From contig CALJYH010000055.1 of the NCBI GenBank assembly GCA_937984095.1, positions 1 to 50,344 on the forward strand: a DNA stretch of 50,344 nucleotides, read 5' to 3'. The position numbers and the translations under genes were made by a program. The notes beneath the pieces were generated by a model, which worked only from the letters and a program-made list of their open reading frames with translations, did not search any database and was not told where the DNA came from. Origin of the DNA: an uncultured Gammaproteobacteria bacterium. Lineage in GTDB: Bacteria; Pseudomonadota; Gammaproteobacteria; GCA-001735895. Shown here piece by piece: positions 1-50,344 of this stretch (position 1 is its first letter; each line of letters begins with the position of its first letter).

Positions 1-45
1 TTCAGCCAACTTGTAGGTGGCTTTACGAGCGCCAGTACACTGGAC

Positions 46-172
46 TATTGAAGCGTTCTGAGCACAGCTAGATCAAGGCAAAAAATTGCGAAAGGAGGAG
101 TTTACTAAAAGTAAACGACGAACTTGAGCAATTTTTTAACGCAGATATAGCTGTGCTCAGGGCGCTTCAATA
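46..172. mobile_element. 127-bp palindromic miniature element (MITE-like)
   Basis: Nested inverted repeats: TATTGAAGCG/CGCTTCAATA termini, CTGAGCACAGCTA/TAGCTGTGCTCAG, AAAAAATTGC/GCAATTTTTT, GTTTACT/AGTAAAC; TA at both ends. Confidence 0.7.
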
Positions 173-200
173 AAAAAAGCCGGGGCATGGCCCCGGCTTC
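171..200 (-). terminator. Rho-independent terminator of the symporter operon
   Basis: Minus strand reads AAGCCGGGGC-CAT-GCCCCGGCTT followed by a T-run, about 20 bp after the stop codon. Confidence 0.85.
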
Positions 201-220
201 AACTAAGTACTGCTTTATTA

Positions 221-2050
221 TTAGTGTGAGGAACCGAGTACAGTGTCTCCTGACGGTACTCGAATTTCGTCTACCATGGCCTGGGTTTCTGCATCAGGTT
301 CCGGTGTCATCAGCGATACCACAACCATCAGTATCAGGCTGACCGGCATACCAATGATGCCGAAACGCAGATGGTCGATACCGATCCACGGATCCATGCC
401 GCCGAAGCGCACCTGGTACAGGTACCAGGTACCAGCGAGGAAGCCACCGGCCATACCTGCGATTGCACCCTGGCGATTTGCACGTTTCCACCAGATACCC
501 AGTACAATCGGGAAGAACAGCCCGGAACAGGCAAAGTCAAATGCCCAGGCTACCGCCCCCAGAATACTGGTTAGCTTCAGACTCGCGACGAAAGCACCCG
601 CGGCACCAATAGCGAGTAACAATGCCCGCGCTACCAGCAGACGCTTACGGGTTTCCGCTTCCGGATCGATGATCTTGTAGTAAAGATCGTGAGACAACGC
701 GTTTGCGATCGCGAGTAGCAGGCCATCCGCGGTTGACATCGCTGCCGCCATACCACCTGCAGCCACGAGGCCGGAGATAACGTACGGCAGACCCGCAATT
801 TCCGGCGTCGCCAGCACCACTATATCGCCGCGCATAAAGAACTCGTTGAGTTGCAGTATGCCATCGGCATTCGCGTCGATGATCTGCGCAAAGCCCACGT
901 TGCTCCATTTCTGGATCCACTCCAGCGCCTGCACATCAGCGATCGATTTGCCGATGATACCGGTTGCGAGTTCAGGATCGAGAATCTGCAGCTTGGTGAA
1001 AGTTGCCAGCGCAGGAGCGGTGAAGTAGAGCAGGAAGATGAACATCAGAGACCAGGCTACCGATTGACGTGCTGCCCTGACCGATGGCGTGGTGAAGTAG
1101 CGCATCAGGATGTGCGGCAGTGACGCGGTTCCCAGCATCATACAGGCCACCAGTGTCACGAACTTCCAGCTCGCCATCGCTGAATCGCCAGCTGCAGCAA
1201 ACGGCACCGACAACGCCTTCAGCCCGCCCTTGGCGCCAGCGACCGCATCGAGTGTACCGAGGCCATGCAAGGCTTCGAGCTCGGTAATGCGTTGTACCGC
1301 GTCACCGTATACGAATTGCGGAATCAGGCCAAAGCCCTGCTTGTTGGACATCCAGAACACCGGTACCAGGTATGCAATGATCAGTACGATGTACTGTGCC
1401 ACCTGGGTCCAGGTTACCGCACGCATTCCACCAAGCATGGAGCACAGCAGGATACCGAGCAGTCCGAACCAGACGCCAACTTCAAATGGAATCTGAAGTG
1501 CACGTGCCGCAATCGTACCAGTCGCATTGATTTGTGCGGTTACATAGGTAAACGACGCTACTGCAAGCACCACAACACCGAGGAAGCGCGGCAAATTACC
1601 GCCGTAGCGTGTACCGATGAAGTCGGGCACCGTGTAGCAGCCAAACTTGCGCAGGTAAGGTGCCATCAGCGAGGCCACCAGGATATAACCCCCGGTCCAG
1701 CCGACCACAAACGCCAGATAACCGTGTCCACCGAAGTAGATACCACCGGCCATCGCGACGAATGATGCACCCGACATCCAGTCTGCCGCAGTCGCCATCC
1801 CGTTGAACACAGCGGGCACTTGCCGGCCTGCAACGTAGTAAGCGTCTACCGCCATGGTCCTCGAGAGGAAGCCTATTCCAGCATAAATAACAATGGTAAA
1901 GGCAACGAAGAGGATACCGATGGTATCTGCACCAACGCCCATCTGCTCCAGGATTGCCATGAGAAGTACGAATACCAGGAAACCCCCGGTATACATACCG
2001 TATATTTTCGGCAGGTTCTCGATAAAAGTCCCGCCAGCCATTTTAGCCAT
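221..2050 (-). CDS. Sodium:solute symporter family protein (ActP-like, VC_2705 subfamily)
   Basis: Motifs YYVAGR, NGMATAADWMSGASF, GGMRAVTWTQVAQY, LPHILMRYFT, AAAMSTADGLLL; many TM segments. Confidence 0.92.
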   Translation of the reverse strand: MAKMAGGTFIENLPKIYGMYTGGFLVFVLLMAILEQMGVGADTIGILFVAFTIVIYAGIGFLSRTMAVDAYYVAGRQVPAVFNGMATAADWMSGASFVAMAGGIYFGGHGYLAFVVGWTGGYILVASLMAPYLRKFGCYTVPDFIGTRYGGNLPRFLGVVVLAVASFTYVTAQINATGTIAARALQIPFEVGVWFGLLGILLCSMLGGMRAVTWTQVAQYIVLIIAYLVPVFWMSNKQGFGLIPQFVYGDAVQRITELEALHGLGTLDAVAGAKGGLKALSVPFAAAGDSAMASWKFVTLVACMMLGTASLPHILMRYFTTPSVRAARQSVAWSLMFIFLLYFTAPALATFTKLQILDPELATGIIGKSIADVQALEWIQKWSNVGFAQIIDANADGILQLNEFFMRGDIVVLATPEIAGLPYVISGLVAAGGMAAAMSTADGLLLAIANALSHDLYYKIIDPEAETRKRLLVARALLLAIGAAGAFVASLKLTSILGAVAWAFDFACSGLFFPIVLGIWWKRANRQGAIAGMAGGFLAGTWYLYQVRFGGMDPWIGIDHLRFGIIGMPVSLILMVVVSLMTPEPDAETQAMVDEIRVPSGDTVLGSSH

Positions 2051-2053
2051 GGT

Positions 2054-2311
2054 CTAATCCTCCTCTGCTAAGCCGCAATCGCGGTCAATTCTGTCCTGGG
2101 CCTTGACGAACCAGAACAAGGTGATCACGAATACGATTTCAGAACCCTGCGCGGCCATGTAGAAGCCCAAAGGCCATCCAAAAAATGTTACCGCGTTGAG
2201 GCTTGAAGCGAACCAGTGAACGACAAAAGAAAAGATAAACCAGATGGTGAGCGTAACCATCATCAGCGACTTGGTTCTGCGCCAATGATCATCTCGTTTG
2301 GATGTATCCAT
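2054..2311 (-). CDS. DUF4212 small subunit of solute symporter
   Basis: 85 aa, 2 TM, GWPLGFYMAAQGS motif, 3 bp upstream of the symporter gene. Confidence 0.88.
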   Translation of the reverse strand: MDTSKRDDHWRRTKSLMMVTLTIWFIFSFVVHWFASSLNAVTFFGWPLGFYMAAQGSEIVFVITLFWFVKAQDRIDRDCGLAEED

Positions 2312-2519
2312 TATGTCCCCCTAATTATCAGGTTATAAAACGTTAACGTTTGATCGTGTCTAAAATTTATTTTATTAACGCAAGGCCAATATGCCCAGAA
2401 ATCGTGGTATTTGCCAGACAAAAACCCTAGTATTGGCCTTCAGGAATGCTAATTTGGTGCATAATTTTTTAAATCCGGGAAAATGCTGTTACGTTTGGTA
2501 ACAAATTAAATAAAATCTG

Positions 2520-3206
2520 TTGAAATCGCTCGATATCGTCAAATCTTATGTCAACCCCCTATTCACCCGCAGTTACTGGCAAATGGTGGGAGACTATGTT
2601 GGCATCGGCAAACACAAGAAAACGGACGTCATAAAAGACCAGGATTCGCTCGCGACTTTTCTCAACACGCGTGCGAGCCATGTTGCACAGACGTCCCTTT
2701 ACGGTTATCTGCGTACCCGCGCCGGAACCCGCTTCCCGGAAATGTTCGAAAATCCGGACATTCTGATATCGATTAATATCGCCAAGTGGCACATCTGGCT
2801 GGCCTGTCTTTCGGACCTCACCCTCTTCACCGGCCACCACCTGTATCAATCAGGAGAAATTGACGAGTCCACGTTGGAGGAGTTGATAAGCGCAGCGCTC
2901 AAACAGGTCCTTGACGAAGTCGGCATGCCCGAGGAAGCCGGTTCAGACTTCGTATCCGCGAGGGAAAAAGTCATGCAGAGAATTGTTAACTGCGACTGGA
3001 ATGTGGAACGCGACGACGACACCGTATTCAGCCAAAGCCCCGAGGCACTATACTACTGGGCACCGATTGCCGACGAATTGAAGGAACTCGACGAATCCAT
3101 CGTCAAAAGCTCAATTCGATACCGCTGGATCGAAATACGCCGCAGCCTGCGCAAATTGCTCGACTGCAAAACCTTAGTCGAAACGTTGCGTGCCGCTGAA
3201 CTCTAA
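2520..3206 (+). CDS. Conserved hypothetical protein
   Basis: 228-aa ORF with globular composition (QTSLYGYLRTRAGTRFP); start uncertain (TTG 2520 or ATG 2583). Confidence 0.7.
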   Translation: MKSLDIVKSYVNPLFTRSYWQMVGDYVGIGKHKKTDVIKDQDSLATFLNTRASHVAQTSLYGYLRTRAGTRFPEMFENPDILISINIAKWHIWLACLSDLTLFTGHHLYQSGEIDESTLEELISAALKQVLDEVGMPEEAGSDFVSAREKVMQRIVNCDWNVERDDDTVFSQSPEALYYWAPIADELKELDESIVKSSIRYRWIEIRRSLRKLLDCKTLVETLRAAEL

Positions 3207-3931
3207 CGCAATTCCGTCAGCGCCTGCTGCATAGATTGCGACAGGCTGGTTTTCTGGCCCCCATCTGCATCGAAGTTCTCAGCGCTCAGCCACTGCTCGA
3301 ATACAGTTTTTGCGACTGGCCACTCACGATCCAGTATCGAATACCAGGCCGTATCGCGGTTACGCTGCTTGTACATGGTTGCCTGCCGAAATATACCTTC
3401 GAACATGAATCCCAGCCGTCTCGCCGCAGCACAGGAAGGCTGGTTTAATGCGTCGCACTTCCATTCGTAGCGCCGATAACTCCAGACATCGAATACCTGG
3501 CGCATCATCAGGAACATCGCCTCGGTTGAAATCGGTCGGCCTTGCATGCGCGGCGAAAAATGAATATGGCCAACCTCGATAACACCAACACCGGGCTCAA
3601 TGCGCAAATAGCTGGCGATGCCCACCGCCTTTCCGGTTGTCAGATCGATGACGCTGAAAAAGCACGGATCATCGCTTAAACAGTTTGAAAATATCCAACT
3701 GCGAAATTCGTCTTCCGTGCCGAACGGCCCGTAAGGCAGGTAGGTCCAGTTACGCTGATCCTGGTCCAGACTGAAAGCCTCAAACAGATCACTGGCATGT
3801 TGGTCTATATCAATGGGTTCCAGACGACAACGCCTCCCGTGCATGATCGCACCGCGGGGATGCTCACGAGCCTGCCAATCGGCAACCGGGAATCCGATTG
3901 GTTGTCCAAGGTCATTGATTAGTCCCGACAC
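3203..3931 (-). CDS. GNAT family N-acetyltransferase (RimJ/RimL type)
   Basis: IEVGHIHFS, YRRYEWKCDALN, RLGFMFEGIFRQ, RNRDTAWYSI motifs. Confidence 0.9.
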   Translation of the reverse strand: MSGLINDLGQPIGFPVADWQAREHPRGAIMHGRRCRLEPIDIDQHASDLFEAFSLDQDQRNWTYLPYGPFGTEDEFRSWIFSNCLSDDPCFFSVIDLTTGKAVGIASYLRIEPGVGVIEVGHIHFSPRMQGRPISTEAMFLMMRQVFDVWSYRRYEWKCDALNQPSCAAARRLGFMFEGIFRQATMYKQRNRDTAWYSILDREWPVAKTVFEQWLSAENFDADGGQKTSLSQSMQQALTELR

Positions 3932-4043
3932 TTATTGAATCCTTCAAATTTGAATTGTTAAAGCCAGCACGATTTAAGTACACTCACCACGCCTGACACA
4001 TTGTTCAATTCTACAATCTGTAGTCCCTGTGGGGAACCAACAC

Positions 4044-5000
4044 ATGCTAATGCTCGATGCCGACAAGATTCTTAATAGTATCTCGCTCTCAACGATGGTC
4101 GACGAACTGGCCGCGATGCACCGCGAGCCAATCGGCCTGGTTGACGAAATGCTGATGGAATCGGCGGACGACAATAATAGTGTCAGCCATTTTTTCATTC
4201 GCACCGGCTGGCAACCTGAAAAAGCAGTCGGCGCGAAAGTAATCACGATTTTTCCGCGCAATAACCAGAAACGCGATTGGCCTTCGATTCAGGCAGTCTA
4301 TATCTTGTTCGAAGGCGTGAACGGCACCCCGGTCGCCTGCCTCGACGGTACCGCGTTAACCTGGTTAAAAACCGCTTGCGATTCAGCGCTCGGCAGCCGC
4401 TTACTGTCACGTGAAAATATCGAATCGATGCTGATGATTGGCGCCGGCCAGATGGCGCCTCACCTGGTGAGTGCGCATTGTGAGGTGCGTCCATCGCTAC
4501 AACGGGTACATATCTGGAACCGGACGAGCGACAAGGCGCAAAATCTCTGCACCAGTCTGGCCGATAAGTATCCGCAAATCAGCTTCACACCAGTAACTGA
4601 AATCGAGGCTAGCGCCAGGCAGGCTGACCTGATCTGTTCGGCTATCGGATGCACGCAACCGATTATTCGGGGTGAATGGCTGAAACCCGGCACCCATGTC
4701 GATTTAATTGGCGCCTATACCGCCGAGATGCGCGAAGCCGATGACGAATGCCTGCGTCGCGGTAGCCTGTTTGTCGATGCGCGTGAAACCACGATACATC
4801 ACATCGGCGAGCTGATGATTCCACTGGCCAGCGGGATAATCAGCGAGGCCGACGTACTCGCCGACTTATCCGACCTGTGCCTGCAACGTCACCCAGGACG
4901 GCAATCCGATGATGAAATTACGCTGTTCAAAAACGGCGGTGGTGGCCATCTTGACCTGATGTGCGCAAGAATTTTGCACCAAAATTGTCAGACCAAATGA
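4044..5000 (+). CDS. Ornithine cyclodeaminase/mu-crystallin family protein (possible ketimine or pyrroline-2-carboxylate reductase)
   Basis: LDGTALTWLKTA, IGAGQMA, PGTHVDLIGAY, ITLFKNGGGGHLDL; ATG 4044 follows a GGGGAA RBS. Confidence 0.85.
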   Translation: MLMLDADKILNSISLSTMVDELAAMHREPIGLVDEMLMESADDNNSVSHFFIRTGWQPEKAVGAKVITIFPRNNQKRDWPSIQAVYILFEGVNGTPVACLDGTALTWLKTACDSALGSRLLSRENIESMLMIGAGQMAPHLVSAHCEVRPSLQRVHIWNRTSDKAQNLCTSLADKYPQISFTPVTEIEASARQADLICSAIGCTQPIIRGEWLKPGTHVDLIGAYTAEMREADDECLRRGSLFVDARETTIHHIGELMIPLASGIISEADVLADLSDLCLQRHPGRQSDDEITLFKNGGGGHLDLMCARILHQNCQTK

Positions 5001-5971
5001 GCACTCGTATACAACTTGAAGATATCGAGGCGGCGCGCGCGCGAATAGCTCCGTACATTGTTCCACTGCGGATTACAGATTCCCCTTCCCTTTCAAAGCA
5101 GTATTCCAACAACATATTACTGGCGCATGAGTACCTGCAAACCACCGGCGCCTTTAAGTTACGCGGTGCGATGAATTCGGTTCTGCAGCTCGAACAAGGT
5201 ACCACCGGGGTAACCGCGGTATCGACTGGAAATCATGGTCGGGCGCTCGCCTACTCCGCTCGACAGGCAGGTGTGCCCTGCATTATTTGCATGTCGGAAC
5301 TGGTGCCTCAAAACAAGCTCGAAGCAATTCGCGCGCTAGGCGCCGAGACCCGGGTCATCGGAAAATCCCAGGACGAGGCCGAGATCGAAGCCAAACGTCT
5401 CGTCACCGAGGAAGGCTACACCATGATCCCTCCCTTCGACCATCCCCACGTCATCGCCGGACAAGGTACTCTGGGTCTCGAGATGCTGGAGCAGGTGCCC
5501 GATGTGGATACGGTGTTGGTACAGATTTCCGGAGGTGGCTTAATTTCTGGAATTGCACTGGCGATTAAATCTCAAAAACCGAATGTTCGTATTGTCGGCA
5601 TTTCGATGGAACGGGGATGTGCGATGGCGGCTTCGCAAAAGGCCGGAAAACCAATCGAAGTCGAGGAGTTACCCACCCTTGCCGATTCGCTCGGAGGAGG
5701 AATCGGCCTCGACAATCAGCTGACCTTCGATATGGTGCGCGACACTGTCGATGAAATAGTACTGTTGAGCGAGCCTGAAATTGCTGACGGCATCCGTCAT
5801 GCTTATTTTAAGGAACAGGTTATTCTCGAAGGCGGCGGCGCGGTCGGAATTGGAGCTTTGCTGGCGGGCAAGGTTACCCCAGGCGAAAATACTGTTGTTC
5901 TGCTAAGTGGAAAAAACATAGACATGGAACTACATCGTAAAATCATTAACGGTGAGGAGCATTCACTCTAG
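4997..5971 (+). CDS. eutB: Hydroxyectoine utilization dehydratase EutB (PLP, threonine dehydratase family)
   Basis: LQTTGAFKLRGA, STGNHGRA, TLADSLGGGIGLDN; precedes eutCDE; ATGA overlap with the upstream gene. Confidence 0.88.
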   Translation: MSTRIQLEDIEAARARIAPYIVPLRITDSPSLSKQYSNNILLAHEYLQTTGAFKLRGAMNSVLQLEQGTTGVTAVSTGNHGRALAYSARQAGVPCIICMSELVPQNKLEAIRALGAETRVIGKSQDEAEIEAKRLVTEEGYTMIPPFDHPHVIAGQGTLGLEMLEQVPDVDTVLVQISGGGLISGIALAIKSQKPNVRIVGISMERGCAMAASQKAGKPIEVEELPTLADSLGGGIGLDNQLTFDMVRDTVDEIVLLSEPEIADGIRHAYFKEQVILEGGGAVGIGALLAGKVTPGENTVVLLSGKNIDMELHRKIINGEEHSL

Positions 5972-6963
5972 TGGCAGATATCAGAATTCTTACCGAGGCT
6001 GAGCTTCGCAGCCAGATTCAGCTTGACCTGGCTGCAGTGGAGTGCGTGGAAAACGCCTATCATGCGCTCGCCACAAAGTCAGTCGTCATGCCACCCATCA
6101 TGCGACTGGATATTGTCGAAAACAACGGGGAGATCGACGTCAAGACGGCTTACATCCCCGGCGTCGATAGTCTGGCCATCAAGATAAGCCCCGGGTTTTT
6201 TGATAATCCCAGTCTTGGCCTGCCAAGCGTCAACGGCTTAATGGTTTTATTCAGCACACGCACCGGCATGGTCGAGGCGCTTTTACTCGACAATGGCTAC
6301 CTGACCGATATTCGCACTGCCGCTGCAGGTGCGGTGGCGTCCAAATACCTGGCGCGAGCCGACAGCCACAGTGCTGCAATCCTCGGCGCCGGGATGCAGG
6401 CCGGTCTGCAACTCGAAGCCCTGATCCTGGTACGCGATATCAGCTCGGCAACTATCTGGGCTCGCAATTTTGAGAAAGCCCGGGAAAAAGCAGAGGACTT
6501 AAGCAAGCGACTCGGGATCGAAGTTACCGCATGTGCCGATGTCGCGGCGGCAACTGCCGAGGCCGACATCATCGTCACCTCGACACCCTCGACCCAACCA
6601 ATACTAATGGCCGAGCACATCAAGGCGGGGCAACACATTACCGCCATGGGATCCGATTCCGAACATAAAAATGAAATAGATCCCGCCATCATCGCGGATA
6701 AAGCACAGTACTTTTGCGATCGCCTGTCTCAGGTCAGGCTGCTCGGTGAACTGCACCATGCGATCGATAAGAAACTGGTAACCCTGGCCGCTGAATTCCC
6801 TGAGCTGGGCCAGGTCATTTCGCAGCAGATGGCCGGGCGTGCAAACAGCGACGACATAACGCTGTGTGATCTGACTGGTACCGGCATTCAGGATACCGCG
6901 ATTGCAACTTTAGCCTACCAGCTGTGCCAACAACACCAGGCCGGCACCAACTTCGCTACCTAG
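5971..6963 (+). CDS. eutC: Ectoine utilization cyclodeaminase EutC
   Basis: EIDVKTAYIPG, KISPGFFDNPSLGLPS, LLLDNGYLTDIRTAAAG, AMGSDSEHKNE, DLTGTGIQD. Confidence 0.92.
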   Translation: MADIRILTEAELRSQIQLDLAAVECVENAYHALATKSVVMPPIMRLDIVENNGEIDVKTAYIPGVDSLAIKISPGFFDNPSLGLPSVNGLMVLFSTRTGMVEALLLDNGYLTDIRTAAAGAVASKYLARADSHSAAILGAGMQAGLQLEALILVRDISSATIWARNFEKAREKAEDLSKRLGIEVTACADVAAATAEADIIVTSTPSTQPILMAEHIKAGQHITAMGSDSEHKNEIDPAIIADKAQYFCDRLSQVRLLGELHHAIDKKLVTLAAEFPELGQVISQQMAGRANSDDITLCDLTGTGIQDTAIATLAYQLCQQHQAGTNFAT

Positions 6964-6974
6964 AGAAATAAAAC

Positions 6975-8156
6975 ATGCCGAAAGATGCAAAACTAAATTT
7001 TTCTTTGGAAGAATATAAACAGCGACTCGAAAAGACCCGGGCTGCAATGTCCGATAATAATATCGATTGCCTGGTCGTGGTCGATCCTTCCAATATGGCC
7101 TGGCTCACGGGTTACGACGGCTGGTCTTTCTACACGCACCAGTGCGTCATCGTACAGCATAACCAGGAGCCGATCTGGTGGGGACGCGGAATCGACGCAC
7201 CCGGCGCGGTGCGCACAACCTATCTCGACCAAGACAACATTTTAAAATACCCGGACCACTTCGTGCAGTCCGATGTCTGTCACCCAATGGATCACCTGTC
7301 GGAAGTATTGCGCGAGATGAAACTTGATCGAGGTTCGATCGGTGTGGAAATGGAAAACTATTATTTTTCTGCAGCCGCGTTCCGCTCACTGCAAACCTGC
7401 TTGCCCGAAACAACGCTTATCGATGCTACCGCGCTCGTCAACTGGCAACGCATCATCAAGTCAGAGCAGGAGTTGACCTATATGCGCAGCGCGGCGCGCA
7501 TTGTTGAAACCATGCACGCGCGTATCTTCGAGATCATTGAACCCGGACTTAAAAAAAATGAGCTCGCGGCAGAAATTTTTCGCACCGGCATTGCCGGCAA
7601 GGACGAGCATTGGGGCGATTACCCGGCAATCTTGCCACTGTTGCCAACCGGAATGGATGCCACTGCGGCACACCTGACCTGGGACGACTCCAAACTCAAA
7701 CCTGGCGACATCACCTTCTTCGAAATTGCAGGATGCCACAAACGCTACCACTGCCCTTTGTCACGCACGATTTCACTTGGCACACCACCACAAAAATATC
7801 TCGACGCCGAAAAAGCCGTGCTTGACGCGATGCATGCAGGGCTCGAAAATGCGAAACCGGGTAAACTCTGCGAAGACATCGCGATTGCTTTCTTCGATAG
7901 GCTTGAAAAACACGGCTTCAAGAAAGAGAATCGCACCGGGTATTCAATCGGCCTGTCATATCCGCCTGACTGGGGCGAACGAACCATGAGCCTGCGCCGG
8001 GGTGACAAAACCGAGCTTAAAGCAAACATGACCTTCCATTTCATGCCGGCGTTGTGGCTTGACGATGGTGGCCTCGAAATTACCGAGTCAGTTGTTGTGA
8101 CTGATTCCGGTTACGAGAGCCTGGCCAATGTTGAACAACGGCTACTGGTGAAATAA
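6975..8156 (+). CDS. doeA: Ectoine hydrolase DoeA/EutD (M24 family)
   Basis: DPSNMAWLTGYDGWSFY, RYHCPLSRT, RTGYSIGLSYPPDWGERTMSLR, MTFHFMP. Confidence 0.93.
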   Translation: MPKDAKLNFSLEEYKQRLEKTRAAMSDNNIDCLVVVDPSNMAWLTGYDGWSFYTHQCVIVQHNQEPIWWGRGIDAPGAVRTTYLDQDNILKYPDHFVQSDVCHPMDHLSEVLREMKLDRGSIGVEMENYYFSAAAFRSLQTCLPETTLIDATALVNWQRIIKSEQELTYMRSAARIVETMHARIFEIIEPGLKKNELAAEIFRTGIAGKDEHWGDYPAILPLLPTGMDATAAHLTWDDSKLKPGDITFFEIAGCHKRYHCPLSRTISLGTPPQKYLDAEKAVLDAMHAGLENAKPGKLCEDIAIAFFDRLEKHGFKKENRTGYSIGLSYPPDWGERTMSLRRGDKTELKANMTFHFMPALWLDDGGLEITESVVVTDSGYESLANVEQRLLVK

Positions 8157-8158
8157 AT

Positions 8159-9157
8159 ATGGCAAATCCGATAGCAGCGACCATAGATCTGGAGCGCGAC
8201 GGCCTGCAACACGGTTTCCTGCAGATACCGCATTCACGCAATGATTCCGCCTGGGGATCGATCATGTTGCCAATTACCGTCGCCAAGAACGGCGATGGTC
8301 CCGGCGCCATTTTAACCGGTGCCAACCATGGCGATGAATATGAGGGCCCGATTGCTCTGCATCATCTCGCCAATACCATTGATATTGATAAAGTCCGCGG
8401 GCGCGTCATCATTATTCCAGCGATGAATTATCCTGCTTTCCAGGTCGCTGACCGGGTGTCGCCCATCGATCAGCTAAATATGAACCGGATTTTTCCGGGT
8501 AAGGCTAAAGGCACCATCACCCAGCTCATCGCTGACTTTATTACAAGCACCCTGCTACCCATGTGTGATTTTGTACTCGATATTCATTCGGGTGGTAAAA
8601 CCCTTGAGTTTCTGCCGTTCGCGGCTTACCACGAGCTCGATGACAAGTCTCAGCAGCAAGCCTGTGAAGCAGCCACGATGGCCTTCGCGGCGCCCTACTA
8701 CCTGAGCCTGATTGAAATCGATGCTGCCGGCATGTATGACACTCAGGCAGAATCGCTGGGCAAGGTGTTTGTGTCGACCGAACTCGGAGGCGGCGGCACC
8801 AGCAGCCCCCTCACGGCAGATGTAGCCAAACGCGGCGTACATAATTTCCTGGTGCACGCCGGAATCCTGGACGCGAAACCGATACAACCCGAGAGCGCGA
8901 GCATCAAACTCGATATGCAACAGGAAAATGCCTACGTGTTTTCACAACACAATGGTCTGCTTGAACCCTGCGTCAGCCTGGGTGACACGGTTAAAAAAGG
9001 CGATATAATTGCACGGGTCTATACTACCGAACGAACCGGTGATGAGCCGGTCGAATACCTGGCCGAGAGTGATGGTATTATCCTGGGCCGACACTTTCCA
9101 TCCCTGATCAAGATTGGCGACTTCATGAATGTAATTGCGCGAGCCGTCAAGGAATAA
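8159..9157 (+). CDS. doeB: N-alpha-acetyl-L-2,4-diaminobutyrate deacetylase DoeB/EutE
   Basis: HSRNDSAWGS, GANHGDEYEGP, DIHSGGKTL, VSTELGGGG; follows doeA. Confidence 0.92.
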   Translation: MANPIAATIDLERDGLQHGFLQIPHSRNDSAWGSIMLPITVAKNGDGPGAILTGANHGDEYEGPIALHHLANTIDIDKVRGRVIIIPAMNYPAFQVADRVSPIDQLNMNRIFPGKAKGTITQLIADFITSTLLPMCDFVLDIHSGGKTLEFLPFAAYHELDDKSQQQACEAATMAFAAPYYLSLIEIDAAGMYDTQAESLGKVFVSTELGGGGTSSPLTADVAKRGVHNFLVHAGILDAKPIQPESASIKLDMQQENAYVFSQHNGLLEPCVSLGDTVKKGDIIARVYTTERTGDEPVEYLAESDGIILGRHFPSLIKIGDFMNVIARAVKE

Positions 9158-9181
9158 CTTCAACTTAAGGAACCTGAAAAA

Positions 9182-9865
9182 ATGAAATTTAAAGCACTTG
9201 TGCTGACAACACTATTAATCGGCCTGGTCGCCTGCGAAAAAAAAGATCAGGCTCAGACTAAAACCAACCTCGAATCCGAAGGAGACCGTTTCAGTTATGG
9301 GCTCGGCATGGTCATCGGCGAGCGCGTTCTCAAGCAGTACGGAGACGTTGACTACGACCTGCTGCTACAGGGAATAAAAGCGCAGCATAAAGACCAGGAA
9401 ACGCTTATTAGCCTGGAAGCTGCTGGCGAAGCCATCAATGCGCAAATAGAAAAAGTTTTTGCCAAACAGTCTGAAACTAACAAGGAGCGCGGACAGGCAT
9501 ACCTCAAGAGCAATGCCGAAAAAGAAGGCGTGCAGGTTACTGCATCCGGATTACAGTATTCGGTGATTACTGAAGCCGATGGCGCAAAACCCAAGGCTAC
9601 TGACGAGGTAACCGTCCACTACCGCGGCACCTTGACCGATGGCACCGAGTTCGACAGTTCCTATTCTCGTGGTTCACCGACGTCTTTCGTGCTCAACCAG
9701 GTTATTCCAGGCTGGACCGAGGGCCTACAGTTAATGAGTGTGGGTAGCAAATTCCAGTTCGTTATCCCGTATGAACTCGGTTACGGGGAGCGAGGCGCGG
9801 GTGGCTCCATAGGCCCTTTTGAAACCCTGGTGTTTGAAGTCGAGCTGCTCGAAATAAAGCCCTGA
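9182..9865 (+). CDS. FKBP-type peptidyl-prolyl cis-trans isomerase (FkpA/Mip-like, probable lipoprotein)
   Basis: VHYRGTL, EFDSSY, VIPGWTEGLQLM, LVFEVELL; LVAC lipobox. Confidence 0.93.
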   Translation: MKFKALVLTTLLIGLVACEKKDQAQTKTNLESEGDRFSYGLGMVIGERVLKQYGDVDYDLLLQGIKAQHKDQETLISLEAAGEAINAQIEKVFAKQSETNKERGQAYLKSNAEKEGVQVTASGLQYSVITEADGAKPKATDEVTVHYRGTLTDGTEFDSSYSRGSPTSFVLNQVIPGWTEGLQLMSVGSKFQFVIPYELGYGERGAGGSIGPFETLVFEVELLEIKP

Positions 9866-9903
9866 TCCCGTAGTACCCGATCAAACCAGACGGATCGGAA
9901 TGT

Positions 9904-10800
9904 ATGCCTAGCCAGGCGCTATTATTACGCGTTGCTCCACTGATATTTGTCTCGCTGTGGAGCACCGGTTTTATCGCGGCCAAGTACAGCATGCAAAACG
10001 CCGATCCGTTCGTTTTCCTGTGTCTGCGATTCTCCATCACCGCTATCGCGCTGATACCGATATTGCTTCTATTCGGGGCGGCGCTACCGCGCCGTATCTG
10101 GTCTTTCAGGCACGATATGGTGACCGGCGCACTGTTGCATTGCGGTTATCTCGGTTTCCTGTTCTGGCCAATCAAGAACGGTGTACCTTCCGGAATCGTC
10201 GCAATTATTATTGGTGTGCAGCCCATCCTGACGATGATCCTGGCAAGCCTTTACATTGGCGAGCATCTCGATTTTCGCAAGGTTGCGGGCTTGCTGATCG
10301 GCTTTGTCGGAATCAGCATTGTCATCGTCGGCAAGTATGGAATAGCCCTCGGGCTCAGCGGTGGTCTCAACCTGTTCGATCTCGGCATGTGCCTAATCAG
10401 CCTGATGTCGATGGCGCTAGGGGTATTTTACCAGAAGAAATTCTGTGATCAGTCGCAACTGTTGCCGGGTACACTGATGCAATACGTCGCTGGGTCGCTA
10501 GCAACCGCGTTCTTCGCCCTGCTCTTCAGCGAGACCTGGACAATCGACTGGACCCCTACCTTCGGGATCGCGCTGACCTGGCAAGTGCTGGGATTGTCGA
10601 TTGGTGCGGTCATGCTGCTGATGTACATCATCAAGAACGGCGAAGCCGGCAGGTTATCGAGCATGTTTTACCTGGTACCACCACTGGTGGTGGTTGAGGC
10701 ACATTTCCTGTTTGGCGAAACCCTGGGGGCGTTATCAATAGCCGGGATGATGGTTTGCCTAATGGGGGTTTACCTGGTCAGCCGCTCAGCCAAAACGTAA
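9904..10800 (+). CDS. DMT/EamA family transporter
   Basis: WSTGFIAAKY, QPILT, FYLVPP; about 10 TM. Confidence 0.9.
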   Translation: MPSQALLLRVAPLIFVSLWSTGFIAAKYSMQNADPFVFLCLRFSITAIALIPILLLFGAALPRRIWSFRHDMVTGALLHCGYLGFLFWPIKNGVPSGIVAIIIGVQPILTMILASLYIGEHLDFRKVAGLLIGFVGISIVIVGKYGIALGLSGGLNLFDLGMCLISLMSMALGVFYQKKFCDQSQLLPGTLMQYVAGSLATAFFALLFSETWTIDWTPTFGIALTWQVLGLSIGAVMLLMYIIKNGEAGRLSSMFYLVPPLVVVEAHFLFGETLGALSIAGMMVCLMGVYLVSRSAKT

Positions 10801-10849
10801 ATTTACAGCCAACTGCTATACTCATATGCAAGATAATATTGAACCTGCA

Positions 10850-11320
10850 ATGAAGAAATTCCACCTCTTGATCACCAGCCTTTTGCTGGTCTTTTTAATG
10901 GCAAGCCCGGTGAGTCATGGCCAGCTTTTCAAGTGGGTCGATGGACAGGGCAATGTGCATTATGGTGATAGTCCTCCCGACAATGCCAAGCTCAAGCGAA
11001 TTACCGGCAAGGTCAGCAGCTATACCTCGGTTAGCGTCGAAGCATTCGTTTATGACCCAGGCAATATAAGCAAGCGTAAAAAATCTACCAGAGTCGTAAT
11101 GTATTCAACCCGCTGGTGTGGCTATTGCAAGCAGGCCGCACAGCACTTCAGGAAAAACAAGATTCCCTTTGTCGAATACGATATCGAGAAATCTGAGCGG
11201 GGAGCAAAAGAATATAAAAAGTTAAACGGCCGCGGCGTGCCGATTATCCTGATCGGAGATCAGCGTATGAATGGTTTCAATGCGAGTTCGTTCGACAGTA
11301 TTTACTACAGCAAGTCATAA
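10850..11320 (+). CDS. Secreted DUF4124 + glutaredoxin domain protein
   Basis: Signal peptide, [17 protein letters not shown] (DUF4124), WCGYC and GVP glutaredoxin motifs. Confidence 0.88.
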
Positions 11321-11368
11321 AGATTGAGCCACATCCATAATTCTCCTAGAATGGCCGGGCTTAGATGT

Positions 11369-11446
<78 letters not shown>

Positions 11447-11503
11447 TTTAAGAAAATAAAAAGGCCTCTTACCCAAAGTGTGAGGCCTTTTTATTTTCTT
11501 AAA
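11447..11503. terminator. Perfect 22-bp hairpin after tRNA-Pro (bidirectional terminator-like)
   Basis: TTTAAGAAAATAAAAAGGCCTC / GAGGCCTTTTTATTTTCTTAAA with a 13-nt loop. Confidence 0.75.
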
Positions 11504-11529
11504 GTGGTCGGGAAGATGGAACCGAATCA

Positions 11530-11719
11530 GAGGTTCACAAAATCGCCCGGAGCGATTTTGCGGCGCGCGCAACGCGCGCGGTCCGAAGGACCGAGCACAA
11601 GGATGTGCGAGCCAAATCCTCGTGTCGACTCCCTTGATCAAACAATACAACTAGATTTTGCACAGCGTTCTAGCGCTGCCCGTAGGGCGCCGGCCATGGA
11701 TGGCCGGCGTGAAATCCTC
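11530..11719 (+). repeat. Two structurally conserved tRNA-linked hairpin repeats
   Basis: GATTTTG at 11554 and 11654; AAATCCTC at 11614 and 11712; three hairpins between them in each copy. Confidence 0.65.
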
Positions 11720-11788
11720 CCACTCAGCAGTCTCATTTTGTGATGGATCCCGCGACCTGCGCGGCCCGGCAGCCGCAGAATGACAGTA

Positions 11789-12412
11789 TCAGCTTTCAGA
11801 CCGGGGAAAGGACGCGGCTTGTCCTACAAAAAACAACCATATAGCAGCACCCACGAATTTACATCCCTCTTCAATCAGCTGAACGTGGGCATAGTCCAGT
11901 GGAATCTTTCGTTGATATATATCGATGTGTACCGAAGAAGCGAGCAACAGTCCCGCGAGCAGGAAGGTAAACCCATCGATTTCTATTATCTTTCGATAAT
12001 GACGGATCAATAAGGCCAGGGCGAAAATAGCGTAAAAAAGAAAAATTCCCTTTTGGTAGACATACCGTTCATGCAAAAGAAAGAAATCGTCGACGGCAAG
12101 CAGCAGCGATAACAAACCCAGTAACACGATTAACTCATTCGAAGCGCTTCTAAACCTGGAATGATTTGTCAACAGGCTAAAGCAACAGATTGCCGCCGAG
12201 GAAACCCACAACCAGACACCGATGTTGGATACGAAACCGAGAAAACTCGATAATCCGGTCTGTTGGGCTGGATCCCGCAAAATCTCTCTGATGGTAAATC
12301 CCGAACTCGTCAAAATCAGGACAGCCGCGGAATAAAAGAGTAACGCCGGGATAGCGACACATAAAATACTAATCAGTATCTTTCGGGTAGCAAAAATCTG
12401 CTTCAAACTCAA
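11789..12412 (-). CDS. Hypothetical integral membrane protein
   Basis: 207 aa, about 6 hydrophobic segments, DDFFLLHE and EEGCKF motifs; AT-richer than neighbours. Confidence 0.75.
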   Translation of the reverse strand: MSLKQIFATRKILISILCVAIPALLFYSAAVLILTSSGFTIREILRDPAQQTGLSSFLGFVSNIGVWLWVSSAAICCFSLLTNHSRFRSASNELIVLLGLLSLLLAVDDFFLLHERYVYQKGIFLFYAIFALALLIRHYRKIIEIDGFTFLLAGLLLASSVHIDIYQRKIPLDYAHVQLIEEGCKFVGAAIWLFFVGQAASFPRSES

Positions 12413-12645
12413 TTTATCTGGCCTCGCTATTACTGATTCGTAAAACAGTAATTCATTGTAATCTGGCTTTCATAGGTGACCGTTATATTGTATAGGTATT
12501 CAGCAACCGTAAACCATCGACCACTAATAAATTATCGACACGATACCTGTCATCTCATATCTTTATATCCGGAAACCACCTTTGGATAGTCAACTGTAAT
12601 TTTTTGTTAGACAATACTCGAAAAATCATATCCGAGCAGGTATCC

Positions 12646-13686
12646 ATGCATTTCAGTATCCAGCTTTCCGCCTACTATCCGGACAAGTCTTATGGTGGCG
12701 ATCGTGTTTACCAGGACATGCTGGAACTCGCTCGTTGTGCCGATCAATTCGGCTACGAGTCGGTTGGTATTACCGAACATCACCTGATCAATATCTTAAT
12801 GATGCCGGCGCCACTGCAGTTCGCGGTCAAGATCGCTAGCCAGACCGAGAACATCAAAATCATCACCGCGGTTTCGGTGTTGCCGTTACACGACATGCGC
12901 GTTCTCGCCGGCGAACTGGTCTGCGCGGACATATTCACCGATCACCGCCTCATGGTTGGAGTCGGTCGCGGTGCCTTCGGTTTTGAGATGGATCGCATGG
13001 GCGTGCCACTGGAAACCAGCCGCGAGAAATTCGATGAATCCCTGAACATACTGCAGGCATTGCTCGCTGACGAAGAAGTTTCCTGGGACGGAAAATATTA
13101 CAAATTCGATCCACTGACGATTATGCCACGCCCGGTTAACGACATCCCGCTGATGATGGCGGTCCTTGTTCCCGAGGCCATTTATCACTGCACCAAACGT
13201 GGGTTTCATATTCAAACCACACCGCTCTCGGGAGATCATCAACACATGCTTGACCAGGTCAATGCGTTCAACCGAGGCAAGGAAGAACTTGGTGATGCCG
13301 GGGCACACCAAACTCTGTCGCTGTCCCGAGTCGCATTTTTGTCGCACAGCGATGCTGACCGCAATCGAAAAATTCAGATGGCACATGATTACTACAGCCG
13401 CTTCGATAACGTTTTTAGCGGACCCGGAGTCGTCGAGAACGGAATGATAAAGCCCTTGCCTCGAAAAATGACTGTAGAACAAACGGCCGAGAATTTAACC
13501 ATTTGCACCCCGTCGGAAATGATCGACAAGCTGGCTCCCTACGCTGAGTCCGGTGTGGATCGCTTCATCATGAACGTCAACTTCGGGGTCGAGCAATCTG
13601 AAGTGCTCGAATCGATTCAATGCTTCGCGGAAGAGGTGATGCCGCATTTCACCTCTGGCCCAACCTCTCAGGCCAAAGCATCATAA
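12646..13686 (+). CDS. LLM class flavin-dependent monooxygenase (luciferase-like)
   Basis: ITEHH, RLMVGVGRGAF, FAEEVMPHF; ATG 12646 after a GAGCAGG RBS-like sequence. Confidence 0.9.
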   Translation: MHFSIQLSAYYPDKSYGGDRVYQDMLELARCADQFGYESVGITEHHLINILMMPAPLQFAVKIASQTENIKIITAVSVLPLHDMRVLAGELVCADIFTDHRLMVGVGRGAFGFEMDRMGVPLETSREKFDESLNILQALLADEEVSWDGKYYKFDPLTIMPRPVNDIPLMMAVLVPEAIYHCTKRGFHIQTTPLSGDHQHMLDQVNAFNRGKEELGDAGAHQTLSLSRVAFLSHSDADRNRKIQMAHDYYSRFDNVFSGPGVVENGMIKPLPRKMTVEQTAENLTICTPSEMIDKLAPYAESGVDRFIMNVNFGVEQSEVLESIQCFAEEVMPHFTSGPTSQAKAS

Positions 13687-13695
13687 CCATAATTT

Positions 13696-14478
13696 GTGGC
13701 TACGGCAGACGTCAGTTATCGAATCGAAGGACAGGGTCCAGCACTTTATCTTGTGCATGGCATTGGTGCCCGTAAGACCGCCTGGGATAAACTCATTGTC
13801 GGCCTCAAGGACCAATTCACCTGTGTCAGCTACGATTTGCGCGGCCATGGCGAAAGTCCCGTTCCGCCAACGCCTTATACACTCGATGATCTCGTCGATG
13901 ATCTCGAAGCGTTGCGGCAGAAACTCGGACACGAGAAAATTCACGTCGCCGGGCATTCGCTCGGCGGCATGATTGGTCCTGCCTACGCACGCGCCTACCC
14001 CGATCATATCCTGAGTGTCGGCCTGCTTAGCACCGCCGCGGGTCGCAGCGAGGATGATCGCGCGAAACTGAAAGCGGTCGGCGATGCGATGCAGCAAAAC
14101 GGGATCGCTGAAACTCTGGGTACCTTTGTTGCACGATGGTTCACCGATACATTCATCCAGGCACACCCGGATCTGGTAGAAGCACGTCTGCAACAGGTTA
14201 AGGATACCCCGGCAGATGTTTTCCTGAGCGTATTCTGGATTTACGCCACCACGGAAATGGCGCCCTGGTTGCATGAAGTCAATTGCCCCTGCCTGGTGCT
14301 GACCGGCGAACTCGATGGCGGTTGCAATCCACGTCTCAATCAATTCATTGATAGCGAACTGCCCGATTCCAGCCTGGTCATTCTCGAAGGACTCAAACAT
14401 GCATTAATGATTGAAGCCAGTGAGCGTGTACTTCCACATCTGCGAGATTTTCTACTCGGACAAAGCAGAGACTGCTAA
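13696..14478 (+). CDS. Alpha/beta hydrolase (enol-lactonase-like)
   Basis: LVHGIG, YDLRGHGES, GHSLGG nucleophile, TGELD acid, LKH histidine. Confidence 0.9.
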   Translation: MATADVSYRIEGQGPALYLVHGIGARKTAWDKLIVGLKDQFTCVSYDLRGHGESPVPPTPYTLDDLVDDLEALRQKLGHEKIHVAGHSLGGMIGPAYARAYPDHILSVGLLSTAAGRSEDDRAKLKAVGDAMQQNGIAETLGTFVARWFTDTFIQAHPDLVEARLQQVKDTPADVFLSVFWIYATTEMAPWLHEVNCPCLVLTGELDGGCNPRLNQFIDSELPDSSLVILEGLKHALMIEASERVLPHLRDFLLGQSRDC

Positions 14479-14488
14479 TCTTCGCCTC

Positions 14489-15379
14489 GTGGAATTCAAC
14501 AACCTAAAGGCTGCGCTCTTCGTGGTCATCGCAATGTCGATGATTACCACCAATGACGCCATCGTAAAGCACATCACTCAGGTATTTAATGTCGGGCAGA
14601 TCATGTTTTTGCGGGGTGCCCTGATCTGCATAATCTTCGCCAGCGTGATGATGCTTCGTAAACAGCCTGTTTTCAATCGCCGTACACTGCATCGCTGGAA
14701 CCTGCTACGTGCGTTATTTGAGCTGGGCGCCACCCTCGCCTTTCTGACTGGCCTGTCCATGTTACCCATCGCCGTGGCATCAACACTGGGCTTTGCGTCA
14801 CCCATATTCCTGGCACTGCTGGCGGCAACCATACTGAAGGAAAACGTAAGTCTGGATCGGTGGATCGTTATCCTGGTCGGGTTTGGTGGCGTCATGCTGA
14901 TCACCAATCCGTTTTCCGAGACTGCATCATGGGCAGTTATATTTCCAATCATCTGTGCTTTTTTCGTGGCGTTACGCGATATCGCGATTCGCTATGTACC
15001 CGATGAAATTCCCTCCTCGCAAGTCGCGTTCACCAATGCCTGGATTGTCATGCTGGGTGGTGGAATCTATTCGATTTACCAGGGATGGGGAGACGCTAAC
15101 CTGCAATGGTACCTGTGGTTCATCGGTTTAGGCGGCGTACTTTACTGTGGATACCTGTTCCTGATCATCGGTAGCCGTATCGGGGAATTGTCCTTCATCG
15201 GCCCGTTTAAATACGTCAGCATCCTGATTGCGCTTATCTACGGTTACCTGATTTGGGGTGACGAACCGACTTTGGCAATGCTGGCAGGTGCCAGCCTGAT
15301 TGTAATTTCGGGTATCATACTGGTATCCACCGAAAAACAACGCAATCGCAGCAAAGTCCTGACATCGGAAACTCAGTAA
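14489..15379 (+). CDS. DMT/EamA family transporter
   Basis: NDAIVK, QIMFLRG, ILKENV, PFKY; about 10 TM; start inferred at GTG 14489. Confidence 0.85.
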   Translation: MEFNNLKAALFVVIAMSMITTNDAIVKHITQVFNVGQIMFLRGALICIIFASVMMLRKQPVFNRRTLHRWNLLRALFELGATLAFLTGLSMLPIAVASTLGFASPIFLALLAATILKENVSLDRWIVILVGFGGVMLITNPFSETASWAVIFPIICAFFVALRDIAIRYVPDEIPSSQVAFTNAWIVMLGGGIYSIYQGWGDANLQWYLWFIGLGGVLYCGYLFLIIGSRIGELSFIGPFKYVSILIALIYGYLIWGDEPTLAMLAGASLIVISGIILVSTEKQRNRSKVLTSETQ

Positions 15380-15384
15380 CCACA

Positions 15385-16590
15385 ATGTCCACTCCACAAC
15401 CAGACAAAACATCGGGCTGTTATGCCCCGGGCGTAATCGACTGGGTTTTCACGCGGGGTCGCCGTGTCGAGAGTACCAACGAATTTGTGCACCAGCTCGC
15501 GCATCAAATGAATGAGCACGGCGCATCGATTGACCGCTTGATGGTGTCGCTGCTGACACTCAATCCACAACTTGTCGGCACTTCGGAAACCTGGCTGAAA
15601 TTAACTGACAAGACCACGCCCATCAATGCATCGCACGGCGTGCGTAACACCGAACGCTATATCGGTAGCCCACTAGCAACAATCTACGAAACCCATAAAC
15701 GCGTGCGCCAGCGGCTGGATAATCTGCCGGAAGATGCACATCGTGCCTATACCGAACTGGCCGAGGAAGGATTTACCGATTACGTGGCGCTGCCGGTGCT
15801 TTTTGGCGAAGTCGCCGAACCCGGCGCGGCGATAATCATCAGCACCAAAAGAAAAGGTGGTTTCAGCGATCAGCACATCGAGAGCTTCAGGCGAATTCGT
15901 GATTACCTGGCACCGGTTCTCGAAGTGCATGCGTTGCGACATATATCGCGTTCGTTGATGAATACCTATGTCGGCAAACGTACCAGCGAAAAAGTCCTCG
16001 CCGGCATGATCAAACGCGGCGATGCCGATGTCATCAACGCTGCTCTCTGGTTTAGCGATTTGCGCAATTTTACCCACCTGACTGAAACACTGCCAGCCGA
16101 ACAAATACTGGACATGTTGAATGAATACTTTGAATTCGTATCGGCCGCGGTCACCGCTCGCGGCGGCGAGATTCTGCGTTTTATCGGCGATGCGATGTTG
16201 ATCGTGTTTCCAATCAATGAAGATATTTGCGAGCAAACCGCATGCAACGCGGCCATAGATTCAGCCATCGATGCCCAGAACACGCTCGCGACCATGAATC
16301 ATCAGCGCCGCCGACACAACAAGCCAGCAATCGAATTTGGCGTCGGCCTGAATGTCGGCGAGGTGATTTACGGTAATGTCGGCGCACCCGATCGACTCGA
16401 CTTCACCGTCATGGGTCCCGCGGTTAACCGTACCGCACGCCTCGAATCCCTGACCAAGGAATTCGATTGCAATATTCTGTTTTCAAAAACTTTTTCCGAA
16501 TTGATCGAGGTGCCTTCGGAATTCCTGGGCGACCACGAAATGAAGGGAATCGCTGAGCCACAGGCTGTTTACGCGCTTTGTGAAACCTGA
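15385..16590 (+). CDS. Class III adenylate/guanylate cyclase with N-terminal GAF-like region
   Basis: WFSDLRNFT, RFIGDA, YGNVG..DRLDFTVMGPAVNRTARLE. Confidence 0.9.
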   Translation: MSTPQPDKTSGCYAPGVIDWVFTRGRRVESTNEFVHQLAHQMNEHGASIDRLMVSLLTLNPQLVGTSETWLKLTDKTTPINASHGVRNTERYIGSPLATIYETHKRVRQRLDNLPEDAHRAYTELAEEGFTDYVALPVLFGEVAEPGAAIIISTKRKGGFSDQHIESFRRIRDYLAPVLEVHALRHISRSLMNTYVGKRTSEKVLAGMIKRGDADVINAALWFSDLRNFTHLTETLPAEQILDMLNEYFEFVSAAVTARGGEILRFIGDAMLIVFPINEDICEQTACNAAIDSAIDAQNTLATMNHQRRRHNKPAIEFGVGLNVGEVIYGNVGAPDRLDFTVMGPAVNRTARLESLTKEFDCNILFSKTFSELIEVPSEFLGDHEMKGIAEPQAVYALCET

Positions 16591-16592
16591 AG

Positions 16593-17696
16593 ATGCGAAT
16601 TTCCGAAGTTCACATCTACCAGAAAGACCTGCAATTGAAAACGCCCTACACGATGGCTGGGACAGTGTTGCACACGCTGGATTCCACCATCGTAAAACTC
16701 GTCTGCGACAACGGTTTATGCGGCTGGGGCGAAACCTGTCCCGTCGGTCCTGCCTACCAACCGGAACATGCCGCAGGTGCAAGGGCCGCTTTGGCACAAT
16801 TGGCTCCGGCAATCATTGGTGAATCAGCGCTTACTCCCCTGTTGTTAAGGCGTCGTCTGGATGCAAACTTGAATGGCCACAACCAGGCCAAGGCAGCCAT
16901 CGATGTCGCGCTAATGGACTTGATCGGGAAACACCATAAGATGCGCGTCTGTGATCTGCTCGGCGGTGCTATCAGCGAGAAGATTCCGTCGTATTATGCA
17001 CTGGGCATCGCTTCACCCGGAGATTGCGCCAAACAGGCAAGGGAAAAAACTGATCAAGGATTTCCGCGCTTACAAATCAAGTGCGGTGGCCGCGACATTG
17101 ATGAGGATATTGCCGTTGTCCACAAGGTCTGGGAGGCGGTTGGCAACCAGGTTCGCCTGGCAGTCGACGCGAATCGCAGCCTCACTGCGAGAGATACCCT
17201 GCTTCTCAGCCTGTCCTGCAAACAGATCCCCATCGTCATCGAGCAACCCTGTAATACCATGGAGGAAATCGCTTCGATACGCCCGCAGATTCATCACCCG
17301 GTGTACCTGGATGAAAACACCGAAACTATCAACGATGTATTGCGCGCAATTTCGCTCGGTATTTGCGACGGCTTCGGCCTTAAATTGACCAGGCTTGGTG
17401 GACTTAACGCATTTACCACGGTACGTGACATTTGCGCGGTGCGCTCGCTACCGCATTCCTGCGACGATACACATGGTGGCGACATCATCGCAGCGGCCTG
17501 CGTACATGCAGGATCGACGGTGGAACCAAAATTACTCGAAGGGGTCTGGATCGGCGCACCTTATTACCAGCAACACTACGATCCCGAAAATAGTATTCAG
17601 ATCAAAGATGGTCACATCAATCTGCCGCGGGCACCAGGGCTGGGTATTACTCCCGATGAAAACCTTATTGGCAATCTATCGGCATCATTTGGTTGA
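16593..17696 (+). CDS. hpbD: 4-hydroxyproline betaine 2-epimerase HpbD-like (enolase superfamily)
   Basis: GWGETCPVGPAY, GFPRLQIK, EQPCNT, CDGFGLKLTR, LPHSCDD..GGDIIAAAC closely match the HpbD sequence as I recall it. Confidence 0.8.
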   Translation: MRISEVHIYQKDLQLKTPYTMAGTVLHTLDSTIVKLVCDNGLCGWGETCPVGPAYQPEHAAGARAALAQLAPAIIGESALTPLLLRRRLDANLNGHNQAKAAIDVALMDLIGKHHKMRVCDLLGGAISEKIPSYYALGIASPGDCAKQAREKTDQGFPRLQIKCGGRDIDEDIAVVHKVWEAVGNQVRLAVDANRSLTARDTLLLSLSCKQIPIVIEQPCNTMEEIASIRPQIHHPVYLDENTETINDVLRAISLGICDGFGLKLTRLGGLNAFTTVRDICAVRSLPHSCDDTHGGDIIAAACVHAGSTVEPKLLEGVWIGAPYYQQHYDPENSIQIKDGHINLPRAPGLGITPDENLIGNLSASFG

Positions 17697-17723
17697 AGCG
17701 CACTAAAGGCTCCTTTGCGGCTG

Positions 17724-20117
17724 TCAAATCAGGCTCTCGTCGATCACTCGGACTTTATGGTGCCGACCTAGTAATGCAACTTCCAGGCTGGTTTCAGCAG
17801 AGGTAAATTCCGAACTGAGATAAGCCATCGCCAGGTTCTTGTGCACGCGAAAGCCCCAGGCTGCCGAAGTAATGGTGCCGACAACCTCGTCTCCCCGGTA
17901 AACAGACTCTCCTGCCTGACATGGAGCAGTCTCGCAATCAACCTCGAGCAGGACGCGCTTACGCCTGATGCCGGCATCGAGTTGCTGTTGCAGGCTATTT
18001 TTACCGGGAAAAGATTTCTCCAGTTTAACGAAACGCTCCAACCCGGCTTCAATCGGGTTGTACTCGTCGATAAAATCAGCCTTCCAGTGCCCATACCCCT
18101 TCTCGAGGCGCATCGATTCGAGCGCATACATGCCGAAGCCAACCAGGCCGAATGATTGTCCCTGCTGTCGTAACAGTTGGTATGCACCGATTAAATGCTG
18201 ATTCGGGATATGCAACTCGTAACCGAGTTCCCCGCAAAAGCTGACCGACATCACGACTGCTTCGAAATGACCCAGCAAGCATCGGCGTACGCTCAGCCAC
18301 GGAAAGGCCTCGCTGCTCCAGTTCTCGCGGGAGCTCACTGCTTCTAGCAAAGTCCTGGACTTTGGCCCGGCTATCACCAGCGCAGTCGTGTCGTTGGTCA
18401 GGCTCTCAATACGAATCGAGCTATCTTCCGGTAGCCTCTCGTGCAACCAGTCCCAGTCGTGCAGCTCGGCGGCTGCGGCTGATCCATACCAGAGATGATC
18501 GTTTTCGATCAGGGCCAGAGTCGCTTCGCCCGACACATTACCGCTCTCGTTCAGGAAATAGGCCAGGCCGACCTTGCCGGGACTGGACGGCACCCTGGAA
18601 CAGGTCAGAGAATCGATCCATTCGCGTGCACCGGGGCCGCTTATCAAATAACGATTGAAACCGGATAATTCCAGTATGCCGACACCACGACACAAGGACT
18701 CGACTTCCCGTTTGACGATGCCATACCAGTTATTAAACCGGTAACCCTGTTCTTCGACAAATTCCGTCGTCGGCTTAAAAAAGGAAACTCGCTCCCAGCC
18801 GTTAACGACACCGAACTCGGCGCCCTCTTCCTGTAACACCGGGTACAACGGTGTGGTTCTGAGCGGTCGACCAGCCGGCCGGTGTTCATGCGGCAGGTGC
18901 CATTGAAATTCGAGCTGGTAATCTTCAACCGCTTTCAGCGCCGTGTATTCGAGGCTCACAAAGCGATTGATACGGCGTGGGTCAAGCTGCCAGCAATCCC
19001 ATTCGGTTTCACCGTGTACCATCATTTGTGCCAGCATCTTGCCGTAACCACCCCCTTCGCCAATTCCGACACGTAAGCCATTGATCGACCACGTATTGCG
19101 CATACCTGGCGTTTTCCCAACCAGGGGTCCTGCATCCGCGGTATAGGTGATCGGACCGTTCACGATCGACTGGATGCCGGCTTCCTGCAAACAGGGTAAG
19201 CGCTGGAAAATATTTTCCAGCCTCGGCAAACATCGATCGAGATCGTCCGGGCACAGCGCATTGGCAAAGTCCGGGGCGATTCCCTCCATGCCGAAGGTTT
19301 TACAGTCATGTTCGTAAACCCCGACCAGCAGCCCCTGTTTTTCCTGACGCAGGTAGAACCGATCTCTAGGGCAGCGCAGCATGGCCACGCGGTTCTCACG
19401 CTGCACCAGTTCATCGATGGGTTCAGTAACGAAATACATGTGCTCCATGGAAACGACCGGGTACTCGACCTCCATCAGGTCACCGACTTCATTGGCGCGA
19501 TAGCCAGCGGCATTGACGATATGCTCGCAGTGGATATCCCCGTCACGCGTATGCACGATCCATTCATGGTTTGCTTTCTGGGTCAGACCAATAACAGGAT
19601 TGTGCCGATAGATCTCGGCACCGGCGTTACGCGAACGTCGCGCCAGCGCCTGGCACAGTTGTGCCGGATCGATATCACCGTCGAGCCGATCGTAGAGAGC
19701 TGCCAGCAAGTCATGCGTCTCGAGCAAGGGATTCTTCTCGGCTGCCTGTTCGGAGTTTATCAACTCGAGTTCGACACCCATTCCATCCGCCACGGAAATA
19801 ATATGATGGCAGGCATCGAGTTGCTGCTGGTCGGTTATGAGGCGCAAGCCACCAACCGCATAGTGGTAATTAATCGGATATTTCGGATCTTCGGCGAGTT
19901 CCTTATACAGATCGATAGTGTAACTGCGCAAACCAATCAGCAACTGATTGAATGCGAGGTTTGGGCACTGCGCGGCGGAGTGCCAGGTAGTGCCAGAGGT
20001 TAGTTCGTCGCGCTCGACCAGAACGACATCGTTCCAGCCTTCCTGTGTCAGATGGTAAAGGGCTGAACAACCGCCAATCCCGCCACCGATGACAACCACC
20101 CGGGCATTAGATTTCAT
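17724..20117 (-). CDS. GcvT family FAD-dependent oxidoreductase (dimethylglycine/sarcosine dehydrogenase-like)
   Basis: VIGGGIGG, LTSGTTWHSA, NGPITYT, SMRLEKGY; FAD domain plus folate-binding domain, 797 aa. Confidence 0.9.
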   Translation of the reverse strand: MKSNARVVVIGGGIGGCSALYHLTQEGWNDVVLVERDELTSGTTWHSAAQCPNLAFNQLLIGLRSYTIDLYKELAEDPKYPINYHYAVGGLRLITDQQQLDACHHIISVADGMGVELELINSEQAAEKNPLLETHDLLAALYDRLDGDIDPAQLCQALARRSRNAGAEIYRHNPVIGLTQKANHEWIVHTRDGDIHCEHIVNAAGYRANEVGDLMEVEYPVVSMEHMYFVTEPIDELVQRENRVAMLRCPRDRFYLRQEKQGLLVGVYEHDCKTFGMEGIAPDFANALCPDDLDRCLPRLENIFQRLPCLQEAGIQSIVNGPITYTADAGPLVGKTPGMRNTWSINGLRVGIGEGGGYGKMLAQMMVHGETEWDCWQLDPRRINRFVSLEYTALKAVEDYQLEFQWHLPHEHRPAGRPLRTTPLYPVLQEEGAEFGVVNGWERVSFFKPTTEFVEEQGYRFNNWYGIVKREVESLCRGVGILELSGFNRYLISGPGAREWIDSLTCSRVPSSPGKVGLAYFLNESGNVSGEATLALIENDHLWYGSAAAAELHDWDWLHERLPEDSSIRIESLTNDTTALVIAGPKSRTLLEAVSSRENWSSEAFPWLSVRRCLLGHFEAVVMSVSFCGELGYELHIPNQHLIGAYQLLRQQGQSFGLVGFGMYALESMRLEKGYGHWKADFIDEYNPIEAGLERFVKLEKSFPGKNSLQQQLDAGIRRKRVLLEVDCETAPCQAGESVYRGDEVVGTITSAAWGFRVHKNLAMAYLSSEFTSAETSLEVALLGRHHKVRVIDESLI

Positions 20118-20234
20118 ATTAACTTTCTTCGATAACTAATTGAATTATAAATGTTTTATAATTCCTGACTATCGGCTCTCACGCTATGATCTTCTCCAGC
20201 GAAATTCTTACGGTCGATATCACCAACCGTCAGC

Positions 20235-21257
20235 TTAGCCATGGGCCTGTTGTGCTTTCAGTTTTCGTTTTTCCAGGAATTGTTGATGTGATTCCGGGGT
20301 ACCATCATGAAACGAACCGGCCCATTTGTCGCACGGAATCTCCAGACCGCCATAATTGCATTCGAAAAACCGATGATGCATCTGGTGATGAAAGGTTCCC
20401 AGCGCCAACCGGTTCTTGCCGCCAAAAACCAACCCCTCGTAACCGGTATGCGTGGTCGCTGCAGACAGGGTGTAATGCTGTAAATGATAAATGATCAGTA
20501 GCGGATTGGCCGGAACCACCCAGTGAATCAGAACCGAACCGAGATAAATGATGTGTTCGACCGGGTGCATCGATAGTCCCGACCAGGGCCCGATATTGGT
20601 ATTTCGATGATGCAGGTAATGCACATGCCGATATAGCGGCGGCCAGTGTATCAGGCGATGAATCATGTAGAAGTAAAACGTCTCCCAGATCGGCACCAGG
20701 AAAATTAGCAATAGCAACCACAGGAAATCTCCCGGCATTTCCAGCATCGGGGCATAGCCGTTCGCCAGCGCCCACATCATTAGCGCCTCGTAGGCGGTCC
20801 ATACCGTTACGCCACTAGCACAGGTCCAGAACATGTTATCTAGAACCTGGTTGTTGAAGGTAAAAACACGGCTGCTTTTGGCAAGTGGTCTCGCGTCGTA
20901 GTGACGATCCTCACCCTGTTTGCGGTAGACGTAAAAATAAAGATGCAGGCCTCCCGCCACGAGAAACATCAGCGCCAGGTTTTTGATGAAAATTTGCGCG
21001 ATCCAGTCAAACTGGAAAACCTGGCAGCGCACCAACCCGGGGTGAAAAAAGAACCAGGAGATGATTGAAAGCATCAGAATGACCAGGTTTTCCGAAATTG
21101 GAAACCATCCACCGACAAACCATTTAATAATCGCTTTCGGCCTGAGGCGTCCACTGAATAGCGGTGATACCTGGATCGGTAGTTCGGGGATGTAATTCCA
21201 CTGCTTTCTCTGCGGACGTACCCTGGCCGTGTCCGGGCCTATCTTGTCATCAGTCAT
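20235..21257 (-). CDS. Sterol desaturase / fatty acid hydroxylase family protein
   Basis: His boxes HRLIH, HYLHH, HHQMHH; TM segments; GLSMHPVEH. Confidence 0.88.
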   Translation of the reverse strand: MTDDKIGPDTARVRPQRKQWNYIPELPIQVSPLFSGRLRPKAIIKWFVGGWFPISENLVILMLSIISWFFFHPGLVRCQVFQFDWIAQIFIKNLALMFLVAGGLHLYFYVYRKQGEDRHYDARPLAKSSRVFTFNNQVLDNMFWTCASGVTVWTAYEALMMWALANGYAPMLEMPGDFLWLLLLIFLVPIWETFYFYMIHRLIHWPPLYRHVHYLHHRNTNIGPWSGLSMHPVEHIIYLGSVLIHWVVPANPLLIIYHLQHYTLSAATTHTGYEGLVFGGKNRLALGTFHHQMHHRFFECNYGGLEIPCDKWAGSFHDGTPESHQQFLEKRKLKAQQAHG

Positions 21258-21446
21258 ACGGATTAAAGCTCCAGTGGGTTACTTAACCGATTAGCGATAG
21301 TATTTTTAATTCATCAATACTTCGCAAAATTCATCCAAACTACGAATCACATTGATTTAAATACCAGTTTTAAAATTATTCCCAGAATACGGTGATATAC
21401 AAACGAAAAAAATTCGGTTATAAATTAATTTTTTTAATGCATCTCC

Positions 21447-22346
21447 ATGTTTAATCAGCTACCACCACTGAAAGCACTGCGCGCATTCGAGGCCGCCGCA
21501 CGCCACGGTAGTTTCACCACCGCAGCCGGTGAATTATCCTTGACCCAGGGCGCCATCAGCTATCAGGTAAGAAACCTGGAGTCAAAACTGGGAATTACCC
21601 TGTTTCAGCGCAGCGCCCGGCAAGTCACCCTGACGCCTCAGGGTCAGAGCTTGTATCGCACCACCCACCGCCTGTTCCGCGAACTCGAGGACGAAATTCA
21701 TAAAATCGCACCCGGCAAGGACCAGTTGATCCTGACGGTTTCCGTCAGCACCTATTTCGTCACGCGCTGGCTGTCAAAACGTCTTGGCCACTTTCTCAAC
21801 AATCATCCCGAAGTCACGATTCGTCTACAGCACTCAGTTAACGATCCCGACTTCACGGTCGAGGATGTCGATCTGGCGATACGCTGGGGCAATGGGAACT
21901 GGCAACAGGGCGAATCGGAGTTGTTGATTCCATCACCGATGATGGCTGTCTGTGCCCCGGGCCTGATGCCTTCCAAAGTGGAGCTCGACGACCTGCGTAA
22001 TCAAACATTTCTGCACGACCAGGACAGTACCGATGGTTGGCGAGAATGGTTACGGCTGGCCGGATTTGCCGACCTGGAAGCGGGTCCGGGTCCGGTCATC
22101 GACGACCCCAACGTGCGAGTTCAATCGGCTATCGATGGGCAGGGCCTGGTACTGGCAAATAGTCTACTGAGCGACGATATTGCCGCGGGCCGCCTGGTCG
22201 AACCGTTCGATATCCGCCTCGAAGGATACGGCTTCCATCTGTTGTACGAACCTGCCGCCAGGCGCCGCAACGCATTTCAGCTATTCAGGCAATGGCTACT
22301 GCAAGAAGCTGAACAGTTTAACCGGAACAACTCGCCGTCTGATTAA
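21447..22346 (+). CDS. LysR family regulator (GcvA-like)
   Basis: LPPLKALRAFEAAARHGSFT, DLAIRWG. Confidence 0.92.
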   Translation: MFNQLPPLKALRAFEAAARHGSFTTAAGELSLTQGAISYQVRNLESKLGITLFQRSARQVTLTPQGQSLYRTTHRLFRELEDEIHKIAPGKDQLILTVSVSTYFVTRWLSKRLGHFLNNHPEVTIRLQHSVNDPDFTVEDVDLAIRWGNGNWQQGESELLIPSPMMAVCAPGLMPSKVELDDLRNQTFLHDQDSTDGWREWLRLAGFADLEAGPGPVIDDPNVRVQSAIDGQGLVLANSLLSDDIAAGRLVEPFDIRLEGYGFHLLYEPAARRRNAFQLFRQWLLQEAEQFNRNNSPSD

Positions 22347-22476
22347 ATTTTTAAATATAGTGTATGTCGTTAAAAAAAATTCACGCACCTGGTAGATTGA
22401 TATCCTGTCCCCGGTCGGGCAATAATTGCTGACCAGGTCAAGTCAGATCGACCCTATCGCTAAACGGAGACAAATC

Positions 22477-23628
22477 GTGACCCAGGCAGGCTTAAGCACC
22501 CACGAGTTTTCCCATATAAGAGGGAAATACGATGAAACGGCGGTTCGTTCTCACTCCATCAATACCCAGTGCTACGTCGATCCGAAGTTTTTACAGATCG
22601 AGCGCGAGCAAATTTTTCATCGCAGTTGGCAGTTCCTGTGCCACGAGGAAAAACTGCGCGATCCGGGCAGCTATGTCACCCTGAGTATTGAAGGACAAAG
22701 CATTGTTGGCGTGCGTAATCGTGAAGGTGAACTCAAGGCCTACTATAACGTCTGCAAGCACCGCGGGCATGAACTGCTATCGGGAGAAGGCCAAACCAAA
22801 GGGATCACCTGCCCCTACCATGCATGGACTTATGACCTTGATGGTGCGTTGGTCAACGCGCCACGCTCAGAGCATCTTGAAAATTTCAATCAAAAGGAAA
22901 TCTGCCTGGAGCCGGTACAGATAGAAATTTTCTGCCACCTGGTTTTTGTCAATTTAGACTCCGAAGCCTCGTCCCTGACGATGCAATCAGGCGACCTGGC
23001 GACTGAAATCATGCAATACGCACCTGACCTCGCGGATCTTACCTTCTCAACGCGCCTGACTTATCGCATCAAGGCGAACTGGAAAGCCGTGGTGGACAAC
23101 TTTCTCGAATGTTATCACTGCCCGGTCGCGCACAAGGGTTTCAGCTCGATGATCGACATGGATACCTACCAGGTTAAAACCCACGGTATTTATTCAAGCC
23201 ATATGGCCAAAGCCAGGCTGGGTGAAAATAGCGCCTACAACATCGCGGATGCGACCGTGATCGACCATGCTGTCTGGTTTTTATGGCCCAATATGACCTT
23301 GATGCGCTACCCCGGTCGCGGCAACTTCATGGTGTGGCGCTTTTACCCGATAAACGAGCACGAAACCTGGGAGGAATTCGATTTCTTCTTTGAAACCGCC
23401 GAACCGGACGAAACCGAAAAAGAAGCACTCAAGTTTATCGATGAAGTGCTGCAACCTGAAGACATCGGCCTGGTCGAGAGCGTGCAACGGGGTATGAATA
23501 CCCCCGCCTTCAACTCGGGACGCTACATGGTGGATATCGAAGGCAGCGGCGCCAGCGAACACGCGGTGCACCATTTCCATGGACTCATTCTTGATGCCTA
23601 CCAGCGCGCCAGCGAAGCATCCATATGA
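22477..23628 (+). CDS. Rieske non-heme iron oxygenase alpha subunit (CntA/YeaW-like)
   Basis: CKHRG...CPYHAW Rieske motif, NWKAVVDNFLECYHC, PEDIGLVESVQRG, SEH; GTG 22477 after GGAG. Confidence 0.9.
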   Translation: MTQAGLSTHEFSHIRGKYDETAVRSHSINTQCYVDPKFLQIEREQIFHRSWQFLCHEEKLRDPGSYVTLSIEGQSIVGVRNREGELKAYYNVCKHRGHELLSGEGQTKGITCPYHAWTYDLDGALVNAPRSEHLENFNQKEICLEPVQIEIFCHLVFVNLDSEASSLTMQSGDLATEIMQYAPDLADLTFSTRLTYRIKANWKAVVDNFLECYHCPVAHKGFSSMIDMDTYQVKTHGIYSSHMAKARLGENSAYNIADATVIDHAVWFLWPNMTLMRYPGRGNFMVWRFYPINEHETWEEFDFFFETAEPDETEKEALKFIDEVLQPEDIGLVESVQRGMNTPAFNSGRYMVDIEGSGASEHAVHHFHGLILDAYQRASEASI

Positions 23629-24383
23629 GCAGCATGCTCGAGGGTAAAACGGCATTCGTCACCGGTGGCACCGGGGGGATTGGCAGCGCGATTTGCGCAC
23701 GCTTTGCGCGCGAAGGTGCGCAGGTGATTGCAGCCGATTTAACACAACAAGGGGAACTGTCTGACCAGGTCGAGTTTGCCGCTTACGATGTCACCGATGA
23801 AACAATTTGTCAGAATACATTCGCCACTCTTGCAGAACGCTGGGACAAGCTCGATATCCTGGTCAACGCGGCCGGCATCGAAATCGAAAAGACCATCGAA
23901 GATACGACACTCGAAGAATGGAATCGCATCTTTGCGATCAACGTGACCGGCATGTTCCTGACTTCAAAGTACGCACTGCCGCTGCTGCGCAAATCGGACG
24001 GCGCGAGTGTAATCAATTTTGGATCCTACGATGGCTATATCGCCGACCCCGGGTTGGCCGCTTACTGTGCCACCAAGGGTGCGGTACACGCGCTGACACG
24101 CGCGATGGCCTGCGATCATGGACCCGAAGGCATCCGCGTCAATGCGATTTGTCCGGGTTATGTCGACACACCGATGCTACAGAGTTTTTTCGGTGAATCG
24201 GGTGATATCGAATCGCTCAAGAAAGCGGTTCGCGACGTTCACCCGATCCGTACCTATGGCACTCCGGAAGATATCGCCAACCTGGTTAACTGGCTTGCTT
24301 CCGACGAGGCTCGCTATGCATCGGGTCAACTCTGGGTTATCGACGGCGGGCTGAGCGCTCAAGTCCAGCAGATGAACTTATGA
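23625..24383 (+). CDS. SDR family oxidoreductase
   Basis: TGGTGGIG, NAAG, YCATK; ATGA overlap. Confidence 0.92.
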   Translation: MSSMLEGKTAFVTGGTGGIGSAICARFAREGAQVIAADLTQQGELSDQVEFAAYDVTDETICQNTFATLAERWDKLDILVNAAGIEIEKTIEDTTLEEWNRIFAINVTGMFLTSKYALPLLRKSDGASVINFGSYDGYIADPGLAAYCATKGAVHALTRAMACDHGPEGIRVNAICPGYVDTPMLQSFFGESGDIESLKKAVRDVHPIRTYGTPEDIANLVNWLASDEARYASGQLWVIDGGLSAQVQQMNL

Positions 24384-25135
24384 AACAGTTACAGGGGAAG
24401 ACTGCGTTGATTACCGGTGGGCGACAAGGCATCGGTCGCGCCATCGTGGACAAGTTTCTGGCCGAAGGCGCCCAGGTCATGACCTGCGGTCGCGGAGAGA
24501 GACCGCAGGATTTGCCGGATGAAGTTTACTGGCAGACGGCCAATATCGCTGACAAGTTAGACGTCGATAACCTGCTCAAAGCGGTGGTTGACGAGTTCGG
24601 CGAGCTCTCGATCCTGGTCAATAACGCGGGCATCCAGATCGAAAAGACCGTGGTCGACACGACTGACGAGGATTATGCAAGGCTGATGGGCGTCAATGCC
24701 TGGGGCGTATTCCTAGCCTGTCGCACCTGTATTCCGATCATGTCCAGCGGTGGTTCGATCATCAACATCGGATCAATCTCGGCGTCGACCGCGGATCCTG
24801 GACTTGCTCTTTACAATGCATCCAAGGCTTTCGTTCAGGGCCTGACACGATCGATCGCAGTCGACCATGGCCCCGATATTCGCTGCAACGCGATCAGCCC
24901 CGGCTGGATCATGACCGACATGGCCGATGCGGCGTTTGCGGTCGCAAAACACCCTGCAGCAGCAAAACGCGATGCACTGGCGCGTCACCCGGCAGGACGT
25001 TTCGGTGAGCCAGGCGATATTGCCAGCCTTGCGGCCTGGCTTGCCTCGGATGAGGCGAGCTTCGCGACCGGACAGTGCTATACCCTCGATGGCGGCATGA
25101 CAGCGGCCTCGCCGTTAAATCCGGCGCTGTTCTAG
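24380..25135 (+). CDS. SDR family oxidoreductase
   Basis: TGGRQGIG, NNAG, YNASK; ATGA overlap. Confidence 0.92.
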   Translation: MKQLQGKTALITGGRQGIGRAIVDKFLAEGAQVMTCGRGERPQDLPDEVYWQTANIADKLDVDNLLKAVVDEFGELSILVNNAGIQIEKTVVDTTDEDYARLMGVNAWGVFLACRTCIPIMSSGGSIINIGSISASTADPGLALYNASKAFVQGLTRSIAVDHGPDIRCNAISPGWIMTDMADAAFAVAKHPAAAKRDALARHPAGRFGEPGDIASLAAWLASDEASFATGQCYTLDGGMTAASPLNPALF

Positions 25136-25230
25136 AATTTCCGCTCCTTCTTGAGCTGAATGCACTATAAATAAAGCATTCAGCAAACCAGTTTGCTATT
25201 CAATAAACCAGATCAGGCAAGACTATCGCA

Positions 25231-26622
25231 ATGTCAACCGATGTCGATGAAATCACGTTAATTCTGTCGGGTGTAAAAATTCTGCAGGATCTCGATGTCG
25301 AGATCATCCGCGATATCGCGCGGCATACGCAAATCGAAGCGTTCGATAAAAACGAGCTGGTAATCGAGGCCGGTCAGATGGGTAGGCGCATCTACTTCAT
25401 CTTCGAAGGTAAAGTCGAGGTCCAGATTCCCGACATTCAGGGCGAAGTCAAAAGCCGAATCATGCTTAAGAAAGGCGAAGTCGTTGGCGAAATTTCGTTG
25501 TTGATTAACTCGACCTATTCCGCCGATGTTGTTGCACTATCTAAAACCACCGCGTTTTACCTCGATCAGCAACATTTTAACGAATTGGTCGAAAAGCACC
25601 CCGACTTTGCCGAAGTCATGTCACAGTTGATGACCAGCCGTATGGCACAAAACGGCGGCATCAACCGGGTCGGCAAGTACGAGTTGCGCAGCAAGCTCGG
25701 CGAGGGATCCATGGCGACCGTGTTCAACGCCTGGGACAAGGAACTGGAACGCGAAGTTGCGATCAAGATGCTGAAGTACAAGCTGGCCTTCAACGAAAAA
25801 TTTCTGGACCGCTTCGAACAGGAAGCCAAAACCATCGCCAGTTTGAACCATCCAAATATCGTCAATGTGTTCGAGGTTATCGACGAATTTTCCACGCGCT
25901 TCATTGTCATGGAAAAGCTACACGGCCAGGATCTTGCAGCGATCCTGGAAGAAAAAGGTGCATTCAGTCTCGAGCAAACGCGCGAAATCTTGTTCCAGGT
26001 CGCGAGCGCCTTGCAATACGCACACAATCATGGCGAAAAAGGAATCGTGCACCGCGATATCAAACCGTCAAATATCGTGATCGATGCCTACGGTAACATC
26101 AAGCTCACCGATTTTGGCGTTGCCGGCCCACCACAGGACAAAAAGGTTAATATCGAGGGATCACCCTCATACCTGGCCCCGGAAATCATTAACGGCGACA
26201 TGCTCGATGGTCGCACCGACATTTATGCGCTCGGAGTCATGGCGTTCCACATGTTGACCAACAGCCTGCCTTTCAGCGCAGGGACACTGGGTAAGCTATT
26301 AAAGATGCAGGTCAATCAGAAACCACCTGATATCCGTAATACCTGTCCGGAAATCGATGAAAGCCTGGCTGTATTCATCGACAGTGCGCTGTCAAAGGAT
26401 CCCGACGATCGCATTTCGGACTGGGATGAAATCCGGAAAATCCTGAAACCCTCAAGCCAGCTAAACTTGATGCTGGATCCCGACGAGCTCGCGGTGATCA
26501 TCCGTTTTCGCGATACTGCCTACCAGTTATCGGGCAGCTTCATCAACGCGATGCAAAAGTTGCTGCAGGAAGAAAACATCAACCACCAGATCGAAATACA
26601 TCGCGGCAACGACGACGAGTAA
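25231..26622 (+). CDS. Cyclic-nucleotide-binding domain + Hanks-type Ser/Thr kinase
   Basis: N-terminal GEVVGEISLL..SADVVA; kinase LGEGSMATV, VAIK, HRDIKPSN, DFG, YLAPE. Confidence 0.92.
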   Translation: MSTDVDEITLILSGVKILQDLDVEIIRDIARHTQIEAFDKNELVIEAGQMGRRIYFIFEGKVEVQIPDIQGEVKSRIMLKKGEVVGEISLLINSTYSADVVALSKTTAFYLDQQHFNELVEKHPDFAEVMSQLMTSRMAQNGGINRVGKYELRSKLGEGSMATVFNAWDKELEREVAIKMLKYKLAFNEKFLDRFEQEAKTIASLNHPNIVNVFEVIDEFSTRFIVMEKLHGQDLAAILEEKGAFSLEQTREILFQVASALQYAHNHGEKGIVHRDIKPSNIVIDAYGNIKLTDFGVAGPPQDKKVNIEGSPSYLAPEIINGDMLDGRTDIYALGVMAFHMLTNSLPFSAGTLGKLLKMQVNQKPPDIRNTCPEIDESLAVFIDSALSKDPDDRISDWDEIRKILKPSSQLNLMLDPDELAVIIRFRDTAYQLSGSFINAMQKLLQEENINHQIEIHRGNDDE

Positions 26623-26679
26623 ATCGTCATCCGGCATTTCCTGATGACTCCTTAATTGTATTGAATCAACTAATGCAGG

Positions 26680-28440
26680 CTACTCCAGGCCGCATGCCCT
26701 CAAACCGTTTAGATAGGGATCCAGACCTCCGGGATGTTTTGTCGGCAGGTTTTTTTCAAGAAAACCGATCGACAGGTCGGGTTTTGCTGCAAGCGCCTGG
26801 GCAAGGGACTGATTCGCCTCGTCAACCCGCTCGAGATTCGCCAATGCGGAAGCCTTAACGGCGTGCGACCAGTACCCCGTCGCATTGGGAATCTGCAGGG
26901 TTTGGTTGGCCCATTCCAGCGCCGCTTCGTATTCTTCGCTGAGGATATAGGTGAGCGCATGCACAATCGTGAATGCCCACATCATTGGGTCGCGAGGGCT
27001 CATCGCAACCGCCTGTTTGGTCGTGAGCTTGGATTCCTCGAGTTCTCCCGCGAGCGTCAGTGCCATCCCAAGTCCATGATAGGCCTGCGCAAAACAGGGG
27101 TTCAGTTCGATCGATTTTCGCAGCGCCCTGATTGATGCGTCATGATCACCCAGCATCATGTGAATACGGCCAATCGCAAAATACGAAATCGCATCCCTGT
27201 CATCGCATTGCAGCGCTACCTTAGCGGCAGCCATACCCTCCTGCAAGAGTGCATCCGGATCTTCTGCAGTGCCCAGAATCACGAATTGATAGCAGCAATA
27301 GGCATGGTAGGCATGAGCCGGGGCAAATTTGGGATCGGCGTCAGAGGCCCTTTTAAATAACTCCAATGCGGTCCTGACATTTTCAGTCTCGTAAGTCCAC
27401 ATGTACCACAACGCCCGCTGATAAAGCTCCCAGGCATCGAGATTATCAGGCGGCTTGTTAAGCGCCCGCTCCCGCTCGAACGCATTCAATTCAGGCTCGA
27501 GTGCCGAGGCAATAACCCGTACCATCTCATCCTGCAGATCGAAGATATCCTCCATCTCGCGATCGTAGCGTTCGGCCCAGACATGGTGGCCGGTTTCGGC
27601 ATCGATGAGCTGCACGGTCACTCGGACCCGGTTGCCCGACTTGCGCACACTGCCTTCCAGCACAAAACGGACGCCAAGCTCGCTAGCCACCTGGCGTACA
27701 TCAATTGCAGAGCCCTTGTAGGAGAAAGTGCTTTCGCGCGAAATAACCTTGAACGAACGGATCTTGGACAAGGCGGTGATCAAATCTTCGGTGATGCCGT
27801 CGCCGATAAAATCCTGGTCCGGGTCATTGCTCATATTCGTCAGAGCCAGTACGGCGATCGAGGGCATTTCAGAAGCGCGCGTTTTTTTTGCGCCAGCAGC
27901 CTTGGGCTGATCATCTTCCGGCTGCCAGTAAAACACTTGGACCGGCCGATTAATGTTTTTAAACTGCTCCTCACCACCGTCGTTAAAATCCACATCGAGC
28001 TTGCCAAGGACCTGTTCGTGAACCGACGTGGAAATGCAGATACCTCCTTCGGGTGCCGCGGCTTCAAGCCGGGCCGCGAGATTGACGCCATCGCCAAATA
28101 CTTCGCCGCGGTCTTCGATGACATCACCGATATTAATGCCGATACGAATCTGGACCTTCTTATCGTCGTCAACCTGGTGATTTTTACGGGCCATCTCGCG
28201 CTGGATATCGACAGCCGTGTTAACGGCGCTGACCGCGCTGGAAAATTCCGCCAGGATCGCATCACCTGAGTAGCGCAGGACCTTGCCGCCCGTTTTTGAG
28301 ATCTGCTGGCTGGCGTAGTCCAGCACCTCCATGACCTGCCGGTGTGTGCCCTCCTCATCGCCACCCGTCAGGCGCGAATAACCAGCGACATCGGTATATA
28401 GAATCGCGGTAAGCTTGCGATTGAGTGAATCAGGTGGCAT
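26680..28440 (-). CDS. Class III cyclase - TolB-like - TPR protein
   Basis: AILYTDVAGYSRL, GDGVNLAARLE, PSIAVL..NMS.DPDQ..DGITEDL, TPR-like C-terminus; start inferred at ATG 28440. Confidence 0.9.
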   Translation of the reverse strand: MPPDSLNRKLTAILYTDVAGYSRLTGGDEEGTHRQVMEVLDYASQQISKTGGKVLRYSGDAILAEFSSAVSAVNTAVDIQREMARKNHQVDDDKKVQIRIGINIGDVIEDRGEVFGDGVNLAARLEAAAPEGGICISTSVHEQVLGKLDVDFNDGGEEQFKNINRPVQVFYWQPEDDQPKAAGAKKTRASEMPSIAVLALTNMSNDPDQDFIGDGITEDLITALSKIRSFKVISRESTFSYKGSAIDVRQVASELGVRFVLEGSVRKSGNRVRVTVQLIDAETGHHVWAERYDREMEDIFDLQDEMVRVIASALEPELNAFERERALNKPPDNLDAWELYQRALWYMWTYETENVRTALELFKRASDADPKFAPAHAYHAYCCYQFVILGTAEDPDALLQEGMAAAKVALQCDDRDAISYFAIGRIHMMLGDHDASIRALRKSIELNPCFAQAYHGLGMALTLAGELEESKLTTKQAVAMSPRDPMMWAFTIVHALTYILSEEYEAALEWANQTLQIPNATGYWSHAVKASALANLERVDEANQSLAQALAAKPDLSIGFLEKNLPTKHPGGLDPYLNGLRACGLE

Positions 28441-28528
28441 CGAATTCCGTGAAATTACACTAGCTTTCTTGGTTTCGAAAATCAGTATAAAGAGCACCAA
28501 GCCGAAGTCCAGCCAAAATGGTTAATGC

Positions 28529-29911
28529 TTGAGTCATGTTTCGAGTAATATTGGCGGCCATTTTATAATCAATACTGGAACCGAGATCAACGAACCGAAC
28601 AGCCCCATACGGCCGAAGATAGCCGGGATTTTAATTCTGTCGATGGTCGTTATTACGATCCTCGTGGGATTGAAGTTAGTCGGTCCTGACTCCAGTCTTT
28701 TATTGATCGCCGGTATCACCTCGTGGTTGGCGGCATTACTATTGTTTGTCGACACCTCACGCGTGCTCAAGATCCAGGTTTCGCTCATCTTGTTAATCGG
28801 TATCGCCATGATTGTCTACGCACAGCAACACTCGGTGCTAGTGAACACGAATGCATTGATCAGCGCGAATACCGGCCTGATGACGATGATCGCGGCAGTC
28901 GGTTTTCTGCGCCTGGTGGTGATTCCCGAAACCGAGTACGAAGAAACCTTACCCGTAGGCAGAAAGGCGTTTCTGCAAACCATTCTCGGGCTTAATATTT
29001 CGAGCTCGGTCATCAATATTTCGGCACCGATCCTGATTTCAGATCGTATCCATCGCAGGCACCCCCTGGATCGTTTCACTGCTCAGAGCTTTACCCGGAT
29101 TTTTTGTGGCGTCTCCAGCTGGTCGCCCTTTTTCGCCGCCATGGCGGTGGTGTTAACTTATGTCAGCGATGCGAGCCTGCTGTGGATTATCGTGGCTGGA
29201 TTTCCGTTCATGTTGATTGGTTTTATCGGCGTTTATTTCGAAGCCCGCATCCGCTATCCAAATGAGTTGGAATCTTTTGTTGGTTACCCGACCCATCTGA
29301 GTGCGCTCAAGATTCCGGCAATCTTGATTATCACCGTGGTATTGATATCGCTACTGCTGCCGACTACCCCGATCCTGATGCTGATTGCAATCAGCGCGCT
29401 ACTGGTGACCTGCTCGGTCCTCATTCCGCGTCATGGGATGATCGGTTCGATCGAACGACTTAAAACTTACGTTACCAGTGGATTGCCCAGAATCGTCAAC
29501 GAATTGTGCCTGTTCCTCGCGGCGGGAGTGCTCGCCGGGGGCATTTCGGCCCTGATTACGCACGGCGTTGTTGAAAACCCCTTCAGCCAGTTTGATGCCA
29601 TCACCGCAGCCGAGGTACTGGCCATCATGCTGTTGTGCGCATTCTGCGGGATTCATCCGATTATCATGATATCGAGCTTCGCACCGATGATCATGACGCT
29701 GAATCCCGATCCCAACCTGCTCGCGGCGACCTTCCTGTTCGCCTGGCATCTCGGCACCTGCTCGAATCCCCTGTCCGGTACCAACCTGGTGTTTCAGGGT
29801 CGTTATGGCATACCTGGCTGGAAACTTGCCTTCTGGAACTGGCCTTACGCAATCGTAATGCTGGTTATCGGCGTGTTCTGGTTGCAAATCGTCGCGCAAG
29901 CTTTTCCCTGA
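28529..29911 (+). CDS. Polytopic membrane protein, putative transporter
   Basis: 460 aa with more than 10 hydrophobic segments, WSPFF and GIHPII motifs; start uncertain. Confidence 0.7.
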   Translation: MSHVSSNIGGHFIINTGTEINEPNSPIRPKIAGILILSMVVITILVGLKLVGPDSSLLLIAGITSWLAALLLFVDTSRVLKIQVSLILLIGIAMIVYAQQHSVLVNTNALISANTGLMTMIAAVGFLRLVVIPETEYEETLPVGRKAFLQTILGLNISSSVINISAPILISDRIHRRHPLDRFTAQSFTRIFCGVSSWSPFFAAMAVVLTYVSDASLLWIIVAGFPFMLIGFIGVYFEARIRYPNELESFVGYPTHLSALKIPAILIITVVLISLLLPTTPILMLIAISALLVTCSVLIPRHGMIGSIERLKTYVTSGLPRIVNELCLFLAAGVLAGGISALITHGVVENPFSQFDAITAAEVLAIMLLCAFCGIHPIIMISSFAPMIMTLNPDPNLLAATFLFAWHLGTCSNPLSGTNLVFQGRYGIPGWKLAFWNWPYAIVMLVIGVFWLQIVAQAFP

Positions 29912-29912
29912 G

Positions 29913-30578
29913 TCACCTGATTATCAACATTGAAGGATCCGGGCAATTTTGCTTGAAGAATTCCAGATCGGCCGGGCGCACTACCCCGGGATAGTCTCCG
30001 TGAAATTCCTGTATGTCCTGAATCAACTGAAAATGGAGGTGCGGGGTCCAGTTACCGTTAACCGGTCGCGGTCCAATTTCAGCAATTTTTTCACCGCTGA
30101 CAACAGGTTTACCATCGTAGAGTCCCTCAAGCGAGGCCTCTGCCAGATGTCCGTACAGACTATGAAATTCAAAATCATTTAGACAGTGTCGCAGGATAAT
30201 GACCGGACCATAGTCGCCGCCCACCTGCCGGTTGGCAAAACTCTGCACCTCCCCGTCAAGTGGTGCAAATATCGGTGTTGCGGAAGGCATGAAAACATCG
30301 ACGCCAATGTGGATACAGCGCTCCTCGTCTCCCTGGAACAGTTCGGTGTCCCGGTAGACCGAGCGATTTTCCAGGTAGCCGCCCACTCCAGCTATTGCCC
30401 CGGCATCATCAATCTTGCTAAACACTTCAGCATCGATTTCGGTTTCGTTCAAACTTTGAAAGGTATTGTTGGTACTCGACAATTCCATGTAAACGGTATT
30501 TCCAGCCGTTAAAACAGGCTCGAACATAGGAACAAACACTTCTCGATTGGTCTTTATGAAATCAGCAAATTTCATCAA
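29913..30578 (-). CDS. M23 family metallopeptidase domain protein
   Basis: HIGVD, LYGHL, PHLHFQ zinc motifs; no signal peptide. Confidence 0.85.
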   Translation of the reverse strand: MMKFADFIKTNREVFVPMFEPVLTAGNTVYMELSSTNNTFQSLNETEIDAEVFSKIDDAGAIAGVGGYLENRSVYRDTELFQGDEERCIHIGVDVFMPSATPIFAPLDGEVQSFANRQVGGDYGPVIILRHCLNDFEFHSLYGHLAEASLEGLYDGKPVVSGEKIAEIGPRPVNGNWTPHLHFQLIQDIQEFHGDYPGVVRPADLEFFKQNCPDPSMLIIR

Positions 30579-30607
30579 TTGTCCTCGTCATCCCCGCATC
30601 TTGAGTG

Positions 30608-31279
30608 TCAGGTCCACGCGAAATAAGGTTGCTCATAATGTAGCACGCGAGTACTTCTGCCCAGTAACGCAACCTCGCGAAACTGGTAAGCGATTACGGC
30701 GCTGGGCGCGGCAAACCAGTCGTCACCCAGCGGCATTTTCAGTACCGGATGCTCACTTTCCTCAGTCGATTCAAGTATTGGCGCGTCTTCCCGCGACAAT
30801 TCACGTAACGGGATACGATGAATCTGGGCGACTTCATCGGGATTCGGAATTAAATCGACATCCCTTCCACCCCAGACCACCACCGGCGTAATAACAAAAC
30901 CTGAGCGTGTCGCGTAATCATCCAGGCGGCCGAGCACTTTGCTGACATCCAGGTTTAATCCGACCTCCTCCTCGAGTTCGCGTAATGCCGCCTGTTCGAC
31001 GGTTTCACCCTGGTCCAGTCTGCCGCCGGGATAAGCACGCTGTCCGGCGTGGCTGGAAAGTGTCGCGGCACGTGTTGTCAGAATGAAAGCGGCCTGATCA
31101 CAGTTCTCAGCCAGATGGGGAATATTCCCCATATCGGCCGGTTCGCTGCACTCTACGAGCGTAAACGCAACCGCCGCATGCTTCAAACCAGCGCGGTCCA
31201 GCTCGGATACATCATGCTGATTCAGATTCCGTGAAATCAGCTCACGCAGGGATTGATCGAATTTATAGCTTGAATCCAT
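30608..31279 (-). CDS. Nudix hydrolase, CoA pyrophosphatase family
   Basis: LTTRA..LSSHAGQ..PGG and ALRELEEEVG Nudix box. Confidence 0.9.
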   Translation of the reverse strand: MDSSYKFDQSLRELISRNLNQHDVSELDRAGLKHAAVAFTLVECSEPADMGNIPHLAENCDQAAFILTTRAATLSSHAGQRAYPGGRLDQGETVEQAALRELEEEVGLNLDVSKVLGRLDDYATRSGFVITPVVVWGGRDVDLIPNPDEVAQIHRIPLRELSREDAPILESTEESEHPVLKMPLGDDWFAAPSAVIAYQFREVALLGRSTRVLHYEQPYFAWT

Positions 31280-31444
31280 TGATATAGTGTCTTAATCGCT
31301 GATCCGAGAATCGGCCTCAAATATGCCATAACCAGAAAAATTTAACCCATTTGGGTGATGTTTTGCCTGCGAATACAGAGGATACTCCTTGCCGTTAAGT
31401 AACAAAATCGCACTTTTCAAATGGATAATGTCAAATTATTCATT

Positions 31445-31610
31445 AAGAAAAGGTGATTTTTTGTTTGGTTAAGACCTCGGGGCAGGTGTTCGTTGGTTCA
31501 ATAACGGTGATCCTGGCCCTGATCTGAGAATGCTTCGGATTAGCAACTCTCAGTAACTTACGATTTAATCGCGCAATGTTTTGCGGGCCTCTTCGGGGGC
31601 CTTTTTTTTG
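31445..31610 (+). ncRNA. Candidate small RNA (5' end uncertain)
   Basis: Two hairpins plus a plus-strand terminator in an intergenic region whose flanking genes are both on the minus strand. Confidence 0.45.
31585..31610 (+). terminator. Rho-independent terminator
   Basis: GGCCTC-TTCG-GGGGCC followed by T8. Confidence 0.8.
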
Positions 31611-31618
31611 CCTCGAGT

Positions 31619-32662
31619 TTATATGTCGGGCATGGTTATCGGCTCTTGCTGCAAACCGGTCAGCAATTCCTTGAGCTCGAGGATGTATTCCGACCAGTAA
31701 CGTTCGGTATTGAACCACGGAAAGGCGAGTGGAAAAGCTGGATCGTCCCAGCGTCGGGCCAGCCAGGCGCTAAAATAAAGCACGCGCATCGCGCGCAACG
31801 GCTCGATCAGTTTAAGCTCGCGCACATCAAAAGGCTGAAACATTTCATAACCCTCGATGATCTCCAGTAGCTGGCGCTGCTGATTAGGAATATCGCCAGA
31901 TAGAAGCATCCATAAATCCTGAATTGCGGGTCCGCTAATGGCGTCGTCGAAGTCGACGAAATGAGGGCAGTCGTCGCGCCACAAAACATTACCGCTATGG
32001 CAGTCACCGTGCAACGTGATTTGCTGATAGGGTTCGACGTCCGGTCGCCGTGCCTGTATGGCAGACAGAATCTCGCTGGTAATCGCGCGGTACGCCGCTT
32101 CGAGATCTGACGGTATGAATCCGGCCTCCAACAGATAGTTCACATTTTCACTGGCTCGATCGACCGACATCCGGATGCGATGCTCAAATCGAAATCCTTG
32201 CCCAACTGCATGAATACGGCCGATGAATCTTCCCATGAGATGTAAATGATCGAGGTTATCGAATTCCGGCGCACGACCACCCTGGCGCGGATAGATTGCA
32301 AACCAGAAGTCGTCATGGCTACCGAGAGTCGGATACTCCGCGTCAGAACCTATCACCAACGGCGGTACCACCGGAATTTCATGATCGAACAGAAACTGGG
32401 TAAAGCGATGCTCTTCGTCGATCTGCGACATACTCCAGCGGTTGGGTCGATAGAACTTGACGATGACCGGGTCTTCATCTTCGATGCCTACCTGGTAGAC
32501 CCGATTTTCATAGCTATTTAAGGCCAGAATGCGGGCATCGCTGAGCCTGCCGGTGGTTTCAACCGCAGCAATCACATGATCAGGGGTCAATCGCGTATAG
32601 GGATGGCTCAGGGCCGCTTCAGCAGGCTCTGGATGATCGTTATGTTTTCCGGCGAATCCCAT
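31619..32662 (-). CDS. srkA: Stress response kinase SrkA (RdoA/YihE)
   Basis: LNSYENRVYQ, KFYRP.RWS, LHGDCH.GN, FVDFDD, AWLARRWDDPAFP. Confidence 0.93.
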   Translation of the reverse strand: MGFAGKHNDHPEPAEAALSHPYTRLTPDHVIAAVETTGRLSDARILALNSYENRVYQVGIEDEDPVIVKFYRPNRWSMSQIDEEHRFTQFLFDHEIPVVPPLVIGSDAEYPTLGSHDDFWFAIYPRQGGRAPEFDNLDHLHLMGRFIGRIHAVGQGFRFEHRIRMSVDRASENVNYLLEAGFIPSDLEAAYRAITSEILSAIQARRPDVEPYQQITLHGDCHSGNVLWRDDCPHFVDFDDAISGPAIQDLWMLLSGDIPNQQRQLLEIIEGYEMFQPFDVRELKLIEPLRAMRVLYFSAWLARRWDDPAFPLAFPWFNTERYWSEYILELKELLTGLQQEPITMPDI

Positions 32663-32854
32663 TCCAGTGCTCCAGAATATGCATGGCGAGTTTGGCCGTT
32701 TTGATCGACCAGGTAACTCGAAGGATATATGTAGACCCTCCGGGCGTTCGACACTATACCCTCAAAATCCATCAAAAGGGGTAACTCAATTTGTAACCAT
32801 TGATTAAATATCGTGTTGCGAGCCGAAACCGGAATCGCGGGAAACTATTCGGGA

Positions 32855-33637
32855 TTACTCCAGTTGATCCAGCCAGTCTGCAACCGCGCCCACCAGCGCA
32901 TCACCCTGATCGGTGAAATAGTGATTCGCACCCGGCAACACTATCTGTTGCGAGTTTGCGTGTCCAGCCTTGTCGATCATTGCCTTGCGCCCAGGCGCCA
33001 GGCGGATCACCGCCGGGTATTCGTCGGCACCGTACAAATCCAGTACCGGTACGTGCATCCAGTCGAGCGGAAAAGGCTGATGCATGGGTTGCTTATAATC
33101 GGTTGCGCCCATGCCAAGACCGATAAATGCGTCGATGGAGCGGTCGTTTTTGGTCCTGATCCAGTCCATCGCCATGTGCACACCGCAACTGTGGGCCAGC
33201 AATACAACTTTTTGGAAACCGTTATCGCGCAAATACTTGATGCCTGCTTCAATTCGGGGGTGCGCATGGTGAAAGATGGGAACGTAATCGTAGTATTTGG
33301 CGTCTTTTTCAAGCACCGGCATCTGTAAAGATAGCGTGCTGTACCCGCGCTCGACCAGTCCCACGCGCAGCGGGCTTATCGTATCCGCCCAGTCCGGGTG
33401 AAAGCCGCGGCCGTGCAAGATCACGATGGCCGCGCTGGAATCTTCAGCCTCGGTGTAAATACTTAAGAATTCGCGCCCGTCAGCCTCGAGCCAGACGGGA
33501 TCACCATCCAGGATAACGTCGACGATTTCATCGGCTAAGCGTTCTTCACGCGCAAAGTCCGGCTCGGACGCGACCGCCTGCCCCAGGAAGAACAGGAATA
33601 CCAGCAGGTATGGCCTGACCAGCGCTTTAACGCTCAT
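32855..33637 (-). CDS. Secreted DUF3530-like alpha/beta hydrolase
   Basis: Signal peptide, REERLA, HGRGFHPDW, TLSLQMP, AHSCG, VLDLYG, GANHYF. Confidence 0.8.
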   Translation of the reverse strand: MSVKALVRPYLLVFLFFLGQAVASEPDFAREERLADEIVDVILDGDPVWLEADGREFLSIYTEAEDSSAAIVILHGRGFHPDWADTISPLRVGLVERGYSTLSLQMPVLEKDAKYYDYVPIFHHAHPRIEAGIKYLRDNGFQKVVLLAHSCGVHMAMDWIRTKNDRSIDAFIGLGMGATDYKQPMHQPFPLDWMHVPVLDLYGADEYPAVIRLAPGRKAMIDKAGHANSQQIVLPGANHYFTDQGDALVGAVADWLDQLE

Positions 33638-33866
33638 GTTCCATCAGTACCGGCTTTTCACGTTTTTCGAGCAATTGCTCCTCAGCGGATAACTGGTTAT
33701 CTGCAAACATGACCTTGTAACTGAAACCATCGCCGGCCTGCTCTGAACGCAGCTTCTTGGCCTCGGTTTTAGCGTCGCGGAAAGCCTCGAATACTTCCAG
33801 CAGCTCAAGACCCTTTACCAGATCGATACTGTCACGAGAGCTAATTTTGAAAAGATAATATGGCAT
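33627..33866 (-). CDS. Hypothetical protein
   Basis: 79-aa ORF (MPYYLFKI...AEEQLLEKREKP) tightly packed in the operon, with RBS. Confidence 0.7.
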   Translation of the reverse strand: MPYYLFKISSRDSIDLVKGLELLEVFEAFRDAKTEAKKLRSEQAGDGFSYKVMFADNQLSAEEQLLEKREKPVLMEHER

Positions 33867-33885
33867 GATTTAACCTGGCGCTGAA

Positions 33886-34380
33886 CTACTCGATAACGAT
33901 CAACTCGTACCCTAGTTCCTGGTAGAGGCTGACCTGGCCGGGGCCGGTCGGTGCGACATTAACATAATCGGGGAAATCTTCCGCGGTAACCCCATACCAG
34001 CCAGCATGGGTCTCGCAGACGTGCACCAGCACATCGTCGGCAACCAGCGACTGTACCTGCTGATGGATCTCGGCATACTCGCCCTGGTATTGTGATTGCA
34101 GCGCGAATTCCTCCCTGCCATGCGAGACGACCGCAAATTCGGTAGCGGGAAATCTGGCACGAATATTTTTAATAGCAGTTCGCACCTGTGGCAGCAAGTC
34201 CTCGAGTGCAGATTCATCTGCTTCGACGATTTCAAACACGACACCCTGTGGGGGTTCTGATTGAGCCAGCAGTTTTTCAACAGCGTCGTTTGCCTGGGCG
34301 ATGCCTGCAAAGGCCATAAAAGCCAGAAACAAAATAAAGTGTCGCTGCTGACTAGATCCGGGATTTTGCGAGACCGACAT
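33886..34380 (-). CDS. Exported DsrE family protein
   Basis: Signal peptide (GIAQA), AVVSHG, VHVCETH, LGY C-terminus; start inferred at ATG 34380. Confidence 0.75.
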   Translation of the reverse strand: MSVSQNPGSSQQRHFILFLAFMAFAGIAQANDAVEKLLAQSEPPQGVVFEIVEADESALEDLLPQVRTAIKNIRARFPATEFAVVSHGREEFALQSQYQGEYAEIHQQVQSLVADDVLVHVCETHAGWYGVTAEDFPDYVNVAPTGPGQVSLYQELGYELIVIE

Positions 34381-34849
34381 GCGTGAGCTTTTCTCGCGCT
34401 TCGTCGATGCGGCTGTCAATAAATCCACCATAAAAGTCCTCCGACCATATGCCGACCAGTTTATCACTCATTTCCTTACCCTCCGCATTCAGAAACAACA
34501 GGGTCGGCGTAAGCGAAACCTCATAACGCGATGCAAAATCAGCGGTACTCATCGTTTGACCATTGAAATCAACCAGGGTTTCAAAACTGTCCAGGGACAC
34601 CGTACGAATCAGAATCTTGTCATCGTATTCCGCATTGCGCTGCATCGGCAACAGGAACAGTTGTTCGAGCTTATGGCAATAGGCGCAGTCATCGCTGGAA
34701 AACTCGAGCACCAGGATTAAATTATCTGCCCTGGCAACACGTGCTTCATCGCGCAAGTCTGAAACCCTTTTCATAACAACATTATCACCAGACACTGGTC
34801 CGGAAATCATGAGTGCGGATAAAATAATTGCGAGTAAACTGTTGCGCAT
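34352..34849 (-). CDS. Exported thioredoxin-fold protein (SoxS/SoxW-like)
   Basis: Signal peptide, CAYC, TPTLLFL; start inferred at ATG 34849. Confidence 0.82.
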   Translation of the reverse strand: MRNSLLAIILSALMISGPVSGDNVVMKRVSDLRDEARVARADNLILVLEFSSDDCAYCHKLEQLFLLPMQRNAEYDDKILIRTVSLDSFETLVDFNGQTMSTADFASRYEVSLTPTLLFLNAEGKEMSDKLVGIWSEDFYGGFIDSRIDEAREKLTHVGLAKSRI

Positions 34850-34925
34850 GGTTGGATAATTAAGCGGACTAAAGGCTGCACGTCCCTGTGCTAGCTGGCA
34901 ATCCACAAGGGATAAAAGATCCGTG

Positions 34926-35585
34926 TCAACTGGTTGGTTTGGCCGTGGTCAAACCAAGATTCGACCAATTCTGCATGCCACCGCGATACCACTTGATCTT
35001 GTGCGCCGGGTAGCCAAACTTGAGCAGGTTCTTGATATTGTTCGGAGACTGACCACACCACATGCCGTTACAGAACATGACCAGGGTCTTCGCGTTGGAG
35101 TAATCCCACAGGCCTTCAAGCGAAGCGGCGCCAAACTGGTCTTCCAGGATTTCGCCAATTGAAATCGGATCAGCACCTTTGGCAGGATTCAAAGCAGTCC
35201 ACGGAATATTAACCGCGCCGGGGATCGTGCCCTTTTGCACCCAGTCAGGCGTGCGTGAATCGACCACCAGAATAGTCTTGTCACCCTTGCTCATTCGAAC
35301 CAGGTAATCAATTATTTCCTGTTCGCCCAGGGTTTCTATTCCAGGGGCCAATACAATTGGCTGAATACAAAACGGCGGGCAGGGCCGTGAAGTCTTGGCA
35401 AAGGCGGGATTAACCACGGCCTTGTTGTTCTGATCACGCATGATCTTCACCGACTTACCACCGTGCATGACGCTGGCTTCTTTCATGGTCGGTGTTATTC
35501 CCACAGGTTTATCGGCGGCCGCGGCGTTGCCAACCCATATCAGGCTGGTGGTCAACATAATTATTTTTAATAGCTTGGGTTTCAT
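34926..35585 (-). CDS. Periplasmic rhodanese-like sulfurtransferase (SoxL-like)
   Basis: Signal peptide, KTSRPCPPFCIQP, GTIPGAVNIP, FCNGMWCGQS, YRGGMQNW. Confidence 0.88.
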   Translation of the reverse strand: MKPKLLKIIMLTTSLIWVGNAAAADKPVGITPTMKEASVMHGGKSVKIMRDQNNKAVVNPAFAKTSRPCPPFCIQPIVLAPGIETLGEQEIIDYLVRMSKGDKTILVVDSRTPDWVQKGTIPGAVNIPWTALNPAKGADPISIGEILEDQFGAASLEGLWDYSNAKTLVMFCNGMWCGQSPNNIKNLLKFGYPAHKIKWYRGGMQNWSNLGLTTAKPTS

Positions 35586-35637
35586 CTTGTCCCTCCCGGG
35601 ATGTAATTAAAGAATTTAAATAAACGTGACTCCAACT

Positions 35638-35847
35638 CTAATCACAATCTGGTTCTTCTTCCTCTTCCCCTTCCTCTTTCTTTTTACCTTCCTGGCCTGC
35701 TTCGCTGCCAGCTACAATTGAAACGCAATACTGCGTTGATTCAACGGCAGACCGGAACTCATCCAGTGGTGACCACGCCAGCGCAACGGAGGAAAGAATC
35801 GTTTGGAAGGCTACGAAAAGCACTAAAATCAGATGTTTCATTTTCAT
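35638..35847 (-). CDS. Small secreted protein with acidic Cys-containing tail
   Basis: 69 aa, signal peptide (VALA), C-terminal EEGEEEEEPDCD. Confidence 0.7.
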   Translation of the reverse strand: MKMKHLILVLFVAFQTILSSVALAWSPLDEFRSAVESTQYCVSIVAGSEAGQEGKKKEEGEEEEEPDCD

Positions 35848-36059
35848 GTCTCTTCACGCGATACTGCGAACAATGCTAGATAATCAAAAAACACCGGGAT
35901 AGCACATATCTAACTTTGGGTATGGCTACACAAAGCGCTATCCATATAGTGTTTATTACATATTTGAATAGGATGAATTAATGTGCTTAATCTTATTATT
36001 ATCGTCGTCCAATACCTTTAAGTTGTTGCGCTAAATCAAGTAATTTGCATTTTCTCATT

Positions 36060-37142
36060 ATGTTCTACAACGAACAGACAGATCATCGCTTTTTCGGTTA
36101 CCGAACTACAACCCTACTGCTGTTGCTGCTTACGATTTCTTTACAAAACGGCATAGCGAGTGAAAATCCACTGGGTAAATCTTATGGTGCAATACCCTCC
36201 GAAAAACCGGACTGGTTTAAAGAAAGCTTCCTCGAATTCGAAGACGATGTCGCCGAGGCTGCGGCTGCCGGCCGGCGCGTCATGCTTTATTTTCACCAGG
36301 AAAGCTGCCCCTACTGCGCCCGGCTGGTCGAAGAGAATTTCACAGACCCCGAAATAAAGAGTTACATCATCAAGCATTTTGACGGTATCTCGCTCAACAT
36401 GTGGGGCGATCGCGAAGTAGTCAGTATCGGTGGTCAGGACTTTACCGAAAAAACCTTTGCCGCGGCCCTAAAGGTTCAATATACCCCGACCCTGGTTTTT
36501 CTGGATGAAAACGGCAAGGTTGCACTGCGTTTGAATGGTTATTACCCGCCTGCTGACTTCCGTGCGGCGCTCGACTATGTTTCGCAAAAACTGGAGCGGA
36601 AACTGAGCTTTTCGCAGTTTCGCCTCGATAAATTGGCATCGGTCGACGGCAATCTAATCAATGAAGACTTTTATCTGGATCAAGCCGATCTGAGTATACT
36701 TATCTCGAACACAAATAAGCCACTCGCGGTTTATTTCGAATCACCCAACTGTGCGGAATGCAAGACCATGCACGAGCGAATCCTGACCGATAAAGCGACT
36801 CGTAAACTCGTGCTCGAGGCCAACAATGTGCAGTTTAACGTCGCGTCAGAAAAACGCCTGACCACTCCCGCAGGCGAGCGGACCAGCGTCAGGCAATGGG
36901 CGCAGGAACTGGGAGTCGATTACACCCCCTCGCTGATCTTTTTTGATCAGCAAGGCAATGAAGTCATGCGCATCGGCGCATTTATGAAAACCTTTCATTT
37001 TCAATCGGTATACGCCTACGTGCTGGAAAAGGCGTATCTCGAAGAACCAGAGTTCCAGCGCTATATATCGGCGCGAGCTGATCATATTCGTGAAGCCGGA
37101 TTCGATACCGATATCTGGGGTTACGATTCATTTCATGATTAA
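36060..37142 (+). CDS. soxW: Tandem thioredoxin-fold protein SoxW-like
   Basis: PDWFKESFL, CPYC and CAEC, two YTP motifs; sox context. Confidence 0.8.
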   Translation: MFYNEQTDHRFFGYRTTTLLLLLLTISLQNGIASENPLGKSYGAIPSEKPDWFKESFLEFEDDVAEAAAAGRRVMLYFHQESCPYCARLVEENFTDPEIKSYIIKHFDGISLNMWGDREVVSIGGQDFTEKTFAAALKVQYTPTLVFLDENGKVALRLNGYYPPADFRAALDYVSQKLERKLSFSQFRLDKLASVDGNLINEDFYLDQADLSILISNTNKPLAVYFESPNCAECKTMHERILTDKATRKLVLEANNVQFNVASEKRLTTPAGERTSVRQWAQELGVDYTPSLIFFDQQGNEVMRIGAFMKTFHFQSVYAYVLEKAYLEEPEFQRYISARADHIREAGFDTDIWGYDSFHD

Positions 37143-37169
37143 ATACATCTAAACCAGAGGAGACATACC

Positions 37170-37481
37170 ATGAAACATACCCTAAAAACCTTGTTGCTCA
37201 CTGCCTCGGTCGCAGTTTTCAGCTGTGGCTATCTTGCATCGGTAAACGCAGCTGACATGAGTGCTGAAGCTTCGATTGCCGCTGCCAAGGATGCCCAGAA
37301 GCAAGCAAAATCGGTTGGCGGAGAATGGCGCGACACCGGCAAGATGATCAAGAAAGCGGAAAAGCTGTTAAAAGAAGGTAAAGCCAAGGAAGCCGCAAAA
37401 ATAGCCCAGGAGGCCGAAGCACAGGGTATGCTGGGTTACATGCAGGCCACTTCGCAAACCAAAGACAACCTGCACATCTAA
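37170..37481 (+). CDS. soxK: SoxAX-binding protein SoxK
   Basis: Signal peptide, Ala/Lys-rich helices, GEWRDT motif. Confidence 0.82.
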   Translation: MKHTLKTLLLTASVAVFSCGYLASVNAADMSAEASIAAAKDAQKQAKSVGGEWRDTGKMIKKAEKLLKEGKAKEAAKIAQEAEAQGMLGYMQATSQTKDNLHI

Positions 37482-37500
37482 AATTTTCAGCAGATAAACA

Positions 37501-37532
37501 GCCGGATGACCCATTCGTCATCCGGCCGTTTT
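37501..37532. terminator. Hairpin between convergent genes
   Basis: GCCGGATGAC-CCATTC-GTCATCCGGC followed by a short T tract. Confidence 0.6.
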
Positions 37533-37542
37533 GTCCCGTTCC

Positions 37543-37950
37543 TTATTCGGCCAACTGCCAACCTTTCTCGGTTTTGTGCAACGTGACCTTATCGGTTTTA
37601 TGAATTCGGTCTCCGACCTCGAACTGACCAAAATTTGACTGAATCGCGGTCAAAATAAACTTCGAGCCAAACATTCCATACTGGGGTCCGGTAGGATCTT
37701 CACGAATTTCCCGCACCACGTCGATAAAGCTTTTCTGAAACACCAGGTCATATTCAACGTCTACAACGTAAACGTTGTCGCTTTCCCTGAAGCCGTTGAC
37801 CTTGGCGAAGTTTTCCATCGTAAACAGATCATCGAGGCCATCCGTCAGCAAACTGCTGCGCACCATGGTTTCAATTTCCTCGCTATCGGGCACACCGGAA
37901 CAGGCGGCCAGCAAGGCGGAGAGCAGTAGCAGAGCTAATATTTTTTTCAT
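37543..37950 (-). CDS. Hypothetical lipoprotein
   Basis: LLAAC lipobox; C-terminal KTEKGWQL. Confidence 0.75.
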   Translation of the reverse strand: MKKILALLLLSALLAACSGVPDSEEIETMVRSSLLTDGLDDLFTMENFAKVNGFRESDNVYVVDVEYDLVFQKSFIDVVREIREDPTGPQYGMFGSKFILTAIQSNFGQFEVGDRIHKTDKVTLHKTEKGWQLAE

Positions 37951-37967
37951 TATCCAGGATCGTTAGT

Positions 37968-38834
37968 TTATTGAGATTCGGCAGTATCGGGTTTGGCCTG
38001 CCCCTGCTTTGACATCATTTCCTGCCATTGCTGGTAGAATTTTTCGTACTGCTTTGGATCCATTATTGTCTGCGGACCCGGTGTCGCGCCGATTGGCGGC
38101 ACGGCACCAGGATGTGTCATCCCGGGCATCTGCGGCATCATCCCCATCGGTGGCATCCCGCCAGGCATTTGCGGCATCATTCCCATCGGTGGCATCCCGC
38201 CGGGCATCTGCGGCATCATTCCCATCGGTGGCATCCCGCCGGGCATCTGCGGCATCATCCCCATCGGTGGCATCCCGCCGGGCATCCCTGGCATCATGCC
38301 CATGCCCGTCATGGGATTCATCATCCCCATCATCGGCGCCATCATCATGCCGGTCATCGGGTTCATCATCATACCCATCGGTGCCATCATCCCGGTCATC
38401 GGGTTCATCATCCCCGTCATAGGTGCCATCATCCCGGTCATCGGATTCATCATCCCCGTCATTGGCGCCATCATCCCGGTCAGCGGGTTCATCATTCCAG
38501 TGGCAGCATCACCGTAGGCCTGGGGATTAGCCATGTGCATCATCGGATTCATCGCCTGCATCATGCCGCCGTAGTCCTTCTGATAGCGCGCAATATCCTC
38601 GTTGTCGTGGCATTCGACACAGGATGAAATCAGCGGTTGGCCCTGTAATTCGCCACTCATCATGCTATTCATGAGCTTGATCCAGACATTCGGATCCATC
38701 GATTTTTGCATGGCATACGACATTTCCGGGTCGGCTGCTGCGGTATTGTCCGTTGCTTCATCTGCCGCCATCGATACCGATGTTGTCAGGCCCAACAAAA
38801 CGGCTAACAGTAATTTTACAATGCTGGTATTCAT
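37968..38834 (-). CDS. Secreted Met/Pro/Gly-rich repeat protein with a CxxCH motif
   Basis: CAGGAG RBS, signal peptide, CVECH at residues 72-76, about 71 Met in 288 aa by my count. Confidence 0.8.
   Translation of the reverse strand: MNTSIVKLLLAVLLGLTTSVSMAADEATDNTAAADPEMSYAMQKSMDPNVWIKLMNSMMSGELQGQPLISSCVECHDNEDIARYQKDYGGMMQAMNPMMHMANPQAYGDAATGMMNPLTGMMAPMTGMMNPMTGMMAPMTGMMNPMTGMMAPMGMMMNPMTGMMMAPMMGMMNPMTGMGMMPGMPGGMPPMGMMPQMPGGMPPMGMMPQMPGGMPPMGMMPQMPGGMPPMGMMPQMPGMTHPGAVPPIGATPGPQTIMDPKQYEKFYQQWQEMMSKQGQAKPDTAESQ
38130..38285 (-). repeat. 4 x 39-bp coding tandem repeat (MPGGMPPMGMMPQ)
   Basis: Four copies identical at protein level, differing only at synonymous positions. Confidence 0.95.
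38304..38495 (-). repeat. 9 x ~21-bp coding tandem repeat (MM[N/A]PMTG)
   Basis: Units of 6-8 aa with strict Asn/Ala alternation. Confidence 0.9.
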
Positions 38835-38886
38835 TAGGTGTACTCCTGAGTACTTGTGAGATGCCTATAACGGCAGCCTAAAATTG

Positions 38887-39810
38887 TTAAAAATCGCCGG
38901 TCGCGGCGCCTTCCATGATGTAGCGCATACCGTCACGAATTCTGATCGCTTCCGTGCGTAACTCTTTATCCAGAACACTATTCGGATTCTGCGCCAGGTT
39001 GAGCCAGTTCACATCCCAGTCCAGGGTCATCACCCAGAGCTTGCCTTCCGCATCTTCGAGCAGTGCGATACGGCAGGGAATGAAGACGATAAACTCCGGC
39101 GCATAGTCGAGCACCTTGCGTGCCACCATGGCATCACAGAAATTAAAAATTTCTACCCGGGGAGTCTCTTCGCCGGTAATTGCAGTAATGTCTTTCCAAA
39201 GCGGACTGTGCCCGACGAACTTGAAATTTATTTCATTGGCGCGTAGGCGCATGGATTCTATTGCGTCGTCAAAGGAAACATCTTCGGCCACCGGCATCTT
39301 GTCTGCCATGATCGAAATCATGTCACGCAACGATAACGGGCTCAGCATCATCATGCTCTGATACAGGTTTCGCTTGGCCTCGTCCGAAATCGAGTCCGAT
39401 ACGGTGTTGGCTGGAACGTCCCGTTTAGTTTGCGAAGGTATCCACATCCGGGCCTGGTTAGACCCGCCGAACATACCCTCCAGCATTTGCGTATTGGCAG
39501 CGCGCAGCATTGCATCGAGAATGTTAAAGCGGGTGGCTTCGTCAATCGGTGCGTTCATGAAATGATTCGCCATCATCATCATCCACTGCATGTTCATCCA
39601 TTCCGAGGACATTCCCTGCGCATTGATGTTGGAGGTTATCGAAGGTGCGGTGTTTGCCATCCACGGGAACAGGTAAAAAGGATTCTGCAGGGGGCTCGCA
39701 GGCGCAGCATTACAACCCGGTTCCCCTGCAGCGCAATTTTCCTGACTTATCGCGGGATGCATAGATAACGACAATGCGACCGTCATTATTGCGATAAAAC
39801 GAACCAACAT
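38887..39810 (-). CDS. Exported DUF302 domain protein with Met-rich N-terminal extension
   Basis: Signal peptide; C-terminal EIFNFCDA...FIPCRIALLED. Confidence 0.82.
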   Translation of the reverse strand: MLVRFIAIMTVALSLSMHPAISQENCAAGEPGCNAAPASPLQNPFYLFPWMANTAPSITSNINAQGMSSEWMNMQWMMMMANHFMNAPIDEATRFNILDAMLRAANTQMLEGMFGGSNQARMWIPSQTKRDVPANTVSDSISDEAKRNLYQSMMMLSPLSLRDMISIMADKMPVAEDVSFDDAIESMRLRANEINFKFVGHSPLWKDITAITGEETPRVEIFNFCDAMVARKVLDYAPEFIVFIPCRIALLEDAEGKLWVMTLDWDVNWLNLAQNPNSVLDKELRTEAIRIRDGMRYIMEGAATGDF

Positions 39811-40090
39811 GATGAATCCCCTATTTCTTATTTAATGAGTGATTTGCTAATTTCGCGATACCTTAACAATCCTGAGCCTCAGATCAAATATCCACTAGTG
39901 CATACAAACCAGATCAAAAATACGTTAACCTAATACTCTTTATTCGGAGCTTACCCAAATTGGGGTATAGTATTCAGGTATTCGAATAAGTTATTTTTCA
40001 ACTGTCGAATTGCATCAGAAATTTCAGCACAATAAACAGCAACCTGCCCAGCGCGGGGAAGCATATGAGCAAGTATCGAGGAGGAATAGC

Positions 40091-40453
40091 ATGACGATGA
40101 AACAAGTTACCAGCGGAATAGTATCAATGACACTATTTTGCTGTATTTCGATTTTGGGCGGCATTTCGGTCGCGAACGCCGATGCTATCGCTGATGGCAA
40201 GAAAGTAGCATTCGATCGTAAGAAAGGCAATTGTCTGGCCTGTCATGCGATAGCCGGCGGTTCGCTGCCTGGAAATATCGGCCCACCGTTGATTGCCATG
40301 AAGGCACGCTTCCCTGAAAAAGCCAAGCTGCGAGAGCAGATCTGGGACTCGACAGCCGCCAATCCTAACACCATCATGCCTCCTTTCGGCAAACACAGAA
40401 TATTGACAGAAAAGGAAGTGGACCTGGTTACAGAATTTATCTACACCCTTTAG
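40091..40453 (+). CDS. soxX: Sulfur oxidation c-type cytochrome SoxX
   Basis: KKGNCLACH, GNIGPPL, MPPFG; GAGGAGG RBS before ATG 40091. Confidence 0.95.
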   Translation: MTMKQVTSGIVSMTLFCCISILGGISVANADAIADGKKVAFDRKKGNCLACHAIAGGSLPGNIGPPLIAMKARFPEKAKLREQIWDSTAANPNTIMPPFGKHRILTEKEVDLVTEFIYTL

Positions 40454-40487
40454 GCCCGCATGAAAATATCGCACGAGGAAATTTAAG

Positions 40488-40958
40488 ATGAATCTTTTAC
40501 GTCGCAAGTTTATTAAAACGGCCGCTTTTGTCGGCGCCACGGTATCGGCCGTCGGCACGGGAATTTTGATTCCCCAACGCGCACTGGGTGCTTATACCAA
40601 GGCAGCCTTTGATGCCAAGGACGTCAGTGGTGCACTGACTGCAGCCATGGGCACGGATCAGCATACTGCCTCCGATGCAATCAAGCTGAAAGCACCGGAC
40701 ATCGCCGAAAACGGTGCAGTGGTTCCGATAACCGTGTCATCAACCATGGGAAATATTGACGCCATCTCTATTATTGCATCAGCTAACGACTCACCCATGA
40801 CTTCAACCTACATGCTGACTTCCGCCTGTGAGCCATTTGTTTCCACCCGGATCAAGATGGCCAAAACCTCCGACGTTCTCGCCGTGGTCAAGGCGGATGG
40901 CAAGCTCTATTCGGCTGCAAAGGAAGTCAAAGTCACCATTGGTGGTTGTGGCGGTTAA
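40488..40958 (+). CDS. soxY: Thiosulfate carrier SoxY
   Basis: Tat motif RRKFIK, APDIAENGAVVP, C-terminal VTIGGCGG. Confidence 0.97.
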   Translation: MNLLRRKFIKTAAFVGATVSAVGTGILIPQRALGAYTKAAFDAKDVSGALTAAMGTDQHTASDAIKLKAPDIAENGAVVPITVSSTMGNIDAISIIASANDSPMTSTYMLTSACEPFVSTRIKMAKTSDVLAVVKADGKLYSAAKEVKVTIGGCGG

Positions 40959-40989
40959 TTTCAGACATTAAAGAATTGGAGAATTAAAC

Positions 40990-41301
40990 ATGGCTTCTAT
41001 AAAGATTCGCGCAAAGGCAAAAGACGGCGTTACAACCGTCAAGACATTGATGAGTCACCCGATGGAAACCGGGTTGCGCAAAGACTCAAAAACCGGCAAG
41101 AAAATTCCGGCCCATCACATCACCGAGGTTACCGCGGAGCACAATGGCAACACCGTTATGACTGCAAACTGGGGTGGTGCTATTTCGAAAAATCCATACC
41201 TTTCGTTCAAGTTCAAAGGCGCCGCCTCGGGTGACAAGATCAAAATCACCTGGGTCGATAACATGGGCAAAGGTGACAGCGCCGAAGCCGCAATCAAGTA
41301 A
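40990..41301 (+). CDS. soxZ: SoxZ
   Basis: HPMETGLRKD, SKNPY. Confidence 0.97.
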   Translation: MASIKIRAKAKDGVTTVKTLMSHPMETGLRKDSKTGKKIPAHHITEVTAEHNGNTVMTANWGGAISKNPYLSFKFKGAASGDKIKITWVDNMGKGDSAEAAIK

Positions 41302-41337
41302 ACCGCGGTCATAAAATAATACTGAGGAGGAACTGTC

Positions 41338-42171
41338 ATGAATAAACTAATTACGACCCTGGGGATTGCTTTACTGGTTGCGTTGCCTTTCAACGGCATG
41401 GCAAGCCCACAGCAGGACCTGTCAGAGTTTCGGGATTACTACGAGAAACGTTTTCCGGGCACCCCTTTCGATGATTTTATCAACGGTGTCTACTCAATCG
41501 ACCCGGTAACCCGCGAACAATGGGAAGAAATCGAAGAATTTCCACCCTACGAGTTAGGCCTCAGCAAGGGTGAGGAGTTGTTCAACAAGCCGTTTGCAAA
41601 CGGCAAGACTTACGCCAGCTGCTTTGAAAATGACGGCATTGGTATCCGCCAGAACTATCCCTACTTCGATACCGATCGAGGCGAAGTCATTACCCTCGAG
41701 CTGGCAATCAACGAATGCCGCGAAGCCAATGGCGAGAAAAAATTGAAGTGGAAGAAAGGGCCAATCGCATTTATATCCGCCTACATGGCCTATACCTCGC
41801 GCGGCAATATAATTGACATCAAGATTCCGGATGATCCGCGTGCAGTTGCCGCCTATGAACGCGGCAAAAAACACTTCTACCAGAAGCGCGGTCAGCTCAA
41901 TATGGCCTGCGCCGATTGCCACAAGTTTTATGCCGGAAGCATGGTGCGCGCCGACTTGCTGAGTCCCGCATTGGGGCACTTGAGCCATTTCCCGGTATAT
42001 CGCTCCAAATGGGGCGGCATGGGTACCACGCATCGTCGGTATGGTGGTTGTAACAAGCAGGTACGGGCCAAGGACTACCCGGCACAAAGTGAAGAGTACC
42101 GCGCGCTGGAGTACTTCCATACGTACATGAGCAACGGACTCGCAGTCAACGGACCCGGCGCCAGAAAGTAA
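41338..42171 (+). CDS. soxA: SoxA, monoheme type
   Basis: RGQLNMACADCH, FPVYR.KW, RY.GC..QVRA, LEYFHTYMSNG; first heme site degenerate (YASCF). Confidence 0.95.
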   Translation: MNKLITTLGIALLVALPFNGMASPQQDLSEFRDYYEKRFPGTPFDDFINGVYSIDPVTREQWEEIEEFPPYELGLSKGEELFNKPFANGKTYASCFENDGIGIRQNYPYFDTDRGEVITLELAINECREANGEKKLKWKKGPIAFISAYMAYTSRGNIIDIKIPDDPRAVAAYERGKKHFYQKRGQLNMACADCHKFYAGSMVRADLLSPALGHLSHFPVYRSKWGGMGTTHRRYGGCNKQVRAKDYPAQSEEYRALEYFHTYMSNGLAVNGPGARK

Positions 42172-42194
42172 AACGAATCAAACCTTGATTTTAT

Positions 42195-42224
42195 AATGCC
42201 GGGCTTTTGACCCGGCATTTTTTT
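42195..42224 (+). terminator. Rho-independent terminator after soxA
   Basis: AATGCCGGG-CTTTTGA-CCCGGCATT followed by a T run. Confidence 0.88.
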
Positions 42225-42417
42225 ATCCCCAAAGGGGTAGCCCACTATCAAACAGGGCAGTTTTATCACCCTTCCAATTAAACTATGGTTGACACTTATT
42301 GTTTAAGGCTGTTCTATCGTCTGGTTGATACAGATCAATGAGTGCTGGCAAGAAATCTTTAAAACACTAACTTGCCTGATATACGAAACGTTTAACCAGC
42401 AGAGGAATAAATTGAAT

Positions 42418-42648
42418 ATGTCCGAATTTACCGAAAAATTTGATGCCACCGGCCTCAACTGCCCCCTTCCCATTCTGAGATCGAAGAAGGTCCTCAGTTC
42501 GATGAATAGTGGCGACGTGCTCTATGTCATTGCCACCGACTCGGGTTCAGTCAAGGATTTCGATGCCTTTTGCAAGCAAACCGGAAACGAGCTGCTGGAT
42601 AGCTCGGAAGCCGACGGCAAGTATCACTATTACATCAAGAAGGCCTGA
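42418..42648 (+). CDS. tusA: Sulfurtransferase TusA
   Basis: DATGLNCPLPIL, ATD.GS..DF; ATG 42418 after AGAGGA. Confidence 0.93.
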   Translation: MSEFTEKFDATGLNCPLPILRSKKVLSSMNSGDVLYVIATDSGSVKDFDAFCKQTGNELLDSSEADGKYHYYIKKA

Positions 42649-42686
42649 GATCGTTACTCAGCGCCTAAAATATTCCGGAGTGAAGT

Positions 42687-43166
42687 ATGTCTGAGAAAAA
42701 ACTGGCGCTGATTGCCACCAAGGGAACCCTGGACTGGGCCTACCCTCCTTTCATCCTGGCATCTACCGCGGCCGCCATTGGTTACGAGGTACAGATCTTC
42801 TTCACCTTTTACGGTCTCCAGTTACTTAAAAAGGACATGAACCTCAAGGTTTCGCCGCTCGGCAATCCCGGCATGCCGATGCCGATGGGCATGGATAAAT
42901 GGTTTCCGACCATCGGTACCGCCATCCCCGGCATGGAAGCCATGATGAGCAGCATGATGAAATCGAAGATGAAATCCAAGGGCGTCGCCAGCGTTGCCGA
43001 ACTGCGTGAATTGTGCCAGGAAGCTGATGTCAAGCTAATCGCCTGCCAGATGACGGTGGATTTGTTTGACATGCAACCAAGCGAATTTATCGACGGCATC
43101 GACTACGCCGGTGCGGCCACCTTTTTCGAATTTGCCGGGGAATCAGACGTCAACCTGTTTATCTAG
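42687..43166 (+). CDS. dsrE2: DsrE2-like sulfur relay protein
   Basis: KGTLDWAYPPFILASTAAA, FFTFYGL, IACQMT; adjacent to tusA. Confidence 0.88.
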   Translation: MSEKKLALIATKGTLDWAYPPFILASTAAAIGYEVQIFFTFYGLQLLKKDMNLKVSPLGNPGMPMPMGMDKWFPTIGTAIPGMEAMMSSMMKSKMKSKGVASVAELRELCQEADVKLIACQMTVDLFDMQPSEFIDGIDYAGAATFFEFAGESDVNLFI

Positions 43167-43212
43167 CAATCACTATTTCTATAAATCAAGCGAACACGAG
43201 GAGGCAGTTATC

Positions 43213-44583
43213 ATGAGGGTTCGACTTAAGTTTTTCAGCATGGCTTTACTAGCATGCACATTTCCAGCATCGGTCTGGGCCACCAACGGTTATTTCAGTC
43301 ACGGCACCAGCATCGCGGAAAAAGGCATGGCCGGTGCCGGCGTCGCCTATTCACAGGACACACTCGCCGCAGCCAACAATCCTGCCGGCATGGTCTGGCA
43401 GGGAGCCCGCTACGACATCGGAGCGGCCTTGTTTGGACCAATGCGCGAATACAAGGCTACAGGCAGTCCATCGGCCCCGGCGGGATCGCCATGTGGTCCC
43501 TGCCCCTTCAGTATCGGTGACGGCGATCAAAGCATTGATAGTGAAAACGAAGCTTTTCTGATCCCGCAATTTGGTTACAACTGGGTAATCAATGACGACA
43601 GCACTGTGGGTGTTTCGGTCTTCGGTAACGGCGGCATGAATACCGAATACAAGGACGGAACGGCCATATTGGGACCGAATCCAATAACGGGATTGAACTT
43701 CGAAGCGCCCGGTACCTTTGGTGACGGCACCACCGGTGTGGATCTGGCACAACTGTTCATTGCCACGACCTATGCAGCAAAGATCAATGAAAATACTTCC
43801 TGGGGTATCAGCGGAATCATTGCCTACCAGCGTTTTGAAGCCAAAGGCCTGGCAAATTTTAGTCCTTTTTCTTTGGATCCGAGTAACCTAACCAACAATG
43901 ACCACGATACCGCAACCGGTTTCGGCATACGGCTTGGATTTCAGACTGAAATTTCCCCGGGGGTTCGCTTTGGCGCCGCCTATCAACCCGAAATTGATAT
44001 GAGTGAATTCGATGACTACGCCGGCCTGTTCGCGGAAGATGGCGATTTTAATATCCCGTCGAACTTCACTGTCGGTTTGGCAATCGATGTTCGGGATCAT
44101 GGTGTCCTGGTCGTCGATGTACAGCAAATCAACTATGAAGATGTGGATGCAGTATCCAATCCGATAGAGCCACTCACTGACGGCAGCTGTGCAGCCGGTG
44201 CGGGCGCCGGAGGCAGTGGAGTCGGTGACGGTTGCCTCGGTGGTGACGATGGTGCCGGTTTCGGCTGGGAAGACATGACCGTCGTTAAAATTGGCTACCA
44301 GTGGCAGGACGGCGACATGACATGGCGCGTCGGTGTAAGTACAGGAGATCAACCCATACCCAGCAGCGAAGTCGTGTTTAACATTCTGGCACCTGGTGTT
44401 GTAGAGGAGCATATTACCTTCGGCTTTACCAAGCAGATTGATGCACAGAGCTCGTTCAATTTCGCCGCGATGTATGCACCCAGTGTTTCAGTAGACGGCA
44501 CCAACACTTTCGATCCAAACCAGGAAATCGAACTTGAGATGGATCAGTACGAGCTCGCATTTACCTATAACCGCAGGATATAG
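43213..44583 (+). CDS. OmpP1/FadL family outer-membrane channel
   Basis: Signal peptide, ATNGYFSHG, GMAGAG, NNPAG, GNGGMNTEY, GFGWED, NILAPGVVE; GAGGAGG RBS. Confidence 0.88.
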   Translation: MRVRLKFFSMALLACTFPASVWATNGYFSHGTSIAEKGMAGAGVAYSQDTLAAANNPAGMVWQGARYDIGAALFGPMREYKATGSPSAPAGSPCGPCPFSIGDGDQSIDSENEAFLIPQFGYNWVINDDSTVGVSVFGNGGMNTEYKDGTAILGPNPITGLNFEAPGTFGDGTTGVDLAQLFIATTYAAKINENTSWGISGIIAYQRFEAKGLANFSPFSLDPSNLTNNDHDTATGFGIRLGFQTEISPGVRFGAAYQPEIDMSEFDDYAGLFAEDGDFNIPSNFTVGLAIDVRDHGVLVVDVQQINYEDVDAVSNPIEPLTDGSCAAGAGAGGSGVGDGCLGGDDGAGFGWEDMTVVKIGYQWQDGDMTWRVGVSTGDQPIPSSEVVFNILAPGVVEEHITFGFTKQIDAQSSFNFAAMYAPSVSVDGTNTFDPNQEIELEMDQYELAFTYNRRI

Positions 44584-44619
44584 GCACTCACGCTGTAAAC
44601 TCAATCTACTACTTAAAAT

Positions 44620-44645
44620 GGGCAGCTGCGGGATAGCAGCTGCCC
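44620..44645 (+). promoter_or_regulatory. Intercistronic stem-loop without U-tract
   Basis: GGGCAGCTGC-GGGATA-GCAGCTGCCC. Confidence 0.55.
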
Positions 44646-44674
44646 GACTTCAGGCAACACTCGACTTTACTCTG

Positions 44675-45640
44675 ATGAAACGATCCAGACTTTCAATTCT
44701 GCGCAGTACCTGCAGCATATTGTTGTTGCTCAGTCTTGGCTCTGCCGCCATCGCAGCTGACACGCTAAAGCCATTCATCCTGGCCGGCAGTATCGAGGGA
44801 GATCAACCAGGCAAGGCTCGCGCAGGCATCGTCTCCAGCCTGCAGAACGCTGGTTTTGAGGTCATCGGGCAATACTCTCCTTACCAGGAAGCAGATGTCG
44901 TCATCTTTACTCATTCAGTATTGCGCGACCTGGCCACGCGAAGTGCACGCGGTGGTTACGGCGCCACTCTGAGAGTTTCACTCACCCGTAACAATGACAA
45001 AATCGAAATCGCGTATACCAACCCGCATTACTGGGCGAATGCCTACCGCATGCAGGCTGATGTCGAAACGATTGCATCTCAATTGAAATCCATTCTGGGA
45101 TATGAGAAGCCATTTGGTAGCGGCGATCTGTCACTGACCGCCAGCGATTTGCGCAAGTATCACTACACCTTCATGATGGAGTATTTTGATGATCCCAGCG
45201 TGTTGAATTATTTCGACTCGCACGAACAGGCAGTTATGAGGGTACGTGACAACCTGGCCAGGCAGGTCGGTGCCTCAACCCAGGTTTTTGAACTGAAGCT
45301 GGGTTCCGATACCAAAGGAAAACAGATGACCCTGTTCGGGGTCGGACTCAGCGGCTCCGATGAGGAGGATTGCAGCAGCGATGCGTACATCATGAACCGC
45401 ATCGACAGGGATTCACCCCGACATACCGCTCACCTGCCCTACGAGATTCTGGTTTATGGAGACCAGGCAGAAGCGCTCTATGGCAGATTCAGGATTGCAA
45501 TTAGCTGGCCCCACTTACCGATGATGGCAAGCGATACAGGCGCTACCTTTTTCAGTATTATGTGCGCGCCTGGCGCAATCCAGGATGTGTTAACTAAAAT
45601 TGCTGGAGGCAGCATCACCAGGTCCGGTAGCGAGAAGTAA
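44675..45640 (+). CDS. Conserved periplasmic hypothetical protein
   Basis: Signal peptide (AIA-AD), LRKYHY..MMEYF, HLPYEILV, FRIA..WP; start inferred at ATG 44675. Confidence 0.75.
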   Translation: MKRSRLSILRSTCSILLLLSLGSAAIAADTLKPFILAGSIEGDQPGKARAGIVSSLQNAGFEVIGQYSPYQEADVVIFTHSVLRDLATRSARGGYGATLRVSLTRNNDKIEIAYTNPHYWANAYRMQADVETIASQLKSILGYEKPFGSGDLSLTASDLRKYHYTFMMEYFDDPSVLNYFDSHEQAVMRVRDNLARQVGASTQVFELKLGSDTKGKQMTLFGVGLSGSDEEDCSSDAYIMNRIDRDSPRHTAHLPYEILVYGDQAEALYGRFRIAISWPHLPMMASDTGATFFSIMCAPGAIQDVLTKIAGGSITRSGSEK

Positions 45641-45671
45641 TGCTTCAATTTGAAAGGGTGTATTAGAGTAT

Positions 45672-46817
45672 ATGCAGCTAGATCTTTATTCACAGTCTCT
45701 GCTATGGGCGTTCGGGCTTTCCATCGTTTTCGGTGCAATCGCCAACAAGGCTAACTTTTGCACCATGGGCGCGGTTTCCGACTGGATTAATATCGGCGAT
45801 CACAACCGCATGCGCTCGTGGCTGCTGGCAATCGTGACTGCAATTATTGGTGTCGGAATTCTTGAATACTCAGGCTCCATCGACCTGTCGTTGACGACCA
45901 GCAACGATACCTCCAATCCACCCTATCGCAGCGCTAACTTCATCTGGCTGCGGCACCTGCTGGGTGGATTGATGTTTGGGATTGGCATGACGCTGGCGAG
46001 CGGCTGCGGCAACAAGACCCTGGTGCGCCTCGGCGAAGGCAATATGAAGTCGCTAGTGGTTCTTGCAATCATGGGGATCGCCGCCTGGTGGATGCTATTT
46101 TCCAATTTTAGCTACCTGGCATTCCTGCAATGGATGCTGCCGGTCAGCATTGATTTTTCGAACCAGGATATTCCGAGTCAGGATATTGCCGCAGTAGTGT
46201 TTGGTCTCGCTGGCTACGAATGGGGAGCCAGCGACGGGTTGGTGGTTGCTCTGGTCGTGGCAGTTCCGTTGCTGATTTGGATCCTCCGTTCACAGGATTT
46301 TCGATCCAATCTCGAATTGGTATCGGCAGGCCTGATCATTGGCTTGCTGATCGTTATTGGCTGGTATGTCACAGCCGGTCCGGGTGGCCTGGAACTTATG
46401 GATGAGCTCGAATTCATGGATGACCGGCCCTTTTTCACCGGCGCACAATCGCTCACTTTTATTGGACCGACTGGCCACATTGCGCAATACTTGAAAGAGG
46501 GTTTTTCCGCAATTTTTCTAACCTTTGGCGTGGCGACGGTACTCGGTGTCGTGGTTGGCTCGTTTCTGTATACCCTGATATTTCGCAAAGTCCGAATTGA
46601 ATGGTTTGTATCCTGGAATGATTTCCTGATGCACGCTATCGGTGCCCTGTTAATGGGTATTGGCGGGGTGCTGGCGATGGGTTGCACCATTGGCCAGGGA
46701 ATCACCGGCGTCTCGACCCTGGCGCTGGGGTCGATTCTGACGATCGTCGCGATCATCGCCGGCAGTGCGGCAACCATGAAGTACCAGTATTACCTAATGA
46801 TGCGTGAAGATGACTAG
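45672..46817 (+). CDS. YeeE/YedE family sulfur-compound transporter
   Basis: Three conserved Cys motifs NFCTMG, ASGCG, AMGCTIGQG; multiple TM. Confidence 0.92.
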   Translation: MQLDLYSQSLLWAFGLSIVFGAIANKANFCTMGAVSDWINIGDHNRMRSWLLAIVTAIIGVGILEYSGSIDLSLTTSNDTSNPPYRSANFIWLRHLLGGLMFGIGMTLASGCGNKTLVRLGEGNMKSLVVLAIMGIAAWWMLFSNFSYLAFLQWMLPVSIDFSNQDIPSQDIAAVVFGLAGYEWGASDGLVVALVVAVPLLIWILRSQDFRSNLELVSAGLIIGLLIVIGWYVTAGPGGLELMDELEFMDDRPFFTGAQSLTFIGPTGHIAQYLKEGFSAIFLTFGVATVLGVVVGSFLYTLIFRKVRIEWFVSWNDFLMHAIGALLMGIGGVLAMGCTIGQGITGVSTLALGSILTIVAIIAGSAATMKYQYYLMMREDD

Positions 46818-46946
46818 ATGGGATATACCGACCAAAACCTGTTTTTGCTAGGCTACGGGCATTGTTAGCCATCATGCTGATAGCGAGAACTAAAACTTGA
46901 AACGATCTTTGCGCCAATTTGAAATTGTAGAAACCAGGAGATTCCG

Positions 46947-47144
46947 ATGAACCAGGCTTATCGTGACGCAATCACCCAAATGGAAGAAATGAAAGTACAG
47001 CAGGAATATATCCTCGGCTGGCAGGGCGGTTTTCTCGGGCATCCACAACGCGAAGAACAGCGTCTTACCGAAGCCTACGAAGCTGGCTACGAAGACGGTA
47101 GCGCCAAATCTTGCGACAATTTTTCAAACTGGATCGACTCCTAG
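46947..47144 (+). CDS. Alvin_2107 family small sulfur-oxidation protein
   Basis: 65 aa, YI.GW.GG..G.P.REEQR...AYEAGY.DG pattern recalled for this family; CAGGAG RBS. Confidence 0.75.
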   Translation: MNQAYRDAITQMEEMKVQQEYILGWQGGFLGHPQREEQRLTEAYEAGYEDGSAKSCDNFSNWIDS

Positions 47145-47701
47145 GTTTCGAAACTAACCAGTCCAGCCAACGAACGTTTCAAAGCCACTTCGATTTCAGG
47201 CGCCTCCCTGCCGACAATATAGTCGGGTATCCAGCGACTGTCGCGTTCGCCCATGGTCTCTTTCACGCGGTCTCCAAGACGACAGCGCATTGCGAAGCTG
47301 CCGCCTTCCGCCTCGCTGAAGCCGTAATCCGCATAGTCCGCTGAACGCTGGTTGATCTTGCTGATAAAGTCAGCCTGGTACTCAGCCTCGCCCTGGACGT
47401 CAATTCGGCTATCTTCCAGCATCCGCGCCAGGTCCTTAACCAGACAGCTGATGAATTCAACACGTTGATCCTGGCTAGCCTTCGGATATACCCAGCGATC
47501 GCAGAAATGTACCAGGTAACAAACCGTTTCCTCCATGATATCGACCCGCTGACTCTGTGTGGCGGTTTCGAAATTTTCATTTTCCATGTTCAGCACAACG
47601 TTTGCCGCGAGCTTCCATATCGTTGCACTGATGGCATTTGCCATCTGCGCCGGGGACCTCGGCCGCGCGTTCTGGTTCCAGCTTTTCTTGACTCTTACCA
47701 T
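47141..47701 (-). CDS. Conserved hypothetical protein
   Basis: 186-aa helical ORF convergent with the Alvin_2107-like gene. Confidence 0.7.
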   Translation of the reverse strand: MVRVKKSWNQNARPRSPAQMANAISATIWKLAANVVLNMENENFETATQSQRVDIMEETVCYLVHFCDRWVYPKASQDQRVEFISCLVKDLARMLEDSRIDVQGEAEYQADFISKINQRSADYADYGFSEAEGGSFAMRCRLGDRVKETMGERDSRWIPDYIVGREAPEIEVALKRSLAGLVSFET

Positions 47702-47722
47702 GTGTAGGGTGATATCCGGAAA

Positions 47723-48520
47723 CTAGTTACGATGCGCGTCAAGCCACTCGGTAACTTGTCGCACCAGGGCGTCTTCATGGCCCTGGAAAAAATGATTCGC
47801 CCCATCGGCACGAACCTGCAGGTATTGACGACCCGATTGTTTTTTGCCTGACAGGGCTCGTTGTTCGACAGAATTGAGTACCGGCTCGAGATCCTCGCTG
47901 CCGTACAAATCCAGTACCGGAACCCGAACCTTTGCCAGTGCCTCGAGGAGATCGACGAAAGCGTTTCCCGCCCCCATGCCGATAATGACCAGCGAGTCTA
48001 CCGCATTGGCCTCGCTTTGCGACAGGTAATAAGTTGCCATCGAGGCACCCATGCTGTGAGCGACAATGGTGATATTTTTGTAGCCCTCGTCATCCAGGAA
48101 ATCGAGGGCAGACTCGAAACGCCCGGGCACCTCGGGAAACAGTAACCCGTATTCTCGTTCATCGGCATCGTTGGCCAGAATCGGCATCTGCAACGACAGC
48201 GTGGTAATGTCCTGTTCGAGCAAACCCGCACGCAAGGGGTAAATGACATCGGGCCAGTTCGGGTGCACTCCGATGCCGTGAACCAACACCACCGCACGAC
48301 CCGAGCTCTTGTCACCCTCGGTCAAGATGCTCAGAAACTCGTGTCCAATATCATCGATCAGCCATTGCTCGTCCCCATCCAGCAAACCGTCGATCACCTG
48401 CTCCGCCCAACGACTTTCCTTGGCAACGTCAGAATTAGTCGCACTGACTGGTGTTAATGTAGATACTGCCAGCAGGATAAATAATACAAGTCCGGGTTTA
48501 ATAAATGTCTTTAACATCAT
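47723..48520 (-). CDS. Secreted DUF3530-like alpha/beta hydrolase (paralogue of 32855..33637)
   Basis: KESRWA, HGIGVHPNW, TLSLQMP, AHSMG, VLDLYG, GANHFF. Confidence 0.8.
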   Translation of the reverse strand: MMLKTFIKPGLVLFILLAVSTLTPVSATNSDVAKESRWAEQVIDGLLDGDEQWLIDDIGHEFLSILTEGDKSSGRAVVLVHGIGVHPNWPDVIYPLRAGLLEQDITTLSLQMPILANDADEREYGLLFPEVPGRFESALDFLDDEGYKNITIVAHSMGASMATYYLSQSEANAVDSLVIIGMGAGNAFVDLLEALAKVRVPVLDLYGSEDLEPVLNSVEQRALSGKKQSGRQYLQVRADGANHFFQGHEDALVRQVTEWLDAHRN

Positions 48521-48711
48521 TGCGCTTCCTGTCTAAGATACTGATAAATATAAAATTATTTCTTTCAATCTAATGCATAATACCGTTAATCAATGCTTAA
48601 AACCCCTATCCAATTTAGATATCTCGTCAACAGCCAGTCTAACTGTTTGGGAGGCACTATAAAGCGTCAGTTTCGGGTAAAATTCTAATCACTCAGACAG
48701 CGAACAAGATA

Positions 48712-49293
48712 ATGGAAAAATCGATTTTCGAGGTAAAACCCGGCAGCTTCATATTCGAAAAAGCGAAATCTTTGCCGCTTGATGTATGTCGCGAAATGAT
48801 CGATCGATTTGAAAAGCACGGTGACGAACAATATCCGGGGCGTATCGGCCAAATCATGGATCACGATGACTCCATCAAGCGCTCCACCGACCTGGTATTG
48901 AGCGGTAAATCTCACTGGCAGGACCTCGATCGTGAACTTTTCAGGGCGCTTAACCATGCGCTCGCCGAGTTCAAGCAGTATTACCCATTTTTTGACGGCC
49001 CCTTCAAGGACATGGGATATGCGATACAGCGTACCAATCCGGGCGAGTTTTATCACTGGCATATCGACGGCGGCAGTCATGAATTTGCGATGCGACAACT
49101 GGTGGCAATCTGGTATCTCAACACACTGAACGACCAGGGCGGGGAAACCGAATTTCAATACCAGGATATCCAGATCACCCCTGAAGCCGGAAAGCTGGTG
49201 CTGTTCCCGCCCTTCTGGACGCACCTGCACCGCGGTAGCACCCTGGAATCCGGCAGCAAGTACATCGCAACCACCTGGATCGTGTTCGCATGA
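48712..49293 (+). CDS. 2OG-Fe(II) oxygenase
   Basis: WHID, WYLN, GGETEF, FPPFWTHLHRG, KYI. Confidence 0.9.
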   Translation: MEKSIFEVKPGSFIFEKAKSLPLDVCREMIDRFEKHGDEQYPGRIGQIMDHDDSIKRSTDLVLSGKSHWQDLDRELFRALNHALAEFKQYYPFFDGPFKDMGYAIQRTNPGEFYHWHIDGGSHEFAMRQLVAIWYLNTLNDQGGETEFQYQDIQITPEAGKLVLFPPFWTHLHRGSTLESGSKYIATTWIVFA

Positions 49294-49439
49294 GCCACTC
49301 GGGCGCTTACCGGTGAAAGCGGGTTAAATGTCAGGCTTCGACGGCCAACAGACTTGTCTACATTTTTTAGGCGCTGGCTAAGGTTGCCATAATTCCGGCG
49401 ATCGCCTGGCTGATTTATGGCCTGTTAATAGCCCTGTGA
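49290..49439 (+). pseudogene. Possible decayed small membrane protein gene
   Basis: ATGA-coupled 50-codon frame with two internal stops and a hydrophobic C-terminal helix. Confidence 0.3.
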
Positions 49440-49447
49440 TTTCGTCA

Positions 49448-49771
49448 CTAATGATCGAAAAATTCGTTACCCTGAATTTCACCTGCCGTGTTGATGCGAA
49501 TTCTCCGGGTGTCGGGTTTGCTGTTGAGAATATAGGCACACATCATCAGCGCAAACTCTTCATTGTTTTTTTGCATTGCCGTTAACAGCTTGTCGGCGAC
49601 AATCTGGCAGCGCTGATTCTGATCTGGGTCAGGTACCCACCAACGGCTCATTTGCCAGCCACAGTTCATATCCTGGTCCATTTTTGCAAAAAATTCGGCT
49701 GCCTCGAGGGCGAGCGCTTCTGGCACATCAAGGACATAACTCTTATCATCGAACTCAACGGTGATATTCAT
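49448..49771 (-). CDS. Conserved hypothetical protein
   Basis: 107 aa, FFAKMDQDM..GWQMSR, RCQIVADKLLTA. Confidence 0.72.
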   Translation of the reverse strand: MNITVEFDDKSYVLDVPEALALEAAEFFAKMDQDMNCGWQMSRWWVPDPDQNQRCQIVADKLLTAMQKNNEEFALMMCAYILNSKPDTRRIRINTAGEIQGNEFFDH

Positions 49772-49789
49772 AGGGTTTTCTCGAAGACA

Positions 49790-50344
49790 ATGTTAATAAA
49801 AATACCTGACCTGCTAAATCCTGTACAGCTCGAGGCAGTTTGTTCGGTACTGCGACAAGGTAAGTTTGTCGATGGCAAGCTTAGCGCTGGGAAAAACGCC
49901 AGCGTTAAAAAAATTAACCAGGAACTTGCGCCCGGGGAGGACAGCTTTGATGCATTGAATAACGTAGTCATGACCGAGTTGGTACAAAATCCCTTGTATC
50001 TGCGCGCTGCCATGCCGGCAAAAATAGCTGCCCCGATCTATGCACGTTATGAACCCGGCATGGAATACGGTGGCCATATCGATGATCCGATTATGGGACC
50101 ACCCGGTTCAAGATACCGTTCCGATATATCAATCACCATTTTCCTGAACGGGCCGGAGGAATACGAGGGCGGTGAACTCTGCATTGAAACTAGTGACGGC
50201 AATACTGATATCAAACTCCCTGCGGGACACGCCATACTCTATCCATCAAACAGCTATCACTCGGTAAAAAAAGTAACCGCGGGCGAGCGACTGGTGGCGA
50301 TAACCTGGGTGCAAAGTTACATTCGCCGTGCAGACCAACGCGAG
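49790..50344 (+). CDS. PKHD-type Fe(II)-dependent hydroxylase (PiuC/YbiX-like), truncated by window end
   Basis: Not in the ORF track; reads MLIKIPDLL..FVDGKLSAG..YGGHIDD..RSDISITIFL..YEGGEL..YPS..YHSV..GERL..ITWVQS. Confidence 0.9.
   Translation, partial: MLIKIPDLLNPVQLEAVCSVLRQGKFVDGKLSAGKNASVKKINQELAPGEDSFDALNNVVMTELVQNPLYLRAAMPAKIAAPIYARYEPGMEYGGHIDDPIMGPPGSRYRSDISITIFLNGPEEYEGGELCIETSDGNTDIKLPAGHAILYPSNSYHSVKKVTAGERLVAITWVQSYIRRADQRE

What the first reader, a model, noticed from the sequence alone, without database searches (positions are those of the whole stretch)
37968..38834. Secreted ~25% methionine tandem-repeat protein with a single CxxCH motif inside the sox cluster
Seen: signal peptide, small domain with CVECH (38607-38621), nine MM[N/A]PMTG units alternating strictly Asn/Ala (a 14-aa super-repeat), four perfect MPGGMPPMGMMPQ units, and recurring MDPxxW/Y-type motifs at both ends. 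Only synonymous DNA changes separate the 13-mers. Known: characterised sulfur globule proteins SgpABC are secreted low-complexity Gly/Pro/Tyr-rich proteins without heme. Inference: this may be a new kind of Met-rich sulfur-globule coat or S0-solubilising scaffold wired to a c-type heme. Alternatives are a Cu/Ag-binding or oxidant-scavenging Met reservoir.
Basis: partly seen in the sequence, partly recalled or inferred. Interest (0 to 1): 0.8.

Follow-up and report, generated by a model that had tools for sequence, protein, structure and literature searches.

The report
Methionine-rich probable haem protein beside Sox
A secreted protein that is one-quarter methionine, probably carries one haem and always sits next to a DUF302 protein in sulfur-oxidation gene clusters, making it an undescribed candidate for handling sulfur outside the cytoplasm.

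Summary
Window 37968-38834 (-) encodes a 288-aa exported protein with 71 Met (24.7%), one CVECH and two tandem-repeat arrays. It is by far the most Met-rich ORF in its genome. It is an inflated member of a small family that no Pfam or NCBIfam model matched. That family has 61 cluster representatives among 1.84 billion. Its core is an N-terminal segment with CxxCH (73 of 78 members) plus a C-terminal MDPxxYxxW helix. The Met-rich middle varies in length and type.

In 33 of 33 loci the gene directly follows a secreted DUF302 protein. SoxYZ, YeeE, DsrE2, TusA or SoxA lie within the flanks of 31 of 33. Carriers have dsrA and most lack soxC. Partner proteins and paralogues carry the same Met-rich repeats. 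No copper or MsrP genes were seen.

Best reading: a periplasmic mono-haem protein working with DUF302 in zero-valent sulfur hand-over between SoxYZ/FCSD and import. Haem attachment, sulfur binding and globule association are all untested.

The parts
37968..38834 (-). CDS of the 288-aa Met-rich CxxCH protein
   Evidence: homologues
38843..38847 (-). AGGAG ribosome-binding site, 8 nt before the ATG
   Evidence: sequence read directly
38766..38834 (-). Signal peptide, aa 1-23, ending SMA|AD
   Evidence: Read from the translation; no predictor was run
38499..38729 (-). Conserved N-terminal domain, aa 36-112 (AMQKSMDPNVW...CxxCH..D.ARYQKDxG.MM)
   Evidence: Alignments A1 and A2; hhalign to the minimal family 99.5%, E 1.9e-22
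38607..38621 (-). CVECH, the putative haem c attachment site; contains the only two Cys of the protein
   Evidence: conserved in 73 of 78 family members and all 29 genome loci
38286..38498 (-). Array of nine 7-residue MM(N/A)PMTG-type units, also readable as a 14-residue super-repeat, aa 113-183
38130..38285 (-). Four perfect 13-residue MPGGMPPMGMMPQ units, aa 184-235
38004..38069 (-). Conserved C-terminal helix, aa 256-277 (MDPKQYEKFYQQWQEMM); shared with paralogues that lack the CxxCH domain
   Evidence: A1 invariant M258 P260 Q262 Y263 E264; helix 260-277 in the model; paralogues
38887..39810 (-). Upstream operon partner: a secreted 307-aa protein with a Met/Trp-rich N-terminal part and a DUF302 domain; Cys225 and Cys246 are invariant
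   Evidence: PF03625 E 9.3e-10; alignment A4; adjacent in 33 of 33 loci
37543..37950 (-). Downstream 135-aa lipoprotein, starting 17 nt after the stop; kept only in the close clade (7 of 29 loci)
37501..37526 (.). GC-rich hairpin between the convergent saxB and lipoprotein genes; likely end of the minus-strand operon
   Evidence: consensus scan only
40010..42171 (+). Divergent soxX-soxY-soxZ-soxA
   Evidence: NCBIfam equivalogs over cut-off
42325..46817 (+). tusA, dsrE2, a FadL/TodX-type outer-membrane channel, an unassigned secreted ORF, and a YeeE/TsuA-like sulfur transporter
34352..37481 (.). Thioredoxin-like protein, rhodanese, SoxW-like double thioredoxin and the SoxAX-binding protein SAXB

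Best explanation
The gene encodes a Sec-exported periplasmic protein. It is a lineage-specific, repeat-inflated member of an undescribed family of small CxxCH proteins.

The family core is an N-terminal helix-turn-CxxCH segment and a C-terminal amphipathic MDPxxYxxW helix. I read the core as a mono-haem c-type cytochrome with His/Met ligation. Between the two elements, this protein carries about 134 uncharged residues made almost only of Met, Pro and Gly.

It is made together with a secreted DUF302 protein. The pair belongs to the periplasmic part of sulfur oxidation in bacteria that have Sox without SoxCD, plus reverse Dsr.

Proposed mechanism:
- The DUF302 protein, through its two invariant Cys, and the thioether-rich disordered segments take over zero-valent (sulfane or polysulfane) sulfur released at SoxYZ or FCSD.
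- They keep it soluble or tethered on its way to storage or to the YeeE/TusA/DsrE2 import route.
- The haem links the assembly to the periplasmic cytochrome c pool.

Shown here: the gene, the family, CxxCH conservation, the obligate DUF302 adjacency, the sulfur-gene context, and the recurrence of Met-rich repeats in partners and paralogues.

Inferred, not shown: haem attachment, any contact with sulfur, and the direction of electron flow.
For: 1. Real and conserved. 22 close homologues were found. A profile of the N-domain finds 61 representatives with E <= 1e-3 among 1.84 billion. It aligns to the minimal 120-170-aa members at 99.5% probability, E 1.9e-22.

2. Haem.
- CxxCH is present in 73 of 78 family rows. 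The 5 exceptions are 3 fragments, one CAPCR and one GAACH.
- It is invariant in A1 (20 sequences) and A3 (19 sequences), and present in 29 of 29 genome loci.
- Most members have exactly two Cys.
- No second conserved His exists, but Met at +19 and +23 from the first Cys is kept in 72% and 75% of 71 sequences.
- The best, sub-threshold, matches are haem-binding segments of photosynthetic reaction-centre cytochrome c (PDB 8z82_C, E 0.086; PF02276, E 0.033).
- The second paralogue type abuts a class-I cytochrome c gene in 3 of 3 loci.

3. DUF302 partnership. DUF302 lies directly upstream on the same strand in 33 of 33 loci. In the order, 18 of 18 other carrier genomes also have the long DUF302 form.

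4. Sulfur context.
- SoxYZ is in 26 of 33 loci, YeeE in 24, DsrE2 in 27, and any of SoxY/Z/A, YeeE, DsrE2 or TusA in 31. The other two loci are truncated contigs holding SAXB, SoxW-like thioredoxin and rhodanese.
- FCSD, NapC/NirT and cytochromes flank the pair in other clades.
- dsrA is present in 5 of 5 carriers in the genus and 4 of 4 elsewhere. All 6 non-own carriers in the class sample have dsrA, against 124 of 401 overall.
- soxC is absent in 5 of 5 carriers in the genus.

5. The Met-rich segment is the shared functional element.
- DUF302 partners in other clades carry MMNPxM repeats, reaching 22% Met.
- Tandem paralogues keep the repeats and C-terminal helix without the CxxCH domain.
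- In L036 and L037 a 289-aa Met-rich repeat protein, a 144-aa CxxCH protein and DUF302 are three consecutive genes. That is a split form of this fusion.
- Met-rich MNPxxY proteins precede SoxY-SoxZ-DUF302 in L040, L041, L042 and L044.

6. A FadL/TodX channel, a family that moves hydrophobic compounds, sits in the same gene row (also L050). A FadL-family protein has been proposed to carry hydrophobic sulfur chains in Chlorobaculum (bioRxiv 10.1101/172254, one Discussion passage read).
Against: - No cytochrome model reaches its threshold.
- The structure models are poor: pLDDT 48.6 for this protein and 66.4 for a minimal member. They match no solved fold, so the haem fold is unproven.
- One full-length member has CAPCR instead of CxxCH.
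- Releasing sulfane sulfur from SoxY needs no electron transfer, so the haem has no obvious role in the proposed hand-over.
- Met-rich segments are established Cu(I) recruiters in CueO (PMC11494321, PMC12041951; search listing and abstract starts only).
- Some Met-rich MNPxxY relatives without CxxCH lie in loci with no sulfur genes: L043 and L045 by Pfam, L039, L046 and L047 by tblastn only.
- 4 of 18 carrier genomes in the order gave no SoxA match; they are 80-94% complete.
- Expression evidence is only a weak hint.
Confidence: 0.42

Rival explanations
1. It is only an electron carrier. The protein would be a small c-type cytochrome shuttling electrons from SoxXA or FCSD to the respiratory chain. 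The Met/Pro/Gly repeats would be just a flexible spacer between the haem segment and a C-terminal docking helix.
For: - CxxCH is conserved.
- The paralogue type is translationally abutted to a class-I cytochrome c in 3 of 3 loci.
- NapC/NirT, dihaem cytochromes and FCSD lie next to the pair.
- Minimal members of 120-170 aa do without long repeats.
- The repeat region is predicted disordered.
Against: - A neutral spacer would not need 40% Met with no charged residue.
- The same Met-rich repeats recur in the DUF302 partner and in paralogues that have no CxxCH at all.
- The four 13-residue units differ only synonymously, which suggests selection on the peptide.
Confidence: 0.18
2. It is a structural coat protein of periplasmic or extracellular sulfur globules, a functional analogue of SgpA-D.
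For: - It is Sec-exported and repetitive with regularly spaced prolines, and the repeat region is uncharged and mildly hydrophobic (GRAVY +0.17).
- These traits resemble those described for Sgp proteins (PMC10386293, passages read).
- Several paralogous Met-rich proteins lie side by side in some loci.
- Carriers have Sox without SoxCD plus rDsr, the gene set that in known bacteria goes with S0 as an intermediate (established knowledge).
Against: - No localisation or proteome data exist.
- It is an operon partner of DUF302 and not a separate transcription unit like the sgp genes (PMC10386293).
- It carries a conserved CxxCH domain, which no Sgp has.
- Whether these uncultured bacteria make globules at all is unknown.
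Confidence: 0.12
3. It is a periplasmic binder or buffer of soft metals, Cu(I) or Ag(I). The Met-rich repeats would recruit Cu(I) as in CueO, and DUF302 with CxxCH would supply thiol/imidazole sites. That would protect or supply enzymes in a sulfidic habitat.
For: - The repeats are dense in MxxM- and MxM-type spacing.
- Met-rich domains recruit Cu+ in CueO (PMC11494321, PMC12041951; listing and abstract starts).
- Earlier unchecked AI notes from this scan place DUF302-fold proteins in copper regulons (e1-2132136, e1-1484883).
Against: - No cop, cus, cue, pco or cupredoxin gene appears in the window or in the neighbourhoods scanned with Pfam.
- The repeats contain only one His and no Cys, Asp or Glu.
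- The fixed neighbours are sulfur carriers and transporters in 31 of 33 loci.
Confidence: 0.12
4. It is a sacrificial methionine sink for periplasmic oxidants, like MrpX. It would protect the Cys arm of SoxY and the haems, and be recycled by a methionine sulfoxide reductase.
For: - It is periplasmic and extremely Met-rich.
- MrpX with YedY is an established system of this kind (PMC4436054, abstract read).
- An AhpC/TSA-redoxin gene lies in the paralogue locus L031.
Against: - No molybdopterin MsrP/YedY-type gene or SigF/NrsF pair appears in any neighbourhood scanned.
- The conserved CxxCH and C-terminal helix, and the obligate DUF302 pairing, are not explained by this reading.
Confidence: 0.06

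Closest known systems
Small c-type cytochromes, in particular the helix-Met-turn-CxxCH haem-binding segments of the reaction-centre tetrahaem cytochrome (PufC, Pfam PF02276)
   Same: - It is exported.
- It has a single CxxCH holding the only two Cys.
- A Met-rich helix lies 11-17 residues before the motif.
- The best, sub-threshold, sequence matches fall on these segments.
   Different: - No cytochrome model reaches threshold.
- No fold match was found.
- A 134-residue Met/Pro/Gly insert sits in the middle.
- Haem attachment is untested.
Sulfur globule proteins SgpA-D of Allochromatium vinosum (PMC10386293, passages read)
   Same: - Both have a Sec signal.
- Both are repetitive with regularly spaced Pro and hydrophobic character.
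- Both occur in bacteria that oxidise sulfur by routes with S0 as an intermediate.
   Different: - This protein is Met-rich with a conserved CxxCH domain and C-terminal helix.
- It is always co-operonic with DUF302.
- There is no evidence of globule association.
- No sequence comparison with Sgp proteins was made here.
DUF302 genes in sox clusters that lack soxCD (Thermithiobacillus, Acidithiobacillus, Thiobacillus; PMC5037610, passages read)
   Same: The partner gene is a DUF302 protein in a sox cluster without soxCD. Its function is unknown there too.
   Different: - Those reports describe a DUF302 protein of about 191 aa between soxA and soxB, and mention no Met-rich or CxxCH partner.
- Here DUF302 has a long N-terminal extension and a fixed downstream partner.
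Met-rich domain of the cuprous oxidase CueO (PMC11494321, PMC12041951; listing and abstract starts only)
   Same: Both are periplasmic, flexible, Met-dense segments thought to capture a soft ligand.
   Different: - This protein has no multicopper oxidase domain.
- No copper genes lie nearby.
- Its repeats lack His, Asp and Glu.
MrpX, the periplasmic Met-rich hypochlorite scavenger of Azospira suillum (PMC4436054, abstract read)
   Same: Both are secreted and Met-rich.
   Different: - No YedY/MsrP or SigF/NrsF partner genes were seen.
- This protein has conserved non-repeat domains and a sulfur-gene context.

Membership tests
c-type cytochrome (covalent haem c protein) | A CxxCH haem-attachment motif, conserved among relatives | tested here: met
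   CVECH lies at aa 72-76. The motif is in 73 of 78 family rows, is invariant in A1 and A3, and is present in 29 of 29 loci.
c-type cytochrome (covalent haem c protein) | Export to the periplasm, where haem is attached | tested here: met
   The N-terminal hydrophobic segment ends SMA|AD, and all aligned relatives have one. This was read by eye; no predictor was run.
c-type cytochrome (covalent haem c protein) | A conserved sixth ligand (Met or His) | tested here: inconclusive
   There is no second conserved His. Met at +19 and +23 is kept in 72% and 75% of 71 sequences, and Met at -13 in 62%. The abundance of Met makes the assignment ambiguous.
c-type cytochrome (covalent haem c protein) | A match to a curated cytochrome c model, or a cytochrome fold | tested here: inconclusive
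   No Pfam or NCBIfam hit at threshold. Sub-threshold hits: PF00034 E 0.083, PF02276 E 0.033. Foldseek gave no match and VIA-align's best Z was 3.8, on a model of pLDDT 66.
c-type cytochrome (covalent haem c protein) | Covalently bound haem demonstrated | not testable with these tools
   Needs a haem stain or spectroscopy of expressed protein.
Sulfur globule proteins (SgpA-D) | A Sec signal and a repetitive, Pro-spaced, hydrophobic sequence | tested here: met
   The repeat region has GRAVY +0.17 and no charged residue. The traits are as described in PMC10386293.
Sulfur globule proteins (SgpA-D) | Sequence homology to SgpA, B, C or D | not tested
   No Sgp sequence was available to compare. No Pfam family of any kind matched at E <= 0.01.
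Sulfur globule proteins (SgpA-D) | Physical association with sulfur globules | not testable with these tools
   Needs a globule proteome or localisation experiment.
Sulfur globule proteins (SgpA-D) | A separate transcription unit, as described for the sgp genes | tested here: not met
   The start lies 52 nt after the DUF302 stop, and the lipoprotein gene follows after 17 nt. The DUF302 adjacency holds in 33 of 33 loci.
Met-rich Cu(I)-binding periplasmic proteins (CueO domain, CopA/PcoA, PcoE/SilE type) | Clustered Met motifs | tested here: met
   40.3% Met in aa 113-246.
Met-rich Cu(I)-binding periplasmic proteins (CueO domain, CopA/PcoA, PcoE/SilE type) | Genomic association with copper homeostasis genes | tested here: not met
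   None in the window, and none in the loci scanned with Pfam: L013, L031, L007, L012, L014, L019, L029, L030, L032, L036, L037, L041, L043, L044, L045.
MrpX/MsrP oxidant-scavenging system | Neighbouring or co-regulated periplasmic methionine sulfoxide reductase (YedY/MsrP) | tested here: not met
   No such gene appears in the same Pfam scans. Genome-wide presence was not searched.
DUF302 (PF03625), for the partner gene 38887-39810 | A match to the Pfam model over its cut-off | tested here: met
   E 9.3e-10, 38.7 bits against a cut-off of 23. There is a weak match to TT1751, PDB 1j3m.

The most novel reading that the evidence does not exclude
The DUF302 protein, the CxxCH protein and their Met-rich paralogues together are the missing periplasmic machinery of the truncated Sox pathway. 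They would strip sulfane sulfur from SoxYZ and from FCSD. They would hold it as zero-valent sulfur on a thioether-rich, uncharged, disordered matrix, which would be a new kind of sulfur store or escort not homologous to Sgp proteins. They would then pass it to the YeeE/TusA/DsrE2 import route or to a FadL-type outer-membrane channel. The haem would gate loading or unloading by redox state.
Probability: 0.22. Interest if true: 0.85.

Novelty: new variant of a known kind. Interest (0 to 1): 0.66.

Why it matters
How sulfane sulfur leaves SoxY in bacteria without SoxCD, and how it reaches storage or the cytoplasmic rDsr pathway, is unresolved. The abstract start of PMC9959259 (seen in a search listing) says that how bacteria deal with the sulfane sulfur accumulated by an incomplete Sox system 'remains largely unclear'.

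This gene pair offers concrete, expressible candidates that sit exactly between SoxYZ/FCSD and YeeE/TusA/DsrE2. The arrangement recurs in four families of the class sampled here, among uncultured marine-sediment and other Gammaproteobacteria.

It also gives a first functional handle on DUF302. And it defines a Met-rich repeat type that no Pfam or NCBIfam model matched.

None of five literature searches returned a description of it. Searches found nothing relevant, and one search found 0 papers holding both 'methionine-rich' and 'SoxYZ'. The searched library lacks most subscription journals.

Tried and rejected
It was never accepted because the queue was full. No binding test exists.
- Structure of the whole protein was poor: pLDDT 48.6, with only helices at 40-60, 78-102 and 260-277.
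- A minimal member, P0061, gave pLDDT 66.4 and an all-alpha model. Foldseek against PDB found nothing with E <= 0.001. VIA-align over 48,161 chains gave a best Z of 3.8. No conclusion on the fold is possible.
- ESM Atlas gave no usable hit for P0061. For the 135-aa lipoprotein it returned only unnamed lipoprotein clusters.
- RNA evidence is weak. Runs X17 and X18 are only guessed to be RNA and cover genes and spacers alike. The oligo-dT RNA run X19 has identical 151-nt contigs at 37788-37938, 37932-38082 and 39103-39253. This is at most a weak hint of transcription; contigs cannot show level, strand or ends.
- Parts without cover, and the unbridged repeat region, say nothing about absence.
- The first metagenome scan with alignment A3 failed for lack of a conserved stretch. 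It was repeated with the narrower alignment A5.
- The Tso selenoprotein lead, from an earlier scan note and a weak TsoB hit of the thioredoxin genes, led nowhere. The review PMC13188914 only lists the names.
- Antisense ORFs across the repeats (38028..38627 +, His/Pro-rich; 38296..38517 +, Ile/Pro-rich) were rejected as mirror images of the repeat. Only the minus frame has conserved non-repeat ends and homologues.
Full report
**1. The observation**

Window 37968-38834 on the minus strand is an ATG-started ORF of 288 codons. AGGAG lies 8 nt upstream of the start.

The product begins with a typical export signal ending SMA|AD, which I read by eye. It contains 71 Met (24.7%). Its only two Cys lie in CVECH at aa 72-76 = 38607-38621.

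Residues 113-246 are 40.3% Met. Otherwise they are almost only Pro, Gly, Thr, Asn, Ala and Gln, with no charged residue.

Two repeat arrays are present:
- Nine 7-residue MM(N/A)PMTG-type units alternate strictly between Asn and Ala. Seven are exact and two Ala units are degenerate.
- Four perfect MPGGMPPMGMMPQ units follow. Their DNA differs at three positions, all synonymous.

Tandem Repeats Finder confirms periods of 42 and 39 nt.

In the window's own 62.7%-complete genome I listed 3438 ORFs of at least 100 aa. Their median Met content is 2.4%, and the runner-up has 9.9%. The composition is therefore far outside chance.

One caveat applies. None of the contig pieces listed for four public runs bridges 38151-38466, and 3-nt indel variants occur inside the arrays. 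The exact copy number in this assembly should not be trusted.

**2. The family**

A word-indexed search with residues 1-112 found 22 relatives. A profile of the 75-residue N-domain (alignment A2) was run against one representative per 50% cluster of about 15 billion proteins. It found only 61 proteins with E <= 1e-3, and 39 with E <= 1e-10.

Three of the weakest are unrelated: P0073, and the multihaem proteins P0076 and P0079.

The shortest real members are 120-170 aa. They consist of a signal peptide, the N-domain with CxxCH, two or three M-N-P-x-x-W/Y turns, and a C-terminal MDPxTYxxWYxAWMxKYG helix. The window's N-domain aligns to them at 99.5% probability, E 1.9e-22.

The window protein is therefore this core with a long Met/Pro/Gly insert between the N-domain and the C-terminal helix. 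In close relatives the insert differs in unit number and type, giving proteins of 259-354 aa.

No Pfam or NCBIfam model matches this protein or any of the relatives scanned (Pfam; NCBIfam, this protein only). The ESM Atlas gave nothing usable.

**3. Is the CxxCH a haem site?**

- The motif is present in 73 of 78 family rows. The five without it are three fragments (P0064, P0077, P0078), one CAPCR (P0069) and one GAACH in a truncated sequence (P0059).
- It is invariant in alignments of 20 and 19 sequences, and present in all 29 genome loci.
- Most members have exactly two Cys.
- After the motif comes a conserved x-x-E-D-(I/V)-A-R-Y-Q-K-x-(F/Y)-G-(P/G)-M-M. There is no second conserved His, but Met is frequent at +19 and +23 (72% and 75% of 71 sequences) and in the preceding helix.
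- The best matches are all below significance. They fall on the helix-turn-CxxCH haem segments of reaction-centre tetrahaem cytochromes (PDB 8z82_C, E 0.086; PF02276, E 0.033).

The structure models are weak, with pLDDT 48.6 for this protein and 66.4 for a minimal member; both are all-helical. They match no solved fold.

I take covalent haem with His/Met ligation as likely, at about 0.7. It is unproven.

**4. Neighbourhood**

In the window the gene is the second of three on the minus strand:
- A 307-aa secreted protein with a Met/Trp-rich N-terminal part and a DUF302 domain (PF03625, E 9.3e-10).
- This gene, starting 52 nt later.
- A 135-aa lipoprotein, starting 17 nt after that.

A hairpin follows at 37501-37526.

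The operon diverges from soxX-soxY-soxZ-soxA. Those genes are followed by tusA, dsrE2, a FadL/TodX-type outer-membrane channel, an unassigned secreted ORF and a YeeE/TsuA-like transporter. On the other side lie SAXB, a SoxW-like double thioredoxin, a rhodanese and another thioredoxin. The rest of the window is ordinary metabolism, with no copper or MsrP genes.

**5. Is the neighbourhood conserved?**

A scan of one genome per species returned 29 loci. By their record titles all are uncultured Gammaproteobacteria, with one labelled Thiotrichales and one Pseudomonadota. Four more loci came from an even sample of the class.

Counts across these 33 loci:

| Feature | Loci |
|---|---|
| DUF302 gene directly upstream, same strand | 33 of 33 |
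| SoxYZ within the flanks | 26 of 33 |
| YeeE within the flanks | 24 of 33 |
| DsrE2 within the flanks | 27 of 33 |
| Any of SoxY, SoxZ, SoxA, YeeE, DsrE2, TusA | 31 of 33 |

The two remaining loci are truncated contigs that show SAXB, SoxW-like thioredoxin and rhodanese instead.

In the more distant clade the pair diverges from NapC/NirT, a dihaem cytochrome c and the FCSD flavoprotein.

Within the window's order, 19 of 79 genomes carry the family, counting the window's own. All carriers belong to one genus, where 18 of 60 other genomes have it. All 18 also have the long DUF302 form, and 14 of 18 have SoxA.

Sulfur-pathway genes in carriers:
- Five carriers in the genus have dsrA (5 of 5), soxB (5 of 5) and no soxC (0 of 5).
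- The window's own genome shows a dsrA fragment at a contig end.
- In the class sample, 7 of 400 genomes carry the family, in four families.
- All six carriers other than the window's genome have dsrA, against 124 of 401 overall. Relatives are not independent, so this is not a formal test.
- soxC is over its cut-off in 1 of the 4 carriers outside the genus.

**6. The Met-rich segment recurs**

- DUF302 partners of the distant clade carry long MMNPxM arrays at their N-termini: 22% Met in L026, 18% in L024, 17% in L028.
- Several loci hold tandem paralogues with the repeats and the C-terminal MDPKQYEQWF..MM helix but no CxxCH domain (L020, L030, L048).
- In metagenome loci L036 and L037, a 289-aa GMNPMM-repeat protein, a 144-aa minimal CxxCH protein and a DUF302 protein are consecutive genes. 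This is a split version of the window's fusion.
- In L040, L041, L042 and L044, a Met-rich M-(N/D)-P-x-x-Y repeat protein without CxxCH directly precedes SoxY-SoxZ-(rhodanese)-DUF302, downstream of FCSD.
- A second paralogue type in the window's genus lies in an operon of this order: MNPxxYM-repeat protein, class-I cytochrome c, CxxCH protein, dihaem cytochrome c. It sits next to FCSD-SoxY-SoxZ-DUF302 in L031. The cytochrome c gene abuts the CxxCH gene in 3 of 3 loci.

There are counter-examples. Met-rich MNPxxY proteins in L039/L043/L047 and L045/L046 have no sulfur genes in their flanks.

**7. Interpretation**

The firm part is this. The gene encodes a real, exported, conserved protein that is the obligate operon partner of a secreted DUF302 protein. 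It belongs to sulfur oxidation of the 'Sox without SoxCD plus rDsr' type.

The likely part is that it carries one haem c.

The inferred part is the mechanism. The uncharged, thioether-rich disordered segments, present on both partners and on paralogues, together with the two invariant Cys of DUF302 (C225 and C246), may receive and hold zero-valent sulfur coming off SoxYZ or FCSD. That sulfur would be on its way to storage or to YeeE/TusA/DsrE2.

A FadL-type channel in the same gene row fits hydrophobic sulfur traffic (also L050). This idea has been raised for Chlorobaculum CT2230 (bioRxiv 10.1101/172254, one passage read).

The weak point is that removing sulfane sulfur from SoxY needs no electrons. 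The role of the haem is therefore open.

Rivals, in order of my odds:
1. A plain electron carrier with a spacer.
2. A true globule coat.
3. A Cu(I) binder.
4. A methionine oxidant sink.

The last two lack any supporting neighbour genes in the 15 related loci scanned with Pfam, or in the window.

**8. What is known**

DUF302 genes in sox clusters that lack soxCD have been noted, with function unknown (PMC5037610, passages read).

Sgp proteins are Sec-exported, very hydrophobic, repetitive with spaced prolines, and transcribed separately (PMC10386293, passages read).

Five searches returned no description of a Met-rich partner of DUF302 or SoxYZ. The library lacks most subscription journals, and supplements were not consulted.

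Earlier unchecked AI notes from this same scan describe the same module in three other genomes (e1-1257040, e1-2074283, e1-1517408). They agree with my reading but are not independent evidence.

**9. Verdict**

I rate it a new variant of a known kind: an undescribed cytochrome-like, Met-rich family within sulfur oxidation. It has real value as a testable candidate for an open step of the pathway.

Noticed in passing
window 43066-44583 (+): A FadL/TodX-family outer-membrane channel (PF03349, E 4.9e-13) sits between dsrE2 and yeeE in the sulfur gene row. It is kept in 6 of 29 genome loci and in L050, which comes from another family at 62% identity. L012 has a FadL fragment at its edge. This suggests traffic of a hydrophobic sulfur species across the outer membrane.
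   Followed up: partly
window 44534-45640 (+): An ORF lies between the FadL-like gene and yeeE. It is probably a secreted protein of about 320 aa starting at the internal MKRSRLS. It has no Pfam match and no tblastn match in any of the 33 related loci. In L003 the two flanking genes are only about 28 nt apart, so this gene is an insertion specific to this genome.
   Followed up: partly
L031 10002-10730, L036 2327-3022, L037 1810-2445, L045 4722-5429, L049 6081-6749 and 6809-7498: A wider set of secreted proteins is built from an 8-residue M-N-P-x-x-Y/W-M-x repeat. No Pfam model matched the two scanned (L031 and L030 examples). They are often, but not always, next to SoxYZ, DUF302 or FCSD.
   Followed up: partly
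L031 8263-10730 (-), L033 8145-9856 (-), L032 6263-7143 (+): A second paralogue type of the CxxCH family is abutted to a class-I cytochrome c gene of about 118 aa in 3 of 3 loci. In L032 the pair is flanked by transposase and integrase genes.
   Followed up: partly
window 38887-39810 (-), residues 225 and 246: Two Cys of the DUF302 domain (FCDA and PC motifs) are invariant in 26 aligned sequences. They are candidate persulfide or metal ligands.
   Followed up: partly
L012 1757-4404, L013 1966-4652, L030 372-3019: NapC/NirT tetrahaem cytochrome, a dihaem cytochrome c and the FCSD flavoprotein form a unit transcribed divergently from the DUF302/CxxCH pair in the small-genome clade.
   Followed up: partly
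window 38028-38627 (+) and 38296-38517 (+): Long antisense ORFs across the repeats (His/Pro-rich and Ile/Pro-rich) are mirror artefacts of the Met-codon-rich repeat, not genes.
   Followed up: yes
window 33886-34467 (-) and L037 2535-3116 (-): An ORF with a weak DsrE-like match (E 0.0048 in the window, 2.3e-7 in L037) lies next to the thioredoxin and rhodanese genes of the island. In the window it overlaps the thioredoxin ORF, so its true start is unclear.
   Followed up: no

Follow-up and report, generated by a model that had tools for sequence, protein, structure and literature searches.

The passage of water-insoluble elemental sulfur across the outer membrane and the delivery of sulfane sulfur to the cytoplasmic oxidation machinery are unsolved problems; the excerpt of a 2024 paper available to us describes the mechanism of sulfane sulfur import as not yet clear (PMC11094781). 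A locus in the genome of a sulfur-oxidising marine bacterium, where a unit of six genes lies behind the thiosulfate-oxidation genes, raises the question of whether one set of genes could serve the whole route. The window that we analysed is a 50,344-nucleotide stretch of an uncultured gammaproteobacterium (contig CALJYH010000055.1). An initial annotation had placed one component of a sulfur import line in each compartment, a layout that the gene families and signal peptides make plausible. Here we describe the gene families and folds of the unit and its recurrent genetic linkage. The coding features of the locus are as follows.

40091..42171, + strand: soxX, soxY, soxZ and soxA (open reading frames; the upstream unit, given as context)
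42418..42648, + strand: tusA-family sulfur carrier, 76 aa (PF01206, 80.7 bits against a cut-off of 28.6)
42687..43166, + strand: dsrE2, encoding 159 aa that include a Met-rich insert (NF047629, full length 1-159, 310.8 bits; cut-off 210)
43213..44583, + strand: FadL/TodX-type outer-membrane barrel, 456 aa, hereafter the channel (PF03349; deep sulfur-linked subfamily)
44675..45640, + strand: secreted tandem DUF302-like protein, 321 aa (PF03625 matches of relatives, fold matches to DUF302 structures; linked to the channel)
45672..46817, + strand: YeeE/YedE-family inner-membrane protein, 381 aa (PF04143, 205.2 bits)
46947..47144, + strand: Alvin_2107-family small protein, 65 aa (NF049856, 100.3 bits against a cut-off of 60)

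We put at roughly 0.5 the probability that this unit is an operon that handles zero-valent sulfur across the whole envelope, under its own promoter and probably in response to oxygen. Hydrophobic sulfur (S8 or a polysulfane) would pass the outer membrane through the FadL/TodX-type barrel, would be handed over in the periplasm to the secreted tandem DUF302-like protein and would be moved through the inner membrane by the YeeE-family protein, after which DsrE2 and TusA would take it up as persulfide and feed it to the reverse Dsr pathway. Transport in this model would be directed inwards, the components would contact one another, and their genes would be co-transcribed.

All six genes lie on the + strand at 42418-47144, as annotated, in the order tusA, dsrE2, channel gene, secreted-protein gene, yeeE and Alvin_2107-family gene, with gaps of 38, 46, 91, 31 and 129 bp. 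The order soxXYZA-tusA is conserved among genus relatives, and the soxX product is a cytochrome c. The same genome contains a dsrA fragment (189.7 bits) truncated by a contig end; soxB was not found, an absence that carries no inference in a genome that is 62.7% complete. The following elements mark the boundaries of the unit and its interior.

42195..42224, + strand: intrinsic terminator 3′ of soxA, a 9-bp stem (42195-42219) and a T run (terminator scan)
42223..42267, + strand: conserved block of about 45 nt directly 3′ of the soxA terminator, with many invariant columns in the alignment of this spacer (alignment A5)
42325..42338, + strand: FNR/CRP-type palindrome TTGATACAGATCAA, 80 bp 5′ of the tusA start codon
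44620..44645, + strand: strong stem-loop lacking a U tail, in the spacer that separates the channel and secreted-protein genes (10-bp stem, 8 G-C pairs)

The description of the unit as directly behind soxXYZA holds physically but probably not transcriptionally. The soxA stop at 42171 is followed by a 246-bp spacer before tusA, and a good intrinsic terminator lies within it that is present in 10/10 aligned genus relatives; because of this conserved terminator, the tusA-to-Alvin_2107 unit is probably transcribed separately from soxXYZA. Further downstream in the spacer, the FNR/CRP-type palindrome is the one perfect match to TTGAT-N4-ATCAA in the window, against 0.11 expected by chance, and a perfect copy occurs in six of ten aligned relatives, consistent with a promoter element upstream of tusA; transcription would be predicted to start about 41 bp downstream of the centre of the palindrome. 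A sigma-54 promoter at the same place, judged by eye in alignment A5, was unsupported. The conserved block had no match in Rfam, and a search of 42100-47300 against that database gave only a chance-level match.

Within the six-gene unit, a + strand terminator scan (15 sites over the entire scanned region against 9.4 expected) found stems of only 5-7 bp and no convincing U-tailed terminator, in agreement with the initial annotation. The strong hairpin at 44620-44645 (folding energy -27.3 kcal/mol, z -4.09) lies between the channel gene and the genes that follow it and counts against the operon reading; the stem-loop, not its sequence, recurs in 4/5 genus loci bearing the secreted gene. Contigs of two libraries span the junctions soxA-tusA-dsrE2, channel-secreted gene and secreted gene-yeeE, but the RNA status of these libraries is a guess, and a single transcript is not demonstrable from them. 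In two libraries recorded as RNA, short fragments of tusA, of its leader and of yeeE match the window exactly, and a fragment of the channel gene 3′ end differs from it by one letter; DNA carry-over may be their source.

The TusA-family sequence shows a Cys-Pro-x-Pro stretch, which we take to be the defining feature of TusA, and scores 60 against the E. coli TusA equivalog NF001423, under its cut-off of 78. DsrE2, which also matches PF13686 with 187.7 bits, had been described together with TusA as relaying sulfane sulfur; this was too firm, since DsrE2 is not an established relay step and its role is termed unclear in the excerpt of PMC11094781. The rhd-tusA-dsrE2 cluster of Allochromatium vinosum, as far as that excerpt describes it, resembles the unit in having dsrE2 directly after tusA, a dsrA gene in the organism and an Alvin_2107-family gene nearby. 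By comparison, the unit here is without a rhodanese gene (the nearest lies at 34926-35585 on the opposite strand), and the tusA-dsrE2 pair continues into genes for an outer-membrane channel, a secreted protein and a YeeE-family member.

We compared the channel with FadL-family proteins of known structure. As a single sequence it matches PF03349 with 48.9 bits (cut-off 29.7) over residues 24-270 only, the N-terminal half, whereas the profile of its subfamily matches TodX over the full length (E 4.7e-29); the closest solved relatives are the aromatic-hydrocarbon channels TodX, TbuX and CymD. Its AlphaFold model (pLDDT 91.9, pTM 0.87) predicts 14 long strands, helices at residues 34-62 that come before the barrel, and a plug region at the N terminus. 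The top 24 Foldseek rows obtained with this model are all FadL-family structures (E 1e-27 to 1e-20, TM 0.6-0.7), EcFadL and TodX being the best matches. With the solved FadL, TodX, TbuX and CymD channels it thus shares the signal peptide, the predicted strands and plug, and an Asn-Pro-Ala motif in the plug region (N56-P57-A58), in which N56 and A58 never vary among 59 sequences, at least 90% of which have P57. PDB entry names (N33A, P34A, delta NPA) place the motif of E. coli FadL at mature positions 33-35, and that of the channel would fall at the same positions provided that A23 is the last residue of the signal peptide. The channel differs from the solved members in that its identity to them is just 14-18%, and its gene neighbourhoods hold sulfur genes and a gene for a DUF302-like protein rather than genes of fatty-acid or aromatic catabolism. 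It does not group with the characterised fatty-acid or aromatic importers, and in a tree a branch of 3.41 substitutions separates it from a canonical FadL paralogue. By sequence, the channel is a deep, uncharacterised branch of PF03349. A cysteine pair, C326/C341, was considered as a sulfur marker and is not diagnostic (18/29 sulfur-linked against 10/30 unlinked sequences).

Membership in PF03349 and kinship with TodX, TbuX and CymD are also what a general importer of hydrophobic nutrients such as lipids or hydrocarbons would show, and the place of such an importer among sulfur genes would be functionally meaningless. Marinobacter, Halomonas, methanotrophs and an Alcanivoracaceae MAG encode homologues 43-48% identical to the channel, with no DsrE2, TusA or Sox nearby, and a PF13686 gene was missing from four of five channel-carrying genomes in which it was sought (Marinobacter koreensis, Halomonas rhizosphaerae, Ca. 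Methylomicrobium oryzae and a Shewanella MAG). A tally of the non-genus channel loci, some on short contigs, gave about 41/71 with no known sulfur gene within ~7 kb, and in two Methylomicrobium loci a short YeeE-type gene follows the channel. Against this reading stands the distribution of the channel across genomes. We searched a class sample of 400 genomes for the channel, DsrE2 and the secreted protein. The channel was present in 103, DsrE2 in 153 and both in 91, leaving 12 with the channel alone; DsrE2 was thus found in 91/103 channel carriers versus 62/297 other genomes, a contrast whose odds ratios overstate the association because the sampled genomes are related to one another. Of the 82 genomes with both places listed, 20 have the two genes no more than 500 bp apart (10 family codes); the count rises to 29 (14 codes) for a limit of 3 kb and to 31 (16 codes) for one of 10 kb. 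Furthermore, the sulfur neighbours of the channel vary in gene order and occur in different phyla, and a canonical FadL paralogue coexists with the channel in eight loci. These data make a general nutrient importer quite improbable.

The recurrent neighbours of the channel in 79 loci were DsrE2 (19), the secreted protein (16), an M48-TPR peptidase (14), soxX (12) and a PhsA/PsrA-like molybdoenzyme (8). Its neighbours in other phyla include rhodanese, split YeeE genes and reductases of the Psr/Phs type: in a Marinifilum locus psrA-psrB-psrC, a split YeeE and a rhodanese gene precede it in the same direction, two Labilibaculum loci have the same neighbour clusters, and in a further locus (L085) the secreted gene sits inside a psr-like operon. 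The refuting outcome named at the outset, a clade grouping with known importers and unlinked to sulfur genes elsewhere, was thus the opposite of what we found, the linkage extending over many lineages.

Linkage ties the substrate only to sulfur-carrier genes, and the channel might admit another hydrophobic sulfur-linked compound, such as organic polysulfanes, volatile organosulfur or a lipophilic thiol, in place of inorganic S8 or polysulfide. The existence of channel carriers without DsrE2 would fit this, as would the secreted partner, which has no invariant cysteine across its relatives, a point against the main reading, and could bind a greasy ligand non-covalently. However, neighbours such as Sox, YeeE, rhodanese and the Psr/Phs-like reductases have inorganic sulfur species as their substrates, and no organosulfur-degrading enzyme was found among the channel neighbours recurring in at least four loci; we therefore regard an organic substrate as unlikely.

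The direction of transport invites a second question. FadL-type channels are passive, and members of Ectothiorhodospiraceae, Thioalkalispiraceae and Thiohalomonadales deposit sulfur extracellularly; linked channel copies occur in records with these labels, and the unit follows soxXYZA. The same apparatus might then work outward or both ways, with periplasmic zero-valent sulfur from a truncated Sox system leaving the cell or exchanging with extracellular deposits and the cytoplasmic carriers merely co-regulated. Three observations argue against it: the tightest partners of the channel include the cytoplasmic DsrE2, the neighbours in other phyla are reductases of the Psr/Phs type, enzymes that consume sulfur from outside the cell, and the conserved terminator parts the unit from sox. 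An outward or two-way route accordingly seems improbable to us.

The tightest partner of the channel is the secreted DUF302-like protein: it was found in 84 genomes of the class sample; 63 of these carry the channel too, and in 39 of the 63 (25 family codes) no more than 500 bp separates the two genes. The copy in the window has no Pfam or NCBIfam match, and none to PF03625 at E up to 1. Its tentative assignment comes from relatives, 5/17 of which match PF03625 (best E 1.4e-5), from the nearest Atlas clusters, in which 26-38% of members carry PF03625, and from its predicted model (pLDDT 84.5), which matches the DUF302 structures 7tj1, 1q9u and 1j3m with probability 1.00 and target TM 0.58-0.67 over ~120-130 residues each. 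Complex prediction for the channel and the secreted protein scored 0.00 in both runs; controls were not run, and hence this gives no answer. Among 21 readable genus loci the secreted gene is intact in 4, absent from 15, frameshifted in 1 and a remnant in 1. We considered that it might be an insertion, being absent from most genus relatives, and dropped this view since the gene is the channel's commonest neighbour elsewhere. Two further secreted proteins, encoded divergently from soxX, are possibly associated; the pair spans 37968..39810.

38887-39810, - strand: secreted Met-rich protein with a C-terminal DUF302
37968-38834, - strand: secreted Met/Pro/Gly-repeat protein

In one relative (G011, locus L031) this pair is co-directional and lies behind yeeE. 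The DUF302-bearing member was rejected as a paralogue of the secreted protein of the unit (hhalign probability 0.3).

The YeeE-family protein falls far below the equivalogs of the TsuA/YeeE thiosulfate transporters (NF052577, 87.5 bits against 400; NF041049, 58.4 against 645), and by its sequence it is a Sulf_transp (PF04143) member of another subfamily than TsuA. The unit shares with the YeeE(TsuA)-YeeD(TsuB) system for thiosulfate uptake (PDB 6leo, 8j4c) the combination of genes for a Sulf_transp membrane protein and a TusA-family protein; in contrast to that system, tusA here is not adjacent to yeeE. The two Gly-Cys motifs of Spirochaeta thermophila YeeE align with the protein, yet it scores just 36 bits to it. 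A full-length yeeE adjoining the channel was seen in this genus only, and split YeeE pieces lie near the channel in 6/76 loci outside it. SoxT1A and SoxT1B of Hyphomicrobium denitrificans are presumably YeeE/YedE-type proteins. Candidate sulfur importers whose transport is unproven, they resemble the YeeE here in being encoded near sox and cytoplasmic sulfur-oxidation genes, and differ in that the excerpt of PMC11094781 describes no outer-membrane or periplasmic partner for them. Overall, the initial interpretation gains from the sulfur linkage, the distinct channel branch and the compartment layout, but it is weakened by the patchy secreted gene within the genus, by an adjacent full-length yeeE that was seen only there and by channel carriers that lack a DsrE2-family gene.

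Literature searches linking FadL with dsrE2 and tusA, TodX with sulfur and dsrE, or long-chain fatty acid transport with tusA returned nothing, and for FadL with elemental sulfur or polysulfide the only relevant find was a speculation, in the part of a preprint available to us, that the FadL-family protein CT2230 of Chlorobaculum tepidum carries hydrophobic sulfur chains (bioRxiv 10.1101/172254). The transport idea is the same; that proposal rests on a shared regulatory motif, in the same partial text, and not on linkage to tusA, dsrE2 or yeeE. Based on these results we tentatively suggest, at somewhat longer odds than for the unit itself, that there is an undescribed uptake system for elemental sulfur, made up of a FadL-type barrel and a secreted double-DUF302 protein and spread over several phyla, which may be used by oxidisers (with DsrE2, TusA and Sox) and by reducers (with Psr/Phs-like enzymes), DsrE2 acting as the cytoplasmic catcher. 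Since cultured carriers of the reductase-linked channel exist (Labilibaculum filiforme and a Marinifilum strain), knock-out and uptake tests are feasible. Together with its relatives, the locus supplies specific candidates for every layer of the envelope, and DsrE2 and the DUF302-type protein gain a testable role.

The six genes of the unit all lie on the + strand and occupy the positions given in the initial annotation, as judged from their ORFs and their Pfam and NCBIfam matches. From tusA to the Alvin_2107-family gene they are separated by gaps of 38, 46, 91, 31 and 129 bp:

42418-42648, +: tusA (PF01206, 80.7 bits)
42687-43166, +: dsrE2 (NCBIfam DsrE2 equivalog, 310.8 bits; cut-off 210)
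43213-44583, +: FadL/TodX-family protein, the channel (PF03349, 48.9 bits; cut-off 29.7)
44675-45640, +: secreted protein without a Pfam or NCBIfam match
45672-46817, +: YeeE/YedE-family membrane protein (PF04143, 205.2 bits)
46947-47144, +: Alvin_2107-family protein (100.3 bits; cut-off 60)

The window forms contig 55 of a metagenome-assembled genome that is 62.7% complete and that also contains a dsrA fragment. On the − strand, the convergent gene of a 186-aa protein without a known family (47141-47701) shares 4 bp with the end of the Alvin_2107 gene; after it comes a gene for a DUF3530 alpha/beta hydrolase (47723-48520), and both are syntenic throughout the genus.

The channel is a PF03349-family member on a deep, uncharacterised branch. 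A profile of 59 subfamily members gave a full-length match to TodX (E 4.7e-29) and also matched TbuX and CymD, with E. coli FadL at about 1e-6. The AlphaFold model (pLDDT 91.9) has an N-terminal helical region followed by 14 long strands, and its best 24 Foldseek rows were all FadL-family structures (E 1e-27 to 1e-20). Asn56-Pro57-Ala58, conserved in the subfamily, would be residues 33-35 of the mature protein, provided that the signal peptide is cut after Ala23. In a quick-method tree, which holds 98 sequences and has a canonical FadL paralogue as outgroup, a branch of 3.41 substitutions divides the subfamily from the pair formed by that paralogue and a second divergent FadL-type paralogue (L043_1).

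The secreted protein and all 16 of its aligned relatives carry a hydrophobic N-terminal leader. It has 3100 database relatives, which among the 120 matches listed are unnamed or called "hypothetical protein". In fold comparison, its model (pLDDT 84.5) hit three DUF302 structures (7tj1, 1q9u and 1j3m) with a probability of 1.00, each match spanning about 120-130 of the 321 residues; furthermore, 26-38% of the members of the nearest Atlas clusters bear DUF302, as do 5 of 17 relatives by Pfam match, the window's copy having none. The protein reads as a putative tandem DUF302-like protein. An invariant cysteine is lacking, which makes it unlikely that the protein carries sulfur covalently; a greasy ligand would more likely be bound without a covalent link. 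Elsewhere in the window, a 307-aa secreted protein (38887-39810, −) combines an N-terminal part rich in Met with a DUF302 domain on the C-terminal side (38.7 bits), the only PF03625 match in the genome. A second secreted protein (37968-38834, −) consists mostly of Met/Pro/Gly repeats, with units NPMTGMM and GGMPPMGMMPQMP, and within the genus its gene keeps its place next to sox and tusA; in one relative (G011), this same pair of genes sits behind yeeE. Met-rich stretches also occur in DsrE2 and in the 38887-39810 protein.

Within the genus, the channel query matched 26 of 36 genomes, 22 of them strongly. The usual order is soxXYZA-tusA-dsrE2-channel-yeeE-Alvin_2107; of the 20 loci readable that far, 18 have yeeE after the channel. 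The secreted gene is less constant: among 21 readable loci it is intact in 4 (one cut by a contig end), frameshifted in 1, a 60-residue remnant in 1 and absent from 15. With these queries, channel and DsrE2 were both missing from three genus genomes that are 91-97% complete. A contig recorded under Acidimicrobiia (L036) shows tusA-dsrE2-channel-secreted gene-yeeE in the order typical of the genus, its proteins being 63-85% identical, and this placement is probably a binning error.

The unit is probably transcribed separately from sox. Just 3′ of soxA lies a G+C-rich hairpin of 9 bp with a T run, which is kept in 10/10 aligned genus relatives. Immediately 3′ of it, the genus alignment has a block of about 45 nt (42223-42267) with many invariant bases and two TATC...GGG half-repeats, for which no Rfam match was found. 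A palindrome of the FNR/CRP type, TTGATACAGATCAA (42325-42338), lies 80 bp upstream of the tusA start codon; it is the only perfect one in the 50-kb window, against 0.11 expected by chance, and a perfect copy is kept in 6 of 10 relatives. Its spacing to a TAAAAC hexamer would fit a class II activated promoter. The predicted box agrees with the increase of rhd, tusA and dsrE2 under anoxia in a nematode ectosymbiont, as described in the accessible text of PMC8269255. A Crp/Fnr-family regulator gene adjoins the channel gene in one locus (L022), its neighbour cluster occurring in four loci in total. Within the unit, a terminator scan found no convincing U-tailed terminator, as the initial annotation had reported. 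The channel gene is followed by a strong G+C-rich hairpin of 10 bp that has no U tail (44620-44645; −27.3 kcal/mol, z −4.09), and hairpins of differing sequence occupy this place in 4 of 5 genus loci with the secreted gene, once with a U run.

Outside the genus, neighbourhood and phylogenetic profiling linked this FadL clade to sulfur genes in many lineages. A scan of species-representative genomes gave 79 channel loci, 71 of them non-genus, among which tblastn found dsrE2 in 19, sox genes in 15, tusA in 12 and the secreted gene in 11. We then considered 691 neighbouring ORFs clustered over 79 loci (the deduplicated scan loci plus five of other families). Here the recurrent neighbours include DsrE2 (19/79), the secreted protein (16/79), an M48-TPR peptidase (14/79), soxX (12/79), soxA (9/79), a canonical FadL paralogue (8/79) and a molybdoenzyme (8/79) that scores best in NCBIfam against thiosulfate reductase PhsA, at 198-519 bits and under the cut-off of 694; iron-sulfur and NrfD partners of the molybdoenzyme occur in 7/79. 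In 14 loci of other families, the gene for the M48 peptidase, which has TPR repeats, is located between soxX and tusA (L024, 3645-5126; L047, 636-2090). Canonical FadL/TodX paralogues (PF03349, 197-401 bits) share loci with the sulfur-linked channel in L041-L043, L047, L053, L057 and L024, and L053 has an additional third FadL-like copy. Of 76 non-genus loci, 6 have YeeE pieces close to the channel, and a deltaproteobacterial locus holds split YeeE, MarR, DsrE2, TusA, the channel and the secreted gene.

The association recurs in a sample of 400 genomes of the class, requested at ≥90% completeness. The channel occurs in 103 and DsrE2 in 153; 91 genomes have both and 12 have only the channel (odds ratio 28.7, inflated by relatedness among genomes). 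In the 82 genomes with listed places, the two genes lie within 500 bp in at least 20, 3 kb in at least 29 and 10 kb in at least 31, covering at least 10, 14 and 16 family codes, respectively. The secreted protein is found in 84 genomes, 77 with DsrE2 and 63 with the channel, and in 39 of these 63 (25 family codes) its gene is within 500 bp of the channel.

Other findings speak against a role tied purely to sulfur: a PF13686 (DsrE2-family) gene is absent from 4 of 5 checked genomes with an unlinked channel copy (Marinobacter koreensis, Halomonas rhizosphaerae, Ca. Methylomicrobium oryzae and a Shewanella MAG), and about 41 of the 71 non-genus loci, some of them on short contigs, show no known sulfur gene within about 7 kb. 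Whole clades of the 98-sequence tree, namely Marinobacter/Halomonas/methanotrophs, Nevskiales, some Bacteroidota and sponge symbionts, show none of the genes for DsrE2, TusA, Sox or the secreted protein in the vicinity of the channel. Yet within them, Psr-like and split YeeE genes lie near the Marinifilum and Labilibaculum channels, and a YeeE-type gene lies behind those of Methylomicrobium. The Marinifilum locus (L092) has co-directional psrA-psrB-psrC, two YeeE halves, a rhodanese and the channel, and both Labilibaculum loci have neighbour clusters in common with it. In one Methylomicrobium locus, two short ORFs come right after the channel, one with a weak Sulf_transp match slightly below the Pfam cut-off and the other DUF6691 (135 bits).

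A literature search of open-access main texts found no paper joining FadL with dsrE2 and tusA; the only related statement found, in a preprint, is a speculation on CT2230 of Chlorobaculum tepidum (bioRxiv 10.1101/172254). PMC11094781 describes the role of DsrE2 as unclear and doubts its membrane anchoring. Substrate, direction of transport, protein contacts, regulation and co-transcription of all six genes are each putative; the Psr-linked versions of the channel argue for an inward direction. We infer that the channel and its unit most likely serve to pass hydrophobic zero-valent sulfur species through the envelope toward DsrE2, TusA and the reverse Dsr pathway.
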